Notes under the pieces: model-generated
The model's database searches: none
Told to the model about the DNA's origin: nothing
What the model saw: the letters and a program-made list of their open reading frames with translations, nothing else
Assembly (NCBI GenBank): GCA_034667725.1
Contig: JAXDQS010000010.1
Location: 352,001 to 416,000 of the forward strand
DNA length: 64,000 nt
Source of the DNA: Thermoplasmata archaeon
GTDB taxonomy: Archaea; Thermoplasmatota; E2; JACPAO01; JAHFTW01
Direction: 5' to 3'
Translations under genes and position numbers: made by a program
In this document: positions 1 through 64,000 of the stretch, in pieces
Layout of the letters: every line of letters starts with the position of its first letter
Numbering within the stretch: the stretch's first letter is position 1

Positions 1-2
1 CC

Positions 3-326
3 TCGGTGCGAGTCCCCACCGACCGCGCCGCCCAGGAGGGCCTGGCCAAGCTGGAGGCGCGCTGGGCCGGCCACCCCAACCTCCACGTCCGCAACCAGTT
101 CGTGTCGCCAGAGGAGTTCGACCTCTGGGTGCTCGCCAGCGACGTGGTGGCGCTGCCCTACACCTCGACGTTCTCGTCGGGGGTCGCCGCCCGCGCCCGC
201 CTGCTGGGCCGCCGCATCCTCGCGGCCGCCGTGGGCGGGCTGCCGGAGCAGCTCGGCCCCGGCGACCTCGCCTACGACGGCCCCGACGGGCTGCGCGCCG
301 CGTTCCGCGCCATCGCGGCCTCGTAG
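3..326 (+). CDS. Glycosyltransferase (GT-B/GT4), C-terminal part, 5'-truncated by window edge
   Basis: SDVVALPY..FSSGV and AAAVGGLPEQL resemble the GT4 nucleotide-sugar-binding C-terminal domain. Confidence 0.75.
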   Translation, partial: SVRVPTDRAAQEGLAKLEARWAGHPNLHVRNQFVSPEEFDLWVLASDVVALPYTSTFSSGVAARARLLGRRILAAAVGGLPEQLGPGDLAYDGPDGLRAAFRAIAAS

Positions 327-1366
327 ACCGCCAGCGTGCCCTGCGCGGTGCGCGTCCAGGTGAACTGGCGGGCGTGCGCCAGCCGCTCGGCCCGCGGCGG
401 GAACCGCGCGGTGCCGGCGTGGAGGGCGGCCAGCTCGGCGCCGATGGCGCCGGCGTCGAGCGCGACGTAGCGCGCCGCGTCGCCCAGCACCTCGCGGTGC
501 GGCGGGATGTCGCTGGCCAGCACGCGGGCGCCGCACGCCAGCGCCTCCAGCGGCGGCAGCCCGAAGCCCTCCGCCATGGAGGGATGCACCACGACGTCGG
601 CGTGCGCGTAGAGCGCGCGCAGCGTCGGCTCGTCCACCTGCCCCAGCGCGACGTAGCGGCCTTCCTTGGCCAGCCGTTCCGCGAACGGCCGCAGCCGCTC
701 GCCGGCGAGGCGGTGCGCGGGCGGCGGGATCCAGCGGCCGGCGTGCACCAGGCGGACGAACGGCAGCGCCAGCGCGGCCTCGGCCACCAGGTCCACCCGC
801 TTGCGCAGCTCGGCGTTCATCACGACGAGGACGTTGAGCATCCCGTCCTGGAACGCGGCGGGCCGCTCGCCGGGCTCGGGGTGGAACCGGGCGTGGTCCA
901 CGCCTTGCGGCACGACATGGATGCGCGCCGGGTCGGCCTGGGCGGGGAAGCAGCGCAGAATCTCCTGCCTGGAGTGCTCGGTCGGCGTCACGATGCGGCT
1001 GTGGCGCAAGGCGCGGCGCAGCAGGCGGCGGTGGTGGCGCAGGCCGCGGGCGGTGAGGCCGTACAGCTCGGGCCGCGCCACCGGCATGACGTCGTGGACC
1101 GTGATGACGTCGGCCGGCACCAGGGGCGGGTTGTAGTAGTACTGCGTGGCGTGCACCAGGTGGCGCCGCACCACGGGCAGCAAGGTCGAGGCGCGGAGGG
1201 TGAGGATGCCGCCGACCCGCAGCGGCCCTATGCGCCACTCGCGGTAGAACGGGATGTGGGGCCGCACGTCCACGCCGAGGGACCGGAGCCCGGCCACCAG
1301 CGCCTCGGAGTAGCGGGTGGTGCCGTCCCAGCCTTTGGTGCGCAGGTAGTGGACCGTGACCTTCAT
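272..1366 (-). CDS. GT4 family glycosyltransferase
   Basis: PSMAEGFGLPPLEALACG...SDIPPHREV signature; start placed at ATG 1366 (MKVTVHY). Confidence 0.9.
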   Translation of the reverse strand: MKVTVHYLRTKGWDGTTRYSEALVAGLRSLGVDVRPHIPFYREWRIGPLRVGGILTLRASTLLPVVRRHLVHATQYYYNPPLVPADVITVHDVMPVARPELYGLTARGLRHHRRLLRRALRHSRIVTPTEHSRQEILRCFPAQADPARIHVVPQGVDHARFHPEPGERPAAFQDGMLNVLVVMNAELRKRVDLVAEAALALPFVRLVHAGRWIPPPAHRLAGERLRPFAERLAKEGRYVALGQVDEPTLRALYAHADVVVHPSMAEGFGLPPLEALACGARVLASDIPPHREVLGDAARYVALDAGAIGAELAALHAGTARFPPRAERLAHARQFTWTRTAQGTLAVYEAAMARNAARSPSGPS

Positions 1367-1460
1367 CGGCGCTCGCTCGCACCTTGCGCCTGCATTTGGC
1401 CGTGTGGGCCGGGCGGCGGCGACCACGCAAGCCTTTCAGGGTGGGGCAGGTCCGCTGGGC

Positions 1461-2237
1461 GTGGAGAGCTTCGGGGGCTACCTCCGCATCGTCCGCAAGC
1501 GCGGGCCCCAGCCCTACTGGACCCCCATCGCGCCGGTCCATCGGCTGTTCTCCTACCCGCTGTCGTACCTCTACTGCGCCTTGGGCCTCACGCCGCTGGC
1601 CGTCACCTTGCTCGGCCTCGCCGTCGCCGTCGCGGGCGCCACCCTCGTGCTCGGCTCCCCCCTCGGCGGCTGGCAGCTCTGGACGGGCCTCGCCTTGCTG
1701 AACCTCGGCGTCGTCCACGACGCCTGCGACGGCGAGGTGGCCCGCTGGCGCATCCACCACCGCCTCCAGTCGCCCAAGACGTACCGCGTCGGGATGTTCG
1801 CCGACTTCTGGGCCTACGCCATCGTCGTCCAGGCCCTCCTGCCCGCCGTCCTAGGCTACGTCGCGTTCCAGCGCGGCGCTCCCGTCGCGCTGGCCTGGCT
1901 CGGCGCCGCGGCCGCCTTCATGCTGCTTGCGGCCTACGTCGCGGGCTTCGCGCGGCCGGCCTACTGGCCGGGCCGCGGCCCGTCGCCGGCCGACGAGTCG
2001 TTCAGCTTCGCGGCCGGCGGGCCGCCGTGGCTCCGGCTCGCGCGCAAGGCCTACTTCCAGGTCTTCGAGACCGCGATGTTCACGTTCCACGCCACGGTCG
2101 TGGTGGGGGCCTGGACCGTGGTGGGCGGCGCGCCGCCATGGGCCATCGGCTACGTCGCGTTCGTCGGCGCCGCCCTGACGGCCGCCTTCCTGGTCGGCCT
2201 GGCCCAGACCCTGCGCCGCTTCGACCAGGAGGGCTGA
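1461..2237 (+). CDS. CDP-alcohol phosphotransferase family membrane protein
   Basis: DACDGEVAR...GMFAD motif, several TM segments; GTG start inferred. Confidence 0.8.
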   Translation: MESFGGYLRIVRKRGPQPYWTPIAPVHRLFSYPLSYLYCALGLTPLAVTLLGLAVAVAGATLVLGSPLGGWQLWTGLALLNLGVVHDACDGEVARWRIHHRLQSPKTYRVGMFADFWAYAIVVQALLPAVLGYVAFQRGAPVALAWLGAAAAFMLLAAYVAGFARPAYWPGRGPSPADESFSFAAGGPPWLRLARKAYFQVFETAMFTFHATVVVGAWTVVGGAPPWAIGYVAFVGAALTAAFLVGLAQTLRRFDQEG

Positions 2238-2238
2238 G

Positions 2239-3891
2239 GTGGCCGCGGTCGGCCGCAAGGCGCTGGTGCTGCTGGCCAGCCAGGTCGTCGGCTCCGTCAT
2301 GGGCTATGGCGCCATCCTGGTCATCGGCCGCTACTTCCCGCCGGCGGCCTACGGCGCCTGGGCGGTGGCGTTCGCGGCCGGCTCGCTTTTGGTCATCCTG
2401 ATGAACCTGGGGTTCGGCGAGGCGTTCGTCCACTTCGTCGCGCGCGGCGCCGACACCGGGCGGGCGCTGGGCGTGTTCCTCCGGCTGCGCCTGGCCCTGA
2501 CGGCCCTCACGGTCCTGCTGGTGCTGGCGGCCGCCTGGCTCTACACCGGGCCCTTGGGCGGCGAGCTCACCGACGCCACCACTTGGCCGGTCTTCTGGCT
2601 GGCCTTGGCCACCATGGTGCTGTCGGTCGTGCGCCAGATGCCGCTCGACCTGTGGCTCGGCCGCCAGCAGGTCCACCGCACCGAGGCCATCAAGACCCTG
2701 GACACCGCGCTCAACCTCGTGCTGCTGGCGGCCCTCGGCGTCGCGCTGGCCGCCCAGGAAGGCCGCTGGACCCCGGTGGGCCCCCTCGCGCCCGCGCTGG
2801 CGGACCTGCTCGGCGTCACCCGGCCGTGGAGCGTGCCCGAGATTGCCATCGGCCTGGCGCTGTGCACCCTTGCCGCCAAGGCGGCCACGCTGCTGCCGAC
2901 CTTGGCCTGGTGGTCGCGCGACCGCGTTCCGCCCGGCCCTTGGGACCGGAAGCTGGCCCGCCAACACTGGGACTACGCGCGCCCCATCGCGCTCGCCGGC
3001 GCCGTCGCCATCGCGCTCGGCGCCACCGACATCATCATGCTCGGCTTCTTCCACACCACGGCCGACACCGGCCTCTACGGGATGGCGCAACGGGTCTCCG
3101 GCCTGGCCCTGCTGGCCGCCACCGCCGTCGGCACCATCCTGCTGCCGTTCTTTTCGCAGGTGCTGGGCGGCGGCCGGCACGCCGAGGCCGCCCGCGCCCT
3201 CGGCCTCGCCGAACGCTACCTGCTCATCCTCACCCTCCCGGTCGCGGCCGCCTTCGTGGCGCTGCCCGGCCCCGTGCTGCACGTCGCCGTCGGCGACCAG
3301 TACCTCGACGCCGCCGTCCCGCTTGCCATCCTGGGCGGCCTCGCCGTCGTGTTCGCCGCCTCGGTGCCGCTGCGGCTCAAGCTCATGGGCGGCGGCTTCC
3401 CCAAGGAGACGCTGCGGGCCAGCATCCTCAACACGGTGCTCAACGCCCTGCTGAACCTGTGGTTCATCCCCGACGCTCCCGGCCTCGGCCTCAAGGGCGC
3501 CGGCGCCGCCCTCGGCACCCTGCTCTCCACCCTCGTCACCTACGTCTACCTGCGGCTGCGGGTGCGGCGCCACTTCGGCGTCCCCTTCTGGAACGGCCGC
3601 CTGGCCCACATCACGCTCGCCGGCGCTGGCCTGGCGGCCCTCTGGGCCCTGGCCCACCAGTCGCTGGGCGCCAGCGCGTTCGCCCACGCCTGGCAGCTGG
3701 TCGCGTGGGGCGGCGCCGGCACCCTGCTGTTCCTCGGCTGGCTGGTGCTGCTGGGCGAGCTGCGCGGCCCCGACTTGCGCTACTTCGCCAGCCTGGTGTC
3801 GCCGGGAGGCCTGTGGCGCGAGCTGAGCGGCCGCGGCGGCACCCCGCCCGAGGGCGACGACGACCCCCCGATGCCACCCCAAGGCACATAG
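2239..3891 (+). CDS. Oligosaccharide flippase (Wzx/MOP superfamily)
   Basis: Many TM helices, TDIIMLGFF...GLYGMAQR motif, glycosyltransferase context. Confidence 0.85.
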   Translation: MAAVGRKALVLLASQVVGSVMGYGAILVIGRYFPPAAYGAWAVAFAAGSLLVILMNLGFGEAFVHFVARGADTGRALGVFLRLRLALTALTVLLVLAAAWLYTGPLGGELTDATTWPVFWLALATMVLSVVRQMPLDLWLGRQQVHRTEAIKTLDTALNLVLLAALGVALAAQEGRWTPVGPLAPALADLLGVTRPWSVPEIAIGLALCTLAAKAATLLPTLAWWSRDRVPPGPWDRKLARQHWDYARPIALAGAVAIALGATDIIMLGFFHTTADTGLYGMAQRVSGLALLAATAVGTILLPFFSQVLGGGRHAEAARALGLAERYLLILTLPVAAAFVALPGPVLHVAVGDQYLDAAVPLAILGGLAVVFAASVPLRLKLMGGGFPKETLRASILNTVLNALLNLWFIPDAPGLGLKGAGAALGTLLSTLVTYVYLRLRVRRHFGVPFWNGRLAHITLAGAGLAALWALAHQSLGASAFAHAWQLVAWGGAGTLLFLGWLVLLGELRGPDLRYFASLVSPGGLWRELSGRGGTPPEGDDDPPMPPQGT

Positions 3892-3907
3892 GACCCGAGG
3901 AGGTCGC

Positions 3908-4708
3908 GTGGGCGTGGCAGGGCCGGCGAGCCTCATCGTGACGGTGCGCAACGAGGCGCGCCACCTGCGCCACCTGCTGGACTCCATCGCGCCGCAGCAG
4001 GGCATCCGCGAGGTCATCGTCGTCGACGCCATGAGCTCGGACGGCAGCGCCGACATCGCCGAGTCCTACCGGGGCCAGCTCCCCGGCCTGCAAGTGATTC
4101 GCCAGGCGTGCCGGCGCGGCGAGGGCCGCAACCTCGGAGCCCAAAGGGCGACGGGCGACCTGCTGCTGTTCACCGACGGCGACTGCATCGCCAACCCGTT
4201 CTGGGCGCAGCGCCTGGTCGCGGCCTGGGGCGGCGCCCCCGACCGCGTCGTGGCCGGCCAGACCATCCTGACGGGCTACTGGGCGTTCACCAAGCTGCAC
4301 CGGGTCGAGCTGCCCCACCGCGGCCAGGACACCACCTGGCCAAGCTGCAACCTCGCCTATCCCCGCGCCTTGTTCGAGCGGCTCGGCGGCTTCGACCCCG
4401 GCTTCGTCACCGCCGAGGACATCGACCTCAACTTCCGCGCCGTCCGCGCCAACGCCACCATCGTGCACGCCCCGGACGCCATCGTGTACGCCCGCGCCCG
4501 CGACTCGGTCGGCGGCTTCCTCAAGCAGGCCTACTGGAACGGCTACGGCCGCAAGCAGCTCACCCGCAAGCACGGCGGCCTCTGGGCCGACTACAGCCTC
4601 ACCCGGCTCGCCCGCCTGCACGGCGGTTCCCCCTGGGCGTGGCTGCGCATGGGCGCCGGCCTGGTGGGCTACGTCGAGGCCAAGCTGGGACGGCCGCCGG
4701 CGCGCTAA
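3908..4708 (+). CDS. GT2 family glycosyltransferase
   Basis: VRNEA, VVDAMSSDGS, GRNLGA, FTDGDC, GGFD, EDIDL motifs. Confidence 0.9.
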   Translation: MGVAGPASLIVTVRNEARHLRHLLDSIAPQQGIREVIVVDAMSSDGSADIAESYRGQLPGLQVIRQACRRGEGRNLGAQRATGDLLLFTDGDCIANPFWAQRLVAAWGGAPDRVVAGQTILTGYWAFTKLHRVELPHRGQDTTWPSCNLAYPRALFERLGGFDPGFVTAEDIDLNFRAVRANATIVHAPDAIVYARARDSVGGFLKQAYWNGYGRKQLTRKHGGLWADYSLTRLARLHGGSPWAWLRMGAGLVGYVEAKLGRPPAR

Positions 4709-4830
4709 GAGTCTGAAGCATCGGCCCTCTATCCGTTTGGCAATCTGGAGCGTGGAGCCGGCAAGGGCCGGCCGCGCCGCCGGCGTTCGGCTCCAGGCAG
4801 CCAAACGCCAGAGGACGGATGCGGAAGACT

Positions 4831-5586
4831 CTAGCCATACAGGGTCGGATTCAGGATGCGGTAGGCCTCGGCGACCGGCTCCCGCCGCCGGCGCAGCCAA
4901 CCATCCTCGGCCAACAGCAGGTTGCGCCGGTTGTGCGCCACCACGGTGTAGCCGGCATCGCGGCACCAGGACCGCAGCCGCGGGTCGGCGACCGCGTCGG
5001 CGGTCGTCCAGTGATGCGTCTCCACCAGGACGGCGCACGGCCGCCAGCGCCGCGTGTCCAGGCCGGCCAGAATCTCCAGGTCGGACCCCTCGACGTCGAT
5101 CTTCAGCAGCCCAAACCCGCCCGGCGGCAAGTGCCGCTCCAGCACCTCGCCCAAGGTCACGCAGTCCACCTCGATGGCCTCGGCCTGCGATCCGGCCCAG
5201 TCGCCGCGCAGCGTGCTGGTCTCCCCTTGCAGGAAGAACTGGCGCCGGCCGGCCACCACGTCCACCACCGCCGCCACGAACCGGTCCCGCGGCCGGCGCC
5301 GCCGCCAGGCGCGCCGCCAGCGGGCGTCGCCCTCGATGGCCAGCCCCGACCAGCCGCAACGGTACAGCAGGTAGGTGTCCGACGACTCGACGGGGTGGTG
5401 CGCGCCCACGTCCACGTAGGTGCGCGGCGCGTGGCCGTCCAGCAGGTCCATGAGGACCCGGTCCTCGCCTTGGTGCGAGTAGGACCGGCGCTCGGTGGGG
5501 AACCAGCCCGGCAGCGCCCGCTCCAGGCGGTTCAGCACCCGGCCGGCCAGCCAGCGGCCTGGAACCCAAGCGTCGCCGGCGGCCAC
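4831..5586 (-). CDS. FkbM family SAM-dependent methyltransferase (start uncertain)
   Basis: SYSHQGED, YVDVGAHHP, GWSGLAIE, LLKIDVEGSD motifs. Confidence 0.8.
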   Translation of the reverse strand: MAAGDAWVPGRWLAGRVLNRLERALPGWFPTERRSYSHQGEDRVLMDLLDGHAPRTYVDVGAHHPVESSDTYLLYRCGWSGLAIEGDARWRRAWRRRRPRDRFVAAVVDVVAGRRQFFLQGETSTLRGDWAGSQAEAIEVDCVTLGEVLERHLPPGGFGLLKIDVEGSDLEILAGLDTRRWRPCAVLVETHHWTTADAVADPRLRSWCRDAGYTVVAHNRRNLLLAEDGWLRRRREPVAEAYRILNPTLYG

Positions 5587-5680
5587 GAGGCAGCGACCCG
5601 CCGGCTTGCCATGAGGATGCCGGCCCTGCCCACCGTCCCGCGTGGCTAAATGGGACGCCCCGCGTCGCCCGGCCAGCGCC

Positions 5681-6385
5681 ATGCGCGTCACCATCCTCAT
5701 CCCCACCCTCAACGAGGAGGCCGGCATCGGGCCCACGCTGGACCTGGTGGACCGGCAGGCCTTCGCCCAACGGGGATGGGACCTGGAGCTCCTGGTGGTG
5801 GACGGCAACTCAAGGGACCGCACCCGCGCCGAGGCCGAGGCCCGCGGCGCCCGCGTCGTGGTGGAGCCCCGCCGCGGCTACGGCCTCGCCTACAAGCGCG
5901 GCTTCGCCGTCGCCACCGGCGACTGGATCGTCACGGGCGACGCCGACTGCACCTACCCGCTCGACCGCGCCCACCTGCTGGTGGAGGAGGCCATCGAGCG
6001 CGGCCTCGACTTCGCCTCCTGCGACCGCTACGCCACGCTCCAGCCCGGCGCCATGAGCGCCAAGCACCGCTTCGGCAACTTCGTGCTCTCCGTCACAGCA
6101 CGCACCTTGTTCTTCGTCCGCCTCAACGACTCCCAGAGCGGCATGTGGATCCTCCGCCGCGCCGCCCTGGCAAGCGTCCCCTACGAGAAGTTCAGTGATG
6201 GCATGGCCTTCAGCCAGGAGATCAAGATCGACGCCTTCAAGCGGTTCCGCGGCCGCGCCGTCGAGCTGCCGGGCGAGCTGCGGCCCAGGATCGGGACGCC
6301 GGTGCTGCAATCGTACCGCGACGGGCTGCGGAACCTGCGGCTGCTGTTCGCACGGCGCGTGAACGGGAAGTGGCGGAAGGCCTAA
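5681..6385 (+). CDS. GT2 family polyprenol-phosphate glycosyltransferase-like protein
   Basis: IPTLNEE, VDGNSRDRT, RRGYG, DADCTY, DSQSGM motifs. Confidence 0.88.
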   Translation: MRVTILIPTLNEEAGIGPTLDLVDRQAFAQRGWDLELLVVDGNSRDRTRAEAEARGARVVVEPRRGYGLAYKRGFAVATGDWIVTGDADCTYPLDRAHLLVEEAIERGLDFASCDRYATLQPGAMSAKHRFGNFVLSVTARTLFFVRLNDSQSGMWILRRAALASVPYEKFSDGMAFSQEIKIDAFKRFRGRAVELPGELRPRIGTPVLQSYRDGLRNLRLLFARRVNGKWRKA

Positions 6386-6951
6386 GGCTCCGGCAACTCC
6401 GCCGGCCGCAGCGCCTCGAGGTCCGTGCCCACCTCGGCGCACAGCTCGTCATGCAGGCGGCGAATCTTGAGCCAGGCGTGCGGGAGCCCCTTCGCCTGGT
6501 ACTTGGTCTCCAGTTGCGCGAGGGTCAGCCGGCGGTCGCCGCTGTGGAGGTTGTCGGCGTGCGCCACGATGCGCTCCTCCAGGCTGCGCGGCGTGTAGTC
6601 GCCGTCGGGCAGGCCCAGCTGCTTGGCCTCGGCGCGGTCGATGCCGGCGCCGGTATGCCGCTCGACGGCGAGCACGGTGCGCGGGTCCCATTGGCCGTCG
6701 GCGCGCAGCAGGCCGGCGCCGACGGTGGCGTGGTGGATGCCTTGGGTGACGCTGCGGCCGATGTCGTGCAGCAGCGCGCCGGCCTGGACGACGTCGCGCT
6801 CGACCACGAGGCCGTTGCGCTCGGCGGCGTCGGCCATGGCGGCGGCCAGCGCCTCGACGGCGCGGCAGTGGGCCAGCACCCAGGGCGGCGGGGCCGCGGC
6901 CTGGAGGCGGCGCCAGGCCTCACTGCGCGATCTGGGGGAAGTGGGGCGCAA
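6382..6951 (-). CDS. HD-domain phosphohydrolase (TIGR00295-like)
   Basis: H...GALLHDIGR, HHA, ERH.GAG, EERIVAHADNL; directly downstream of tfe. Confidence 0.85.
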   Translation of the reverse strand: MRPTSPRSRSEAWRRLQAAAPPPWVLAHCRAVEALAAAMADAAERNGLVVERDVVQAGALLHDIGRSVTQGIHHATVGAGLLRADGQWDPRTVLAVERHTGAGIDRAEAKQLGLPDGDYTPRSLEERIVAHADNLHSGDRRLTLAQLETKYQAKGLPHAWLKIRRLHDELCAEVGTDLEALRPAELPEP

Positions 6952-7459
6952 GCTCCTCGATGCGCTCCTGGAGGGCCTGCTTGAGCTGGTTGGTGCGGAC
7001 GGCCTCCATCGGCTCGTTGCAGGCGGGGCAGATGAACTGGAGGTCGATGGCGTCCTCGAACAGGATGCGCCGGTGCTGCGACTTGCAGGCGTAGAACTGG
7101 TGGTCCTCCTCGAACTTGAGCTGCTTGCGGAGGTTCAGCAGCTCGTCGGCCCAGCGGCGGCGCAGGATGAACTTGACCTCGTTGAGGTCCAGGTCCCACA
7201 GGAAGGTCTCCCAGCCCTTGGAGTCGGTGTCCTTGGCGTACTCGGCGACGTGCGCCTCCATCATGCGGTAGAGCACCTTGCGCACGGCGCTCGGCTTCTG
7301 CTCCTTGAAGTGGTCCACGATGTCCACGCCGGAGATGTGCGGGTGGTCTTGCAGGAAGTGGGCCAGGCTCATGCCCTCCTCGCCGACCTCCTCGCGGATG
7401 TAGGCCTGGATTTCAGGGTCTTCCAGGGTCGGTTCCCAGTCGTCGTCGCGAACGGTCAT
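6920..7459 (-). CDS. tfe: Transcription initiation factor E (TFE alpha)
   Basis: Winged helix VRKVLYRM, KGWETFLW, coiled coil, Zn ribbon FYAC...H...FICPAC. Confidence 0.9.
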   Translation of the reverse strand: MTVRDDDWEPTLEDPEIQAYIREEVGEEGMSLAHFLQDHPHISGVDIVDHFKEQKPSAVRKVLYRMMEAHVAEYAKDTDSKGWETFLWDLDLNEVKFILRRRWADELLNLRKQLKFEEDHQFYACKSQHRRILFEDAIDLQFICPACNEPMEAVRTNQLKQALQERIEELAPHFPQIAQ

Positions 7460-7502
7460 CAGGTGCGGGCCCAGAAGCGCGCCGGGTCGGGATAACCGTT
7501 TC

Positions 7503-8066
7503 TCACTCCTCGGAGTCGTCGGGGGCCGCCATTGCCGCGCCATCCGCGGCAACCACCCGTTTGCCGTGGGCGGTGGGGACCACCCTGAGCTTGGCGCCGG
7601 GGAACGCGTCGTGCTCCCATGCCCCGCCGCGCAGCCGGTCGAGCAGGAGGGCCAAGGCCGCCACTTCGCTGTGCGGCTGCGACCCGACGGCGACGTTGGC
7701 GTCAGCCATCTGGTAGAGGTCGCCGGGCACCTTCTCGGCGCCGACGACCACCAGCACGTCGCGGCCGTCGGCCAGCACCCGGGGCGCGGCCTCCGACAAG
7801 GGCGTGCCGTACATCGTGAGGTGGACGACCTGGCCGCCGGCCTTCTGCCACGCCGCGACGGCGCCCTTCCAGCCGCCGCCCGACTCGCACGTGAAGCCGC
7901 CGCCGAAGCGGGCGGCCACGGCGTTGACGGTCTGCACGACGCCCATGTCCTCCTCCGCGATGCGGACGCGGGCGGCGCCCAGCGCGCGGGCGGTGAGGGC
8001 GACGTGGGTGGTGATGCGCTTGTCGCGGGCGGGGCGGTGGCCGAGCCGGAGCACCTCGACCCTCAT
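7503..8066 (-). CDS. trm56: tRNA (cytidine56-2'-O)-methyltransferase
   Basis: LRLGHRPARDKRITTHVALTARALGA, VHLTMYG, VGAEKVP, QPHSEVAAL. Confidence 0.95.
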   Translation of the reverse strand: MRVEVLRLGHRPARDKRITTHVALTARALGAARVRIAEEDMGVVQTVNAVAARFGGGFTCESGGGWKGAVAAWQKAGGQVVHLTMYGTPLSEAAPRVLADGRDVLVVVGAEKVPGDLYQMADANVAVGSQPHSEVAALALLLDRLRGGAWEHDAFPGAKLRVVPTAHGKRVVAADGAAMAAPDDSEE

Positions 8067-8731
8067 GGCGCACCCAGGTGGACGGTGACCTCGAGGCGGT
8101 CGCCGTCCTTGCACGGCAGGGCGTCGCGCAGGCGGACGGGGGCGATGAGCTCCAGCGTCGTGGTGTAGTGGCTGCGGTGCGGCAGGATGGTGGCGCACGC
8201 CAATTCGCCGACCGTGGCAGGGTGGCAGGTGACGCCGCCGAAGGTGCGCCCCTCCGCCTGGAAGCCCTCGATGGTGTGGACCGGGTTCCTCCTGAGGTAT
8301 CGGAGCTTGTTGGCCTCTGCGCCGGACAATTCCAGGTTGAGGGTGCCGGGGTAGGGGACCCAGCCGAGGCGGGCCTCGAACTGGCTGACGTAGCCGGGGC
8401 GCGACAGGTAGTAGCGGCCCTCGCCGAGGCCGCCCTTGACGTGGCCGGCAAGCGTCACGCGGTCCTGCGCCTCGAACAGGCGACGGTAGACCAGATGCTC
8501 GGCGCGCAGCAGCTCGCGGCCGGGCTCGGTGATGCGGATGCGTTGGCGCCGGATGCCCATCTCGCGCGTCACGAGGCCGGCGTCGGTGAGCTCGATGAGG
8601 CGGCGGCTTGCCGTCTGCTGCGACAGCCCAAGGAGGGCCGCGAAGTCGCCGGAGGCGAGCTCGACGGCGTCGTCGAGGGCGCCCAGCAGGGCCAGCTGCT
8701 TGAGGGCCTCCACGTCGCTCGGCCGGGTCAC
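8063..8731 (-). CDS. ribK: CTP-dependent riboflavin kinase with N-terminal HTH (RbkR type)
   Basis: SQQTASRRL HTH; GGLGEGRYY, PYPGTLNL, ELIAPVRLR. Confidence 0.93.
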   Translation of the reverse strand: MTRPSDVEALKQLALLGALDDAVELASGDFAALLGLSQQTASRRLIELTDAGLVTREMGIRRQRIRITEPGRELLRAEHLVYRRLFEAQDRVTLAGHVKGGLGEGRYYLSRPGYVSQFEARLGWVPYPGTLNLELSGAEANKLRYLRRNPVHTIEGFQAEGRTFGGVTCHPATVGELACATILPHRSHYTTTLELIAPVRLRDALPCKDGDRLEVTVHLGAP

Positions 8732-8776
8732 GGGCGCGCGGACACGGGGCCTTCGCTTTGGCCTTTTGGCCGTCGC

Positions 8777-10732
8777 CTAGGCCTTGCGGCGCATCTTGGG
8801 CGCCATCTCGAGGGTCGGTTCCTGGGGCGTGAAGGTCGCAAGCAGCTGCTTGTAGAGCCCTTGCTCGGCGCCCTTGGTGGTGGCAGCAAGGCGCTGGACG
8901 ATGAGCTCGGGGGTGCTGCGCGCCATCTGGCCGATGCGCGGCATCCGGTCCACGACGAGGCGGTTGTGCGCGTCCAGGCCGGTGGCCTCGATGCCGTCCA
9001 GCCGCACCGGGGCGGTCGTGTGCCGCAGGACGTGCTGCGCCATGTGGCTCACGACGACGGCGAGGCTCGGGGAGTCCTGGAGGCGGTCGAGGAAGAAGCC
9101 CAGGATGCGGGCGGCGGCCTCCATCTCGGTGACCGACTCGACCTCGTCGGCCAGCACCAGGCGGCGCTCGTGGCCGAGGGCAAGCGGCAGGAAGCTGCGC
9201 AGGAAGGTCTCGAAGGCGCCGGCGTCCAGGCTGCGGCGGGCCGTGATGTAGTGCAGCTCGTCGATCCATGGCACCTCGACGCCCGCGCCGACGACCGGCA
9301 GCCCGAGCCGCGCCATCAGCACCAGTTGGGCAAGGTGCTCCAGCAGCGTGGTCTTGCCGCCGGAGTTGGCGCCGGTGAGGATGGCGACCGTCTCGTCGCC
9401 GCCGATGTGGTAGGCGATGCGCTGCACCGGCTCGTCGCGCGGCCCCGCGAGGTCGAGGTGGACGGAGTCGCCGAACGCGAGGTGGGACCCGAACCGGGCC
9501 GGGTGCAGGTCGTAGTGGTGCGCGAAGCAGCCGAGGGCGAACCGGACCTCGAACTCCTGGTGCGCCGCCAGCTCCTTGCGGATGGGGTCCCGCAGGTCGT
9601 GGAGCGCCTTGGCGGCGCGGGCGAGGTCGTGGTGGCGGGCGGCGCGGCGCCGGAACGCCTGCGCGGCCTCGACCCGCCGCAGCTCCTCCTCGTCGATGGC
9701 GACGGGGTGGCCGCCGACGAACGGCTGGAACGCGACCCCGGTGCGTTCGCGCAGCAGGTCGCGGCCTTCCTGGAGGCAGGCGTCGACCGCGCGCTGGACG
9801 GGGGCCGGCAGCTTGCGGCCGAGGCTCGCCAGCAGGTCGGCGCCGGTGATGGTGACGGTGGCAAGGCGCTCCTTGAGGCGCGCGTCCAACTCGGCGCGCA
9901 CCGCCTCGACGGCGGGCCGCAGCGGCGCCTCGGACGGCGGCGGCGGGAGCTGCGCGAGCAAGGCCAAGGCCTGCGCGGCGGCGCCGGGCGCGCCCAGCAG
10001 CGCGGACAGCTCGGCGGTGGCCTCGATGGCGTCGCGGTTGGCCGTGAACCAGGCCAAGGTGGCCTCGGGGAACAGCTCGCAGGCGGTGGTGCCGGCCGGG
10101 ACCTCGACGAGGTTGGGCAGGTGGTCGAGGTCGGCGCCGTCGTCGGGCACGAACAGGGCGAGGTCGTAGCCGCCGGCGCGCTCCACGTCCTCCATGCCGC
10201 CAAGGCTGGCCCAGCGGCCGTAGCCCTGCTTGGCGAGGCGGTCGAGCAGCTGCGGGTCTTGGACCAGCACGACGCGGCCGGTCTCCATCCGGGGCGGCGG
10301 CGCCTGGGGCGGGCGCAGGCGGGCCAGGAGCGCGCGCACCCGCTTGCGGTCGAGCCGCGCCACCGTCGCCTTGTCGGCCATGACGGCCTGGGCGCTCCGC
10401 TCGGCGGCCGCCGCGTCCGGCAGCGGGCCCAGCAGGCGCAGGCGGTTGCGGCCCTGCGGGGTGGCCGCGAAGCCGCGCAGGCGCTCCAGCACCTCGTCGT
10501 GGACGCGGCGCGCGGGGGCAGTGGCCAGGAAGCCCTCCTCGTCGGCGATGCCGCGCAGGTGGCGCAGCAGCTCGATGGCGCGGCGCTCGGAGATGCCGGG
10601 CACGGCGGCGATGGCCTCGAGGTCGCAGCGCTCCAAGGCGAGCGCCAGCTGCGGCTCGCCCTTGAGATGGGTGAGGGCGGCCTGGGCCAGTTGCGGGCCG
10701 AGCCAGGCGACGGCCTCCTTGAGGTCCTTCAT
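8777..10732 (-). CDS. Archaeal MutS2/MutS5-like ATPase with N-terminal HhH and no Smr domain
   Basis: VPGISERRA (HhH), Walker A GANSGGKTT, LDAGAFE, Walker B LVLADEVE, VVSH. Confidence 0.85.
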   Translation of the reverse strand: MKDLKEAVAWLGPQLAQAALTHLKGEPQLALALERCDLEAIAAVPGISERRAIELLRHLRGIADEEGFLATAPARRVHDEVLERLRGFAATPQGRNRLRLLGPLPDAAAAERSAQAVMADKATVARLDRKRVRALLARLRPPQAPPPRMETGRVVLVQDPQLLDRLAKQGYGRWASLGGMEDVERAGGYDLALFVPDDGADLDHLPNLVEVPAGTTACELFPEATLAWFTANRDAIEATAELSALLGAPGAAAQALALLAQLPPPPSEAPLRPAVEAVRAELDARLKERLATVTITGADLLASLGRKLPAPVQRAVDACLQEGRDLLRERTGVAFQPFVGGHPVAIDEEELRRVEAAQAFRRRAARHHDLARAAKALHDLRDPIRKELAAHQEFEVRFALGCFAHHYDLHPARFGSHLAFGDSVHLDLAGPRDEPVQRIAYHIGGDETVAILTGANSGGKTTLLEHLAQLVLMARLGLPVVGAGVEVPWIDELHYITARRSLDAGAFETFLRSFLPLALGHERRLVLADEVESVTEMEAAARILGFFLDRLQDSPSLAVVVSHMAQHVLRHTTAPVRLDGIEATGLDAHNRLVVDRMPRIGQMARSTPELIVQRLAATTKGAEQGLYKQLLATFTPQEPTLEMAPKMRRKA

Positions 10733-11247
10733 GCGGACATCTCCCACAAGGCGCGGTTGTCCGGGTCCTGGGCCTGGGTGCCGGTGCCGGGCTCGGCCAG
10801 GACGCGGCGGTCGGGGCGGAGGGCGTAGCCGTCGTCCATATGGTAGACCTGGAAGTATTGGCGGTGGAGCCATGCGCCGGTGCTCTTGCTCTTGCGCCGG
10901 TTGCCGCCGACCCAGCGCCAGATCTCGACGGAGTCGTAGAGCGGGTCCCACGGGACGACGGCGAGGTCGGCCTTCTTCTGGCCGATGCCCGAGTGGGCGG
11001 TGACCTGGATCCAGCGGGTGCGCTCGCCGCGCCGCTTGGCCACCAGGTCGATGCAGCCGAAGACGTCGTTGCTCTGGCTGACGAAGATGGGTCCCCGCTT
11101 GATGCCGGTGCGCACGCAGCGGTGGACGGTGTAGCCTTCGGCCTCCAGGAGCTTCAAGGCCGCCAGCTCGATCTGGGTGCCTTTCTTGGAGCGGTTGACC
11201 TTGCGCTTGGGGGCCGCGGCCGGCGGGGGCAAGGTGGGGTCGTCCAC
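10729..11247 (-). CDS. Holliday-junction-resolvase-like PD-(D/E)XK nuclease
   Basis: KG..IE....LEAEGY.V.R, DVFGCIDLVA, WIQVT; stop overlaps the MutS ATG (ATGA); GTG start inferred. Confidence 0.65.
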   Translation of the reverse strand: MDDPTLPPPAAAPKRKVNRSKKGTQIELAALKLLEAEGYTVHRCVRTGIKRGPIFVSQSNDVFGCIDLVAKRRGERTRWIQVTAHSGIGQKKADLAVVPWDPLYDSVEIWRWVGGNRRKSKSTGAWLHRQYFQVYHMDDGYALRPDRRVLAEPGTGTQAQDPDNRALWEMSA

Positions 11248-11611
11248 GCCAAAGGGAGCCGGCTGGATGAGATGATGGGGCCGGAGAGGTGGGTGAATGC
11301 ACGCGACGCCGCGCCGGCCTCTGGCAGGGCCCTCATGGAGAACGCGGCAGGGTTGAAGCCCGGCCTGCGGATTCCGCGGCCCGCCCGCCTTCCAAGTGCT
11401 TATGTCCATCGAGGGACATACCTTCGATTGCGTGTTCCGCTTGAAACGGGTACTCGCGGCCCCCAGCGTGGGGCCAGGGCGCGCCGCCCCTGTTCGCGTG
11501 GCGCCGCCTGCACTCCGGCAACCGGGGGGACGACCTCTGGCAGACAAGCCCATCCCCCGCCGGCACCACCCCCTCCGCCTTCTTGCGCCAAGCATTCGAG
11601 AGGTCTGAACC

Positions 11612-12418
11612 ATGAAAGTCCGAGATGTGATGACCACCGTCCTGGTGACGGTGGAGAAGGATCGAAACCTGAAGGACGTGCTCCACACCATGCGCGAGCA
11701 CAACATCACGAAAATCCCCGTGGTCGAAGACGGCGAACTGGTCGGCATCGTGACCGACGGCAAGATCGCCGACAAGCTCGGCCGCATCCACAACAAGAGC
11801 GTCCAATTGACGACGATGCACGCCTCCTCCGTCATGGAGAAGGACTTCCTGCGCGCCCACCCGGACGAGGATCTCGCGGTCCTCTTGGCCGACGTCGGCA
11901 AGCCCGGCGTCACCATGGTGCCGGTCGTGCAAGGCCGCAAGCTCGTGGGCATCGTCACCAAGGCGGACCTGCTGCGCCTCGTCGAGGCCGACACGCCCGT
12001 CGAGGAGCTGATGCAGCGCGAGCTGAAGTCCGTCAGCCCGGACGAGCGCATCATCCACGCGCGCCGCCTGCTCTTGGACAACGACATCGCCCGCCTGCCC
12101 GTCCTGGAAGGCGGCCGGCTGCGCGGCATCATCGCCGAGCACGAGATCGCCGAGGCGTTCGCCGACCTCAAGACGGCCGACGCCCACGTCCAGCGGGTCA
12201 ACATCCGCGACCTGCAGGTCGGCCCTTTCATGCGGCGGCAGGTCGTGACGGCCAAGCCCGGCATGACCGCCCGCCAGGCCGCCCGGATGATGCTGGACCA
12301 GCACGTGGGAGCGCTGCCCGTGGTCGCCGAGAACGGCGTCATCCAAGGCATCGTCACCCGCACGGACCTGATCCGCACCTTCGCGCCGTCCGAGCGCGTG
12401 CCCGCGATGGCCGCCTGA
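11612..12418 (+). CDS. Tandem CBS-domain protein (four CBS repeats)
   Basis: Four PV...G.L.GI(V/I) repeats; GAGGT Shine-Dalgarno-like site upstream. Confidence 0.92.
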   Translation: MKVRDVMTTVLVTVEKDRNLKDVLHTMREHNITKIPVVEDGELVGIVTDGKIADKLGRIHNKSVQLTTMHASSVMEKDFLRAHPDEDLAVLLADVGKPGVTMVPVVQGRKLVGIVTKADLLRLVEADTPVEELMQRELKSVSPDERIIHARRLLLDNDIARLPVLEGGRLRGIIAEHEIAEAFADLKTADAHVQRVNIRDLQVGPFMRRQVVTAKPGMTARQAARMMLDQHVGALPVVAENGVIQGIVTRTDLIRTFAPSERVPAMAA

Positions 12419-12431
12419 GCCGCGCCCGCGC

Positions 12432-12462
12432 GCCCCTTTTCCTTCCTCCTCCCTCTGTTCTG
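12432..12462 (+). terminator. Pyrimidine-rich putative archaeal terminator after the CBS gene
   Basis: ccccttttccttcctcctccctctgttct shortly after the stop codon, between convergent genes. Confidence 0.4.
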
Positions 12463-12479
12463 CCCGGCTGCCGCCCCCG

Positions 12480-12644
12480 TCAGCCCCGGCGCCGGATCAC
12501 GAGATGGTCGTCCTGGATGCGAATCTCCAGCTCGTCGCCGTGCCGGAACGGGAACTTCGAGTCGCGCACCAGCCGCTGGCTGATGTAAATCAAGGTTCGC
12601 GACGACTCGGATTGGTGCAGCCGGCCTTCGCCGACCAAGGTCAT
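12480..12644 (-). CDS. Small AbrB/MazE/SpoVT-like DNA-binding protein
   Basis: 54 aa, RTLIYIS..LV....FPF..GDELEIRI...LVIR swapped-hairpin pattern. Confidence 0.65.
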   Translation of the reverse strand: MTLVGEGRLHQSESSRTLIYISQRLVRDSKFPFRHGDELEIRIQDDHLVIRRRG

Positions 12645-13038
12645 GGCCGAAGGACCGGGGCACGGTGGATGGCGTGCTTGGATCCAAGAATTGGCGCCAT
12701 TGGCTGGCGCCAATCCCGGGCGCGCCCGCGCCCCGTGCGCGCGGCGCCTCGCGCCACGCGGCCGTTGGGCCGGCCGCCGCCCGCGCCGGCGCGTGGCCGG
12801 CGGGTCGGCGGACGGCCGGCGTGCATCGCGATGCCGGCAGCGGCGCAGGGCCGCCCGGTCTCATCCATGCGCATCCAGCCATCATCCCCGCGGCAGCCAT
12901 CCCCCGGCCCGATTCCAGCCTTCGCGCCGGGTTGGTGAAAGGTCGGGGGCGGCGATCGGCGCCTGTTCCTGGGTCCAGGCAAGTGATGACGCCTGGCGGG
13001 CTTGTTCCCGCGGTGCTTCTCGCACCAGGACCAACCCC

Positions 13039-13614
13039 ATGTTGACCCAGACCCACCTGGCCGCGGCGCTGCTGCTGACGGCCCTCACCGCCACCGCCGC
13101 CCAAGCGGACCCCGCCGCTGACGCCACCCTCGAGTGCAGCTTCGCGACCCACGCCGACTACCTCGCGATGGACAGCAAGCTCGCCAAGTCCAAAGGCGGC
13201 GCCGTGCGGCTGACCGACGTCTGCGACGCCGTGAAGATCGACCTGCCGACGGCAAGCGACCCCTGTTCCGACTACGATGCCACGTACCGCGTGAGTTGGG
13301 CGTTCTACGTCGGCGGCCTGGCCCGCGACCCCATCGTGAACAGCGCCGTCTACTGGGCCACCGCCACGACTTCGGAGACCTGGACCAAGAGCGGCAGCTA
13401 CTGCGTGCTCACCTCCACCGAGTGCGACATCGAAGTGACGGACGGCAGCCGCTTCCACCACGAATGGTTCACCCACACCGGCTACGGCTCCCACGAGGTC
13501 ACGTGGGGCCAGTACAAGCAGCTCGCGCTCTCCGACGTCCGGGTGTCGTGCCGGACCCTCGAAGCCTCCGGCGCCGTGGCCCCCGGCGTCTACGTCTACG
13601 GGAGCAAGGAGTGA
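13039..13614 (+). CDS. Secreted hypothetical protein, Cys-containing
   Basis: Signal peptide MLTQTHLAAALLLTALTATAAQA; coding-like codon bias. Confidence 0.7.
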   Translation: MLTQTHLAAALLLTALTATAAQADPAADATLECSFATHADYLAMDSKLAKSKGGAVRLTDVCDAVKIDLPTASDPCSDYDATYRVSWAFYVGGLARDPIVNSAVYWATATTSETWTKSGSYCVLTSTECDIEVTDGSRFHHEWFTHTGYGSHEVTWGQYKQLALSDVRVSCRTLEASGAVAPGVYVYGSKE

Positions 13615-13664
13615 TCCGCCTAGCCCGCCTCCTCCCCTCATCCCACCCCGTCGCGGTGACCCCG

Positions 13665-15083
13665 ATGCGCCCCCCTTCCATCCTCCCGATCCTGCTGCTC
13701 GCGGCCGCCCTTTCCGGCTGCGCGCAACCCTCCTCGCAAGACCTCGCGGCCCCGTTCGGCGAACTGCGCGACGGCGCCGTGTTCCACTACCGCGCCACTG
13801 GCTTCGACGTTCTTGACAACCCGTTCGACGCCGAGGTTGCCTACGCCATCGCCGCCCTGCCCGACGCCTTGCGCGCCGATGGCCGGATTGTCGAGGACGC
13901 ATACGGCTGGCAGGCCAGCGCCACCCTCGTGGGCCCGATGAGCCGCAACGAGAAGACGCCCGGCCTGCACCGCTTCGCGGCCGCCTGGGCCGAGCCGCTG
14001 AGCTTCTTCCCCGACGGGCCGCGGCTGGTCAGCCTGAACCCGCTCGTGTTCCCGGTCAAGCATGACTGGTTCGCCCGCCTGCCGGCGCCGCTCCCGGTCT
14101 CGGACACCCCGCTGCTGGCGTTCGAGCCCCTGCTGCACGGCTACGCCTTGGGCGAGTCGGTCTACGTCGGCGACCTGGAGCTGGCGTTCGGCGGCACCTT
14201 GGACCGGCCGACCTTGTGCTACCGCGACGCCGGCGAGGCCTTCCTGTGCGTCGAGGCCGAGGCCGACGGCGCCCCCCTGCCGCGCCGGGTCGCGGTGCGC
14301 GACCCGCGCGCAGGCGGGGACGCCTGGACGCTGGAGCGCACGGCGTGGACCCAAGGCGAAGGCGCGCCCATCCCGCTCGGCGCCGGCCGCGCGCCCAAGC
14401 ACAGCCTGCCCGCGGCGCGCGCGCCGATGGAGGAGGCCGCCTTCGGGCCGACCGTCGCGGTCGTGCCGCCCATCGGCCGAGTGCCGGACCTGAACTTCAC
14501 GCCGGCGCTGGCGGAGGCGCTGCGCAGCAAGGTGCTCTTCGACGGGCCCGCGCCGCGCACCTACCCTTCCGACTGGAGCTTCGACCTGGCCTACCGGCTC
14601 GTCGGGCCCGACGGCCGGGCGTACGACGCGACCGGGACGGTGGTCGGCAGTTGGCGGTTCCAGTTCCGCGACGGCAACGCCGACGAGGTCGTGTTCGACC
14701 GGATGGTCTACGAGCACGCGGCGGCCGGGACGCCGGTGATGGAGCCCGCCACGCCCGACACCTGGTGGCAGCACGGCGCCCTCACGGTGCCCGGCTACAC
14801 GGGGCCGGACGGCATGGAGGTCGTGCCGCTGTTCGACGCGCTTGTCCACTACGCGCCGGTGCTGGATGGCCCCGCCGAGGCCGTGGCGTGGCTCGACAAC
14901 GCGCCCTCGAACGAGGACGGGCCGACCTGGTGGGCCATCGCCTCGCACTGCCACGACGACCAGCCGCCGACCCGCCTCGTGCTGGACGCCCGCACCGGCG
15001 CCATCCGGCTGGCGTTCCGCGGCGTGCAGTGGAACGACCCCATCGGGTTCGACTGCGGCGACGGCGTGATGCCCATCCGGTAG
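13665..15083 (+). CDS. Hypothetical lipoprotein
   Basis: Lipobox LLLAAALSG-C. Confidence 0.75.
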   Translation: MRPPSILPILLLAAALSGCAQPSSQDLAAPFGELRDGAVFHYRATGFDVLDNPFDAEVAYAIAALPDALRADGRIVEDAYGWQASATLVGPMSRNEKTPGLHRFAAAWAEPLSFFPDGPRLVSLNPLVFPVKHDWFARLPAPLPVSDTPLLAFEPLLHGYALGESVYVGDLELAFGGTLDRPTLCYRDAGEAFLCVEAEADGAPLPRRVAVRDPRAGGDAWTLERTAWTQGEGAPIPLGAGRAPKHSLPAARAPMEEAAFGPTVAVVPPIGRVPDLNFTPALAEALRSKVLFDGPAPRTYPSDWSFDLAYRLVGPDGRAYDATGTVVGSWRFQFRDGNADEVVFDRMVYEHAAAGTPVMEPATPDTWWQHGALTVPGYTGPDGMEVVPLFDALVHYAPVLDGPAEAVAWLDNAPSNEDGPTWWAIASHCHDDQPPTRLVLDARTGAIRLAFRGVQWNDPIGFDCGDGVMPIR

Positions 15084-15121
15084 GCCGAAGGCTTTTGACG
15101 GCGGCACGGCGCTGCAAGGCC

Positions 15122-16468
15122 ATGCGCATCCTTGCTGCCGTCCTTGCGCTGGCCGCCGCCGTGGCGTTCCTGCCCGGCGGGTCGGCCCAGACGCACCAGT
15201 GCGGCGATATCGACCTGGTGTTCAAGAACCCGGACCTGCAGCCGGCGGACGACGGCTTCATCCACGCCGAGGGACAGTTCTTCGCGCAGTTCCAGGCCAT
15301 CGGGCCGCGCGCCGCCGAGATCGCCGTCTTCGGGTTCAGCTTCGGCGCCCACACCATCGACGTGGACGAGGCCGTGTGCGACGCGCCGCAGTGGGCCACG
15401 GGCGCCTACGTCCCCAACTACCGCGCCGACCGCGACGCCAGCGACGGCTTCTTCATCCCGATCAAGACCACGCTGGTCCCGGACGGCACCTACGCGGTCG
15501 CCGTGCACGCCTACGACGCCCAGAACGTCGAGCTGGCGCGCTTCTGGGGCAAGGCCATCGTGGACAACTGCGACCCCCAGCCCACGCCGGCGCAGGAGAA
15601 GTGCGACCAGGACCCGGCCCAGCTCGTCGCCCACGACGCCACCGCCCCGTGGCCCATCGTCCTGCCCGGCGACGGCCAGGCGCTCGACGGCCACCAGTTC
15701 ACCATCGAGTTCGGCGAGCCGCTCTCCAACCTCACGGTCTACCTCAACGGCCAGGACATCACCGCCCAGATGGCGGCATGGGACGGCCGCCTGTGGGATG
15801 GCGACTACGTCCCCGACTACGGCCCCGGCGGCCTCAGCGAAGTGGTCGCCCCGCCGTGCAGCGGCGCCCCCGGCCAGGCGTGCGAGCACTACGGCCCCGC
15901 CTACGAGTGGACCGGCCGCCCGCTGGTGGACGCCGACGTGGTGCGCATCGAGGCGCACGACCTGGCCGGCAACCTCGCCGTCAAGGACCTCCACATCGGC
16001 TCGGGGCTCACCAGCGGCGCCGTCACCGCCGACGTGGCGCTGCTGTCCGACTCGGTGGACCACCTCGAGCAGCCGGCCGCCGCGGGCGGCGCCGCCGTGT
16101 TCCACTTCAACATCACCAACAACGGCGGCGGCACCGGCCACCCGTTCGCCGGCGCCCAGGCGCCCCCCGGCTGGACCGCACGCTGGGAGCCGGTCCATGT
16201 CGTGGTGGCGCCCGGCAAGACCGAGCCCCAAAGCCTGCGCGTCGAGGTGCCCGCCGGCACGCCGGACGGCCGCTACGCCGTCAACGCCACCTTGACCTAC
16301 GCCTCGGGCAGCGAGGAGAAGGTCATCGCGCGGCCGCTCTGGGTGGTCGTCGGCGCCGGCACGGCCGCCGCCACGAGCCCCGCCGACGACGGCGCGACGG
16401 CGCCGCTGCCGGCGCCGTTCGCGGCCGTCGCGGCGGCGTTGCTGCTGGCGCGGCGGCGGCTGCGCTGA
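15122..16468 (+). CDS. Cell-surface protein with NEW3/Ig-like domain and C-terminal sorting-like tail
   Basis: Signal peptide; ITNNG..APPGW..VAPG..VEVPAGTPDGRY Ig-like repeat; PLP-hydrophobic-RRR tail. Confidence 0.75.
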   Translation: MRILAAVLALAAAVAFLPGGSAQTHQCGDIDLVFKNPDLQPADDGFIHAEGQFFAQFQAIGPRAAEIAVFGFSFGAHTIDVDEAVCDAPQWATGAYVPNYRADRDASDGFFIPIKTTLVPDGTYAVAVHAYDAQNVELARFWGKAIVDNCDPQPTPAQEKCDQDPAQLVAHDATAPWPIVLPGDGQALDGHQFTIEFGEPLSNLTVYLNGQDITAQMAAWDGRLWDGDYVPDYGPGGLSEVVAPPCSGAPGQACEHYGPAYEWTGRPLVDADVVRIEAHDLAGNLAVKDLHIGSGLTSGAVTADVALLSDSVDHLEQPAAAGGAAVFHFNITNNGGGTGHPFAGAQAPPGWTARWEPVHVVVAPGKTEPQSLRVEVPAGTPDGRYAVNATLTYASGSEEKVIARPLWVVVGAGTAAATSPADDGATAPLPAPFAAVAAALLLARRRLR

Positions 16469-16493
16469 ACGGCCCCGGTTCCGCCCCGTCGCG

Positions 16494-16499
16494 CTTATC
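16494..16499 (+). promoter_or_regulatory. TATA-like box CTTATC about 30 nt upstream of the cyanophycinase ATG
   Basis: Same hexamer at the same spacing before purN (23917) and ligase (32395). Confidence 0.5.
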
Positions 16500-16524
16500 T
16501 CCAAGCCGGCGGTTTCAGCCTGGG

Positions 16525-17397
16525 ATGGCCGAACCCCGACCGCGTGGATTCCTGGTGGCCATCGGCGGCAACGAGGACAAGACGTCGGACAAGGCGGTCC
16601 TCCGGTCGGTCCTGGAGCTGGTGCGGGGCGGCTCGCGCCACGTCGAGGTCATCCCCACGGCGTCGACGCTGCCGAAGGAGGTCGCGGACGACTACATCAA
16701 GGCGTTCAAGGACCTGGGCGTCCGCAAGGTCGGCATCCTGGACATCCGCAGCCGCGAGGACGCCGACCGCGAGGACTACGCCCAGCGCGTCCACGACTGC
16801 GACGTGGTCTACATCACGGGCGGCGACCAGGTCCGCCTGACCAGCCTGCTTGGCGGCTCCAAGGTGGGCCAGGCGATGCGCGACACCTACTTCGACGGCG
16901 GCGTCGTGGCCGGCACCTCCGCGGGGGCCGCCGCCATGAGCACCACGATGATCGCGGGCGGCGACCACGAGCAGGCGATGCGCAAGCGCTCGGTCGCCAT
17001 GACGCCGGGGCTCGGTTTGGTGAAGGACTGCGTCATCGACACCCATTTCCTCGACCGCGGCCGTGTCAGCCGCCTGCTGGAGGTCGTGGCCACCAACCCG
17101 GGCACCATCGGCCTGGGCGTCGGCGAGGACACGGGCATCCTGGTGCGCGACGGCCACCGCGTCGAGGTGCTGGGCTCCGGCATCGTGGTCGTGGTGGACG
17201 GGAAGGAAATCCGCACCAGCAACGTCCCGGACGCCGGCCCGCACGAGCCGTTGGCGGTCGAGCGGCTCATCCTGCACACCTTGGTCGCGGGCTACGGCTT
17301 CGACCTGGCGGAGCATGTGTACAGCGCCCCGCCGGCGAAGAAGAAGACCGCCGAGGAGAAGCGGGCCGAGGCCAAGGCGGGCGAAGCCGGCCGCTGA
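16525..17397 (+). CDS. cphB: Cyanophycinase (peptidase S51)
   Basis: IGGNEDK, IPTAS, TGGDQVRL, GTSAGA (Ser), IDTHF..RGR (His), GVGEDT (Glu). Confidence 0.88.
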   Translation: MAEPRPRGFLVAIGGNEDKTSDKAVLRSVLELVRGGSRHVEVIPTASTLPKEVADDYIKAFKDLGVRKVGILDIRSREDADREDYAQRVHDCDVVYITGGDQVRLTSLLGGSKVGQAMRDTYFDGGVVAGTSAGAAAMSTTMIAGGDHEQAMRKRSVAMTPGLGLVKDCVIDTHFLDRGRVSRLLEVVATNPGTIGLGVGEDTGILVRDGHRVEVLGSGIVVVVDGKEIRTSNVPDAGPHEPLAVERLILHTLVAGYGFDLAEHVYSAPPAKKKTAEEKRAEAKAGEAGR

Positions 17398-17412
17398 CCC
17401 CCCTCGGGGGGT
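17397..17412 (+). terminator. GC hairpin immediately after the cphB stop
   Basis: acccccc-tc-ggggggt inverted repeat. Confidence 0.3.
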
Positions 17413-17536
17413 TGACATGTCTTGCCACGCCAGCTTCGCGCATGGCGGCGATCGCCCCGCCCTCTCCCGGAACTCTTTAAGAACGCCAGCAGGTCGCCGC
17501 CAACAGGGAGCGGCCGCTCCCGATCCAGGGACCCCA

Positions 17537-19345
17537 ATGCCCACCTACACCTTCCGCTTCGCCGGCGAGTCTGGCGAGGGCGTCATCTCCGCGGGCGAGA
17601 TCGCCTGCCTGGCCTTGTCGGACATCGGCTTCAACGTCTTCACGTTCGAGTCCTACCCCGCCGAGATCAAGGGCGGCCACTGCTGGTACCAGGTCCGCTC
17701 CGGCAACGAGGAGGTGCTGTCCGCCGGCACCGCCGTCGACTGCCTGTGCGCCTTCAACCAGGAAGCGATCGACAGCCACATGAAGGCCGTCGGCAAGGGC
17801 GGCGTGGTGGTCTACGACCCCGGCCAGGTCACCAAGCTCCCCAGCGACCGCCCCGACCTGGTGCTCTACCCGGTCCCCTTCGACACCCTGGTGAAGGAGA
17901 AGGTCCAGTCCCCGAAGTCGAAGAACGTCTTCGCCGTCGCCACCGTCGCGGCCCTCTACGGCATCCCCGCCGCCGAGATCAAGAAGACCATGCAGAAGAA
18001 GTACAAGGGCAAGAACCCGAAGCTGCTGGAGCTCAACGACCTCGCCGTCGACGCCGCCTACGCCCACGTGGCCGGCCTGGAGCGCAAGCACACCGGCGCG
18101 CTGCGCGTCGGCGCCCACGACGAGGAACGCATCCTCCTCAACGGCAACGACGCCATCGCCCTCGGCGCCCTGGTCGCCGGCTGCGACTTCTTCGCCGGCT
18201 ACCCCATCACGCCCGCAAGCAGCATCCTCGAAGCCCTGGCAACCGAGATGCCCAAGCTGGGCCACACCTGCATCCAGGCCGAGGACGAGATGTCCGCGCT
18301 GGCCCACTGCCTCGGCGCCTCCTACGCCGGCAAGAAGCCCGCCACCGCCACCTCCGGCCCCGGCCTGTCGCTGATGCAGGAGCTTCTCGGCCTCGCCTCC
18401 ACCGCCGAGCTGCCCGTCGTCATCATCAACTGCATGCGCGGCGGCCCGTCCACAGGACTGCCGACGAAGCCCGAGCAGAGCGACCTCAACGAGATGGTCT
18501 ACGGCTCCCACGGCGAGGCCAGCCGCATCGTGATCGCCCCCGCCGGCGTCCGCGACTCGTTCTACCAGACCATCTGGGCGTTCAACCTGGCCGAGAAGTA
18601 CCAGGTCCCCGTCATCCTCGCCACCGACCATTCGCTCTCCAACCGCACCGAGAACATCACCCTCCCGAAGCTGAAGGGCACCCCCATCCTGCGCCGCAAG
18701 ATCGCGACCGAGGCCGACCTCGCCGACTACAAGCGCTACAAGCTCACCGCCGACGGCGTGAGCCCCCAGGCCCTCCCCGGCCAGCCGGGCGGCGTCCACG
18801 TCGCCGAGGGCCTCGAGCACAACGAGTACGGCAACCCCAACTACACCGGCCCCAACCACGAGGCCATGATCCGCAAGCGCCTGCACAAGATCGACGACGC
18901 CTGGGACTACCCCGGCGCGGTCGAGCGCTTCGGCGACGAGAACCCCGACGTCCTGGTGGTCACCTGGGGCAGCACCAAGGGCCCCACCAAGGAGGCCGTC
19001 ACCGCCGCCCTGCACGAAGGCAAGAAGGTCGGCTACGTCGTCCCCAAGATCCTCAACCCGCTGCCCGTCAAGGGCTTCCTTGACCTCGTCGCCGCCGCCC
19101 CCCAGGTCATCGTCGCCGAGATGAACCACACCGGCCAGCTCGAAGGCCTGCTGCGGAAGCACATCGCGCGCGACTTCGTCCGCCTCAACAAGGTCCAGGG
19201 CAGCCCCATGACCTGGCTCGAGATCAAGGAGAAGATCGACGGCGTCGTCGCCGGCACCATCCGCGCCCAGCCGACCCATGGCAGCGTGGCGCCCACCCAC
19301 AGCCCCAAGGGCAAGCCGCCCCAGACCCAGGAGGTCGACGCTTGA
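17537..19345 (+). CDS. korA: 2-oxoacid:ferredoxin oxidoreductase alpha subunit (gamma-alpha fusion)
   Basis: AGESGEG, EIKGG, YPITPAS, EDE, TSGPG, RGGPSTGLPTKPEQSD. Confidence 0.93.
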   Translation: MPTYTFRFAGESGEGVISAGEIACLALSDIGFNVFTFESYPAEIKGGHCWYQVRSGNEEVLSAGTAVDCLCAFNQEAIDSHMKAVGKGGVVVYDPGQVTKLPSDRPDLVLYPVPFDTLVKEKVQSPKSKNVFAVATVAALYGIPAAEIKKTMQKKYKGKNPKLLELNDLAVDAAYAHVAGLERKHTGALRVGAHDEERILLNGNDAIALGALVAGCDFFAGYPITPASSILEALATEMPKLGHTCIQAEDEMSALAHCLGASYAGKKPATATSGPGLSLMQELLGLASTAELPVVIINCMRGGPSTGLPTKPEQSDLNEMVYGSHGEASRIVIAPAGVRDSFYQTIWAFNLAEKYQVPVILATDHSLSNRTENITLPKLKGTPILRRKIATEADLADYKRYKLTADGVSPQALPGQPGGVHVAEGLEHNEYGNPNYTGPNHEAMIRKRLHKIDDAWDYPGAVERFGDENPDVLVVTWGSTKGPTKEAVTAALHEGKKVGYVVPKILNPLPVKGFLDLVAAAPQVIVAEMNHTGQLEGLLRKHIARDFVRLNKVQGSPMTWLEIKEKIDGVVAGTIRAQPTHGSVAPTHSPKGKPPQTQEVDA

Positions 19346-20295
19346 GCCCGAACCCCCCCACCGCCACCCCCGGCCACGCCCTCCCCGAGGCCGACCACGT
19401 CAAGCCCATCAGCAAGCCGAGCCAGCTTCCGGTCTCCGGCGACCTGACCGCCAAGGACTACAAGGGCACCCTGCCCCCGGTCTGGTGCCCCGGCTGCGGC
19501 GACTTCGCCGTCCTCAACGCCATGCAGAAGGCGCTCGCCGACCTCAAGCTCCCGCCCCACGAGGTCGTCTTCGTCTCCGGCATCGGGTGCAGCAGCCGCT
19601 TCCCCCACTTCATGAACGCCTACGGCTTCCACGCCGTCCACGGCCGCAGCCTGCCCGTCGCGGTCGGCGTCAAGCTCGCCATGCCCGACAAGACCGTCAT
19701 CGCGGTCGGCGGCGACGGCGACGGCATGGCCATCGGCGCCGGCCACTTCGTCCACACCGCGCGCCGCAACCCCAAGCTCGCCTACGTCATGATGGACAAC
19801 GAGATCTACGGCCTCACCAAGGGCCAGGCCTCGCCCACCTCCGAGGTCGGCCTCAAGACCAAGACGACGCCGTTCGCGGCCCCCCTCAAGTCCGCCGACC
19901 AGCCCGTCAACCCGCTCGCCCTCGCCCTGATCTCGGGCGCCACCTGGGTCGCGCGCGGCTACTCGGGCAAGGTCAAGGAGCTCACCGACCTGATCAAGCA
20001 GGCCATCCAGCACGACGGCTACGCCTTCCTCCAGGTCGTGAGCCCCTGCGTGACGTTCCACGACATCTACGAGGCCGCCAAGGCGAACCAGCGCCAGCTC
20101 GAGCCCACCCATGACCGGCACGACAAGTTCGCCGCCATGAAGGCCGCCATGACCGACCACTGGGTCACCGGCGTGTTCTACGAGGAGACCCGGCAGCACT
20201 TCCACGCCGCGCTGGACAGCCAGAAGGCCGACGCCGCCGCCCGCAAGGGCACCGGCCTCGCCGCCCTCGCGGCGCGCATCACGGCGACGGCGTAG
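19342..20295 (+). CDS. korB: 2-oxoacid:ferredoxin oxidoreductase beta subunit (TPP-binding)
   Basis: WCPGCGD, SGIGCS, HGR, GGDGD, DNEIYGLTKGQASPT. Confidence 0.94.
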   Translation: MSPNPPTATPGHALPEADHVKPISKPSQLPVSGDLTAKDYKGTLPPVWCPGCGDFAVLNAMQKALADLKLPPHEVVFVSGIGCSSRFPHFMNAYGFHAVHGRSLPVAVGVKLAMPDKTVIAVGGDGDGMAIGAGHFVHTARRNPKLAYVMMDNEIYGLTKGQASPTSEVGLKTKTTPFAAPLKSADQPVNPLALALISGATWVARGYSGKVKELTDLIKQAIQHDGYAFLQVVSPCVTFHDIYEAAKANQRQLEPTHDRHDKFAAMKAAMTDHWVTGVFYEETRQHFHAALDSQKADAAARKGTGLAALAARITATA

Positions 20296-20304
20296 CCCCG
20301 CCCG

Positions 20305-20595
20305 CTACCCGTCCAGGACGCCCAGCAGGATGCCGAGCGCAAGCTCCATCAGGCCGCCCATGACCTCGGCCCCGAAGTCCACCTCGGGCACCTTGTGCTG
20401 GCGCCGCGCCACCGCCGACTTGACCTTCCGCACCGCCCACCACGTCCGGAGCCATCCGAAGCCAAGCGCCCGCAGGTCGCGGCGCAGGCTGCCCCACGCC
20501 CGCCGCGCCACCTTCTCGTCGCGCGCCGCCGGCGCCAGCAGGTCCTCGGTGTGCCGCTCCAGCACGGCGCGGACCTGCGCCTCGTGGCCGGTCAT
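20305..20595 (-). CDS. Small hypothetical protein with C-terminal hydrophobic segment
   Basis: Fills the gap; ATG overlaps the upstream ORF stop. Confidence 0.5.
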   Translation of the reverse strand: MTGHEAQVRAVLERHTEDLLAPAARDEKVARRAWGSLRRDLRALGFGWLRTWWAVRKVKSAVARRQHKVPEVDFGAEVMGGLMELALGILLGVLDG

Positions 20596-20828
20596 GCGCC
20601 CACCGCGTCCAGCACGGCCTCGGCCGCCACGTCGTCCCACCGGCCGCGCAGCCGCCGCGCGCCGCGCGCGCACTGCCGCACCAGCCGCTTGGCGGCGCGG
20701 CGCCGCAAGCCCGCGGCCCGCAGCGCGTGGTAGGCGCGCCGGCGGACGCCGCGGCGGGCCAGCGTGGCAAGCAGGCCGGGGCGGGCAAGCTCGCGCATCA
20801 TGGCGGCAAGGACGCCGCGGGGCTCCAT
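20592..20828 (-). CDS. Small Arg-rich hypothetical protein
   Basis: ATG start; 4-nt overlap with the next ORF. Confidence 0.45.
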   Translation of the reverse strand: MEPRGVLAAMMRELARPGLLATLARRGVRRRAYHALRAAGLRRRAAKRLVRQCARGARRLRGRWDDVAAEAVLDAVGA

Positions 20829-20853
20829 GGAGGCCCCAGGCGCGGGCGCGGCT

Positions 20854-21537
20854 TCAAGGCTGGCGGTCCAGGGGCGGGCCGCAGCGGTAGCCGTCGAGCG
20901 ACCAGTGGTCGGCGGGGGTCACGAGCCGCACCTTGGCCCAGTCGCCGCACAGCCGGGCCAGCCAGACGGCGGTGTCGCCTTCCGTCACCTTGTAGGCGTC
21001 GAGGCCGCCCAGCACGTCCACGCGCTCCCAGGCGACGACCTCCAGGTCCACCGAGTTGGAGAACGGCTCGGGGGCGCCGCCGTCGCGCGCCCAGGTGCCG
21101 CGGCAGGTCTCGGACCAGCGGGCGCCCGCCTCGAGCCGGCCCGGCCGGCCTGGGCAGGCGTCGAACCGGAAGCGGGCGGCCTCGTTGGCGACGACGGCGC
21201 CACCCTTGGCCACCACCGTCTCGGAGTCGATGGCGTGACGGGCGCGGGTGGCGGGGTCGTTCCAGTGGACGGCGTCGTCGGTGCGCACGATGTCGTCCCA
21301 CGCCGTCACCTCATGGATGGCGACGCGCTCCAGCAGACGGGGCGCGCCGGCCACGTCGAGCGGAGCCGGCGGCAGCAGCGTCGCCTCCAGGGTCCAGCGG
21401 GCGTCGGGCGCGAACGAGCCGCGCGTGCCCGACGCGGTCCACCCAAGCAGGACCTCGGCGCCGGCCGGCGTCGGCTGCACGCAGCCCGCGACGGCCAGGA
21501 GGGCGAGCGCCAGCAGGGCCGGCCGCGGCAGCCTCAT
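20854..21537 (-). CDS. Hypothetical lipoprotein
   Basis: Lipobox LALLAVAG-C; coupled to the upstream gene. Confidence 0.75.
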   Translation of the reverse strand: MRLPRPALLALALLAVAGCVQPTPAGAEVLLGWTASGTRGSFAPDARWTLEATLLPPAPLDVAGAPRLLERVAIHEVTAWDDIVRTDDAVHWNDPATRARHAIDSETVVAKGGAVVANEAARFRFDACPGRPGRLEAGARWSETCRGTWARDGGAPEPFSNSVDLEVVAWERVDVLGGLDAYKVTEGDTAVWLARLCGDWAKVRLVTPADHWSLDGYRCGPPLDRQP

Positions 21538-22385
21538 GCTCCGCGCCGCCGGGCCCGCGCCGTCACGGCGACGGCGGCGGCAAGGGCGGCCAGGGCCGCG
21601 GGCGCCTCCAGGCCCGGGCCGTCGAGGTGGCCCAGCCGCTTGTCGGCCTCGGGGTTGAAGAAGCGAATCTGCCAGGGCGATGAAGTGTCGAAGCCTTGGA
21701 GCTCCATCGTGGGCTGGTCGCCCGTGCGCGTGAAGGTGCCGTTGTAGCCGACGCCGACGACCTCCTGGACGACCCAGCCTGCCGGGGCGCGGACGACGAC
21801 GGACTCGATGACGGGCTTGGACACTTCGACCGCGCTGTCGGTGGGCAGCCCGGCGGTCGCGTTCGGTTGCGCGCCGTGGAGGGTCATGCGGGAGAAGTCG
21901 TGGGCGACGTGGAAGCCGTACTCGCGCACCGCCTGGGTCTCGAAGTCGGCGAACGGCACCTCGGCGCCGAGGGTGGAGCCGTCGTGGGCCTGGGCGGGTT
22001 CGTCGTAGAAGCCGTGGCCGAGGTGGCGCCACGTCGTGGCGTAGACCGGGCGGATCGGGGTCGCGGTGGTGTAGGGGGCGCCCGGCGCGAGGAACAGGCT
22101 CTTGTTGCCCATGTCGAGGCCGCCGGGCCAGAGCTTGAGGGTGCCGTAGCGGAACGCCTCGGCCTCCGCCTGGGAGGCGCGGCCGTCGCCGTTGAGGTCC
22201 ACGTCGGCCCAAGACGACTGCCTGGCCGTCTCGTTGAGGTCCTCGTCCACGGTGATGCGCACTTGGCGGAAGCCGTCGGTGGGCTCGATGACGACGATGC
22301 AGAAGGCGTCCGGCGGCGCCTCGGCGGCCACGCTCGGGGCCAGCACGGCCGCGACCAGGACGGCGAGGGCCGCCCGCAACGTCAT
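21534..22385 (-). CDS. Secreted surface protein with PGF-CTERM-like tail
   Basis: Signal peptide; DLNGDG Ca-loop; GPGL-hydrophobic-RARRR C-terminus. Confidence 0.7.
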   Translation of the reverse strand: MTLRAALAVLVAAVLAPSVAAEAPPDAFCIVVIEPTDGFRQVRITVDEDLNETARQSSWADVDLNGDGRASQAEAEAFRYGTLKLWPGGLDMGNKSLFLAPGAPYTTATPIRPVYATTWRHLGHGFYDEPAQAHDGSTLGAEVPFADFETQAVREYGFHVAHDFSRMTLHGAQPNATAGLPTDSAVEVSKPVIESVVVRAPAGWVVQEVVGVGYNGTFTRTGDQPTMELQGFDTSSPWQIRFFNPEADKRLGHLDGPGLEAPAALAALAAAVAVTARARRRGA

Positions 22386-23854
22386 TCCTCCAGGATGCGC
22401 TGCAAGACGATGCGCAACCCGGCGGCGGTGGGCCCCTTGCCGAAGTAGTCCATGCCCGCTGTCCAGGCCTTGGAGGCGATGTCGAGGTGGGCCCACTGGG
22501 TGTCCTTGGCGAAGTGCTTCAAAAACGAGCCGCCGATGCTGGTGCCGGCGCGGTTGCTGAGGCTGATGTTCTGCAGGTCGGCGTAGGCGCCCTTGTTGGC
22601 CTCGTCGTACTCCTCGCCCTGGGGAAGCTGCCAGGCCTTGTCGCCGCAGGCGCGCGAGTCCGCCACGAGGCGCTGGGCGAAGCGGTCGTCGCTGGAGAGG
22701 ACGGCGACGTAGGTGGCGCCGACGGCGATGTCGCAAGCCCCTGTGAGGGTGGCCATGTCGACGATCCAGGCCGGCTCGAAGGTGCGGGCGTGCGTGATGG
22801 CGTCGGCCAGGATGAGGCGCCCCTCGGCGTCGGTGTTGAGGACCTCGATGGTGGTGCCGTCCTTGGCGGTCACGATGTCGCCGGGCCGCTGCGCCGTGCC
22901 GCTGGGCATGTTCTCGACGGCGGGCACGATGCCGACGACGCGGTGCTTGACCCCGAGCGCCTTGAGGGTGCCCATGAGTGCCACGGTGTTGCAGGCGCCG
23001 ACCTTGTCGTACTTCATCTCCCACATCTTGTCGCCCGGCTTGAGCGAGATGCCGCCGGAGTCGAAGCAGACGCCCTTGCCGACCACGCAGAGGGTCTTCT
23101 TGGCGCCCTTCGGGTGGTAGTCCATCGTGATGAGCTGCTCCTCGTTCGCGGACCCCTGCGCGACCCCGCACAACGCGCCGAAGCCTTCCCGCCGCAGCTC
23201 CTCGCGGCCCTTGACGGAGACCGAGAAGCCAAGCTTGCGGCCGCGCGCCTTGGCCTCCGCCGCGAGCCACTGGGGCGTGCAGACGTTGGCCGGCGTGTTC
23301 GAGAGCAGGCGCGAGTCGTTGACGGCGCCGGCCACGACGGCGGCGCGCTCGATGGCGCGGCGGGCCGCGGCGGCCGCCTTGCCGTCCACCACGACCTGGA
23401 GCGTCTCGAGCTTGACGGGCTTGGGCTCGTCCGGCTTCTCCTCCTTCTTGCCCTTCCACTGGTCGAAGTCGAGGGCGCCGATCAGGACGCCGTGCGTGAT
23501 GGCCTGCGCGGCGGCGGGATGCCGGACGTCGGAGGCGAGCGTGGTCGCGGCCGTGCGGCAGCCGAGGCTTGCGCAGGCGCGGGCGGCAAGGTTGGCCAGG
23601 GTGCCGACCTTCTCCTGCGTCAGCTTCTTCGGGTCGCCCAGCCCGACGAGCAGCACCCAGCCCTTCGGGGTCGGGACCGAGCGGAGCGCCTTGAACGGCA
23701 AGCCGATGTCCTTGTTGTCCAGGACGGCCTTCACGGTCGGGTCGGCGTGCAGGCCGAACGCCTTCAGCCCAGGAGCCTTGCGCTGGGCGTCCACGCCCAC
23801 CACGAACGCCTGCGCCTTGGCCTGGCTCAAGGAGACGGGGACGACTTCGACCAT
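22382..23854 (-). CDS. pepA: Leucyl aminopeptidase (M17)
   Basis: VGKGVCFDSGGISLK, MKYD, NTDAEGRL, ATLTGA, WAHLDIA. Confidence 0.95.
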   Translation of the reverse strand: MVEVVPVSLSQAKAQAFVVGVDAQRKAPGLKAFGLHADPTVKAVLDNKDIGLPFKALRSVPTPKGWVLLVGLGDPKKLTQEKVGTLANLAARACASLGCRTAATTLASDVRHPAAAQAITHGVLIGALDFDQWKGKKEEKPDEPKPVKLETLQVVVDGKAAAAARRAIERAAVVAGAVNDSRLLSNTPANVCTPQWLAAEAKARGRKLGFSVSVKGREELRREGFGALCGVAQGSANEEQLITMDYHPKGAKKTLCVVGKGVCFDSGGISLKPGDKMWEMKYDKVGACNTVALMGTLKALGVKHRVVGIVPAVENMPSGTAQRPGDIVTAKDGTTIEVLNTDAEGRLILADAITHARTFEPAWIVDMATLTGACDIAVGATYVAVLSSDDRFAQRLVADSRACGDKAWQLPQGEEYDEANKGAYADLQNISLSNRAGTSIGGSFLKHFAKDTQWAHLDIASKAWTAGMDYFGKGPTAAGLRIVLQRILEE

Positions 23855-23947
23855 TGGGCGCGGCAGGAAGGAGATGGCGATAAAGCGAGCGCACCCCCGC
23901 GGCGCACGCCTGACCCCTTATCAACCGCCTCCGAGTCGGCGCCGTTG

Positions 23948-24610
23948 GTGCGCGTCGCCGTCCTGGCCTCCGGCCATGGCTCCAACCTCCAGGCCTTGCT
24001 GGACCACGCCGCCGCCGGCCGGGTCCAGGCCAAGGTCACGCTGCTGGCCACCGACAAGCCGGGCTGCGGCGCCGTCGTCCGCGCCCGCAAAGCCAAGATT
24101 CCCGCGGTCGTCGAGTTGCCGAAGGAGAAAGGGGAAACGTCGCAGGCCTACGACGCCCGCCTTCTCGAAACCCTCCAGGCCGAGCGCCCCGACCTCGTCG
24201 TCCTGGCCGGCTACATGCGCATCGTCGGCCCCGCCATCACCGGCGCCTTCCCCGGACGCATCGTGAACATCCACCCGAGCCTGCTGCCGGGCTTCCGCGG
24301 CCTCGGCGCCGTCGCCCAGGCGCACGCCGCCCGCGTCAAGGTCGCCGGCTGCACCACCCACCTCGTCACCGACGAGCTCGACGGCGGCCCCATCCTCCTC
24401 CAGGCCGCCCTGCTGGTCCGCGACGGCGAGGGCTTGGAGCGGCTGCAGCAGAGAATCCTCCGCCTGGAGCACCTGCTGCTGCCGCGCACGGTGCAGTTGT
24501 TCGCCGAGGGCCGCATCGCGCCCGACGGCCGCATCGCGCCCGGGCCCTCCTGGCTGGGCCTGCCGGGCCTCGACCTGGCCTCCGGCGCGATGTACGGCGA
24601 GGGCTTCTGA
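23948..24610 (+). CDS. purN: Phosphoribosylglycinamide formyltransferase
   Basis: VLASGHGSNLQAL, LAGYMRI, NIHPSLLP, H.V...LDGGPI. Confidence 0.95.
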   Translation: MRVAVLASGHGSNLQALLDHAAAGRVQAKVTLLATDKPGCGAVVRARKAKIPAVVELPKEKGETSQAYDARLLETLQAERPDLVVLAGYMRIVGPAITGAFPGRIVNIHPSLLPGFRGLGAVAQAHAARVKVAGCTTHLVTDELDGGPILLQAALLVRDGEGLERLQQRILRLEHLLLPRTVQLFAEGRIAPDGRIAPGPSWLGLPGLDLASGAMYGEGF

Positions 24611-25935
24611 TGTGGGCCTACCAGGAGGCGCTCGCTTGGCTCTACGCCCGCCAGAAGCTTGGCATCAAGCTCGGACTCGCCAAGGTCGAGCGGTTGCTGG
24701 AGCGCGTCGGCGACCCGCACAAGGCGTTCGCGAGCATCCACGTCGCCGGCACCAACGGCAAAGGCTCCGTGACGCGGATGCTCGCCGACGTGCTGCGCCA
24801 CGCCGGGCTCCGGGTCGGCCACACCACCAGCCCGCACCTCGTGACGTTCCGCGAGCGCATCGAGGTCGACGGCCAGTCCATCGCGGCCGAGCAGGTCGCG
24901 GCCGGGCTCGCCGCCCTCCGCCCCCATGTCGAGGCCTTGGACGCGGACGGCGCCCCGCCGACGTTCTTCGAGGTCGTCACCGCGCTTGCGTTCCTGCACT
25001 TCAAGGAGCAAGGCGTCGCGTGGGCCGCCGTGGAGACCGGCCTCGGCGGGCGCCTGGACGCCACCAACGTCCTCGACCCGCGCCTGACCATCGTGACCAA
25101 CGTCGCGCTCGACCACACCGAGCAGCTCGGCCCCACCGTCGGCGCCATCGCGTGGGAGAAGGCCGGCATCATGAAGCCGGGCGTGCCGTGCGTCACCGCC
25201 TGCCACGGCGAGGCGCTGCTGGTCCTGAAGCTCCGCAGCCGGGAGCTTGGCGTTCCCATGAGCATCATCGGCGAGGACTACACCGTCGTCCCCGACCTGG
25301 AGCACCTGGTCCTGCTGCGGCCGACCGGGGAGTCGCGCTACGCCGTCGGCCTCGCGGGCGCCCACCAGCGCGAGAACGCCGCCGTCGTGGTCGCCGCCGT
25401 CGAGGCGCTCCGCCAGCAGGGCGTCGCCATCCCGGAGGAGGCGGTGCGCCGCGGCCTGCGCTCCGCCTACAACCCCGGTCGCCTCGAAACCTTCCAGCTC
25501 GAGGCGGAGCGCTTGGCCGCCGGCGCCGGCCCGCGCAGCGTCACGGTCCTCGTGGACGGCGCCCACAACCCCGCCGGCGGCGCGGCGCTCCGCCAATACC
25601 TGTTCGACGCCGGCTGGCGCGGCTTCGACCTGGTGGCCGGCTTCTGCGCCGACAAGGCCTGGGCCGAGACCCTCGACAACTGGCTGCTGCCCGCCGCCCG
25701 GCTGTGGGGCGTGCCGGTGCGCAACCCGCGCAGCCTGGACGCCGCCGCCGTGCGCGCGGCCGGCGCCGAGGCGGGCGTGCGCTCCGCCGCCGCGCCCGAC
25801 GTGGCCACCGCGCTCCGGCTTGCCGTCGAGGCGGGCGCCGACCGCATCGTCGTGGCGGGCTCGCTGTTCCTTGCGGGCGAGGCCATCGCGGTGCTGCGCG
25901 GCGAGCCGCTGGAGGAGATCCGTGGCGCGCAGTGA
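24610..25935 (+). CDS. folC: Folylpolyglutamate/dihydrofolate synthase
   Basis: HVAGTNGKGS, TSPHL..FRERI, ETGLGGRLDATN, DGAHNP. Confidence 0.95.
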   Translation: MWAYQEALAWLYARQKLGIKLGLAKVERLLERVGDPHKAFASIHVAGTNGKGSVTRMLADVLRHAGLRVGHTTSPHLVTFRERIEVDGQSIAAEQVAAGLAALRPHVEALDADGAPPTFFEVVTALAFLHFKEQGVAWAAVETGLGGRLDATNVLDPRLTIVTNVALDHTEQLGPTVGAIAWEKAGIMKPGVPCVTACHGEALLVLKLRSRELGVPMSIIGEDYTVVPDLEHLVLLRPTGESRYAVGLAGAHQRENAAVVVAAVEALRQQGVAIPEEAVRRGLRSAYNPGRLETFQLEAERLAAGAGPRSVTVLVDGAHNPAGGAALRQYLFDAGWRGFDLVAGFCADKAWAETLDNWLLPAARLWGVPVRNPRSLDAAAVRAAGAEAGVRSAAAPDVATALRLAVEAGADRIVVAGSLFLAGEAIAVLRGEPLEEIRGAQ

Positions 25936-27925
25936 GCCGCTGCCGGGCTGGCGCGAGCCGGTCGAGGCCTACCTGCTGCTGCGCGCCGCCGGCCTGAAGC
26001 CGCTGCTGTTCGACGGCCTCGGCGCCCACCCCGAGGCGCGCCACGCCGTCTTGGCGTTCTCGCCGCGCGTCGAGGTGCGCATCCAGGGCCGCGACGTCGA
26101 GGAGCGCTGGAGCGACGGCGCCTGGGAGGTGTTCCAGGAGGAGCCGCTGGCCTACCTGCGCCGCCGCGTCGGCCCCGCGCAAGGGCCGTCCACGGGGCCG
26201 TTCACCGGCGGCTGGGCGGGCGCCGTCGGCTTCGCGTTCGCGCGCAGCCTGGAGCCAAGCCTTCCCGCCGGGGCTTCGTCGGCGCTGCCGGACGTGGTGC
26301 TGCGCGACTGCCAGGAGGCCGTCACGTTCGACCGCGCCGCCCGCACCTGGGCCTTGCATTGCGAGGAGGACGACCGCATCGCCGAGGTGCAAGCGATCCT
26401 CGCGGGCACGCCCGAGGCCCCGCGCGTCGCACCCACGCAGCCGGCGTGGACGCCCAGCATGGCGCAAGCCGGGTTCGAGGCCGAGGTGGTGCGCCTCAAG
26501 GCCCGCGTCCACGACGGCGACCTGTTCCAGGCCAACCTCGCGACCCGCTGGTCCGCGCCGTGCGCCGCCGACCCCGCCGCCCTGTTCGCCGCCCTCCAGC
26601 AGGCGAACCCGAGCCCCTGGATGGCGCTCCTGGAGTTCGACGGCTTCGCGCTCGTGAGCGCCAGCCCCGAGCAGCTGTTCGCGATCGAGGACGGCCGGAT
26701 CCGGGCGCGGCCCATCGCCGGCACCCGCAAGCGCGGCGCGACGCCGGCGGAGGACGAGGCGATGGCGGCGGAGCTGCGCGCCGACCCGAAGGAGCAGGCG
26801 GAGCACACCATGCTGGTCGACCTGGTGCGCAACGACCTGGCGCGGGTGTCGCAGCCGGGCAGCGTGCGCGTGGGCGAGCGCATGAGCGTGGAGCGCTACC
26901 GCCACGTGATGCACCTTGTGAGCCGCGTCGAGGGCACGCTGCGCGCCGGCGTCCACCCCGTCGATGCGCTGGCGGCGCTGTTCCCGGGCGGCACGGTCAC
27001 GGGCGCCCCCAAGCTGCGCGCGACCCAACGCATCCTGGAGGCCGAGCCGGCGGCGCGCGGCTTCTACACCGGCTCCGCGGGCTTCATCGGCCGCGGCCAC
27101 CAGGCGCACTGGAACATCCTCATCCGCACCCTCCAGCTCGAAGGCGGCCTGGCGCACGTCCACGCCGGCAGCGGCATCGTCGCCGACTCCGACCCGGCGC
27201 GCGAGTGGAAGGAGGCCGGCCGCAAGGCGCAGGCCCTGCTGGAGGCCGCGACCGGCCAAGCCGGCGCGACGGGGGCGGCGACCCGGCTCGGCGAAGTCGA
27301 GGCCGCCGGCGCATGGGAGCCGCCGCGCGCCGAGCCCCGCCACCCCGACGCGCGCGTGCTGCTGGTGGACAACGAGGACTCGTTCGTCCACAACCTTGCC
27401 GACTACTGCGCCGCCCTCGGCGCCACGGTCGAGGTGGTGCGCAACCGCGTCGACGTCGCGGCCGCCGCCGCGGCCCACCGCGCGACCCACGTCGTGCTGT
27501 CGCCGGGCCCGGGCTGGCCGCGCGAGGCGCCGCGCACCCTGGAGGCGGCCCGCGCGCTGCACGGCCGATTGCCCATTCTCGGCGTGTGCCTCGGCCACCA
27601 GGCCATCGGCGAGGCGCACGGCGGCACGGTGCGGGTCCACCCGCGCGGGCCGGTGCACGGCAAGGCCGACGCCGTCCACCACGCCGGCGCTGGCCTGTTC
27701 GCGGGCCTGCCGTCGCCGATCGCGGCGACCCGCTACCACTCGCTTGCCGTGGAAACCGCGGGCATGGGGCCGGATTGGCAGGTGGATGCGTGGCTCGCGG
27801 ACGGCACCGTGATGGCTCTCCGCCACGCGGCCGCCCCAACCTATGGCCTCCAGTTCCACCCGGAATCCCTTTGTACGCCGCTTGGGCTCGAACTCCTGGA
27901 CCGCTTCTTGCGGGTGCGACGATGA
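25922..27925 (+). CDS. Fused chorismate-binding (PabB/TrpE-like) and C-terminal glutamine amidotransferase (PabA/TrpG-like) enzyme; probable aminodeoxychorismate synthase
   Basis: SASPE, PIAGT, EH.MLVDL.RND, TGAPK; then DNEDSF, SPGPG, GVCLGHQ, RYHSL, QFHPES; GGAGG before GTG; folate-operon context. Confidence 0.85.
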   Translation: MARSEPLPGWREPVEAYLLLRAAGLKPLLFDGLGAHPEARHAVLAFSPRVEVRIQGRDVEERWSDGAWEVFQEEPLAYLRRRVGPAQGPSTGPFTGGWAGAVGFAFARSLEPSLPAGASSALPDVVLRDCQEAVTFDRAARTWALHCEEDDRIAEVQAILAGTPEAPRVAPTQPAWTPSMAQAGFEAEVVRLKARVHDGDLFQANLATRWSAPCAADPAALFAALQQANPSPWMALLEFDGFALVSASPEQLFAIEDGRIRARPIAGTRKRGATPAEDEAMAAELRADPKEQAEHTMLVDLVRNDLARVSQPGSVRVGERMSVERYRHVMHLVSRVEGTLRAGVHPVDALAALFPGGTVTGAPKLRATQRILEAEPAARGFYTGSAGFIGRGHQAHWNILIRTLQLEGGLAHVHAGSGIVADSDPAREWKEAGRKAQALLEAATGQAGATGAATRLGEVEAAGAWEPPRAEPRHPDARVLLVDNEDSFVHNLADYCAALGATVEVVRNRVDVAAAAAAHRATHVVLSPGPGWPREAPRTLEAARALHGRLPILGVCLGHQAIGEAHGGTVRVHPRGPVHGKADAVHHAGAGLFAGLPSPIAATRYHSLAVETAGMGPDWQVDAWLADGTVMALRHAAAPTYGLQFHPESLCTPLGLELLDRFLRVRR

Positions 27926-28800
27926 GTGCTGGAATCGCCTACGTGGACGGGAAGATTATGGACCTGGCGCAGGCGCGCGTCCCGCTGCTGGACCGCGGCT
28001 ACCTCATGGGCGACGGCGTCTTCGAGACCCTGCGCACCGCCAACGGCCACGTCTTCCGCCAAGCCCAGCACGAGCAACGCCTGCTGAAGGGCCTCAAGGT
28101 CCTCAACCTCGAAGGCGAGCTGGTGGACGAGTTCCGCGCCGCCGTCGACGCCATGGTCCGCGAGGGCACCCGCCAGTTCGGCGGCGAGCTCTACCTCCGC
28201 TTCATGGTCACGACCGGCCCGCAGGAGGACGTCCTGGAGTCCGGCCGCGGCATCACCACCACCGCGATGGCGAAGAAGTTCAAGCCGTACCCGATGCAGT
28301 ACTACTCGCACGGCCTGCAGGTCGTCGTCTCCAAGTCGAGCCGCAAGGACTCCCGCAGCCCGCTGGCCCGCGTCAAGTCGCTCTCCTACCTCCCGCACGT
28401 CGTGGCCCGCCGCGAGGCGCTGTCGCTCACCGCCCACGACGCCCTGCTGCTGAACGAGCACGGCCGCGTCGCCGAGGCCAGCACCTCCAACGTGTTCGCC
28501 GTCGTCGACGGCCGCGTCCACGCCCCCGGCGAGGCCGAGGGCGCGGTCGCCGGCGTCATGCGCGGCGCCGTCCTGGAGGCGGTCGCGGAGGCCGGCCTCG
28601 ACGTGGTCGAGCGCCTCACCGTCGAGGAGGCCGCCCGCGCCACTGAGATGTGGCTCACCAACACCACCGGCGGCATCGTCCCGATCACCCGCTTCGGCGA
28701 CGCCCCCGTCGGGGCCGGCCGCAAGGGCGACCTCACGACGCAGCTGTCGCACGCCATCGAGGCCGAGTTGCGCGGCCCGCCCGTGGCCCGCCATGCCTGA
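27922..28800 (+). CDS. pabC: Class IV PLP enzyme, probable 4-amino-4-deoxychorismate lyase
   Basis: DRGYLMGDGVFETLR, KSLSY, EASTSNVF, GVMR; lies between pabB/A and folP. Confidence 0.75.
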   Translation: MSAGIAYVDGKIMDLAQARVPLLDRGYLMGDGVFETLRTANGHVFRQAQHEQRLLKGLKVLNLEGELVDEFRAAVDAMVREGTRQFGGELYLRFMVTTGPQEDVLESGRGITTTAMAKKFKPYPMQYYSHGLQVVVSKSSRKDSRSPLARVKSLSYLPHVVARREALSLTAHDALLLNEHGRVAEASTSNVFAVVDGRVHAPGEAEGAVAGVMRGAVLEAVAEAGLDVVERLTVEEAARATEMWLTNTTGGIVPITRFGDAPVGAGRKGDLTTQLSHAIEAELRGPPVARHA

Positions 28801-29620
28801 GCCGACGCGCACGCTGGCGCTCGCCCGCGGCCGCCGCCTCCCCTGGGGCCACCGCACGCTCGTGATGGGCATCCTCAACGCCACGCCCGACTCGTTCAGC
28901 GACGGAGGCCGTCTCACCCCGGACAACGCCGCGGAGCGGGCCGAGGCGCTGCTGCGCGCCGGCGCCGACCTCTTGGACCTTGGCGGCGAGTCGACCCGCC
29001 CCGGCCACGCGCCCGTCGCCGCCGCGGACGAGCTGGCGCGGGTGCTGCCCGTGCTGCGCGCGATCCGCCGCGCCGCCCCGGACGCCATCGTCTCGATCGA
29101 CACCCGCAAGGCCGAGGTGGCGCACGCCGCCGTCGCCGCCGGCGCCGACCTCCTCAACGACGTCGGCAGCCTCGCCGACCCCGGCCTGCTGGCGGTCGCG
29201 AAGGAGGCCGGCTGCGCCCTCGTGCTGATGCGCAGCGGCCCCGTCCAAGGCGAGCTGCTCAACGGCACCCGGCGGCAGTTGGCGGCGCTGGTGGCGCAGG
29301 CCCGCGGCGCCGGGCTGGCCGACGACCAGGTCGTGCTCGACCCGGGCCTCGGCTTCGGCGACCCGCCCGGCGGCGACGCGCGCGCGAACCTGGCGCTGAT
29401 CCGCGGCGTGGCGGAATACTCCCAAGGCCATCCGGTGCTGGTGGGCGCCAGCCGCAAGCGCTTCCTCGGCGTGCTGACCGGCGTCGAGCGGCCCGAGCAG
29501 CGCGTCGTCGGCTCGGTGGCGGCGGCGGTGCTGGCCGCGCAGGCTGGGGCCGCGATGGTGCGGGTGCACGACGTGGCGGAGACCGTGCAGGCGCTGCGGG
29601 TCGTGCAAGCCGATGGCTAA
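28793..29620 (+). CDS. folP: Dihydropteroate synthase
   Basis: MGILNATPDSFSDGG, GGESTRPG, DPGLGF, GASRKRF, RVHDV. Confidence 0.95.
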   Translation: MPEPTRTLALARGRRLPWGHRTLVMGILNATPDSFSDGGRLTPDNAAERAEALLRAGADLLDLGGESTRPGHAPVAAADELARVLPVLRAIRRAAPDAIVSIDTRKAEVAHAAVAAGADLLNDVGSLADPGLLAVAKEAGCALVLMRSGPVQGELLNGTRRQLAALVAQARGAGLADDQVVLDPGLGFGDPPGGDARANLALIRGVAEYSQGHPVLVGASRKRFLGVLTGVERPEQRVVGSVAAAVLAAQAGAAMVRVHDVAETVQALRVVQADG

Positions 29621-30480
29621 CGGACCAGCCGCGCCCCGTTTGGGTCCACGCCCGCCGCGACCACCATGCCGTGCGGCGCCAGCAGGCGCTCCGCCTCGTC
29701 CAGCCCGCCGCCCGTGCACCACAGCGTGTTGCCCAGCATCGACTGGCCCCACCGCGTCTCCGGCGGGAGCATGTCGCCGAGCGCGCGCATCGCGACGGGC
29801 ATCAACCCCAACGCCAGGCTGAAGGCGTGCGCCTCGTCCAGCAAGACTTCCCACGCCCGTGCGCGGCCGGCCGCCAGGATCCGGTCCACGGCCGGGTCGC
29901 CCAGCGCGCGCGTCTTGAGCTTCCAGGCGGCGTCCTTGATGATGCGCGGCGTCGGGATGCCCTCCCCCATCACGCAGAACAGGAAGCGCGCCCCCGGCGC
30001 CGGGTCGACGCGCATCGCCCAGCCGTGCGGCGGCACGCCGGGCTTGAGGCGCAGCTCGCCCGCGCCGTTCCAGGAGCCCACGACGTCGCCGAGGCCCGTG
30101 CCGGCGGTCACCTCGGCGGCGTGGGCGGCGGCCAGCGCGTGCTCCGGCTCCAGGTCCAGCTCCGCGACGGCGGCAAGGCAGGCGGCCAGCGTGCCGGCGG
30201 CGCTCATGCCGAAGCCCTGCCCGACCGGCAGGTCCAGCCGCAGCTCGACGTCGAGGCTCGCGGCGGGCGCCAGCGCGCGCACGGCGGCGGCGGTCACGGG
30301 CAGGTCGCGCGGCTGGCCGTCGACGGTGATGGCGCCGCGGCCGGGGCGCACGGTGGCGGTGGCGCCGGCGTCGAGGCTCCAGCCGGCGCCGCGCGAGCCT
30401 TTCGCGAGCGGGTCGCTGGCCTCGTCGTGGACGGCGAACAGGCCGGAGACGTGGCCGGGCGCGAAGGCGCGGCGGGTCAA
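29617..30480 (-). CDS. Pantoate kinase (archaeal GHMP kinase)
   Basis: AFAPGHVSGLF, GSRGAG, LPVGQGFGMSAA, AEV..GTGLGDV; next to coaBC. Confidence 0.88.
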   Translation of the reverse strand: MTRRAFAPGHVSGLFAVHDEASDPLAKGSRGAGWSLDAGATATVRPGRGAITVDGQPRDLPVTAAAVRALAPAASLDVELRLDLPVGQGFGMSAAGTLAACLAAVAELDLEPEHALAAAHAAEVTAGTGLGDVVGSWNGAGELRLKPGVPPHGWAMRVDPAPGARFLFCVMGEGIPTPRIIKDAAWKLKTRALGDPAVDRILAAGRARAWEVLLDEAHAFSLALGLMPVAMRALGDMLPPETRWGQSMLGNTLWCTGGGLDEAERLLAPHGMVVAAGVDPNGARLVR

Positions 30481-31715
30481 GCCTTGGCCTTCCCAGGGCC
30501 GGCGGCGACCAGCTCCACGACCAAGGGCAGCACGCGCGCCTTGGGGCCCGTGAAGGTGGTGTGGCCGTGCGCGTCCACGAGGTGGAGGGTCGTGTCCTCG
30601 GCGCCGAAGCTGGCGGCGAGGTTGGCCACGACGTAGTCGGCCCGGTAGCGGCGCCGGCGCTCGGCGGCGCGCTCCAGCAGGCCCGCCGCGTCGGACTCGG
30701 CCTTGAAGGCGACCAGGACGGCCTTGGGGGCGCGGCGGCGCAGGGTCGCGATGACCTTGCCGAGCGGCGCGAGGCGGAGGTCGAGGGCCTTCTGCCCGCT
30801 GGGAATCTTGCCCTTGGCGGGCTTGGCGGCGTAGTCGCCGACGGCGGCCGGCATCCACACTTGGGCGAAGCCGGCGAGCTTGGCCTTCGCCGCCATCGCC
30901 GCAAGCTCGGCGTGGGTGGTGAAGCGGCGCGTGAAGGGCGCAAGGTGGCCGGGGACGGGCTCGGTGCCGACGCCGTGCCACAACTCGACCTCGGCGCCGA
31001 GGCGGCGCAGCTCGGTGGCCAGCAGGAAGCCGGTGCGGCCGGAGCTGCGGTTGGTGAGGACGCGGACGGGATCGATGGGCTCGGCGGTGGCGCCGGAGAC
31101 CACGAGGGCGCGCTTGCCCGCCAGCGGACCCTTCTCCTGGGCGAGGCGGTGGATGACGGCCTCGACGATGGCCTCGACGTCCGCCAGCTTGGCCTTCTTC
31201 TCCGCGCGCGCCGGCTCGACCCAAGTGACGCCCAGGCGCTCGACGAGGGTCTTGGCGTGCTCGGCCACGATGGGGTGCTCCAGCATCGCCTCGTGCATCG
31301 CGGGCGCGACGACGATCGGGGTGCCGGTGCCGACGGCCACGGTGGCGCAGGTCGTGACCGGGGTGTCGTCGATGCCCAGCGCCATCTTGGCGACCGTGTT
31401 GGCGGTGGCGGGCGCCACCAGCAGCAGGTCGGCCTTCCCGGGCACGTCGCCCAAGAGCGCGATGTGCTCGACGGCGCCGGTCAGTTGCGTGATCGGCTTG
31501 TGGCCGGTGGCGAACTCCAGGGCGTCGGGGTGCAGGATGCGGGTCGCGCCCGCCGTCATCACCGGGACCACGTCGGCGCCGTGGCGAATGAGCTCGCGCG
31601 CCAACTCGACGCACTTGACCGCCCCGATGGAGCCCGTCACGCCCAGCACGATGCGGCGGCCGGCCAGGTGGCTGCTCGACGCGCCGCGGATGTTCTCGAC
31701 CGGGTGCACGCCCAC
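30477..31715 (-). CDS. coaBC: Phosphopantothenoylcysteine decarboxylase/ligase
   Basis: GVTGSI, APATANT.AK, PAMH, T.EPIDPVR.LTNRSSG, FKAE. Confidence 0.93.
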   Translation of the reverse strand: MGVHPVENIRGASSSHLAGRRIVLGVTGSIGAVKCVELARELIRHGADVVPVMTAGATRILHPDALEFATGHKPITQLTGAVEHIALLGDVPGKADLLLVAPATANTVAKMALGIDDTPVTTCATVAVGTGTPIVVAPAMHEAMLEHPIVAEHAKTLVERLGVTWVEPARAEKKAKLADVEAIVEAVIHRLAQEKGPLAGKRALVVSGATAEPIDPVRVLTNRSSGRTGFLLATELRRLGAEVELWHGVGTEPVPGHLAPFTRRFTTHAELAAMAAKAKLAGFAQVWMPAAVGDYAAKPAKGKIPSGQKALDLRLAPLGKVIATLRRRAPKAVLVAFKAESDAAGLLERAAERRRRYRADYVVANLAASFGAEDTTLHLVDAHGHTTFTGPKARVLPLVVELVAAGPGKAKA

Positions 31716-31815
31716 GCCACGCGCAAGGTGGTCTTAGGCCCAGCGGGCGCCCGTGGGTTCCCTGGGCGGGCCACGGACCTCTCGGCCCGTGGCCCGCTGG
31801 GTGAACACGAGAATC

Positions 31816-32283
31816 CTAACGCTCGTAGTCGAACTGCTGGATGGCGGACAGCCAAGCGCCCGTCTTGGCGACCTTGGCCCAGACCGTCATCTGGTAGTGG
31901 CCGGTCGGCGCCTGGCCCGGCTCGAAGCCGTAGTGCAGCACCCAGCCGCCGTCGGCCTTGGTGAAGCGCTCGACCGCCACGTCGTCGTGCAGCGTGAAGT
32001 CGGTCTCCGGCGTGACGTTGCAGCCCATGTCGACGCAGCGCAGCACCTGGACGTCGAGGCCTCCCGTCCAGCCGTACGCGGCCGTCTTGTTGGCGTCCTG
32101 CGCCATCACGTCGAGGGTGATGTCGGTGACCCCGTCCTGGTCCGGGTCCGCGAACGCCAGCCGGAAGTCGATGCCGGCCACCAGCTCGCCGTGGTCGGGC
32201 GGCAGCTCGCGCGCGGTGGCGTTTCCGGGCGCGCCGCAGCCGGACACGAGGGCCGCGACGGCCACGAACAGCACGGAACGCAT
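31816..32283 (-). CDS. Hypothetical lipoprotein
   Basis: MRSVLFVAVAALVSG-C lipobox. Confidence 0.65.
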   Translation of the reverse strand: MRSVLFVAVAALVSGCGAPGNATARELPPDHGELVAGIDFRLAFADPDQDGVTDITLDVMAQDANKTAAYGWTGGLDVQVLRCVDMGCNVTPETDFTLHDDVAVERFTKADGGWVLHYGFEPGQAPTGHYQMTVWAKVAKTGAWLSAIQQFDYER

Positions 32284-32423
32284 GGCAGACACCAAACGCG
32301 GGGCAGGTGATGACCGTTGCCCGCGGAATAGGTGCCGCGAACCGTCCCCCAGCAAGGAATCGTCGGGACGGCTTCGGCAGGCGGGAGCCGCGTGCTTATC
32401 CCGGCTCTCCCGGTGGCGGGCCC

Positions 32424-34235
32424 GTGGAGTACGCGCGGCTGGCGGGCTTCTTCGAGCGCCTGGAGGCCACCTCCGGCCGGCTGGAGATGACCGGCATCCT
32501 GGTCGAGATGCTCCAGGCCGTGCCCAAGAAGGACGTGGTCGCCGTGGTCCGGCTGCTGCAAGGCGCCGTCGCCCCCGACTGGGAAGGCCTCGAGACCGGG
32601 GTCGCGGAGAAGCAGATCCTCAAGTCGCTGGCCACGGCCACGGGCGGCGCCGTCGACCGGATGCAGGCGCTCTACCTGGAGAAAGGCGACCTCGGCTTGG
32701 TGGCGGAGGCCGTCCTCGCCCCAGGCGCGGCCAAGCAGAAGAGCCTGTTCGGCGCCCGCGAGCTGTCGGTGCAGGACGTGTTCGGCACGCTGGTCGAGAT
32801 CGCCCGCACCCAAGGCATCGGCTCCCAAGAAGGCAAGCAGCGCCTCCTGTCGAAGATGCTGCTGGAGGCCTCCCCGATCGAGGCGCGCTACATCACCCGC
32901 GCCGCCGCCGGCCGCCTCCGCCTCGGGGTCGCCGACATGAGCCTCCTCGACGCGATGGCCGCCTGGCACCTCGGCCGCGGCGTCCGCAGCGTCACCGCGA
33001 TGGAGGACGCGGAGCGCGCCGAGCAGGCCGCCCTGCGCGCCACGCTGGAGCACGCCTACGACCTGTGCAGCGACCTCGCCGTCGTGGCCGCCGCCCTCGC
33101 TAGCGGCGGCGTGGACGCGGTGCGCGCCATCCGCATCGAGCCCGGCGTCCCCGTGCGCCCCATGGCCGCGGAGCGCCTCAAGACCCTCCCTGAGATCCTG
33201 GAGAAGATGGAAGGCCGGGTCCTCATGGAGTACAAGTACGACGGGCTGCGCATCCAGGCCCACGTGCCGCACCAAGGCCCGGTGCGGCTGTTCAGCCGGC
33301 GGCTGGAGGACTTCACCAACCAGTTCCCGGACGTCGGCAAGGCGCTCGCCGCCATCCCCGCGCTGCGCGGCGCCATCGTCGAGGGCGAGGCGGTGGCGCT
33401 CGACGAGGCCGGCCGGCTGCGGCCGTTCCAGGACATCAGCCGGCGCCGCGGCCGCAAGGCCGACCTGGCCGCCGTGGCCGCCGAGATCCCCGTCACGCTG
33501 TTCCTGTTCGACCTGCTCGCGCAGGGCGGCAAGCCCATGATGGAGCTGCCGCAGGCCGAGCGGCGCGCGCGGCTGGAGCGGCTCGTCCCCGCCGACGGGC
33601 CGGTGCGCCCCAGCACCATGGCCGAGGCGACGACGGCGGAGGGGATGGCCGACTTCTTCGACCAGGCCGTGGCCGACGGCGCCGAGGGCATCATGTGCAA
33701 GGACCCGCGCGCCTCCTACAAGGCGGGCAGCCGCGGCTTCGCCTGGATCAAGTTCAAGACCGACTACACCGAGGCGCTCGTGGACACCCTCGACCTCGTG
33801 GCCATCGGCGCCTTCGTCGGCCGCGGCCGCCGCGCCGGCTGGTACGGCGCCCTCCTGATGGCAGCCTACGACCCCGAGCGCGGCGTCTGGCCGGGCGTCT
33901 GCAAGCTCGGCACCGGCTTCGACGACGCCACCCTGATGGGCCTCAAGGAGAAGTTCGCCGCCCACGCCGCCCCCGCGTGCCCGCCCCGCGTCGAGTCCGG
34001 CCTCGTGCCCGACGTCTGGCTCGAGCCCGCGGTCGTCATGGAGGTCCAGGCCGCCGAGCTGACGCTGTCGCCGACGCACCGCGCCGGCTGGGGCATGGTC
34101 AAGCCCGACGCCGGCTTCGCCGCCCGCTTCCCGCGCTTCACCGGCCGCTGGCGCGACGACAAGTCCGCCGAGCAGGCCACCACGGTCGCCGAGCTGCTCA
34201 AGATGTACCAGCTGCGCCACGCTCGAGCCCACTGA
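32424..34235 (+). CDS. lig: ATP-dependent DNA ligase
   Basis: EYKYDGLRIQ, EGIMCK, WIKFK.DY, DLVAIGA..GRGRR, RFPRF..WRDDK. Confidence 0.96.
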   Translation: MEYARLAGFFERLEATSGRLEMTGILVEMLQAVPKKDVVAVVRLLQGAVAPDWEGLETGVAEKQILKSLATATGGAVDRMQALYLEKGDLGLVAEAVLAPGAAKQKSLFGARELSVQDVFGTLVEIARTQGIGSQEGKQRLLSKMLLEASPIEARYITRAAAGRLRLGVADMSLLDAMAAWHLGRGVRSVTAMEDAERAEQAALRATLEHAYDLCSDLAVVAAALASGGVDAVRAIRIEPGVPVRPMAAERLKTLPEILEKMEGRVLMEYKYDGLRIQAHVPHQGPVRLFSRRLEDFTNQFPDVGKALAAIPALRGAIVEGEAVALDEAGRLRPFQDISRRRGRKADLAAVAAEIPVTLFLFDLLAQGGKPMMELPQAERRARLERLVPADGPVRPSTMAEATTAEGMADFFDQAVADGAEGIMCKDPRASYKAGSRGFAWIKFKTDYTEALVDTLDLVAIGAFVGRGRRAGWYGALLMAAYDPERGVWPGVCKLGTGFDDATLMGLKEKFAAHAAPACPPRVESGLVPDVWLEPAVVMEVQAAELTLSPTHRAGWGMVKPDAGFAARFPRFTGRWRDDKSAEQATTVAELLKMYQLRHARAH

Positions 34236-35784
34236 GCGCCGCCGCCGGCACGACGCCCGCCGCCGCGGCCCGGTACAGCTTCTGCCGGCCGACCGGCTGC
34301 GCCGTGACCAGGCCGACGGCGGCGAGGCGGTGCAGGCGGCTGCGGGTCGTGCGCGCCGGCCACCCGGCCAAGGCGTGCGCCTCCAGGATTTCCTTCTGGG
34401 GCCGGCCTGGGTTCGCAAGCACCCAGGCGTGCAGCGTCGCCAGCGCCGGCTCCCGCAGCAGCACGTGGCTCTCCCAGCCGGTGGCGTACTTGTCGTGGTT
34501 CTCGAAGTAGCGCAGGCTGTGGCCGTGCCGGCGCTCCACCAGCAGGCCGCTGCGCTTGAGCACGGCCAGGTGGTGCCGGCCGCTGCCCACGGCGAGGCCG
34601 GTGCCGCGCACCACCTCGCGGAAGGTCGCGCCCGGCCGCTCTTGGACGTAGCCCAGCACGTCGCGCCGGCGCGGGTGGCCGAGCGGGTCCCGCAGCCGCG
34701 TCAGGAGCGGCAGCAGCTTCAGCAGCGCGAACAGCCCGAGGCCCGCGCCCACCGCGGCAACACCCACGGCGGCCGGCAGCGGCAGGCCGAAGAGGGCGCC
34801 GGGGGCGACCGCCTGCTCGTCGAAGGCCGCCGCCTGCAGGTCGCCGCCGACGGCGGCGCGCATCCGGCCGTCGGGGCCGGTGGCGACCCCGTCGAGCGCA
34901 AGGTCGCCGGCGACCGTCAGGGTGCGGCCGTCCGGCATGGCGCAGGCGGCGCACGCCGTGGCGCCGCCTGCGAGCGGCAGCCGGGCGGTGCCGTTGACGC
35001 GCAGGCCGACGACGGGGCCCGCGGCCAGGAAGCGGCCGGCGGGAGCGGCGCCGTCGAGGGTGGCCGCGCCGTCGGTGAAGCCGGCCTCGACGAAGGTGTA
35101 GGACGCGATGCCCGCCTGGCGGCCGGGCAGCAGGCCCGTCTCGGTGGCGGAACGGCCGCCGGCCGCAGGGCACGGCGCGCCGTCCGGGCAGGCGGGCGCG
35201 AGATTGTGCCACTCGACGCGGCGCAGGCCCTCGGCGTGCAGCCACAGCCCTTGGACGTCGCCGGTCAGGTGGACATACGCGGCCGGGATCGCCGGCGTGC
35301 GGTAGGCGTGCGGGTCGACGGCGCCGGCCAGGTGCGTGCTCGGCAGGCTGCCGTCGAGGCGGTGCAGCAGCCGCGCCGACGGGCTGTCCACGGCGACCGT
35401 GATGGCGCGGGCCTCGACCACCAAGGTGGCGGGGCCGGGGGCGTGCGCCGCGAGCCGCATCCCGTCCAGCGCCATGGCGGACGGCTCCGGGGCCTGCGGG
35501 TTGGGAAGCGGGAGCGTGAGGTTGGTCTGGCCGCCGCCGGCCTGGGTGGCGTAGCGGACGGTGTGGTTGGCGACGATGGCGGGGGCCGGCGCGGCGAGCA
35601 GGAGCTGGGCGGCGCCTGCGTCGGGCAGCAACAGCACCAAGGTCTGGAAGCCGCCCGCGTCGAGGGTGCCCGCGAAGTTGGCGGGCACCGCGAACGACAG
35701 CTCCAGCGCCTGCGTCGTCCCGGCTTGCGCAGGGGAGGCCATGACGACGGCCAGCACGAGGAGAATCAGGCGGGCGTGGCGCAT
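34198..35784 (-). CDS. Membrane-anchored transcriptional regulator: signal peptide, extracellular domain, TM helix, tandem winged HTH
   Basis: N-terminal signal; TM LPAAVGVAAVGAGLGLFALL; LGHPRR...PGATFREV...HHLAVL...GLL and a second NPG..QKEI...LHRL...GLV. Confidence 0.8.
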   Translation of the reverse strand: MRHARLILLVLAVVMASPAQAGTTQALELSFAVPANFAGTLDAGGFQTLVLLLPDAGAAQLLLAAPAPAIVANHTVRYATQAGGGQTNLTLPLPNPQAPEPSAMALDGMRLAAHAPGPATLVVEARAITVAVDSPSARLLHRLDGSLPSTHLAGAVDPHAYRTPAIPAAYVHLTGDVQGLWLHAEGLRRVEWHNLAPACPDGAPCPAAGGRSATETGLLPGRQAGIASYTFVEAGFTDGAATLDGAAPAGRFLAAGPVVGLRVNGTARLPLAGGATACAACAMPDGRTLTVAGDLALDGVATGPDGRMRAAVGGDLQAAAFDEQAVAPGALFGLPLPAAVGVAAVGAGLGLFALLKLLPLLTRLRDPLGHPRRRDVLGYVQERPGATFREVVRGTGLAVGSGRHHLAVLKRSGLLVERRHGHSLRYFENHDKYATGWESHVLLREPALATLHAWVLANPGRPQKEILEAHALAGWPARTTRSRLHRLAAVGLVTAQPVGRQKLYRAAAAGVVPAAALSGLERGAAGTS

Positions 35785-36707
35785 GCCATGTCCTCGAAGC
35801 GGTGCAGGTCGCCGGCCAGGCCGAGCGTGTCGAGCTGGTCGCCGTAGCCCAGGTAGGGGCTGGGCGCCGCCTGGCTGTAGAGCATCGACGGCCCCATCGT
35901 GCCCGGCGTGAGGGTGGCCTGGACGCGGTCGCCGCGCATCGACTCGTGGAAGTCCAAGAGGTGCAGGATGCCCTCGTCGGACCGCCACGCCAGCCGCTGC
36001 AGGTAGGGGGCCGCCTGCTTGGTGGCGTCGAGGTCGGCGTGGCGGAACGTGACCTCGGAGGCTTCCCCGCTGGGCAGTTGCCAGCGCCAAGTCCAGGCGG
36101 AGGCCGGGCCGACCGCGTCCTCGGTGACCGTGAACGCCGCCGCCTTGGTCGGCATGCCGAAGGTGAGGTTTGCCCAGGCGGCGACCTCGGCGTCGTCGAA
36201 CCACATCGCCTGCAACGCCATGAGCGTGCCCGGCACGTGGGGGGCGCCGTAGCTGGTGCAGCCGGGGTCCGGCGTCTGCCGGTCATGAATCTCGTAGATC
36301 AAGGTGATCGGCCGCTCGAACGGGCCCCAGCGCATCCGCTCGCACTTGGCGAAGCGGAGCTCGACGTCGGTCGGCACCGGCGGCGCGTCCGGCCAGCCCT
36401 CCACGGGCCGCCCAGGGCCGAGCAGGCTGGGGAAGGTGAACACGGTCCCCGCCCCGATGCAGCCCGTGAACTCCATTTGCAACTGGCCGAAGGGCTCCTC
36501 GAGCACGGCGGCGTCGGCGGTCGCCCCCGCCGGGGCAAGGGGTTCGGAAGCGGAAGGCGCGGCCCCGGTGGCGGCGCAGCCGGCCAGCAGCACCAGCGCG
36601 GCGGCGGCGAGCGCGAAGGCCGGTTCAGCAAAGCGCGGAGGGCGTTTGCTGGTATTGGAGGGTATACAATCCCGGCCCAACGAAACCCCCTTCGATGCCG
36701 ACCCCAT
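35766..36707 (-). CDS. Hypothetical lipoprotein (start uncertain, possible 5' frameshift)
   Basis: AFALAAAALVLLAG-C lipobox; coding-like bias over about 36620-35766. Confidence 0.65.
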   Translation of the reverse strand: MGSASKGVSLGRDCIPSNTSKRPPRFAEPAFALAAAALVLLAGCAATGAAPSASEPLAPAGATADAAVLEEPFGQLQMEFTGCIGAGTVFTFPSLLGPGRPVEGWPDAPPVPTDVELRFAKCERMRWGPFERPITLIYEIHDRQTPDPGCTSYGAPHVPGTLMALQAMWFDDAEVAAWANLTFGMPTKAAAFTVTEDAVGPASAWTWRWQLPSGEASEVTFRHADLDATKQAAPYLQRLAWRSDEGILHLLDFHESMRGDRVQATLTPGTMGPSMLYSQAAPSPYLGYGDQLDTLGLAGDLHRFEDMACATPA

Positions 36708-36975
36708 AGACGACCGAACTCTTGAGCCGGCTGATAAAGATGGAGGTGTCCCCAGGTTTTGCATTCCAGTCGAGCGTAAAGTCAACGCACACGAACGACG
36801 CCACGCATCCTTGCAAGAGGACGCACAAGGCCTGCACGCAGGCATCGCGGGCAAACGTCGCCCGTCCCAGGAGGTCGAAACAGGCCTCCATGAGGGGGGA
36901 CGAATCTGGTAATTCGACGGCGGTCGCCCCAGGCGCCACCAGGAGGGCGGCCAGCAGCATCCCAACCGGGAACAT
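36625..36975 (-). CDS. Small secreted Cys-rich hypothetical protein
   Basis: Signal-like MFPVGMLLAALLVAPGATA; 6 Cys; atypical, lower-GC codons. Confidence 0.4.
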   Translation of the reverse strand: MFPVGMLLAALLVAPGATAVELPDSSPLMEACFDLLGRATFARDACVQALCVLLQGCVASFVCVDFTLDWNAKPGDTSIFISRLKSSVVYGVGIEGGFVGPGLYTLQYQQTPSALC

Positions 36976-37158
36976 CGTCGTGCGCGACAAAACGCCAGGC
37001 ATGCGTCTTGCAGCCCACCCACAAGGAAAACCGGCTTAGTACAACCCTTGCCACAATCCAACATATCGGTCCAGCCCGGCCCCCGCCCCGCTTTTGGGTC
37101 CAGAAACCGCACCCATTGTACCAACTGACTCAAGATCGCCCCCAGTTTCGAACGAGGC

Positions 37159-37767
37159 ATGGGCGCGCCGCGCCGGCTGTCGCTGTCCGACCTGGGCCGA
37201 CCGGCCCTGGTGGACCAAGTGCGCATCGAAGTCCCCCCCGACGCAGGCGAAGGCGCCCGCCACTGGGACGGCCCCCGCGCCGAGATGGACGCCGACGTCT
37301 TCCTGCGCGGCCTGCCCCAACGCGGCCCCCGCGGCGCCTGGGCCTGGATGGTGCGCGTCCACCTCCTGCTGGAGGACCGCACCTCCCTGGTCGCGCATCT
37401 GCCGCTGCGCGCCGGCGTGCCCGCCCCCACCGTGCGCGCCGCCGCGGTCGCCGGGCTGCGGCGCGCCACCGACGACCTCCAGAGCCCACCCGGCCAACGC
37501 GGCGAGGCCCGCCGCGTCCTGGAGCTGCTCACCGGCGAGCCGTTCCGCTACGAGGCCGCCCCCGACTTCCGGCTGATGTTCCAGGAATACCAACGGCTCG
37601 TGGAGCAGCCGTTGCGGCCGGCCCCGCCGCCGCAGCAGGCGCGCCGCAAGGCCCGCCTCCCTGCCGAGTCAAACGAACCATCCACTAGGCCTATGAGCGA
37701 CGAGACGCCGCTTCCGGAGCGGTGCCCCCCTTGGAACCCGAACTCCGCCGCCTCCGTTCCGCCCTGA
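37159..37767 (+). CDS. Hypothetical protein
   Basis: ATG after GAGG; coding-like codon bias. Confidence 0.6.
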   Translation: MGAPRRLSLSDLGRPALVDQVRIEVPPDAGEGARHWDGPRAEMDADVFLRGLPQRGPRGAWAWMVRVHLLLEDRTSLVAHLPLRAGVPAPTVRAAAVAGLRRATDDLQSPPGQRGEARRVLELLTGEPFRYEAAPDFRLMFQEYQRLVEQPLRPAPPPQQARRKARLPAESNEPSTRPMSDETPLPERCPPWNPNSAASVPP

Positions 37768-38384
37768 AGTTCTCGTTGTGGGCCTGGGCGGCGTACTGGC
37801 CCGGCGGCGGCCTCATGCTGCTGGCCGGCGGCATGAGCGATCCCGCCTCCATCGCTGTCGCGCTTGGCTCCGCGGCCTGCTTCCTGCTGTTGATGGCGAG
37901 CGGCGCCTTGCGTGCCGAGGCTGGCTCGATGCGATTGCGCGAGTTGTTGGTGGACCGGCCGTTCTACCTCCTGGGCGTGCTGGCCGTCTTCATCGCGGTT
38001 GGCGCCACCGCCAGCAGCGCCGCCAAGCTGGGCCTGCTGCTGTTCTCCAGCATCTACCTCGTGGCCCTCGGGATGGCGGCCCATGCGTTGCGGCAGCACC
38101 TCAAGGCGCGCGGCCTCGGCGTCTACGCCAGCCGCGGCGACCAGCTCTACATCCTGCTGGGCGCCATCGCGGTCCCTGCCGCCCTGGTGGTGCTGGACGC
38201 GATGTCGTCCAACCCCGTCGGCGGCCCGTCCTCCATGGTGGCGGTGTTCAACGTCCTGAACCTGCTCTACCCGCCGCTTCTGATGGTGGCATCGCGGCCG
38301 TTCCGCGAGCCGCTGCGGCTGCGCCTTGTCCGGCCTCGCCCCACCGTCCCTGCCGTCGTGGCGGAGGACGCGGTCGCGGCCTAG
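37722..38384 (+). CDS. Hypothetical integral membrane protein
   Basis: About six hydrophobic segments. Confidence 0.7.
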   Translation: MPPLEPELRRLRSALKFSLWAWAAYWPGGGLMLLAGGMSDPASIAVALGSAACFLLLMASGALRAEAGSMRLRELLVDRPFYLLGVLAVFIAVGATASSAAKLGLLLFSSIYLVALGMAAHALRQHLKARGLGVYASRGDQLYILLGAIAVPAALVVLDAMSSNPVGGPSSMVAVFNVLNLLYPPLLMVASRPFREPLRLRLVRPRPTVPAVVAEDAVAA

Positions 38385-38421
38385 AAACCGGGAAAAGGGG
38401 GAGAAAAGACGGCCTGCCCGC

Positions 38422-38817
38422 TCACGCCGTGACCGGGTCGACCCGGACGACGATGTCTTGACACTCCGCGTGGCCGGGCGGGTTGGGCTCGCCGTACATG
38501 GCCGTGCAGTAGTTGTCCTGGGTGCCGTCGACGGCGGGGGACACGATGCCGACCACGATGGCGACCTCGCCCATCACGAAGGTGTAGCCGATGCCAGCGA
38601 CGGTGTTGGCATCGTGGACGCGGTTGCAGCCGAAGGTGGTGGCCTCGTTCAGGATGTTGTTGAGGATTTCCTCGATGCCGCCGCCGCTGCCGGGGGGCCA
38701 CGGGTTGCAGGTGGCCGTGGGGGGCGGCGGGGGCATGAACGTGACCGCCGAGGCGGCGGGGGCGACCAGCAGCAGGCCGACCGCAAGGAAGGCTGCGCAC
38801 AGCAGGGTGTTTCGCAT
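38422..38817 (-). CDS. Small secreted hypothetical protein
   Basis: Signal peptide MRNTLLCAAFLAVGLLLVAPAASA; four Cys in the mature part; pyrimidine tract after the stop. Confidence 0.65.
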   Translation of the reverse strand: MRNTLLCAAFLAVGLLLVAPAASAVTFMPPPPPTATCNPWPPGSGGGIEEILNNILNEATTFGCNRVHDANTVAGIGYTFVMGEVAIVVGIVSPAVDGTQDNYCTAMYGEPNPPGHAECQDIVVRVDPVTA

Positions 38818-38932
38818 GTTCTTTTCACTCTCTTGGTCCGAAGACCACGGCACCGACCGACGGGGAGGTGATGAAGCGTTTGGCTAATCCGGGCCCCCGC
38901 CATCGCCAAAAGGTGCCCTTCAAGACCCGGGG

Positions 38933-39751
38933 ATGGGTCGCAGCGGCGTCATGGGCCTGCTGAAGGTCGTCGCGAGCCTCATCTGGATCTATTCCTACGT
39001 CACGCTCGGCGCCATGATGGCGGTCGCGGCGCTGCCGGCCTGGCTGGTGGCGACGTGGGGCTGGAGCCTGGCGCCGTTCGCCGGCACCGCGTGGGAAGGG
39101 GCCACCTGGGCCTACCTGCTCGACACGCTCCTGGGGCTCTACTTCAGCATCCTGGCGTTCTTCGTCTTCGGCATCGCCCTCATGGTGGTGCTGCCGACGG
39201 TGAAGTTCATCTTCCGCTGGAAGCCGCACATCGGCGCCGTGCCGGTCCACTCGTTCAAGATCTGGGCGTGGTACAACTACAACGGCATGCTGTTCCTGTT
39301 CAACACGGTGTTCGCCCGCTTCGCCCGCCTCACGACGCTCTACCCGGTCTACCTCCGCATGATGGGCGCCAAGATCGGCCGCGACGCCGTCGTCAACACG
39401 CAGCACATCTACGACCTGGACATCATCACCATCGGCCCCAAGACCATCATCGGCGCCAACGCCAGCCTGCTGGGGCACGTCGGCGAGAAGGGCAAGCTGG
39501 TGCGCCAGCCCGTCCGCATCGGCGCCAACTGCACGGTCGGCCAGTACGCCAACATCTTCCCCGGCGTCACGATGGGCGACAACTGCCACGTCGGCGCCAT
39601 GAGCCTGGTCCCCAAGGGCATGACCCTGGAGGCGAACGCGGTCTACGGCGGCGTGCCGGTCAAGAAGATTCGCGACCTCAAGCCAGGCGAGAAGGCCACC
39701 GCGGACGAGCTGTCGGCCACCGCCGGCGTGCCCGCGGACGGCGAGCGATGA
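38933..39751 (+). CDS. Membrane-anchored hexapeptide-repeat (LbetaH) acyltransferase-like protein
   Basis: N-terminal TMs; MMGAKIG, ITIG, PVRIG..CTVG, PGVTMG, YGGVP. Confidence 0.85.
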   Translation: MGRSGVMGLLKVVASLIWIYSYVTLGAMMAVAALPAWLVATWGWSLAPFAGTAWEGATWAYLLDTLLGLYFSILAFFVFGIALMVVLPTVKFIFRWKPHIGAVPVHSFKIWAWYNYNGMLFLFNTVFARFARLTTLYPVYLRMMGAKIGRDAVVNTQHIYDLDIITIGPKTIIGANASLLGHVGEKGKLVRQPVRIGANCTVGQYANIFPGVTMGDNCHVGAMSLVPKGMTLEANAVYGGVPVKKIRDLKPGEKATADELSATAGVPADGER

Positions 39752-40455
39752 AGGCCTGGTGGCTGCCGCCCGTCGCCGTCGGGCTGCTGGCCGCCACGGG
39801 CGCATGGGCCTTCGACGCGCTGGTGCAGGAGCCCGCGCCCCCGCCTGCGGAAGGCATCCCCGTGCGGTTCCCGTTCCTGGACGGGCCGGCCATCCCGTGC
39901 GCCGCCGACGGGCAGGCGTGCGACCGGGACACGACCGTGCTCGCGGTGCGCGGCGGCCGCACGACCGCGCAGGACGTCCGCGACGCCACCTGGCGGGGCC
40001 GCGCCACGGGGCCGACGCCCGTCCTGCCGTCGGAGGCCGAGGTCGACTGGCTCGACGGCGGCGTCGGCCGGCTCCGGCTCCAGGAGGGCCTGTGCTGCGA
40101 CCACGCCGGCCCGAACGTGGCGCGGCCCGCCCTGCCCGCCAACCGCACCTCCGCCACGCTGACGTTCTACGCCTTCCTGGGCGACGGCCGGCTCCAGGCC
40201 ACCAACGCCAACGCCACCGCGGCCGGGCGCTTCGAGCCGGCCAGCGACCTCCTGCAGGCCGAGGCGCGCACGTTCGCCCTGGCGCCGGGCGCGCCCGGCG
40301 CCGCGCTGCCCGCCTTCGTGGACAAGGCGATGCCGGACCTGCGCGGCCGGCTGCGGACCCTTCCCGTGGGCGGAATCGCCACCTACCTCCTGGAGCAGCA
40401 CGACTACCAGGACCTGTTCGGGCCGCTCTACGTCACCCTGCGCGTCGAGGCCTAA
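39748..40455 (+). CDS. Hypothetical exported/membrane-anchored protein
   Basis: N-terminal hydrophobic segment; ATGA coupling to the upstream gene. Confidence 0.6.
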   Translation: MKAWWLPPVAVGLLAATGAWAFDALVQEPAPPPAEGIPVRFPFLDGPAIPCAADGQACDRDTTVLAVRGGRTTAQDVRDATWRGRATGPTPVLPSEAEVDWLDGGVGRLRLQEGLCCDHAGPNVARPALPANRTSATLTFYAFLGDGRLQATNANATAAGRFEPASDLLQAEARTFALAPGAPGAALPAFVDKAMPDLRGRLRTLPVGGIATYLLEQHDYQDLFGPLYVTLRVEA

Positions 40456-40486
40456 GCTTCAAGCCCGCCTCCCCCTCGGCGCCCCC

Positions 40487-41740
40487 GTGGCCCAGAAGAC
40501 GGTCAAGGCCCTGCCGGGCGCCCCGCGCAGCCTCCAGATCGAGTACGCCATCCGCGACGTCGTCGTGCCCGCCCGCGCGCTCGAGGCCGCCGGCCACACG
40601 GTGCTGAAGCTCAACATCGGCGACCCGTGCGCCTACGGCTTCCGCCCGCCCCAGCACATGGTCGACGCCTTGGCGAAGGCCGCGCAGGACAACGTCAACG
40701 GCTACACCGCCAGCGAAGGCGACCCTCGCCTCGTGGACGCCATCGTGCGCCGCGAGAAGCGCCGCAACGGCGTCGACTACGCCCCCGGCGACGTGGTGGT
40801 CACCACCGGCGTCTCCGAGTCGCTCCAGATGCTCCTGGGCGCAAGCGTCAACCCGGGCGACGAGGTGCTCATCCCCGGCCCGAGCTACCCGCCCTACGAC
40901 TCGCTCGTGAAGTACTTCGGCGGCACCCCGGTCCACTACCGCACCGTCGAGGCCGAGGAGTGGCAGCCGGACGTCGACGACCTGCGGAAGAAGATCACGC
41001 CGCGCACCAAGCTCGTCTGCCTCATCAACCCGAACAACCCCACGGGCGCCCTCTACTCCCGCCGCGTCGTGCAGGACTTCGCGGACGTCGTCGGCGAGCA
41101 CCAGGACCAACTGATGATGGTCTCGGACGAGATCTACGACCAGATGACCTTCGACGGCGTCCAGGTCGCAAGCAAGACAGTGGCCCCCGACGTCCCGATG
41201 GCGACCCTCAACGGCTTCAGCAAGGTCTACCTCGTCCCCGGCTGGCGCCTCGGCCACATCCTATGGAACGACCCGACCGGCTCGCTGTCGCAGATCCGCG
41301 AAGGCGTCACCCGGGCCAGCCGCGTCCGCCTGTGCGCCTCCAGCATCGCCCAGCGCGCCGCCGTGGCCGCCCTCGACGGCCCCCAGGACCACATCGCCCA
41401 GACCAACGCCGCGCTGCGGATCCGCCGCGACTTCGCCGTCCGCCGCCTCAACGAGATCGACGGCCTCTCCTGCGCCAAGCCCGACGGCGCGTTCTACGCC
41501 TTCCCGCGCATCGACGCGCTGGACACCCCCAAAGGACGCAAGGCGTGGAAGGACGACAAGGAGTTCGTGCTCGACTTCCTCCGGACCGAGAAGGTCCTCA
41601 CCGTCCACGGCTCCGGCTTCGACAAGGAATACGGCGCGAACCACTTCCGCGTCGTCATCCTGCCCGACATCCCTATCTTGGAGACCGCCTTCGATCGCCT
41701 GGAAAGCTACATGGCGCGCAAGCTCAAGGGGGACGCATGA
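40487..41740 (+). CDS. Class I/II PLP aminotransferase (AlaA-like)
   Basis: YAIRD, KLNIGDP, INPNNPTG, SDEIYD, NGFSKVY..PGWRLG. Confidence 0.92.
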   Translation: MAQKTVKALPGAPRSLQIEYAIRDVVVPARALEAAGHTVLKLNIGDPCAYGFRPPQHMVDALAKAAQDNVNGYTASEGDPRLVDAIVRREKRRNGVDYAPGDVVVTTGVSESLQMLLGASVNPGDEVLIPGPSYPPYDSLVKYFGGTPVHYRTVEAEEWQPDVDDLRKKITPRTKLVCLINPNNPTGALYSRRVVQDFADVVGEHQDQLMMVSDEIYDQMTFDGVQVASKTVAPDVPMATLNGFSKVYLVPGWRLGHILWNDPTGSLSQIREGVTRASRVRLCASSIAQRAAVAALDGPQDHIAQTNAALRIRRDFAVRRLNEIDGLSCAKPDGAFYAFPRIDALDTPKGRKAWKDDKEFVLDFLRTEKVLTVHGSGFDKEYGANHFRVVILPDIPILETAFDRLESYMARKLKGDA

Positions 41741-42519
41741 GGCCGGCCCTGCCCCTGGTCGCGGTCGCGGCCCTGCTGCTCTCCGGCTGCTTCGCGCCCG
41801 CCCCGGGCCGCATCGCCGCCGGCGACGAGGTCCAGGTCCGCGTCACCGGGCAAGCCCTCGACGGCACCACGCTTGCCCCCGAGACGACCGTCACCATCAC
41901 CAACGACACCACCCAGCCCGGCCCCCTCGTCGCCCGGCTGCGGCAAGAGCTGGCGGGCCACAGCCTCGGCCAGACCTTCAGCTTCACCGTCGCCGGCAGC
42001 GAATACCCCGGCCGCCAAGCGGTCGCGCGCCGCCTCGCCCCATTGGCGCTGGAGCGCGCCTACAGCGCCGAGTCGTTCTCCGACGACGAGCGCCAAGTCG
42101 GCCACGTCCTCCAGGAGACACCCTTCAAGGTCCACGTCGTCGCCGTCACCAACGCCACCGTCACCCTGCGCTCCGAGATCGCCAACGGTCTCCGGGAACC
42201 GCTGCCCCAATACGGCCTCGACCTGGTGTACGAGGTCAACGGCAACTTCGCGACCCCCGTCCTGGAGCCCAAGCCCGGCGCCACCTTCCGCATCACGCCC
42301 GACGACCACAACTTCGAGCCCGGCGCCTACCGCGTCCTCGGCATCCAAGGCGACAAGGCCGTGTTCGAGCACAACCCGTTCCCCGACCAGACCGTCCGCT
42401 ACACCGTCAAGATCCTCGGCGGCGGGTCGGGCGTCGCCACCGACGGCAACTACATCGCGCGCACCACGCCCGCCCTGGCGAACGCGACCGCGGACGACGG
42501 GCACGACCACGTCCACTGA
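41737..42519 (+). CDS. Lipoprotein with degenerate FKBP/SlyD-like fold and short His/Asp tail
   Basis: LLLSG-C lipobox; IAAGDEVQV..TG...DG, EL.G...GQTFSFTV, HNP...TVRYTVKI; ends DDGHDHVH. Confidence 0.6.
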   Translation: MRPALPLVAVAALLLSGCFAPAPGRIAAGDEVQVRVTGQALDGTTLAPETTVTITNDTTQPGPLVARLRQELAGHSLGQTFSFTVAGSEYPGRQAVARRLAPLALERAYSAESFSDDERQVGHVLQETPFKVHVVAVTNATVTLRSEIANGLREPLPQYGLDLVYEVNGNFATPVLEPKPGATFRITPDDHNFEPGAYRVLGIQGDKAVFEHNPFPDQTVRYTVKILGGGSGVATDGNYIARTTPALANATADDGHDHVH

Positions 42520-42530
42520 GCCCACGTTCC

Positions 42531-42822
42531 CGCCGACTGGACACAGATTCCACAGGGTTCTGTGGGAATCTTCCGAATCTGGGAAAATCAGTGCCCGTCG
42601 CGAGCGCCGACTGGACATAGGTTCCACAGGGTTCTGTGGGAATCTTCCGAATCTGAGTGAATCGGTGCTCGTCGCGGCCGATTGGACACAGATTCCACAG
42701 ACCATGGCCTTGGAGTTGGCGGGGCCTAGGAACAGAATTCCACAGATGGTCTGTGGGAATCTTCAGAATCTGAGGGAATCCGTGCTCGTCACGCGGCCGC
42801 CGGCTGGACACAGGTTCCACAG
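42531..42822. repeat. Degenerate tandem repeat (~71-74 bp unit, three near-full and two half copies) with palindromic core TTCCACAG-N4/5-CTGTGGGAA
   Basis: Units begin at about 42531, 42605, 42676 (half), 42723 and 42798 (half). Confidence 0.9.
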
Positions 42823-42843
42823 AGTGCTCTCTGCCTCCCAATA

Positions 42844-43028
42844 GCCTCCTGCGTCGGCCAGCGGTCGTCCCTCCGCTTCGCGTTCGGGGCGGAGCCGATT
42901 CCTTCTGCGTGGACGCCCCAGCTCGCTGCGCTCGCTGGGGGCAGTCACTTGAAACGAATCGTCTCCGCCTCCCACTGGCCTCCTGCGTCGGCCAGCGGTC
43001 GTCCCTCCGCTTCGCGTTCGGGGCGGAG
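42844..43028. repeat. Exact 51-bp direct repeat (42844-42894 and 42978-43028)
   Basis: gcctcctgcgtcggccagcggtcgtccctccgcttcgcgttcggggcggag occurs twice, 134 bp apart. Confidence 0.95.
42945..42968 (-). repeat. Duplicate of the last 24 nt of aCPSF1 (AETIRFK-stop)
   Basis: 21/24 identical to 43054-43077; all three differences are at third codon positions. Confidence 0.85.
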
Positions 43029-43053
43029 ACCCTCGGTTCCCCGTTCGCTTCGC

Positions 43054-44973
43054 TCACTTGAACCGGATGGTCTCCGCGTTCTGCATCGCCCTGGCCTCGA
43101 TGCCGAACTTGGCCGTGATCGACTCCGCCAGGTCGATGCACTTCGACGCCTCGCCGTGGCCGGTGAGCACCAGCTTCGGCATGGGCTCCATGTTCTGGAT
43201 GAAGTTCATGAGCTGGCGGCGGTCGCAGTGGCCGCTGAAGCCGTCGATGGTCTCGACCGCCAGTTCGACGCGGACGTTGGTGGTGCCGCCCTTCTCCTGG
43301 AGCGGCATCTCGCGGTAGCCGCGCTGGAGCTTGCGGCCGAGGCTGCCCTCCGCGTTGAAGCCGACGAAGCAGAGCACGTTGCGCGCGTCGTCCGCCCAGT
43401 GCTTCATGTACTCCAGCACGGGGCCGCCGGTCATCATGCCGGAGGTCGCAAGCACGATGCAGGGGTCGGGGTCGCCGCAGATCCGCTGCCGCATCTCGTG
43501 GGAGTCGACGCGCTTAAACATCGGCGCCAGCAGCGGGTTGTCGTTCTGCTGGAAGATGCGCTTCTTGAGCTCCTCGTTGAGGTACTCGGGGTAGCAAGTA
43601 TGGAGCGCGGTGGCTTCCCAGATCATGCCGTCGAGGTAGACCGGCTGCTTGGGGATGGCGCCGGTGCGCATCAGCTCCTCCAGCACCAACATGACCTCTT
43701 GGCTGCGGCCGACGGCGAACACCGGGAAGATGGCCTTGCCCTTCCGCTCCGCGCAGGCTTGGAGGACCTTCTTGGTCTGCTCGGCGGCCTCGACGCGGGC
43801 GGGCTGGAGGTTGTCCTTGCCGCCGTAGGTGGACTCCACGATGACGGCGTCGAGGCGGGGAAACTTGTTGTGCGCCGGGTTGAACAGCCAGCTGCGCTCG
43901 TACTTGATGTCGCCCGAGAACGCCACGTTGTAGAGCCCGTCGCCGACGTGGAAGTGGCACACCGACGAACCCAGGATGTGGCCCGCGTCGTGGAAGGTGA
44001 GGCGGATATCGGGGCTGATGTCCGTGGTCTCGCCCCAGTCCACCGCGATGGTGTTCCGCAGCGCCGCCCGCACGTGCTCGGCGTCGAACGGCTTCGGCTT
44101 GCCCTGCGCCTCCGCCACCCGGATGTAGTCCATCGTGAGAAGCGCCATGATGTCGCGTGTCGGCGGCGTGCAGTAGACCGGGCCATCGTAGCCGTACTTG
44201 AACAGCAGCGGGACCAGGCCGCAATGGTCGAGGTGGCCGTGGGTCAGCACTACCGCGTCGAGGCTCGTGAACGGCTGCACCTCGCCCAGGTGGAACATCG
44301 GGGTCGCCGGGTCGTTCTCCTCGAACTTGACGCCACAGTCGACGAGGACCTTCGAGTCCTGCGTCTGCAGCATCGAGCAGGAGCGGCCGACCTCGCGCCA
44401 CGCCCCCAGCGCCGTCATGCGGACCCAGCGCTCGGCCTCGGGGGGCGCGGCGCTGCGGTGCATCCGCCGGCCGACGCGGCGCAGGAACTTGCGGCGCTCG
44501 TCCGCGACCGTGCGCAGGTACTCGCGCACCTCGCGCACGGTGCGGCTCGGGATGGGCGGCGTCCGCACCACCTTCGGGTTCCAGCCGACCTCGGCGCGGA
44601 TGCGGTTCAAGGTCGAGCCCTGCGCGCCGATGGCGACCCCCGGCCGCTGCGCCTCGATGGTGACCTCGCCGATGGCGGCGGCCCAGGAGAGGTCCGTGAC
44701 GCCCGCGTTCTCCGGCACGATGGCCTTGATGCGCTGCGCCGCCTCCTCCGGCGGCATCAGGACGGACGGGTCCGGCCGGACGGCGACGCGCTTCTGGAGC
44801 CCGCGGGCCAGCTTGCGGATGAGCTCGCCGTCGGCCGCGAACGCCTGCGGCGTCTTGGTGTAGAGGACCAGCTCGTGCGCCTCGAAGTCCAGATCGGTGA
44901 CGTCGACGCCGCGCGGCAGGATCCGGTCCGCCTGAGCGCGCATCTCCCGCAGGAGGTCTTCGACGTTGGCCAT
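43054..44973 (-). CDS. beta-CASP ribonuclease aCPSF1/FttA (KH + MBL + beta-CASP)
   Basis: RPGVAIG KH motif, EVGRSC, THGHLDHCG, AGHILGSS, FAVGRSQE, FSGHCDR. Confidence 0.96.
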   Translation of the reverse strand: MANVEDLLREMRAQADRILPRGVDVTDLDFEAHELVLYTKTPQAFAADGELIRKLARGLQKRVAVRPDPSVLMPPEEAAQRIKAIVPENAGVTDLSWAAAIGEVTIEAQRPGVAIGAQGSTLNRIRAEVGWNPKVVRTPPIPSRTVREVREYLRTVADERRKFLRRVGRRMHRSAAPPEAERWVRMTALGAWREVGRSCSMLQTQDSKVLVDCGVKFEENDPATPMFHLGEVQPFTSLDAVVLTHGHLDHCGLVPLLFKYGYDGPVYCTPPTRDIMALLTMDYIRVAEAQGKPKPFDAEHVRAALRNTIAVDWGETTDISPDIRLTFHDAGHILGSSVCHFHVGDGLYNVAFSGDIKYERSWLFNPAHNKFPRLDAVIVESTYGGKDNLQPARVEAAEQTKKVLQACAERKGKAIFPVFAVGRSQEVMLVLEELMRTGAIPKQPVYLDGMIWEATALHTCYPEYLNEELKKRIFQQNDNPLLAPMFKRVDSHEMRQRICGDPDPCIVLATSGMMTGGPVLEYMKHWADDARNVLCFVGFNAEGSLGRKLQRGYREMPLQEKGGTTNVRVELAVETIDGFSGHCDRRQLMNFIQNMEPMPKLVLTGHGEASKCIDLAESITAKFGIEARAMQNAETIRFK

Positions 44974-45034
44974 GGGACACCGAGAAAGAACTGGGGAGAA
45001 GGGAGGGGAAGGGAGGAAGAGGACGGAGCGCGGG

Positions 45035-45787
45035 TCAGTCGTTCCAGCTCGCCGGCAGCTTGAGCGCCTTGTGCCGCTTCAGCACTTCCTCGTCCGTCAG
45101 CCGGCGGAAGCCGTTGCCGTCGATGATGGCGATGTCCATGCCGTTGCCGGAGGCGGAGTCGCGGCGCATGCTGGCGTTCAACGCACGGATGGCGAGGTCG
45201 ACCCCTTCCTTGACGGACAGGTCGTTGCCGATGCGGTCCTCCAGCACGCCGAACGCATACGGGGAGCCGGAGCCGGTGACGGTCCAGTTCTCCTGGATGG
45301 CGCCGCCGGCGGCGTCCACCGAGTAGATGCTGCCGCCCTTGTCGTCGTAGCCGCCGACGATGAGCTGCACCCAGTAGGGCGCGAAGCGGGAGGCGTTGAG
45401 GATGTTGCCAAGCAGCGTGGAGGCGCCGCGCACGGGCATGGGGGCGTCGCGCTTGAAGCGGTAGAGCTGCGCCTGGGCCTGGAGGTGGCGGGCGATCATC
45501 TGGGCGTCGCCGACCAGGCCGGCCGTGGTGAGGGCCAGGTGGCGGTCGACGGGGAACAGCTTCTGGGTGTGCTTGTGGCCGATGAGGTGGCCCATGGTGG
45601 CGCGGCGCTCGGTGGCCATGACGACGCCGTCGGGGCCGGCGATGGCGAGCGTGGTGGTGCCGGTCTTGGCGGCGGGGGCGCCGGAGGGGCCTTGGGCGGG
45701 CAGGGTCGGCAGGGGCAGGCGGGCCTCGTGCGCAGGGGCAAGGCCGTGGGACAGGTCGGAACCAAAGGTGAAGTCGGAGCGCGCCAT
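45035..45787 (-). CDS. psmB: Proteasome subunit beta with propeptide
   Basis: KTG/TTT processing site, ERRATMG, AGLVGDAQ, TGSGSPYA.GVLE, RDSASG. Confidence 0.96.
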   Translation of the reverse strand: MARSDFTFGSDLSHGLAPAHEARLPLPTLPAQGPSGAPAAKTGTTTLAIAGPDGVVMATERRATMGHLIGHKHTQKLFPVDRHLALTTAGLVGDAQMIARHLQAQAQLYRFKRDAPMPVRGASTLLGNILNASRFAPYWVQLIVGGYDDKGGSIYSVDAAGGAIQENWTVTGSGSPYAFGVLEDRIGNDLSVKEGVDLAIRALNASMRRDSASGNGMDIAIIDGNGFRRLTDEEVLKRHKALKLPASWND

Positions 45788-45893
45788 GAGAAAGGCTCCC
45801 CGCGGGCCGCGGGCGCCGTTGCATGGACCTGCGGGTTATGAACGCTGGGAGCCGACGCGCAAGCCTCAAGCCCGCCCGGGAGTCGCCGCCGCC

Positions 45894-46697
45894 GTGCAGG
45901 TCGTCGCCATCCTGGTCGGGCCGCAGCATCCCGGCAACGTGGGGGCGGCGGCGCGGGCGGCGGCCAACTTCGGGGTGGCGGACCTGCGCTTCGTGGCGCC
46001 CGAGTGCGACGTGCGGGCCAAGGAGGCCTACGACCGGGCCATCCACGCCAAGGATTTGCTCGACAACGCGCGGACGTTCCCCGACCTCAAGTCGGCGCTG
46101 GAGGGCGTGTCGTTGTCGATCGGCACGACGGCCCGCAAGGCGCTGGCGGCCAACCACTTCCTCCGCAAGCCGTCAGACATCCGCGACGCGATGGCGGAGC
46201 TGGCCGGCTGGGACGGCACGCTGGCCTGGGTGTTCGGGCGCGAGGACGCGGGGCTGACCGGGCCGGAGGTGGACCTGCTGGATCAACTCGTCACCATCCC
46301 CACCTCCGAGTATTGGAGCCTCAACCTCAGCCACGCCGTCGGGATCTGCTGCTACGAGTCGTTCCGCCTCCAGTCCCAGAGCATCACGCCCGAGCGCACG
46401 CTGGCCCCCGGCGCGCTCGTGGCGATGAACGAGGCCTGGGACGCCATCGTCCATGAGGCGGAGGACCGTGAGTGGCGCAAGCGGGTCGCGTCGGGCGTGT
46501 GGCGCAAGGTCGTCGGCCGCAGCCGCCCCGACACCTTCGAGGTGCACAACATCATGGGCATCCTCGCCAACACCCTCAAGCGGTTCGGGCACCCGGACTA
46601 CAAGTCGGCGGCCAGCGACCTCCGGCTCGGCCAGGAGGGCAAGCTCATCGCGGGCAAGGCGGCACGAGGGCAAGGAAAAGGCGGGGAAGAGGAGTAG
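45894..46697 (+). CDS. SPOUT RNA methyltransferase, TrmJ family
   Basis: PQHPGNVGAAARAAANFG, GTTAR, VFGREDAGL, SLNLSHAV. Confidence 0.9.
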   Translation: MQVVAILVGPQHPGNVGAAARAAANFGVADLRFVAPECDVRAKEAYDRAIHAKDLLDNARTFPDLKSALEGVSLSIGTTARKALAANHFLRKPSDIRDAMAELAGWDGTLAWVFGREDAGLTGPEVDLLDQLVTIPTSEYWSLNLSHAVGICCYESFRLQSQSITPERTLAPGALVAMNEAWDAIVHEAEDREWRKRVASGVWRKVVGRSRPDTFEVHNIMGILANTLKRFGHPDYKSAASDLRLGQEGKLIAGKAARGQGKGGEEE

Positions 46698-46716
46698 GGA
46701 AGCGCGGTCCGGCGCC

Positions 46717-48126
46717 TCAATACTGGGCGCTCCACCCCATGTGCGTGAAGGCCGTCGGCGTGGCCGAGCCCGTCGAGGTGATGCGCAGGTCCAGCAGGTC
46801 GCCCGCGACGATCGGGACCGTGTGCGTCACGTCGTTGCACGCCGTGGCGGTGCCCGTCACCGTGCACAGGATGCCGGTGTTCGCGCCGTTCTTCCGGAGC
46901 TCGGCCGTCCAGGTGCGGCTGCTGCCGGTGCCCGGGGCGACGTCGAGCTTCACGAACAGGTTCTTCAGCGTGCCCGACGACGGCGCCGGCATCTGCTGCA
47001 GGCTCTCGGTCGTGGAGGAGCCGCCGACGAACGGCTGGTAGAAGTTGTCGCTCCCGGCCGTGTTGGGGACCGAGGCCCCGTTGCTGCCGCCGATGGTGGT
47101 GGCGCCCGTCGCGCCCGTGGAGCCTTGCGGACCGGTGGCGCCCGTGGGGCCTTGCGGCCCCGTGGCGCCGGTGGTCCCTTGCGGCCCGGCGGGCCCGGTG
47201 GCGCCCTGGGGGCCGGTGGGGCCGGTGGCGCCTTGCGGCCCGGTGGCTCCCGTCGGGCCCTGCGGGCCTTGCAGGCCCATGGGCCCCTCGGGACCTTGGG
47301 GGCCCTGCGGGCCCATGGGACCTTCAGGACCCATGGTGCCGGTGGGCCCTTGCGGGCCGGTGGCGCCGGTGGGGCCCTGCGGCCCGGTCGGGCCTTCGGG
47401 TCCGGTGGGGCCGGCGGGGCCCATGGGGCCGGTCGGGCCCTGGGCGCCTGGGGCGCCCGTGGGGCCTTCCGGGCCGGTGGCGCCCGCGGGGCCTGCGGCG
47501 CCCGTCGGGCCCGTGGCGCCGGCCGAGCCCGTGGGGCCGGGGGGGCCGTTGCAGACGTAGGAGGTCGAGGTGACCTCGCCAGGCTCCAGCACCCCGTTGC
47601 CCGCGGTGCCGCTCGGCGTCCCGTCGTCCAGGCCGGAATCGACCCGGACCCCGCCGTGGGCGCAGTTGGCGCCGGGCGGCTCGGAGGTCACCGCCACGAG
47701 CGCCGTCGCCCCGCCGGAGGGCGGGGGCGGCGGAGGCGGCGGGGGCGCGGCGCACTGCTCCGTGCCCTGCGGGAAGGCGAACCAGCAGCTCTCGAAGTTG
47801 CTGGGGCCGCCGGGGAACGAGGCGCGGAAGCGGACCTGGTGGCCGGGCTCGAGGTGGTAGCTGCCGCCCCACCAGGTGTGGTCGCTGGTCCAGGACTGGG
47901 AGGTGAGCGTGACCCAGTCGCCGCCGGTGTCCATCGACTGCACGGAGGAGGCCAGCGCCCCGGCGGAGCCGCCCAGGCGCACCTGGACCCACCACTCGTT
48001 GCCGGAGACCTGCGTGAACGCCACGGTGCGCCCGTCGGGCATGGTCTGCGTGTGGTTGCTGGTTGAAGAAGGAACGAAGAGGGCTCCCAACAACAGGAGC
48101 GCGACGGCAAGCGTGGCACGTTGCAT
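46717..48126 (-). CDS. Secreted collagen-like protein
   Basis: Signal peptide, Trp-rich N-domain, poly-Pro, EPPGANC..GG..NGVLE..YVCNG module, about 50 Gly-X-Y triplets, globular C-domain. Confidence 0.88.
47098..47547 (-). repeat. Coding Gly-X-Y repeat (GPT/GAT/GPQ), about 50 triplets
   Basis: 9-bp periodicity with uninterrupted Gly every third residue. Confidence 0.9.
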
Positions 48127-48254
48127 AGCCTCCAGTCTCGGGCAGGACGGCATAGCCGTTCAGGGACACCCAGCCTTGAGGCACACGCACAGGTTCACGC
48201 GTGCAAAAAAACCGCATCGTGCAGCTTAGGACGCGCGCCCCGCCTTCGCCGCCC

Positions 48255-48863
48255 GTGGTCTCCTGGCTTCCGCACGCCGTCGTGCCCGGCCTGTTCGCGC
48301 TGGCGTTCTTCCGCCGCCTCCCGCGCCCGTGGGTGCTGGCGCTGCTGCCGGTCGTGTGGGTGCAGGACATGGACTACTTCGTGGGCGGCACCCACCGCGC
48401 CTTGACGCACAACGTCTGGATCCCGCTCGCCTTCCTGCTGGGCGCCGTGTGGCTGTGGCGCCAGAAGGACCCCGCCGCCCCGTTCCTGGCGTTCGCGTCG
48501 AAGCCCGGCTGGGCGCTGGCCCTGCTGCTGTGCGGCTACTACACCGCCTCGCACGTGTTCCTCGACGTGTTCGCCGGCGGCGTCGTGCTGTTCTGGCCGC
48601 TCTCGGACCTCAACTTCTACTGGCACTACGAGATCGTCCTCGACCTGCGCTCCGGCGACCTGACGCCCGTGCAGGAGGTCGGCACCGAGCAGGGCGTCCC
48701 GGAGGTCAGCGACCACTACACCTGGTTCTCCACCGAGCACGCGGCCCTCGCCGCGTTCCTGCTGGCCTGCGCCCTCGTGGGCCTCGCCGCCTGGCTGTGG
48801 CGCCGGCGCCGCCCGGTCGCGGCGTCCATCCACAAAGGGCAAGAGCCGCCCCCGGGTCGCTGA
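48255..48863 (+). CDS. Membrane-bound metal-dependent hydrolase (YdjM-like)
   Basis: H...DMD...HRALTHN...SHVFLD...GGVVLFWP. Confidence 0.85.
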   Translation: MVSWLPHAVVPGLFALAFFRRLPRPWVLALLPVVWVQDMDYFVGGTHRALTHNVWIPLAFLLGAVWLWRQKDPAAPFLAFASKPGWALALLLCGYYTASHVFLDVFAGGVVLFWPLSDLNFYWHYEIVLDLRSGDLTPVQEVGTEQGVPEVSDHYTWFSTEHAALAAFLLACALVGLAAWLWRRRRPVAASIHKGQEPPPGR

Positions 48864-48867
48864 CGCG

Positions 48868-49992
48868 ATGCGTCCCCTCGTGGCCCCGCTCGTGCTGCTG
48901 GCGCTGCTCTTGGCCGGCTGCGGCGGGGCCTCCGACGACGGCTCCGGCGACCGCGACGGCGACGGCCTCTCGGACGCAGGCGAGGCCGCCGGCTGGCGCA
49001 TCACCATCGACCTGGCCACCGGCCGCGTCGGGCGCGTGGTCACGAGCGACCCGGACGCCTTCGACACCGACGCCGACGGGCTCGCGGACTACTTCGAGGC
49101 CGCCCTCGGCCGCGACCCGCGCAGCCCCGACACCGACGAGGACGGCCTCACCGACTGCGAGGAGGACCGCCACGCCGTCCGCGCCGAATGCGAGGACCCC
49201 GCGTTCGCGGGCCCGTTCGACGGCGGGCTGCCCACCGACGGCTCGCGCGCCGACTCCGACCCCGGCCAGGGCCGCTACGTCAACCTGGTGCGCGGCCACC
49301 CCGACGCCACCGGCACGCTGGACGGCCCGCTGCCCTACGGCGACGGCGTCCCCGACGCCCTGGAGATGCGCGGCTACTCCGTCCGCCTGTGGGACGGCCG
49401 GGTCCGCGAGGTCCGCACCGACCCGATGGCCCGCGACTCCGACGGCGACGGCCTGGAGGACGGCGAGGAGGCCTACCAGTTCCAGAGCGACCCCACCGTG
49501 GCCGACAGCGACGGCGACGGCTGCGCCGACGGCCTCGACCTGTTCCCGGAGGCCGACGTGCGCCTCCAGCCCCGCCTCGGCAACCTGACCTGGACCGCCA
49601 ACACCCCCGCCCGCCTGGCCGTCCGCGTCGTGGTGGACGGCGTCCCCGGCGAGGCCGCCGGCGAGGTCGCCGTCCAGCCCGGCCAGACCGTGGACCTGTC
49701 CACCCTGGCGTTCCCGGCCCGCGCCGCCGGCTGCTCCCACCTGCCCTGGCAGGGCTGGGTCGGCGCCACCGCCCAGCTGGTGTGGAAGGACCACCCCGAC
49801 GGCGCCCGCCTGCTCACCGGCGGCCCCGCCGCCGCCAGCCCCCGCGACGGCCGGGTCGCCGCCGACATCGTGGGCGCCGAGGCCCAGGCCGGCCCCGCCC
49901 GCGCCGAGCGGGCGGAGGCCGCCTGGACGTGGCAGGTCCTGCCCGTGCTTCCGGACGGGCGCCCATTCCTGGGCGGGATTCAAGGCGCGTAA
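48868..49992 (+). CDS. Lipoprotein with DxDxDG calcium-binding repeats
   Basis: LLLAG-C lipobox; DRDGDGLSD, DTDADGL, DTDEDGL, DSDGDGL, DSDGDG. Confidence 0.8.
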   Translation: MRPLVAPLVLLALLLAGCGGASDDGSGDRDGDGLSDAGEAAGWRITIDLATGRVGRVVTSDPDAFDTDADGLADYFEAALGRDPRSPDTDEDGLTDCEEDRHAVRAECEDPAFAGPFDGGLPTDGSRADSDPGQGRYVNLVRGHPDATGTLDGPLPYGDGVPDALEMRGYSVRLWDGRVREVRTDPMARDSDGDGLEDGEEAYQFQSDPTVADSDGDGCADGLDLFPEADVRLQPRLGNLTWTANTPARLAVRVVVDGVPGEAAGEVAVQPGQTVDLSTLAFPARAAGCSHLPWQGWVGATAQLVWKDHPDGARLLTGGPAAASPRDGRVAADIVGAEAQAGPARAERAEAAWTWQVLPVLPDGRPFLGGIQGA

Positions 49993-50085
49993 CCAGAACC
50001 CTTAATATTCAGGGAAAGTGTCGTTGGGTCAACCCGAAGCCCCGGGGAACGGGTTTGGTCCCGAAATCCGGAGTCTGGTGCCCCC

Positions 50086-51051
50086 ATGAACAACAACGCC
50101 TCCCGCATCCTCGCCTTGGCCCTCGCCACGGCGGTGGCCGCCATCCTCGTGGCGCCCGCCGGCACGGCCCAAGCCGACGTCGAGCCCCAGCTCAACCTCC
50201 AGAAGGTCACGCCCGCCAAGGCCGGCCCCCTCATCCCGAACGTCGACACCGTCAAGTTCACCGTCAGCGGCACCTTCACCTACCAGCAGACCGGCTCCTT
50301 CGTGGGCGGCCCCCTGGTCCCGTCGGTGCTGATGCAGTACACCCAGCCGACCTGCCCCTCCGCCCCTGGCATCACCATCACCGGCGCGCTGGCCACGGCC
50401 ATCGACGTCAGCGGCGCCACCCCGCAGAAGACCAGCTTCCCCTTCGACTCGGAGTTCACCGTGTCCGCCTCGCAGCTGGCCCCCGGCGAGACCGACATCC
50501 TGTGCACCTGGAAGGGCAAGGTCCTCGCCAACGGCCTGCCCGGCTTCACCGAGACCCCGGAGCAGTCGATCTCGACCACCATCAAGGTCCGCTTCCTCGG
50601 CCTGCTGTCCGCCAGCGTCCCCGCCACCATCCAGGAGGGCGGCCCCCAGAAGGAGATCACCTACGAGCTCCAGCTGACCAACCTGGGCAACTCGCTCACC
50701 AACGTCAACTTCGACCTCGCCAACGCCGAGACCGTGCCCGAGGGCTGGTCGCCGGTGCCCCCGACGCCCATCATCATGCAGTCGAAGCAGCAGGGCGGCA
50801 CGGAGTTCACCGCGAAGGTGCCCTTCACCATCCAGACCCCGCACAGCAACGGCTGGAACAACGACGAGACCACCTTCCAGCTGAAGATCACGCCCAGCTC
50901 GGTCAACAACCCGGAAGACAAGGGCAACACCATCGCGGTCAACGTCCTGGCCCGCGTCCGCGGCATCTACGTCCCCGGCCCCGAGCCCTTCCTCCTGGTG
51001 GCCGCCGTCCTCGGCGCCGCCCTGGTCGCCCGCCTCGCCCGCAAGGACTGA
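50086..51051 (+). CDS. Cell-surface Ig-like protein with PGF-CTERM-like tail
   Basis: Signal peptide, TNLGN and EGW Ig motifs, VPGPE-hydrophobic-RK terminus. Confidence 0.8.
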   Translation: MNNNASRILALALATAVAAILVAPAGTAQADVEPQLNLQKVTPAKAGPLIPNVDTVKFTVSGTFTYQQTGSFVGGPLVPSVLMQYTQPTCPSAPGITITGALATAIDVSGATPQKTSFPFDSEFTVSASQLAPGETDILCTWKGKVLANGLPGFTETPEQSISTTIKVRFLGLLSASVPATIQEGGPQKEITYELQLTNLGNSLTNVNFDLANAETVPEGWSPVPPTPIIMQSKQQGGTEFTAKVPFTIQTPHSNGWNNDETTFQLKITPSSVNNPEDKGNTIAVNVLARVRGIYVPGPEPFLLVAAVLGAALVARLARKD

Positions 51052-51066
51052 GCCGGTCGATCGGCG

Positions 51067-52725
51067 ATGCTCCCCCGCCTTCTCCCCTTCCTCTCCCTCG
51101 CCCTGCTTTTGTCTCCCGCCTTGGCCGTGCCCGCCGAGGCGCAGTCCGAGTTCCTCTACAAGTTCTCGATGGACCTGCCCTCCGAGCGGGCCGTGCTGCG
51201 CGCCCTCGGCCAGGCCCACGAGGTGAACATCACCTTCCACGACCGGTCCACGGACAACACCAACATCGTCCCCGGCCAGCCGAGCGCCATCACCACCAAC
51301 CGCCACATCACGACCTTCGAGATCACCTCAGGGCAGGAGGACGACGCCGGCTGGATCATCGCGGCCCAGCCCGGCTCCCTCACCACGCGGGGCGGCGACA
51401 CCAAGACCACCACCTTCCAGGTGTCGGTGCTGCCGGACGCCGAGAACCCGTACTTCACGGCCGTCGTGACGGCGCGCATCCAGACCTCCGCCGGCGTGTT
51501 CAACGCCACCGGCACCGTCCAGTTCTTCACCACCGGCATCCCCGGCTTCAACGTCCCGTACGGCAACAACATCCAGAGCCTGGGGCCGCGCGAGTCCGCC
51601 CAGGCAAGCCTGCGCGTGACCAACTTCGGCTCGCTGCCGCGCACCTTCGCCTTCGCGCTGGGCCAGAACGAGTGCGGCCTCAAGGTCGCGCCCCCCGTCG
51701 GCCTCACCATCCCCGGCTCCACCACCGTGGACGTGCCGTTCACCGTCCTCGGCCCGGACACCCGCTTCGACCCGCTCGGCATGGACACCCGGCTGTGCCG
51801 CATCGGCATCGACACCTACGCCGTCGACAACCCCGGCCAGGTCCGCAGCATGACGGTCTCGGCCAAGCTCGCCCCCGGCATCGCCATCGACCCGGTGCTG
51901 GTCTTCTGGCTCGTCGCCATCGCCGCGGCCATCCTGCTGCTGGTCCTGCTGCTGCGGCGCCGCAAGGAGAAGATCGAGGAGGAGATCCTCGGCAAGCCGC
52001 AGAAGCCCTGGACCATCCCGGTCGAGCAGGTGTACCTGCGCGAGCTCAAGGCCCGCGACCCCCGCGCCTGGTACGTCGTGCGCCACTTCCTCATGGAGGA
52101 CGAATACCGCAGCGCCCTCCTCTGGTACCGGGCCTACAAGAAAGGCACCAAGGGCGCCCGCCGCAAGGAAGCCCTCATCCTGCGCCAGGAGCACGCCTAC
52201 GACAAGTGGAAGGCCAAGTGGGCCAAGCGCATCGCCAAGCCCCTCACGGAGGCAGACCGGTTCGAGGCCAAGCTGCAACGCAAGCTCGACCGCCGCGCCC
52301 GCAAAGGCCACCGCAAGGCCCTCCGGGCCCACAAGAAGCAGGTCGCCAAGCTGCAGGCCAAGCAGGCCAAGGCCGTCGCCGCCGCCAAGGAGGCGCACGC
52401 CAAGGCCGTCGCGAAGGCCCAACGCAAGGACCGCCCCATCCCCGCCGCCCCCGACCTGCCCGTCCTGGCCCTGCCGCCGAAGCCCGAGCCACGCCCCGTC
52501 CGGCTGGCCGAGCACCGCTGGGCGAAGAAGGCCGCCCGGTTCCGGCGCCGCCGCGTCCGCGAGCAAGGCAACCTCGAGGTCAAGTTCGAGCGCCGGGACG
52601 CCCGCTACCTTGCCAAGCTGGCCCGCAAAGTGCGCCGCATCGCCCGCAAGCTCGACGACCCAGACTTCGTGGCGCAACACCCGCTATTGCGGGACGGGCC
52701 GGCGCAAGCCCGCAAGCACGCCTAG
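51067..52725 (+). CDS. Single-pass membrane protein: extracellular Ig-like domains and long Lys/Arg-rich cytoplasmic tail
   Basis: Signal peptide, TM VLVFWLVAIAAAILLLVLLL, basic helical C-terminus. Confidence 0.8.
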   Translation: MLPRLLPFLSLALLLSPALAVPAEAQSEFLYKFSMDLPSERAVLRALGQAHEVNITFHDRSTDNTNIVPGQPSAITTNRHITTFEITSGQEDDAGWIIAAQPGSLTTRGGDTKTTTFQVSVLPDAENPYFTAVVTARIQTSAGVFNATGTVQFFTTGIPGFNVPYGNNIQSLGPRESAQASLRVTNFGSLPRTFAFALGQNECGLKVAPPVGLTIPGSTTVDVPFTVLGPDTRFDPLGMDTRLCRIGIDTYAVDNPGQVRSMTVSAKLAPGIAIDPVLVFWLVAIAAAILLLVLLLRRRKEKIEEEILGKPQKPWTIPVEQVYLRELKARDPRAWYVVRHFLMEDEYRSALLWYRAYKKGTKGARRKEALILRQEHAYDKWKAKWAKRIAKPLTEADRFEAKLQRKLDRRARKGHRKALRAHKKQVAKLQAKQAKAVAAAKEAHAKAVAKAQRKDRPIPAAPDLPVLALPPKPEPRPVRLAEHRWAKKAARFRRRRVREQGNLEVKFERRDARYLAKLARKVRRIARKLDDPDFVAQHPLLRDGPAQARKHA

Positions 52726-52745
52726 CCGCGAACGTCCGCCGAGCG

Positions 52746-53192
52746 TCAGCCGGGCAGCAGCTTCAGCCGCACCTTGCTGAGGTCGTAGCCCGCCGGGCAC
52801 GGCAGCGCCCCCTCGTCCTTTTCGATGGCGTAGCGCGCCCCCGACGGCGACGCGGCCGGATGGCACAACGCGTAGCTGGGGCACTCCGGCCGGGCGCAAG
52901 GCATGGCCGACCAGGTCGCCGCCGTGCCGCGCAGCAGCCGGGTCTCCAGGCTGGTGGCGACGGCGGCCGGCTCGACGGTGACGACATGAGCGCGGCCGCC
53001 ATCGTGCAAGGCGCAAGGATGGGTGACCTCGCGGACGCCCGTGACCTGGTAGGTGGCGCCCGCCTGAAGGCCGAAGCACATCTTCTGGAGGGGGCAGCCG
53101 GCGCATTCGGCGTCGGGTGCGGCGTTGGCGCCGCGGAACGTGAAGCGGGCGCCAGCGCTTGCCAGGGATTCTGGGACCAAGGTCAGGGTCAC
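52746..53192 (-). CDS. UPF0179 family protein
   Basis: TLV...A..G..F.F.G...ECAGCPL...C..L..G..Y....R...HPC.LH; C-terminal Cys cluster. Confidence 0.85.
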   Translation of the reverse strand: MTLTLVPESLASAGARFTFRGANAAPDAECAGCPLQKMCFGLQAGATYQVTGVREVTHPCALHDGGRAHVVTVEPAAVATSLETRLLRGTAATWSAMPCARPECPSYALCHPAASPSGARYAIEKDEGALPCPAGYDLSKVRLKLLPG

Positions 53193-53352
53193 GGCCGCCT
53201 CCGGCGTTGGGCAGGCTGGGCGGCATATCTGGCTTGTGGACGGAGACACTGACCTTTCCACTGGGTTCGTGGTTTTGGCAGCCTGTCCGAAAGCCTGAAG
53301 AAAACCGCCGGTTGTGCATTTTGCATCCCTCAAAGCAGGGCTTTGGCGATTC

Positions 53353-54615
53353 ATGAAGTCCAGGATTTTTGCCTTCAGTGCAACGGTGGCCCTGCTCCTC
53401 CCGATGGCCGCGACGCTGGCTCCGTCTGCATCCGCCTTGACGGCGCCGGTCTACGTCTGCCCGGACGGAACCTGGGACCTTATCCGGACGGCAGGTGGCA
53501 CGCATGCCATCAACGTGTTCCAAAAGCGACAGTCGCCTGCCCAAGTGGCGACCCGAGTCCCCGTTTCGGTCGCCATTGGCTGGGAGCACGCCAACGACTT
53601 CTCGAAAATCCTCCAGACCATCGAAATCGACAGCAATCTAGGCGGTTCCCACACGACGGTGCATAGGACCTTCGTCAACGACAACGACTTCTTCCAAGAC
53701 GCCTGCGGCACGCCGATCAAGTTCAACATGGGCGACCAATTGGGCGCTGCGGGCTGGATCGACATCACGCTTCACAACAGCCTGCTCGTCGAGACCAAGA
53801 CAAGCTCGACCACCTTTGCAAGCAGTGTGGAGGAGTTCACCTCGACCTCGCCAACCGGGACGGTCATGGCCAAGTTCACGCCCACCGGCATCGGCGGGAC
53901 CGAGGTTTCCTACTCGGAGACGCGCACCTATGGGAGCTCCTTTGCGAGGTCGCACGAGAGCGGCGCGAGCGTCGCGGTCACGGCCACCCTTTACACGGCG
54001 CACACGGTCGTCGTGGTCGGCGGCGGTCCTGCGGACTACGTGACCGACCAAGTGGACTACTTGGCAGGCGAGGTCCCCGCCGCTTGCAAGTCGGGGACAG
54101 AAGCGCCCCGGCTCTGGACCGTGGATTCTGTCCAGATGGACCCAAGCCGTTCGATTCTGGCCTGGCGCCTTTCGGATGGCGCGGACGGCTTGCGCTATGG
54201 CTGGACGGTCCTCCCAACGGCCTCGCCTGGATTCCAGACACCAAATTTCTTCGAGGCGGCCTTGGCGTCCGATTCCGGCGACGAGACCTCCACGACGACG
54301 CGCAGCACCGATGCCTGCGGCGACCTTTCCGCTTCGGACACCGACGGCGGCACCCTCACTTTCAAGTGGCTGAAGCTGGCGGACTTTGAGGCAACGCGCG
54401 CAGGCTCGGAGGGAGCATGGGTCTCGGCGGGCGTGGACCTTCAAGGAGCGTTTGACGGGGACGCTTTCGCGCTCGATGCGGTGTCCACCACATACAGCAC
54501 CCAGCCTGCGACCACCACGCAATCCATGTCCGCATCGTTGGGCGAAAGTGGAACGTGGGCGATGGCCCGCGGCGCCGTCCGTTATGAGAGCGGCGTTTCG
54601 TCGGTGACCTTCTGA
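53353..54615 (+). CDS. Secreted Ser/Thr-rich hypothetical protein, lower-GC islet
   Basis: Signal peptide MKSRIFAFSATVALLLPMAATLAPSASA; many A/T-ending codons. Confidence 0.75.
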   Translation: MKSRIFAFSATVALLLPMAATLAPSASALTAPVYVCPDGTWDLIRTAGGTHAINVFQKRQSPAQVATRVPVSVAIGWEHANDFSKILQTIEIDSNLGGSHTTVHRTFVNDNDFFQDACGTPIKFNMGDQLGAAGWIDITLHNSLLVETKTSSTTFASSVEEFTSTSPTGTVMAKFTPTGIGGTEVSYSETRTYGSSFARSHESGASVAVTATLYTAHTVVVVGGGPADYVTDQVDYLAGEVPAACKSGTEAPRLWTVDSVQMDPSRSILAWRLSDGADGLRYGWTVLPTASPGFQTPNFFEAALASDSGDETSTTTRSTDACGDLSASDTDGGTLTFKWLKLADFEATRAGSEGAWVSAGVDLQGAFDGDAFALDAVSTTYSTQPATTTQSMSASLGESGTWAMARGAVRYESGVSSVTF

Positions 54616-55382
54616 TGCAGGGCAGCCGGCGGTTGCGCACCATCGCCTTGAGGGCACTGCCGGCCAGCATGGCCCTTCTCCTCCTGCTTCCGGGATGCCT
54701 GGAGGAGCCTCAGAAGGGCGACGGGGCGTCCGTCCATGCGCCCTACGACAAGTGCGCAACCCGCCTCGGAGGCTACAATGTCACTTGCACCGCCTGGCAG
54801 CCGCCGGCAGCAAGCCAGGAAAACGTCCCCGACGGCTGGGAGTGCATCGGCGTCCAAGAGCGGGACCAGGTCGTCCATCGGCTATGGCGGTCGTCCACCG
54901 ACGAAGTGGGCCTGGAGATGGCGTTCGACGGGCCGGAGAAGTTCCACGACCAACACGGCACCCTGGATGTTTCCTGGGGAGGGGGACCTGCGAGCCGGGT
55001 TTGGCTTCACATCGGCAAGCACGCCTTCGTCCCCCTCGGGCCCGCAGCCGGGTCCTTCGTCTCCATCGAGGCCAAGACGTTCTCCTTCGTGGCGACCGCC
55101 GACCCCGGCTGGGAGCCAGAGGTTCGGATGCAGGCGGTGGAGGACGCCGCCTGGTACACGCTCGAGGTCGCCTCGGCGTCGGAGGCCCTCTTCCTTCACC
55201 CGATGGAAATGGACTCTGCGGGGAAGCCGTTCCCTTCCTTGGGCCAAAACCAATGGAACCTCACGGACCTCGTCGTGGACCTCGAAGTCGCGCAGACGCG
55301 GGGGGACGGCTTCACGTTCGAGGTTCCTGAGCGGCCGCCCGTGCCTGTGCAAAACCCCTTGGAAAACCCTCCATGCGGTTGA
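54615..55382 (+). CDS. Hypothetical lipoprotein, coupled to the upstream gene
   Basis: TGATG overlap; LLLLLPG-C lipobox. Confidence 0.7.
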   Translation: MQGSRRLRTIALRALPASMALLLLLPGCLEEPQKGDGASVHAPYDKCATRLGGYNVTCTAWQPPAASQENVPDGWECIGVQERDQVVHRLWRSSTDEVGLEMAFDGPEKFHDQHGTLDVSWGGGPASRVWLHIGKHAFVPLGPAAGSFVSIEAKTFSFVATADPGWEPEVRMQAVEDAAWYTLEVASASEALFLHPMEMDSAGKPFPSLGQNQWNLTDLVVDLEVAQTRGDGFTFEVPERPPVPVQNPLENPPCG

Positions 55383-55450
55383 AGCGGACGGGCGTCATGG
55401 GGCCGCCCACGCCGACCGGCGCCCTCTTGTGCGCCCCCCGCTAGGGCTCC

Positions 55451-56623
55451 ATGCCCATGCCTCGCGTCGCCTTGGTGGCCGCCGGGATGTCCAGGTTCGG
55501 CAACCGCCCCGAGGCGACTCCGAAGGCGTTGTGGCGGGAGGCTTGGGCGGAGATGGCGGCCCGCGCGCCCGGGTGGGACGGCCGCGCCGACGAGGCCTGG
55601 ATCGGCACGGTGGGCTTCGGCGGCCATCAGCCCGGCAACTCGGCCGCCCTGTTCCTGGAAGGCACGCCGAGCCAGGGCGCCCCCTCGCACCGGGTCGAGA
55701 ACGCCTGCGCCTCCTCCGGCTTCGCGCTTCGCGATGCCTGGCTTGCGGTCCGTAGCGGCGAGGCGGAGGTGGCCCTCGCGGGCGGGGTCGAGTCGATGAA
55801 TCCCTTCAGCAAGGCGCACCGCGGTTCCTGGCTCGGGGTTTCCGGTGACACCGAGGTCGAGCGCGCCTCCGGCCTCACCTTCCCTGGCGTCTACGCCATG
55901 ATGGCGCGCGCCCACATGCAGCGGTTCGGCACGACCCGCGAGCACCTGGCCGCCGTCGCCGTCAAGAACCACCTGCACGGCGCCGCCAATCCGCACGCCC
56001 AGTTCCAGAAGGCCACCACGATGGAGAAGGCGCTCGCCGCCCCCATGGTCGCGGACCCGCTCGGCTTGTTCGACTGCTGCAGCACCACCGACGGCGCCGC
56101 CGCCGTCCTCCTGGTGGCCGAGTCCCGCGCCGCCGCGTTCACGGACCATCCCATCTGGATCACCGGCAGCGCCGCCGCCACCGACACGCTGGCGCTCCAT
56201 GACCGCGCCGAACTGTGGGGGATGCCCGCCGCCCGCGCCGCCGCCCAGAAGGCGCTCGCCATGGCTGGCTGGACGCCCGGCGACCTCGACTTCGCGGAGG
56301 TCCACGACTGCTTCACCATCGCGGAGTTGATGGCCATCGAAGCGATCGGCCTCGTGCCGCAAGGCGAAGCCGGCCCCGCCACCCTCGCCGGCCGCACTGG
56401 CCTCGCCGGCGACCTCGCCGCCATCAACCCAAGCGGCGGCCTCAAGGCCAAGGGCCACCCGCTCGGCGCCACGGGCGCAGGCCAGGTCGTCGAGGTGTTC
56501 GAGCAGTTCCACGGCCTCGCCGGCGCCCGCACGGTGAAGGACGCGCGCACGGCGCTCACCCACAACGTGGGCGGCAGCGGCGCCACCGTCGCGGTGCACG
56601 CCTTCGAGAAGGGGTGGGCCTAG
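55451..56623 (+). CDS. Archaeal/SCP2-type thiolase (acetyl-CoA acetyltransferase)
   Basis: VENACASS, AVKNH, TDGAAA, EVHDCFT, NPSGGLKAKGHPLGATG, HNVGG. Confidence 0.93.
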   Translation: MPMPRVALVAAGMSRFGNRPEATPKALWREAWAEMAARAPGWDGRADEAWIGTVGFGGHQPGNSAALFLEGTPSQGAPSHRVENACASSGFALRDAWLAVRSGEAEVALAGGVESMNPFSKAHRGSWLGVSGDTEVERASGLTFPGVYAMMARAHMQRFGTTREHLAAVAVKNHLHGAANPHAQFQKATTMEKALAAPMVADPLGLFDCCSTTDGAAAVLLVAESRAAAFTDHPIWITGSAAATDTLALHDRAELWGMPAARAAAQKALAMAGWTPGDLDFAEVHDCFTIAELMAIEAIGLVPQGEAGPATLAGRTGLAGDLAAINPSGGLKAKGHPLGATGAGQVVEVFEQFHGLAGARTVKDARTALTHNVGGSGATVAVHAFEKGWA

Positions 56624-57339
56624 TGTCGTTCACGCTCGCGGCCCCCCGCTGCAAGCGCGGCCAGAAACTCGCCTTCGGCTTCGACGAGGACGACCTCACG
56701 CTCGCCTGGGACGCCGTGCGCAAGGCCAGCCTGCCCGCCGGCGCCCGCGTGGACGCCGCCGGCCTCGCGGTCCCGCCCTGGTTCTTCGCCGGCCTGGGCC
56801 TGGTCGCGGCCCCCGACGCAGCGCTCGTGCTGCGTCCGGTCGCCACCACCGTCGGCCCCACCGTCGTCCTGCACGGCCGGGACGCGGCGCCCGACGTCGA
56901 GCACGCCGCCCGCGCCGCCTACGCGCTCGCGCCCACGCGCCCGGAGGCGCCGTGGCAGGCGCAGCGCGTGGCGCGCGACGGCCCCGACACCGAGGCCGAC
57001 TTCCCGCTGGGCGCCTTTGTGACCCAGGCCCGCCACGACGAGGTCACGGCGCGCCGCATGGCGCTCCCCGAAGGCACGGTGCTCAGTTGGACGACCATCG
57101 GGGCGGGCGCCGCGCCCACCGAGTTCGCCCGTCTGCAGGCCGCCGTCGGCGCTTACCACGCCGTCCTCGTCGGCTTCCCCGACGGCGCCCGCACCGTCGG
57201 CCTGTGGACCGAGGAGGCGCCGCCCGCGACGGGCGACGCAGCGCGGCCGGTGCTGCGGCGGCTGTTCCGCACGCAGGGCGCATGGCGCCACGGGGTCAAG
57301 TTCGGGCCACCCGACGACGGGCGCACCCGGTCTTTTTGA
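56623..57339 (+). CDS. DUF35-like OB-fold thiolase partner with an HMG-CoA-synthase-like N-terminal remnant
   Basis: DEDDLTLA near the N-terminus; GTVLSWTTI..GAAP.EF...Y..VLV...G...RRL...RHGVKF. Confidence 0.7.
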   Translation: MSFTLAAPRCKRGQKLAFGFDEDDLTLAWDAVRKASLPAGARVDAAGLAVPPWFFAGLGLVAAPDAALVLRPVATTVGPTVVLHGRDAAPDVEHAARAAYALAPTRPEAPWQAQRVARDGPDTEADFPLGAFVTQARHDEVTARRMALPEGTVLSWTTIGAGAAPTEFARLQAAVGAYHAVLVGFPDGARTVGLWTEEAPPATGDAARPVLRRLFRTQGAWRHGVKFGPPDDGRTRSF

Positions 57340-57379
57340 AGCGCATCCTGTCGCAACAGGGGAAGGTGCGCGTCAGCGC

Positions 57380-57432
57380 CGCCGAAGCGAAAGCGAGGCG
57401 ACCGGCCTGCCGAGCGCGAAGCAGCGAGGCAG
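57380..57432 (+). other. Two adjacent hairpins with tandem G-A pairs and GAA(A) loops
   Basis: cgcc-GA-a-gc-GAAA-gc-GA-ggcg and ctgcc-GA-gc-gcGAAgc-a-gc-GA-ggcag. Confidence 0.5.
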
Positions 57433-57501
57433 TCCAACATGCCGGCTGGGTTTGCAGCCGCACCCCAACCATTTAGAAGCGGCCCTTTCCTCGCGCACGC
57501 A

Positions 57502-58770
<1,269 letters not shown>

Positions 58771-58826
58771 GCGCCGCGCCGCCCGCGCCAGCCTAAATAC
58801 ATCGTCCCCTTCGAACGAACGTAAGG

Positions 58827-60392
58827 ATGGCCGCCATCCCCGCGCCCCGTGCGCTCCTTTCGGTCTCCGACAAGACCGGCCTCGTCGAGTTCGCGACCCG
58901 CCTGTCGCGCCTCGGCCTCCACCTCGTCTCCACCGGCGGCACCGCCAAGGCCCTGCGCGACGCCGGCCTCGCCGTCCAGGACGTCTCCGAGCTCACCGGC
59001 TTCCCCGAGATGATGGAGGGCCGCGTCAAGACCCTGCACCCCAACATCGCCGGCGGCATCCTGGCCAAGCGCGACGACGCCACCCACACGGCCGCGATGC
59101 AGCGGCACGGCATGGTGCCCATCGACGTGGTCGCCGTCAACCTCTACCCGTTCGAGGAGGCGGCGAGCAAGGACGGCGCGTCGCTTGGAGAGTTGGTGGA
59201 GCAGATCGACATCGGCGGCCCCAGCCTGGTCCGAGCGGCCGCGAAGAACCACGCCCACGTCCTCGTCGTCACCGACCCCGCGCAGTATGGCCGCGTCGCG
59301 GAGGCGCTGGAGGCCGGCAAGGTGGACGGGGCGCTGCGGCAAGAATTGGCGCTGCGGGCGTTCCAGCACACGGCCCGCTACGACGCCATCATCGCGCGCG
59401 CCCTGTCGAAGCGGTTCGGCCTCACCGACTACCCCGAGCACCTGGTGTTCGCGTTCGACCGGCGCGAGACGCTACGCTACGGCGAGAACGACCACCAGCG
59501 CGCCGCGTTCTACGAGAAGGCCGGCCCCCGCAACGTCGCCGAGCCGTCGATAATCAAGAGCCGGCAGCTGCACGGCAAGCAACTCAGCTACAACAACATC
59601 CTCGACGCCGACGTCGCGCTGGAGTGCGTCAAGGAGTTCCCCGAGAAGCCGACCTGCGTCATCGTCAAGCACGCCACCCCGTGCGGCATCGCGACCGCGG
59701 CGACGCTGCACCAAGCCTACCAGGACGCCCTCGCCTGCGACCCGTACTCCCCGTTCGGCGGCATCGTGGCCGTCAACCGGCGCCTCGACCTCGCCACCGC
59801 GCAAGCCCTCGGCGAGCTGTTCCTCGAAATCATCGTGGCGCCCGGCTTCGCGCCCGACGCCCTCGCCCACCTCCAGAAAAAGAAGAACCTCCGCCTCCTC
59901 GAAGTGGTCGGCCTCGACGGCCCCTACCGCCGCAGCGGCACCCAGATCCGCAGCGTCACCGGCGGCCTCCTGGTGCAGGACCGCGACCTCAAGCCCTACG
60001 ACACCAACAACTGGAAGACCGTCACCAAGGCCCAGCCAAGCACCGCGCAACTGGAGTCGCTGCTATTCGCGGCGCGCTGCGTCAAGTACGTCCGCTCGAA
60101 CGCCGTCGTCTTCGTCCAAGGCACCCGCACCGTCGGCATCGGCGGCGGCCAGACCGCCCGCGTGGACTCGACCTTCATCGCGACCCACAAGGGCGCCGAC
60201 CGCATCCAAGGCAGCGTCCTGGCCAGCGACGCATTCTTCCCGTTCCGCGACGCCGTCGATGTTGCCGCCAAGCACGGGGTCGCCGCCATCGTGCAGCCCG
60301 GCGGCTCGATCCGCGACGCCGAGGTCATCCAGGCCGCCGACGAGCACGGCATCGCCATGGTGTTCTCGGGCCAGCGGTCGTTCCGCCACTAA
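58827..60392 (+). CDS. purH: Bifunctional AICAR formyltransferase/IMP cyclohydrolase
   Basis: ALLSVSDKTG, GRVKTLHP, IDIGGPS, LRYGEN, LSYNN, SDAFFPF, QPGGSIRD, FRH. Confidence 0.97.
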   Translation: MAAIPAPRALLSVSDKTGLVEFATRLSRLGLHLVSTGGTAKALRDAGLAVQDVSELTGFPEMMEGRVKTLHPNIAGGILAKRDDATHTAAMQRHGMVPIDVVAVNLYPFEEAASKDGASLGELVEQIDIGGPSLVRAAAKNHAHVLVVTDPAQYGRVAEALEAGKVDGALRQELALRAFQHTARYDAIIARALSKRFGLTDYPEHLVFAFDRRETLRYGENDHQRAAFYEKAGPRNVAEPSIIKSRQLHGKQLSYNNILDADVALECVKEFPEKPTCVIVKHATPCGIATAATLHQAYQDALACDPYSPFGGIVAVNRRLDLATAQALGELFLEIIVAPGFAPDALAHLQKKKNLRLLEVVGLDGPYRRSGTQIRSVTGGLLVQDRDLKPYDTNNWKTVTKAQPSTAQLESLLFAARCVKYVRSNAVVFVQGTRTVGIGGGQTARVDSTFIATHKGADRIQGSVLASDAFFPFRDAVDVAAKHGVAAIVQPGGSIRDAEVIQAADEHGIAMVFSGQRSFRH

Positions 60393-60423
60393 GCCTCAAG
60401 GCCCCCAACGGCTCCCGGGACCC

Positions 60424-60765
60424 ATGGACCTCGACGCCCGCACCCGCCAGTTCCTGGCGCACCTGCAATCGGGCGAGGAGACCGCGACCCTCGCGTTGGT
60501 CGCTCCCGACTGCATGGTGACCTTCAACGGCAAGGCGATGGCCGCCGCCAAGGCCATCCCGAAGGCGCTCGGACTGGTGGGCGGCCGCGGCATCCGCATC
60601 GAGGTCGTCGAGCTCATGGTCAAGCGCAATGTCGTCTTCACCCAATGGCGCGCGCTGCTCGCGCCGGACATGCCGGTGGCGCGTGGGCTCTTGGTGCTGT
60701 CGTGGGACCAGGACGGCCGCGTGGCGAACGCGAACGTCGATGCGCAGGTCGAGTCGCTGGGATGA
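60424..60765 (+). CDS. Small NTF2/SnoaL-like protein
   Basis: 113 aa; F...L......LVAPD.....V..QW......W..DGRV pattern. Confidence 0.55.
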   Translation: MDLDARTRQFLAHLQSGEETATLALVAPDCMVTFNGKAMAAAKAIPKALGLVGGRGIRIEVVELMVKRNVVFTQWRALLAPDMPVARGLLVLSWDQDGRVANANVDAQVESLG

Positions 60766-60768
60766 GGC

Positions 60769-61752
60769 TCAGACGCAGGTTTTCCCAAGGCCCGCGAACG
60801 GATCCTGGACAGCGCCCATGGTCGCCTTGAGGGGCGCGTCTTCCTCGTAAGGAGAGGCCCGGACGGTCTGGGTCATCCAATCCATCCACGCGGTCGGGTG
60901 GTAGGGAGCGCCTGCCCCTTCGCCGTTCTGGCTACGGACAATCCACTCCATCTCGGACTGCTTTGCGAGCGCGCCGGGCCACCAGCCGAGCGAGACGAAC
61001 AGGTCGTAGGACGGGATGGAGCTCTTCTGGAGACGGCCGATGGGCGTGGACAGCAGGAGGTCTGGAGACTCGGCGGCAAGCGCGCGGCCCTGGGTCACGT
61101 AGGGCGACTCCTGGAAACTCACAAGTTCGCAGGACGAAGAGCCCGTCAAGATTGGCTCGAACAGCTCGGCGACCATGCCATCGCCGCGGACCACGAGCAG
61201 GTTCAGCAAGGCGTTGTGCAGGGAGGAGGTCGAGTTTCGGGCAAGGTAATCCTTCCAAAGCATGTCCACCGTCATCAGCGACGCCTTGTGCCACTCATGC
61301 ATTTCCATGAGGCCCGCCAAGGTCTCCGCGTGCAGCTTGGTCCCGTCCCAACGGAACCTGGCGACCACGCCGCGCTCGTGCTCCAAGGCGTCCTGTGCTT
61401 CGGCGAGCAGGGACGCATAGCCCTCGTGGTCGGGGGCGTTGGCCACGAACTTTGCCTCCAAGGCGGGGAGCGGAGCACGGTTGCGGTGGCTGCAAGAACC
61501 ATGGGCACGCCACAGCCGGGCCAAGGGATTCTCCTGCGCCGACTCCTGGTTCAAAGGGAGGTCGCAAGTCGTGTTGAAGCCCTGCGCGACCGCTAGCAAC
61601 CGGTCCGCCATTCCAGAAAAATCAGGTGCCGGACCGACGGTGGGCGGGTCCTCTGGGACGTAGGGCGGCGACTCTGGTTCGGGTTGGACGGCCAAGACGA
61701 CGGCGAGCAGGACGCAAGCCGCGGCGGCGGCCTTAGTGAATCTCGCCCACAT
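60769..61752 (-). CDS. N-terminally membrane-anchored hypothetical protein, lower-GC islet
   Basis: MWARFTKAAAAACVLLAVVLAV; overlaps the end of the upstream gene. Confidence 0.65.
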   Translation of the reverse strand: MWARFTKAAAAACVLLAVVLAVQPEPESPPYVPEDPPTVGPAPDFSGMADRLLAVAQGFNTTCDLPLNQESAQENPLARLWRAHGSCSHRNRAPLPALEAKFVANAPDHEGYASLLAEAQDALEHERGVVARFRWDGTKLHAETLAGLMEMHEWHKASLMTVDMLWKDYLARNSTSSLHNALLNLLVVRGDGMVAELFEPILTGSSSCELVSFQESPYVTQGRALAAESPDLLLSTPIGRLQKSSIPSYDLFVSLGWWPGALAKQSEMEWIVRSQNGEGAGAPYHPTAWMDWMTQTVRASPYEEDAPLKATMGAVQDPFAGLGKTCV

Positions 61753-63064
61753 GGCCAACACCGTTCCAGCCCCACCAGACGCTCTGGGTATTGTAGGTGC
61801 ATTTGCCGCACGCGTCCATCCAACTGTCGATGGTGACCCGGGAATCGAAGACGATTTCGAAGGAGCCTTTCCCACCGTAATCCCAGGTCAATGCACCCGC
61901 AAGGACCCGCTCCTCGGTGAAGCCGGACCCCGTGGTGATGACGCCGCGTCCGGGCGCGCCACCCGGTAGCGTGCCGGTCAGCCTCCGGTCTGCATCGACG
62001 CAAGCCTCGCCGATGGTCGCGGCGAGCTTGAACACGGAATACGAACCCCCGATGAGGGGAATCATGCCTGCCACAAAGTCGTAGATGGCAAGGGACGGGT
62101 GGCCACAGGTCGAGAAATACTTGAAGTCCGACGAATCCGCGTCACTGAAGACGGGCATGACGGCAGGGCTCGGCTCTGCCATCGCGAGCTCGACGTTCCG
62201 CAGGAACAGGGTAGAGCCGTAGTGGGAGGAGCTCGATGAGTCCCAAGGCATGTAGTGCCACCCTTTGGCGCGAATGGCATAGTAGGTCGGCTGGCGGCCC
62301 AACCCGTAGATGTCGGACTTGCCCGCGATGGAGAAGGCCATCTTCGCTTCGGATTGCCGGTAGATGTCGAAGCAGGTGTTCTCGTAGTCGTAGGCCATCT
62401 GGCTCTCGGCTGCAGCCAGCCCCGACTCCGAAGTGTTGAGGGTGTTTCCGTAGTTTTGCGCGAAGGCGCGCTTCCAGGAGATGTGGGGGGTCGTGTCGGG
62501 CGTGCTGCCGACGCAGGAGCCGTGCGAGCGTTGCTGGGGCTCGACCTTGGTGCCGCCAATCCGAAGACCGCACTCCGCCGTCAAGTCCGAAGTGTAAAGG
62601 GCGCCCACCGCCGAAAGCGTCACGGTCAACCCAGCGTACGCCTCCACCCGATAGTCGTTCTGGGGGAGGATCGGCAGCCGAATCTCGGCCAAGCTTGGCT
62701 GCGCGATTCCCATGCCGGCCGGGTCATGCGCGGGCTGGACAGGGACGGCTCCAATCATGCCGGCGGCTCCGTTGTTGAAGACACGCAGGTAGGTCGTGGA
62801 TGCCGGAAGGTCGACGAAATAGAGATACATCCAGCCAAAGTCTTGGGTCAGTGGGACGCAAGGCGCGGCAACCAAGACTAGTTGCGTCCCTGGGCTCGGA
62901 CCACGAAGGGTCGCGATGCCCCAAGTCCGCGGAGGCGCCACCCCCACCCGCAGCTTGCTGAGCGTCTCAGGATCGCCACTCGGCAAAGGAACCGTGATGG
63001 TCTGCGCCGAGGCGGTCACGGGAGCCAAAATCAAGGTGACCACCAGGAGTGTGACAAGGCGCAC
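61733..63064 (-). CDS. Secreted hypothetical protein (8 Cys), lower-GC islet
   Basis: Signal peptide MRLVTLLVVTLILAPVTASA; CTTATA-like box about 25 nt upstream. Confidence 0.75.
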   Translation of the reverse strand: MRLVTLLVVTLILAPVTASAQTITVPLPSGDPETLSKLRVGVAPPRTWGIATLRGPSPGTQLVLVAAPCVPLTQDFGWMYLYFVDLPASTTYLRVFNNGAAGMIGAVPVQPAHDPAGMGIAQPSLAEIRLPILPQNDYRVEAYAGLTVTLSAVGALYTSDLTAECGLRIGGTKVEPQQRSHGSCVGSTPDTTPHISWKRAFAQNYGNTLNTSESGLAAAESQMAYDYENTCFDIYRQSEAKMAFSIAGKSDIYGLGRQPTYYAIRAKGWHYMPWDSSSSSHYGSTLFLRNVELAMAEPSPAVMPVFSDADSSDFKYFSTCGHPSLAIYDFVAGMIPLIGGSYSVFKLAATIGEACVDADRRLTGTLPGGAPGRGVITTGSGFTEERVLAGALTWDYGGKGSFEIVFDSRVTIDSWMDACGKCTYNTQSVWWGWNGVGHVGEIH

Positions 63065-63139
63065 ACGCGTTCGACAAACGTCGACTATAAGAAATTTGGC
63101 TATCTTCCCGCGGCGGTTTTTGCTAAATTTTCGTGCGCC

Positions 63140-64000
63140 TCAGGGCTCCGGCACCCCGAACTTCCCCGCCAGCCGCGAGCCCTTCGGCCACCCGCCGGAC
63201 TGGGCAGGGTCCTCGATCCCGGGCCGGATCGAGCCCGTGGGGCACACGTCGAAGCAGGCGCCGTCGGCGATGCACAAGTCGCGGTCGACGCGCGCCATGT
63301 CGGTGACGATGGCGGCGTCGGTCGGGCACGCCGCCTGGCAGCCGTTGCACACGATGCAGTCGGCCGCGAGCACCCAGGCCTTCTTCGTCTCCGGGACCTT
63401 CGCCGCGAACGCCTTCACGGCCTGCACGTCCTTCGGGTTGCCCGTGAACTTGCCGCCGACCTCCTCGGGCGCGATCGCCTTCGCGCCGGGCTGGGTGGCG
63501 GGCGTCGGCGGCGCCTGCGTCGCGGCGGGCGCCTTGGTCTCCTTGACGGTGACCACCGGCGCCGCGGGGGCGGGCGCGGCCGGCGTCGGCATCGGGGTCG
63601 GCGCGGGCGGGCCCTGCACCGGCACGGCCGGCTTCGCGACGGCCGGCGCCGGCGCCGCGGCCTTGGCGCCCGACTTGGCGGCGCGCTCCGCGGCCGCCTG
63701 CCGGTCGGCGTCCAAGGTGTCCTTGGTCGGGACCATCCACTTGGCGCCCTTCAGGCTGCGCGCCTTGGCTTCGCGGATGAGGGCGTCGACGTGGCCCTTC
63801 CAGTCGCCGACGATGCCGAGGTCAGCGTAGCTGAAGATGGGCGCGTTCGGGTCGGAGTTGATGGCGAGGATGGTGCCCGATTCCTTCATGCCCTCGATGT
63901 GCTGGATGGCGCCGCTGATGCCCACCGCGATGTACAGCTTGGGGCGGACGCTGACGCCGGTCTGGCCGACTTGGCGGCTGCGCTCGATCCAGCCCTTGTC
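63140..64000 (-). CDS. etfA: Electron transfer flavoprotein alpha subunit with C-terminal 2[4Fe-4S] ferredoxin; 5'-truncated by window edge
   Basis: [41 protein letters not shown]; Pro/Ala linker; [12 protein letters not shown] and [12 protein letters not shown]. Confidence 0.9.

Follow-up and report, generated by a model that had tools for sequence, protein, structure and literature searches.

The window analysed here is a 64,000-nt stretch of a metagenome-assembled genome (MAG) of an uncultured soil archaeon of the Thermoplasmatota (2.32 Mb, 90% complete). Its minus strand encodes aCPSF1 (FttA; positions 43054-44973, 639 aa), an essential gene for RNA cleavage and termination, recognised by its open reading frame and by the Pfam domains KH_TffA, Lactamase_B, Beta-Casp and RMMBL. 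The 639-aa reading frame ends in AETIRFK and a TGA stop codon (T1, 43054-43077, minus strand), with the sequence GCGGAGACCATCCGGTTCAAGTGA when read from 43077 to 43054. This working terminus also serves as the 5' arm of a predicted hairpin (hairpin 1, 43077-43023; -29.8 kcal/mol, z = -5.0). Its partner arm lies, together with a loop module, in the segment that follows (v1, 43029-43053, minus strand), which was delimited from sequence and folding. AGTGAGCGAAGCGAACGG is formed by v1 together with the final bases of T1, and the v1 loop also caps a hairpin in a tRNA-Gly stack and in another genome (G019). A 51-nt block found by repeat search comes next (copy 1, 42978-43028, minus strand); its first 6 nt close hairpin 1, and it contains the cassette motif CCGAACGCGAAGCGGAGG.

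Behind a linker (CAG TGGGAG, 42969-42977, minus strand) lies a second, spare terminus (T2, 42945-42968, minus strand), which reads GCGGAGACGATTCGTTTCAAGTGA from 42968 to 42945. It encodes AETIRFK and TGA once more, 109 nt downstream of T1, and is identical to T1 at 21 of 24 bases. All three mismatches (ACC/ACG, ATC/ATT and CGG/CGT) are silent. An earlier note on this DNA had pointed out this second end and its silent-only mismatches, and had described a hairpin and then an exact 51-nt block behind each terminus copy; both observations are confirmed. T2 provides the 5' arm of hairpin 2 (42968-42889; -43.7 kcal/mol, z = -4.0). The partner arm GAATCGG and an inner hairpin with the loop GAGCGCAGCGAG make up v2 (42895-42944, minus strand; sequence and folding), which is 50 nt long rather than 49 nt as first given, and which matches a cassette at C2:110116-110148 at 86% in a search of its own genome. 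The second copy of the block (42844-42894, minus strand) and a linker TAT TGGGAG (42835-42843, minus strand) complete the stack. The two cassette units are 85 and 110 nt long, and neither contains an open reading frame.

The 51-nt block is present in exactly two copies (43028-42978 and 42894-42844; a match in 0 of 100 shuffles), with no further occurrence in the 2.32-Mb genome. An extended version of the repeat covers 67 nt, with 96% identity between copies that lie 134 nt apart, and the 250-nt region as a whole has no second copy in its own genome. The CCGAACGCGAAGCGGAGG motif within the block is common to eight other cassettes. The sequence GCAGAGAGC (42826-42834, minus strand; inside the 67-nt repeat D3), previously read as the decayed start of a third terminus, matches the terminus at 7 of 9 bases. 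It is ambiguous, because its likeness to the junction of the adjoining 74-nt units (6 of 8 bases, compared by eye) is about as good.

These units belong to an array of about four palindromic sequences of 72-74 nt (CTGTGGAA...TTCCCACAG; 42528-42830, minus strand; repeat analysis) that abuts the stack. The stop codon of a convergent open reading frame (42517-42519, plus strand) marks the boundary of the intergenic region. The 72-74-nt family has matches at dozens of sites on seven contigs of the genome and is a dispersed repeat family separate from the cassettes. An Rfam search of the locus returned a single row, a chance-level mir-146 (E = 2.1) inside this array, and a tRNA search of positions 40000-46000 returned none. 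No contig of RNA run X24 extends over the cassettes.

Second gene ends across the genome

A peptide-match scan of 3649 long open reading frames identified 25 second ends (1 in the controls), and a codon-blind scan of the MAG identified 41 (2 and 2 in the controls). In this genome, no fewer than two dozen further protein-coding genes, as well as tRNAs, have the same structure at their ends. Each other affected end has its own duplicated terminus; the element is not specific to aCPSF1, contrary to the original proposal of a site-specific insertion there. Unlike an att core, the duplication is of variable length (21-91 nt among the curated loci). By our estimate of their borders, the inserts measure 31-263 nt.

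Across the 21 curated loci, mismatches between working and spare ends are distributed 17/14/70 over the three codon positions, and 62 of the differing codons are silent and 23 replacing, with a chance expectation of 25% silent. Against the mildest null, in which half of the changes are neutral, the silent excess reaches only P = 0.03. The constraint is not absolute, given that 23 of 85 differing codons are replacing. A stop in register is kept in all 21 spare ends, as a different stop codon in six of them. Silent differences are symmetric between working and spare ends (17 vs 15), and the direction of change does not separate old from new ends, because the spare ends are not lower in third-position G+C (GC3 of 0.88, compared to 0.89 in working ends). 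At aCPSF1 alone the silent-only pattern is weakly significant (about 0.025, by hand arithmetic); it becomes convincing because the genome-wide pattern agrees. In its behaviour the extra terminus resembles a genuine gene end that once worked or could work, in line with the suggestion that both termini were once under coding selection.

The aCPSF1 stack shares the layout of the family (an insert at, or a few bases past, the stop, followed by second last codons and a stop), its modules (no gene, and shared GC-rich hairpins with GCGAAGC or GCGCAGC loops) and its silent differences (3 of 3, with the stop kept). Insert modules are common to several loci, including tRNA ends, and both the v1 loop and the v2 loop were found at other loci. 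A form of about 105 nt is present in five full copies with a common four-hairpin fold, with compensating changes in 9 of 34 pairs. For 7 of 7 module-C cassettes whose host gene is known, the GAA loop lies on the sense strand of that gene. The aCPSF1 termini each have a partner arm of their own with which they pair, and covariation is seen at third-codon positions 9, 13 and 15 over six units. This hairpin architecture is a subtype, because only 3 of 20 loci show terminus-insert pairing that is specific; the idea of an inverted terminus copy in every cassette was rejected on the same count (own insert better than all 19 other inserts). A general family with a conserved loop and locus-specific stems was likewise rejected, as the loop motif has only seven matches in the genome (at most one mismatch). 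In the wider genome-contig collection, 0 matches were found to 23 nt of the 51-nt block or to a degenerate pattern modelled on the ~105-nt cassette.

Some inserts at different genes are near-identical, with gene-end copies around them that differ by up to 18%; in young cases the end copies are identical, including bases past the stop. Near-identical inserts with such different ends are at odds both with a simple young-insertion clock and with a carried-end model. It is also unsafe to take the exact 51-mer as the mark of a recent event, as had been done: blocks are identical across loci whose end copies have diverged, and the identity is therefore explicable by conservation or gene conversion.

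Recognisable mobile-element enzymes are absent in searches for TnpB, Y1 HUH and recombinases. The genome has no match over the cut-off for TnpB (PF07282) and 0 matches for the Y1 HUH transposase (PF01797). A single tyrosine recombinase match (PF00589) is borderline, at the cut-off, and lies outside the window, and a single GIY-YIG match falls within a 945-aa frame. The absence of a recombinase from the window, which the earlier note had remarked on, was borne out: none of the 48 window open reading frames, nor those downstream in the relatives G022 and G045, belongs to the recombinase or nuclease families sought. As the MAG is 90% complete, an enzyme for the cassettes may be missing from the assembly, or it may be of a novel family. 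A role of the spare end as the 3' guide of a TnpB/Cas12-like nuclease was considered and set aside, surviving only within the minimal homing element discussed below, with no PF07282 match over the cut-off and no conserved motif adjoining the duplication border in 23 loci.

Relatives and population variants

A cassette stack behind aCPSF1 was found in 0 of 12 genomes of the same genus. We examined 78 loci in a metagenome survey for a second terminus, and the scan yielded only one close relative (L054), which is without the cassette. Stacks of up to three aCPSF1 ends occur in one related genus, and a distant metagenome contig (L090) has two. Three lineages (that of the window, genus g11 and L090) each acquired their duplicated ends independently. 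In genome G022 the ends number three, all intact; the second end of G045 and of G046 is decayed, and decayed end copies are always distal. Identity between G045 and G046 is 79-94% per 100 nt across aCPSF1 and 95-99% from just past the cassette, and this jump is a recombination breakpoint at the cassette. Two expectations of the earlier note are thereby supported: repeated events at this site (the stack here, the three ends in G022 and the relics in G045 and G046) and presence/absence variation (the same-genus genomes above and a one-unit form in run X1, described below).

Another gene, ending in GKISLGF, has one or two intact extra ends in 5 of 11 genomes of the genus, and all seven extra ends carry the variable residue of their own genome. 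We also considered two alternating silent versions (AAG ATT / AAA ATC) in these stacks. Of seven pairs of neighbouring copies, six differ, and the alternation is not relied on because the sign test gives only about 0.06. Neither version contains GATC, a sequence found less often than expected (ratio 0.63).

The two-unit arrangement at aCPSF1 is known from the MAG assembly alone. Positions 42876-42943 are not covered by any contig in four public runs. In run X1 (74% of sampled words), a contig joins 42843 to 42978 and skips exactly 134 nt within the 51-nt repeat. Run X3 contains a T1-like unit with the end of a 51-nt block before it.

Origin and maintenance of the cassettes

With the anatomy, the family membership, the variable duplication length, the hairpins with compensating changes, the population variants, the breakpoint in relatives and the lack of recognisable enzymes of mobile elements established, we favour, at a probability of about one half, the reading that the stack consists of two members of a gene-less, end-duplicating family of hairpin cassettes kept by host recombination or repair. 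In this Thermoplasmatota lineage, such cassettes directly follow stop codons or tRNA 3' ends. The upstream terminus copy completes aCPSF1, and the downstream copy would be an untranslated spare or former end. A cassette without its own enzyme may be made and copied by host replication or repair, probably when very stable DNA hairpins with GNA loops of the GCGAAGC type nucleate template switching or break repair. Joining may occur at short stretches of microhomology (AGTGA or GGAG, for example), possibly with an additional trans-acting factor. Recombination between the repeated blocks and between gene-end copies would let the stack grow, shrink and reshuffle. The same recombination, within the genome and with relatives, could put spare ends into service or swap in working alleles, and the spare ends may owe their near-silent-only divergence and kept stops to this recycling. 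Simple in-place duplication does not predict that the locus-private part of the 51-nt block is exactly identical when the termini next to it have diverged; gene conversion or a recent partial event is needed.

A homing cassette similar to the WHO elements is an unlikely explanation, although several observations agree with it. In this reading, the re-spelled end would resist a nuclease acting in trans, the displaced old end would be the second homology arm, repeated invasions would build the stack and an arms race would lead to silent recoding. Consistent with this are the order of new end, insert and old end, stacks of up to three, silent-only differences that include rare codons and stop-codon swaps, the distal position of decayed copies, and the recombination breakpoint in G045 and G046. 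However, there is no nuclease gene in or near the cassettes; the genome has neither a TnpB over the cut-off nor a Y1 HUH, and its sole GIY-YIG match is that within the 945-aa frame. Identical insert modules recur behind a wide range of genes, and no one module could therefore bring along the end that fits each of them. The extra ends with the variable residue of their own genome argue against import from other species, and the young cases, in which identical copies extend past the stop, also count against homing. We consider it a long shot that the cassette is a minimal, gene-less archaeal homing element of a new class. Such an element would have a re-spelled immune end, a folded scaffold on the host gene's transcript and an old end preserved intact as the address (guide or homology arm) for a nuclease or recombinase in trans, and the silent recoding of essential gene ends would be the trace of an arms race.

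The cassettes could instead be remnants of a recombinase-bearing element or island that targeted the 3' end of aCPSF1 with a replacement end and collapsed to att-like flanks. The independent duplications in the window, g11 and L090, the 95-99% identical segment shared by G045 and G046 that begins at the gene end, and the targeting of tRNA 3' ends (as by classical integrases) would suit this origin. It is nevertheless improbable, given at least two dozen targets in one genome with duplications of 21-91 nt, units of only 85-110 nt composed of shared hairpin modules, and one borderline tyrosine recombinase genome-wide, with none in the 48 window open reading frames or those downstream in G022 and G045. 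We see just as little likelihood in functional 3'-UTR stem-loops of the aCPSF1 mRNA (for termination, stability or autoregulation) that were tandemly duplicated, with the spare terminus kept only as a stem arm. Each terminus does form a strong hairpin with the stop in or beside the loop and with compensating changes, and the cassettes are co-oriented with their host genes. However, a stem arm needs neither the codons nor the stop codon nor a GC3 of 0.88, the same phenomenon occurs at unrelated genes and tRNAs, no Rfam family matches, and the same-genus genomes (0 of 12) lack the stack. Least probable is an artefact in which the assembler joined alternative strain alleles in series: the only run X1 contig across the site has one unit, the central positions are uncovered in 4 of 4 runs and an exact 51-nt repeat is a classic spot for an assembly loop, but T2 is preceded by the block end and linker rather than by gene sequence, so the block-to-terminus junction must exist in reads, run X3 has that junction independently, and intact-end stacks occur in other MAGs and at other genes.

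If this view of the cassettes is right, an entire lineage of archaea puts up with, and may even use, tiny inserts without enzymes that land precisely at gene ends, that of the essential aCPSF1 among them, and the inserts preserve the host gene through duplication of its last codons. An explanation of spare ends that look coding-like, though untranslated, would reveal either an unrecognised selective force (recombination into service) or a new homing machinery. Duplicated ends would also mislead gene callers and assemblers, flag junctions of between-species recombination and provide natural markers of strain history.

Comparison with known systems

In the literature outside subscription journals, we found no account of archaeal cassettes that lack genes and duplicate gene ends with silent divergence between the copies. 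The Rfam and tRNA searches place the locus in no known RNA family and do not indicate a tRNA fragment. The long, variable duplications and the lack of a border motif do not fit MITEs or classical transposons (transposases searched: TnpB and Y1). REP/REPIN sequences (with RAYT) and the MJRE of Methanocaldococcus jannaschii are dispersed, hairpin-forming, gene-less intergenic repeats behind genes. The cassettes resemble REP/REPIN as dispersed gene-less hairpins behind genes, but they duplicate gene ends, which REPs are not known to do. A RAYT flanked by repeats was not found (0 matches to PF01797, genome 90% complete).

Integrase-type elements and their gene-less, att-flanked derivatives occupy the 3' ends of tRNA or protein genes. 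As in the cassettes, the gene 3' end is duplicated and the gene stays intact, tRNA ends are targeted and tandem accretion is possible. Integrase-type elements use one recombinase and a fixed att core, whereas the cassettes have many targets, a variable duplication and shared hairpin modules. No recombinase was found nearby, and there is no single target or att core of fixed length.

The WHO homing model, with its arms race, is described for FBA1 of Torulaspora and Lachancea yeasts (PMC7282813; bioRxiv 10.64898/2026.08.13.744650). Repeated events lead to clusters with several old ends (PMC7282813), as in the cassette stacks, and the protein is unharmed by the differences between working and old end. 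WHO elements, as described there, are kilobases long, encode their own endonuclease and have essentially one target gene. The cassettes are 31-263 nt long and gene-less, and they are found at dozens of genes and at tRNAs; at aCPSF1, units of 85 and 110 nt have no open reading frame and no nuclease family nearby.

YPAL/RU-2 of Yersinia has target duplications of 3-26 bp and lies at or beside dyad symmetries (PMC2229807). It is similar to the cassettes in being small, not A+T-rich and gene-less, with internal inverted repeats and variable target duplications (PMC2229807). Compared to YPAL/RU-2 as portrayed there, the cassettes are archaeal, their duplications are 21-91 nt long and in every case take in a stop codon or the end of a tRNA, and the duplicated ends have diverged mostly at silent positions.

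The duplicated end of aCPSF1

The window lies on contig C10 (JAXDQS010000010.1) of a 2.32-Mb MAG of 26 contigs (71% G+C, 90% complete), and the runs that hold its sequence are soil metagenomes. The aCPSF1/FttA ORF (639 aa, 43054-44973, minus strand) encodes KH_TffA, metallo-beta-lactamase, Beta-Casp and RMMBL domains and ends with GCG GAG ACC ATC CGG TTC AAG TGA (T1, the working end, 43077-43054). As an earlier note had read it, the AETIRFK-stop terminus recurs: a spare end, GCG GAG ACG ATT CGT TTC AAG TGA (T2, 42968-42945, minus strand), begins 109 nt past the first base of T1 and shares 21 of its 24 bases, all three differences being silent. T1 is followed by a variable piece of 25 nt (v1) and T2 by one of 50 nt (v2) that cannot be aligned with it, each leading into the exact 51-nt block noticed earlier (43028-42978 and 42894-42844, minus strand), which was matched in none of 100 shuffles. 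After each block come three variable bases and then TGGGAGGC; the whole repeat is 67 nt long (96% identity, spacing 134 nt). The proposed third, decayed start, GCAGAGAGC, does resemble the terminus at 7 of 9 bases, but is ambiguous because it overlaps the edge of an adjoining repeat array.

This array (42528-42830), directly downstream of and abutting the stack, consists of about four palindromic units of 72-74 nt (CTGTGGAA...TTCCCACAG). The unit family is dispersed, with dozens of matching places on seven contigs, and is distinct from the cassettes, by which we mean gene-less hairpin inserts between a working gene end and a spare copy of its last codons and stop. Judged by eye, other gene-end cassettes also have a unit copy beside them, at least the two at C3 minus 115800 and C10 plus 187722. 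Beyond the array, a convergent ORF ends at 42519. It appears to encode a protein of ~260 aa with a lipoprotein-like N-terminus (41737-42519, plus strand), hidden within a longer spurious ORF (40627-42519) that has no Pfam match.

Contigs assembled from public sequencing runs contain other forms of the locus. In run X1 (74% of sampled words), a 285-nt contig runs from 42843 directly into 42978, giving a one-unit form; the skip is exactly 134 nt and can be placed anywhere inside the 51-nt repeat. Positions 42876-42943 are covered by no contig in four runs. A 111-nt contig from run X3 carries a T1-like end and a v1-like piece (6 differences), preceded in gene orientation by the end of a 51-nt block and a linker. 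Thus, a T1-type unit occupies a downstream position in the X3 population. Being contigs rather than reads, these variants prove that the forms exist, not how frequent they are. The study is based on MAG data, and the two-unit order at aCPSF1 is that of the MAG assembly; no contig of the four runs shows it.

Second gene ends and their inserts across the genome

We searched the 400 nt downstream of 3649 long ORFs for a repeat of the last seven residues and stop. At 7 of 8 identical, there were 25 matches at 24 genes, compared with 1 in the control. A codon-blind scan (last 30 nt, at least 22 identical) gave 41 matches, compared with 2 and 2 in controls. Second ends thus occur at many genes, and the earlier idea of an element specific to aCPSF1 has to be given up. 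Curation by eye, which removed two real neighbour-gene pairs, frames that were antisense or of low complexity, and a handful of pairs whose register was lost, reduced the 41 matches to 21 loci, with duplicated gene ends of 21 to 91 nt.

Mismatches at these loci fall 17/14/70 on codon positions 1/2/3. Among differing codons, 62 are silent and 23 replacing (eight of the latter from one locus with indels, C1, 298244), where random substitution predicts 25% silent. The silent excess has P = 0.03 against the mildest null, in which half of the changes are neutral. Under a more realistic null, an unconstrained copy gathering changes at all sites, a hand estimate puts replacements at ~60%, far from the 27% observed. 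An in-register stop is kept in 21/21 spare ends (the same stop in 15, a different one in 6). Working and spare ends have third-position G+C of 0.89 and 0.88, and their silent differences are symmetric (17 vs 15). Scanned alike, 400 kb of a same-genus genome (G006) gave 3 matches against 0 and 0 in controls, and 400 kb from another family (G039, 30% G+C) gave 4 against 4 and 2. In G006, a second copy of AAGLGALFG-stop (L200-L207 region), an acidic tail of the kind typically found on ribosomal stalk proteins, starts 82 nt past the stop; a similar pair ~290 nt apart in the window genome (G000:C4 13090) looks like two neighbouring genes.

The inserts, 31-263 nt long by border estimate and without ORFs, consist of G+C-rich hairpins with GCGAAGC or GCGCAGC tips; different loci have modules in common. 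A form of ~105 nt has five full copies with a common four-hairpin fold and compensating double changes in 9 of 34 pairs. The aCPSF1 51-nt block has only the second hairpin motif, CCGAACGCGAAGCGGAGG, in common with this form; its remainder is private to aCPSF1. A cassette at C2:110116-110148 is an 86% match to the v2 hairpin, and the v1 loop, AGTGAGCGAAGCGAACGG, also tips hairpins in a cassette stack behind a tRNA and in G019; tRNA 3' ends carry cassettes as well. In 7/7 cassettes with a nameable host gene that contain module-C, a hairpin module with a GAA loop, the loop strand is the gene sense strand. Outside this genome, the GTDB genome collection contains no match to a 23-nt part of the 51-nt block or to a degenerate pattern of the 105-nt form, and the cassette sequences are therefore species-specific. 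Two cassettes at different genes (G000:C2 110109 and G000:C9, minus 20347) are about 97% identical by eye. Just past the host stop, the C2 cassette has a few bases that seemingly equal the C9 gene end (GGCAGTGA), a hint that copying between loci takes along some flanking sequence with the cassette.

Gene ends in relatives and terminus hairpins

The aCPSF1 gene was seen in 20 of the family's 32 genomes, and in 12/12 of the same genus, where matches end at the gene end; the relatives are distant (76-87% identity in the 3' part of the gene). The comparison of empty and filled sites that the earlier note had proposed does show presence/absence variation, the 51-nt block and a second end being found in 0/12 same-genus genomes. 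The exception is the related genus g11. Its genome G022 has three intact AETVRFC-stop ends, the spare ones starting 59 and 133 nt past the stop, with 9/9 base differences from its own T1 silent; the second end and the G016 working end differ by 2 bases. G022 has two aCPSF1 copies, 96.4% identical over 993 nt (L036/L136, G022:C335; L137, G022:C153), one on a contig that breaks within the gene; they are probably two strains in one 4.2 Mb, 590-contig bin. G045 and G046 each have one working end and a decayed second end that has lost its stop. Their identity is 79-94% in each 100 nt of aCPSF1 and rises to 95-99% between a point ~40 nt beyond the stop and the end of the contig, and therefore a recombination breakpoint lies at the cassette. 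In the alignment of L134 (G046:C123, 5688-8175) with L135 (G045:C249), the jump is sharp and coincides exactly with the end of aCPSF1; no part upstream of the gene aligns. An order-level relative, L039 (G026), has a masked N run ~90 nt past the stop that leaves the downstream region unreadable.

Metagenomes supplied 78 aCPSF1 loci with 150 nt or more of downstream sequence. Of these, only L090, from a distant A+T-rich archaeon (54% identity), has a second end (LETIRLR-stop, 214 nt past the stop, two silent changes, a different stop codon); none was found at L054, the sole close relative. The L090 insert is A+T-rich rather than of the G+C hairpin type, and the contig stops 97 nt beyond the second copy.

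A gene ending KGGKISLGF-stop (L142-L152; G000:C2, stop at 63836) has three ends in the window genome. Intact extra ends, one or two per genome, occur in 5 of the 11 genus genomes with the gene (G000, G007, G008, G011, G012). Read by eye, G002 and G007 also have a decayed copy, G004 and G005 a hairpin only, and G001, G006 and G009 nothing downstream. In 7/7 intact extra ends the variable fourth residue (S, T, K or Q) is that of the genome's own working end, yet as many as 5 of the 7 codons differ silently from that end. Within stacks there is a tendency for two silent versions, AAG ATT and AAA ATC, to alternate. For a third gene, ending LTIVTRQ, a second end was found in 0/9 other genus genomes.

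At aCPSF1, each terminus supplies the 5' arm of a separate hairpin, with the stop codon within or beside the loop. Folding energies (kcal/mol) are -29.8 (z -5.0) and -43.7 (z -4.0) for window T1 and T2, -31.7 (z -2.9) and -28.5 (z -4.3) for G022 T1 and T2, -23.8 (z -5.3) for G046 T1 and -20.6 (z -3.8) for G045 T1; G022 T3 has no significant fold (-19.5, z +0.4). Across these six folding units, where terminus positions 9, 13 and 15 change silently, the partner arm changes with them, and the whole 271-nt region folds with z = -4.9. At only 3/20 loci does the terminus find a better partner in its own insert than in any of the other 19, and thus this architecture is a subtype.

Origin of the cassettes and known systems

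In young cases, the identical gene-end copies include a few bases past the stop. Together with the variable duplication length, the many targets and the enzyme-less modules, this matches insertion by host replication or repair. Hairpin tips of the GCGAAGC type are exceptionally stable in DNA; given this, fold-back priming and template switching would be plausible. We infer that such events at stable tips, using short shared strings at junctions, insert the cassette; at aCPSF1 these strings are AGTGA (gene end and loop module) and GGAG (before T2). The silent-only pattern indicates either divergence at a time when both copies served as working ends, or selection that filters the spare copies. 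Spare ends may repeatedly be put into service, or be overwritten by working alleles, through recombination, a course we favour because recombination is active, as seen in the X1 deletion form, the X3 junction and the G045/G046 breakpoint.

By analogy with yeast WHO elements, a homing cassette could instead re-spell gene ends and build stacks by repeated invasion. This (PMC7282813; bioRxiv 10.64898/2026.08.13.744650) would account elegantly for stacks and recoding, but it is unlikely, as it would operate without a nuclease here and is at odds with modules common to different genes. The earlier statement that the window has no recombinase agrees with our search of its 48 longer, non-overlapping ORFs (of 99 candidates), which found no recombinase, transposase or nuclease family; nor did ORFs downstream of aCPSF1 in G022 and G045. 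The whole MAG (90% complete) gave no TnpB/Cas12f-like match over the cut-off, no Y1 HUH transposase match, one tyrosine recombinase match exactly at the cut-off and one GIY-YIG within a 945-aa frame. An integrase element and a classical transposon are both opposed by the variable duplication length, the many different targets, the shared enzyme-less modules and the young-case copies.

Searches of the openly accessible literature brought up no archaeal precedent for cassettes that lack genes and lie between gene-end copies diverged at silent sites. Among published systems, those that come closest are WHO elements, integrase-type elements in the 3' ends of genes, and small palindromic repeats such as YPAL/RU-2, whose target duplications vary from 3 to 26 bp (PMC2229807).
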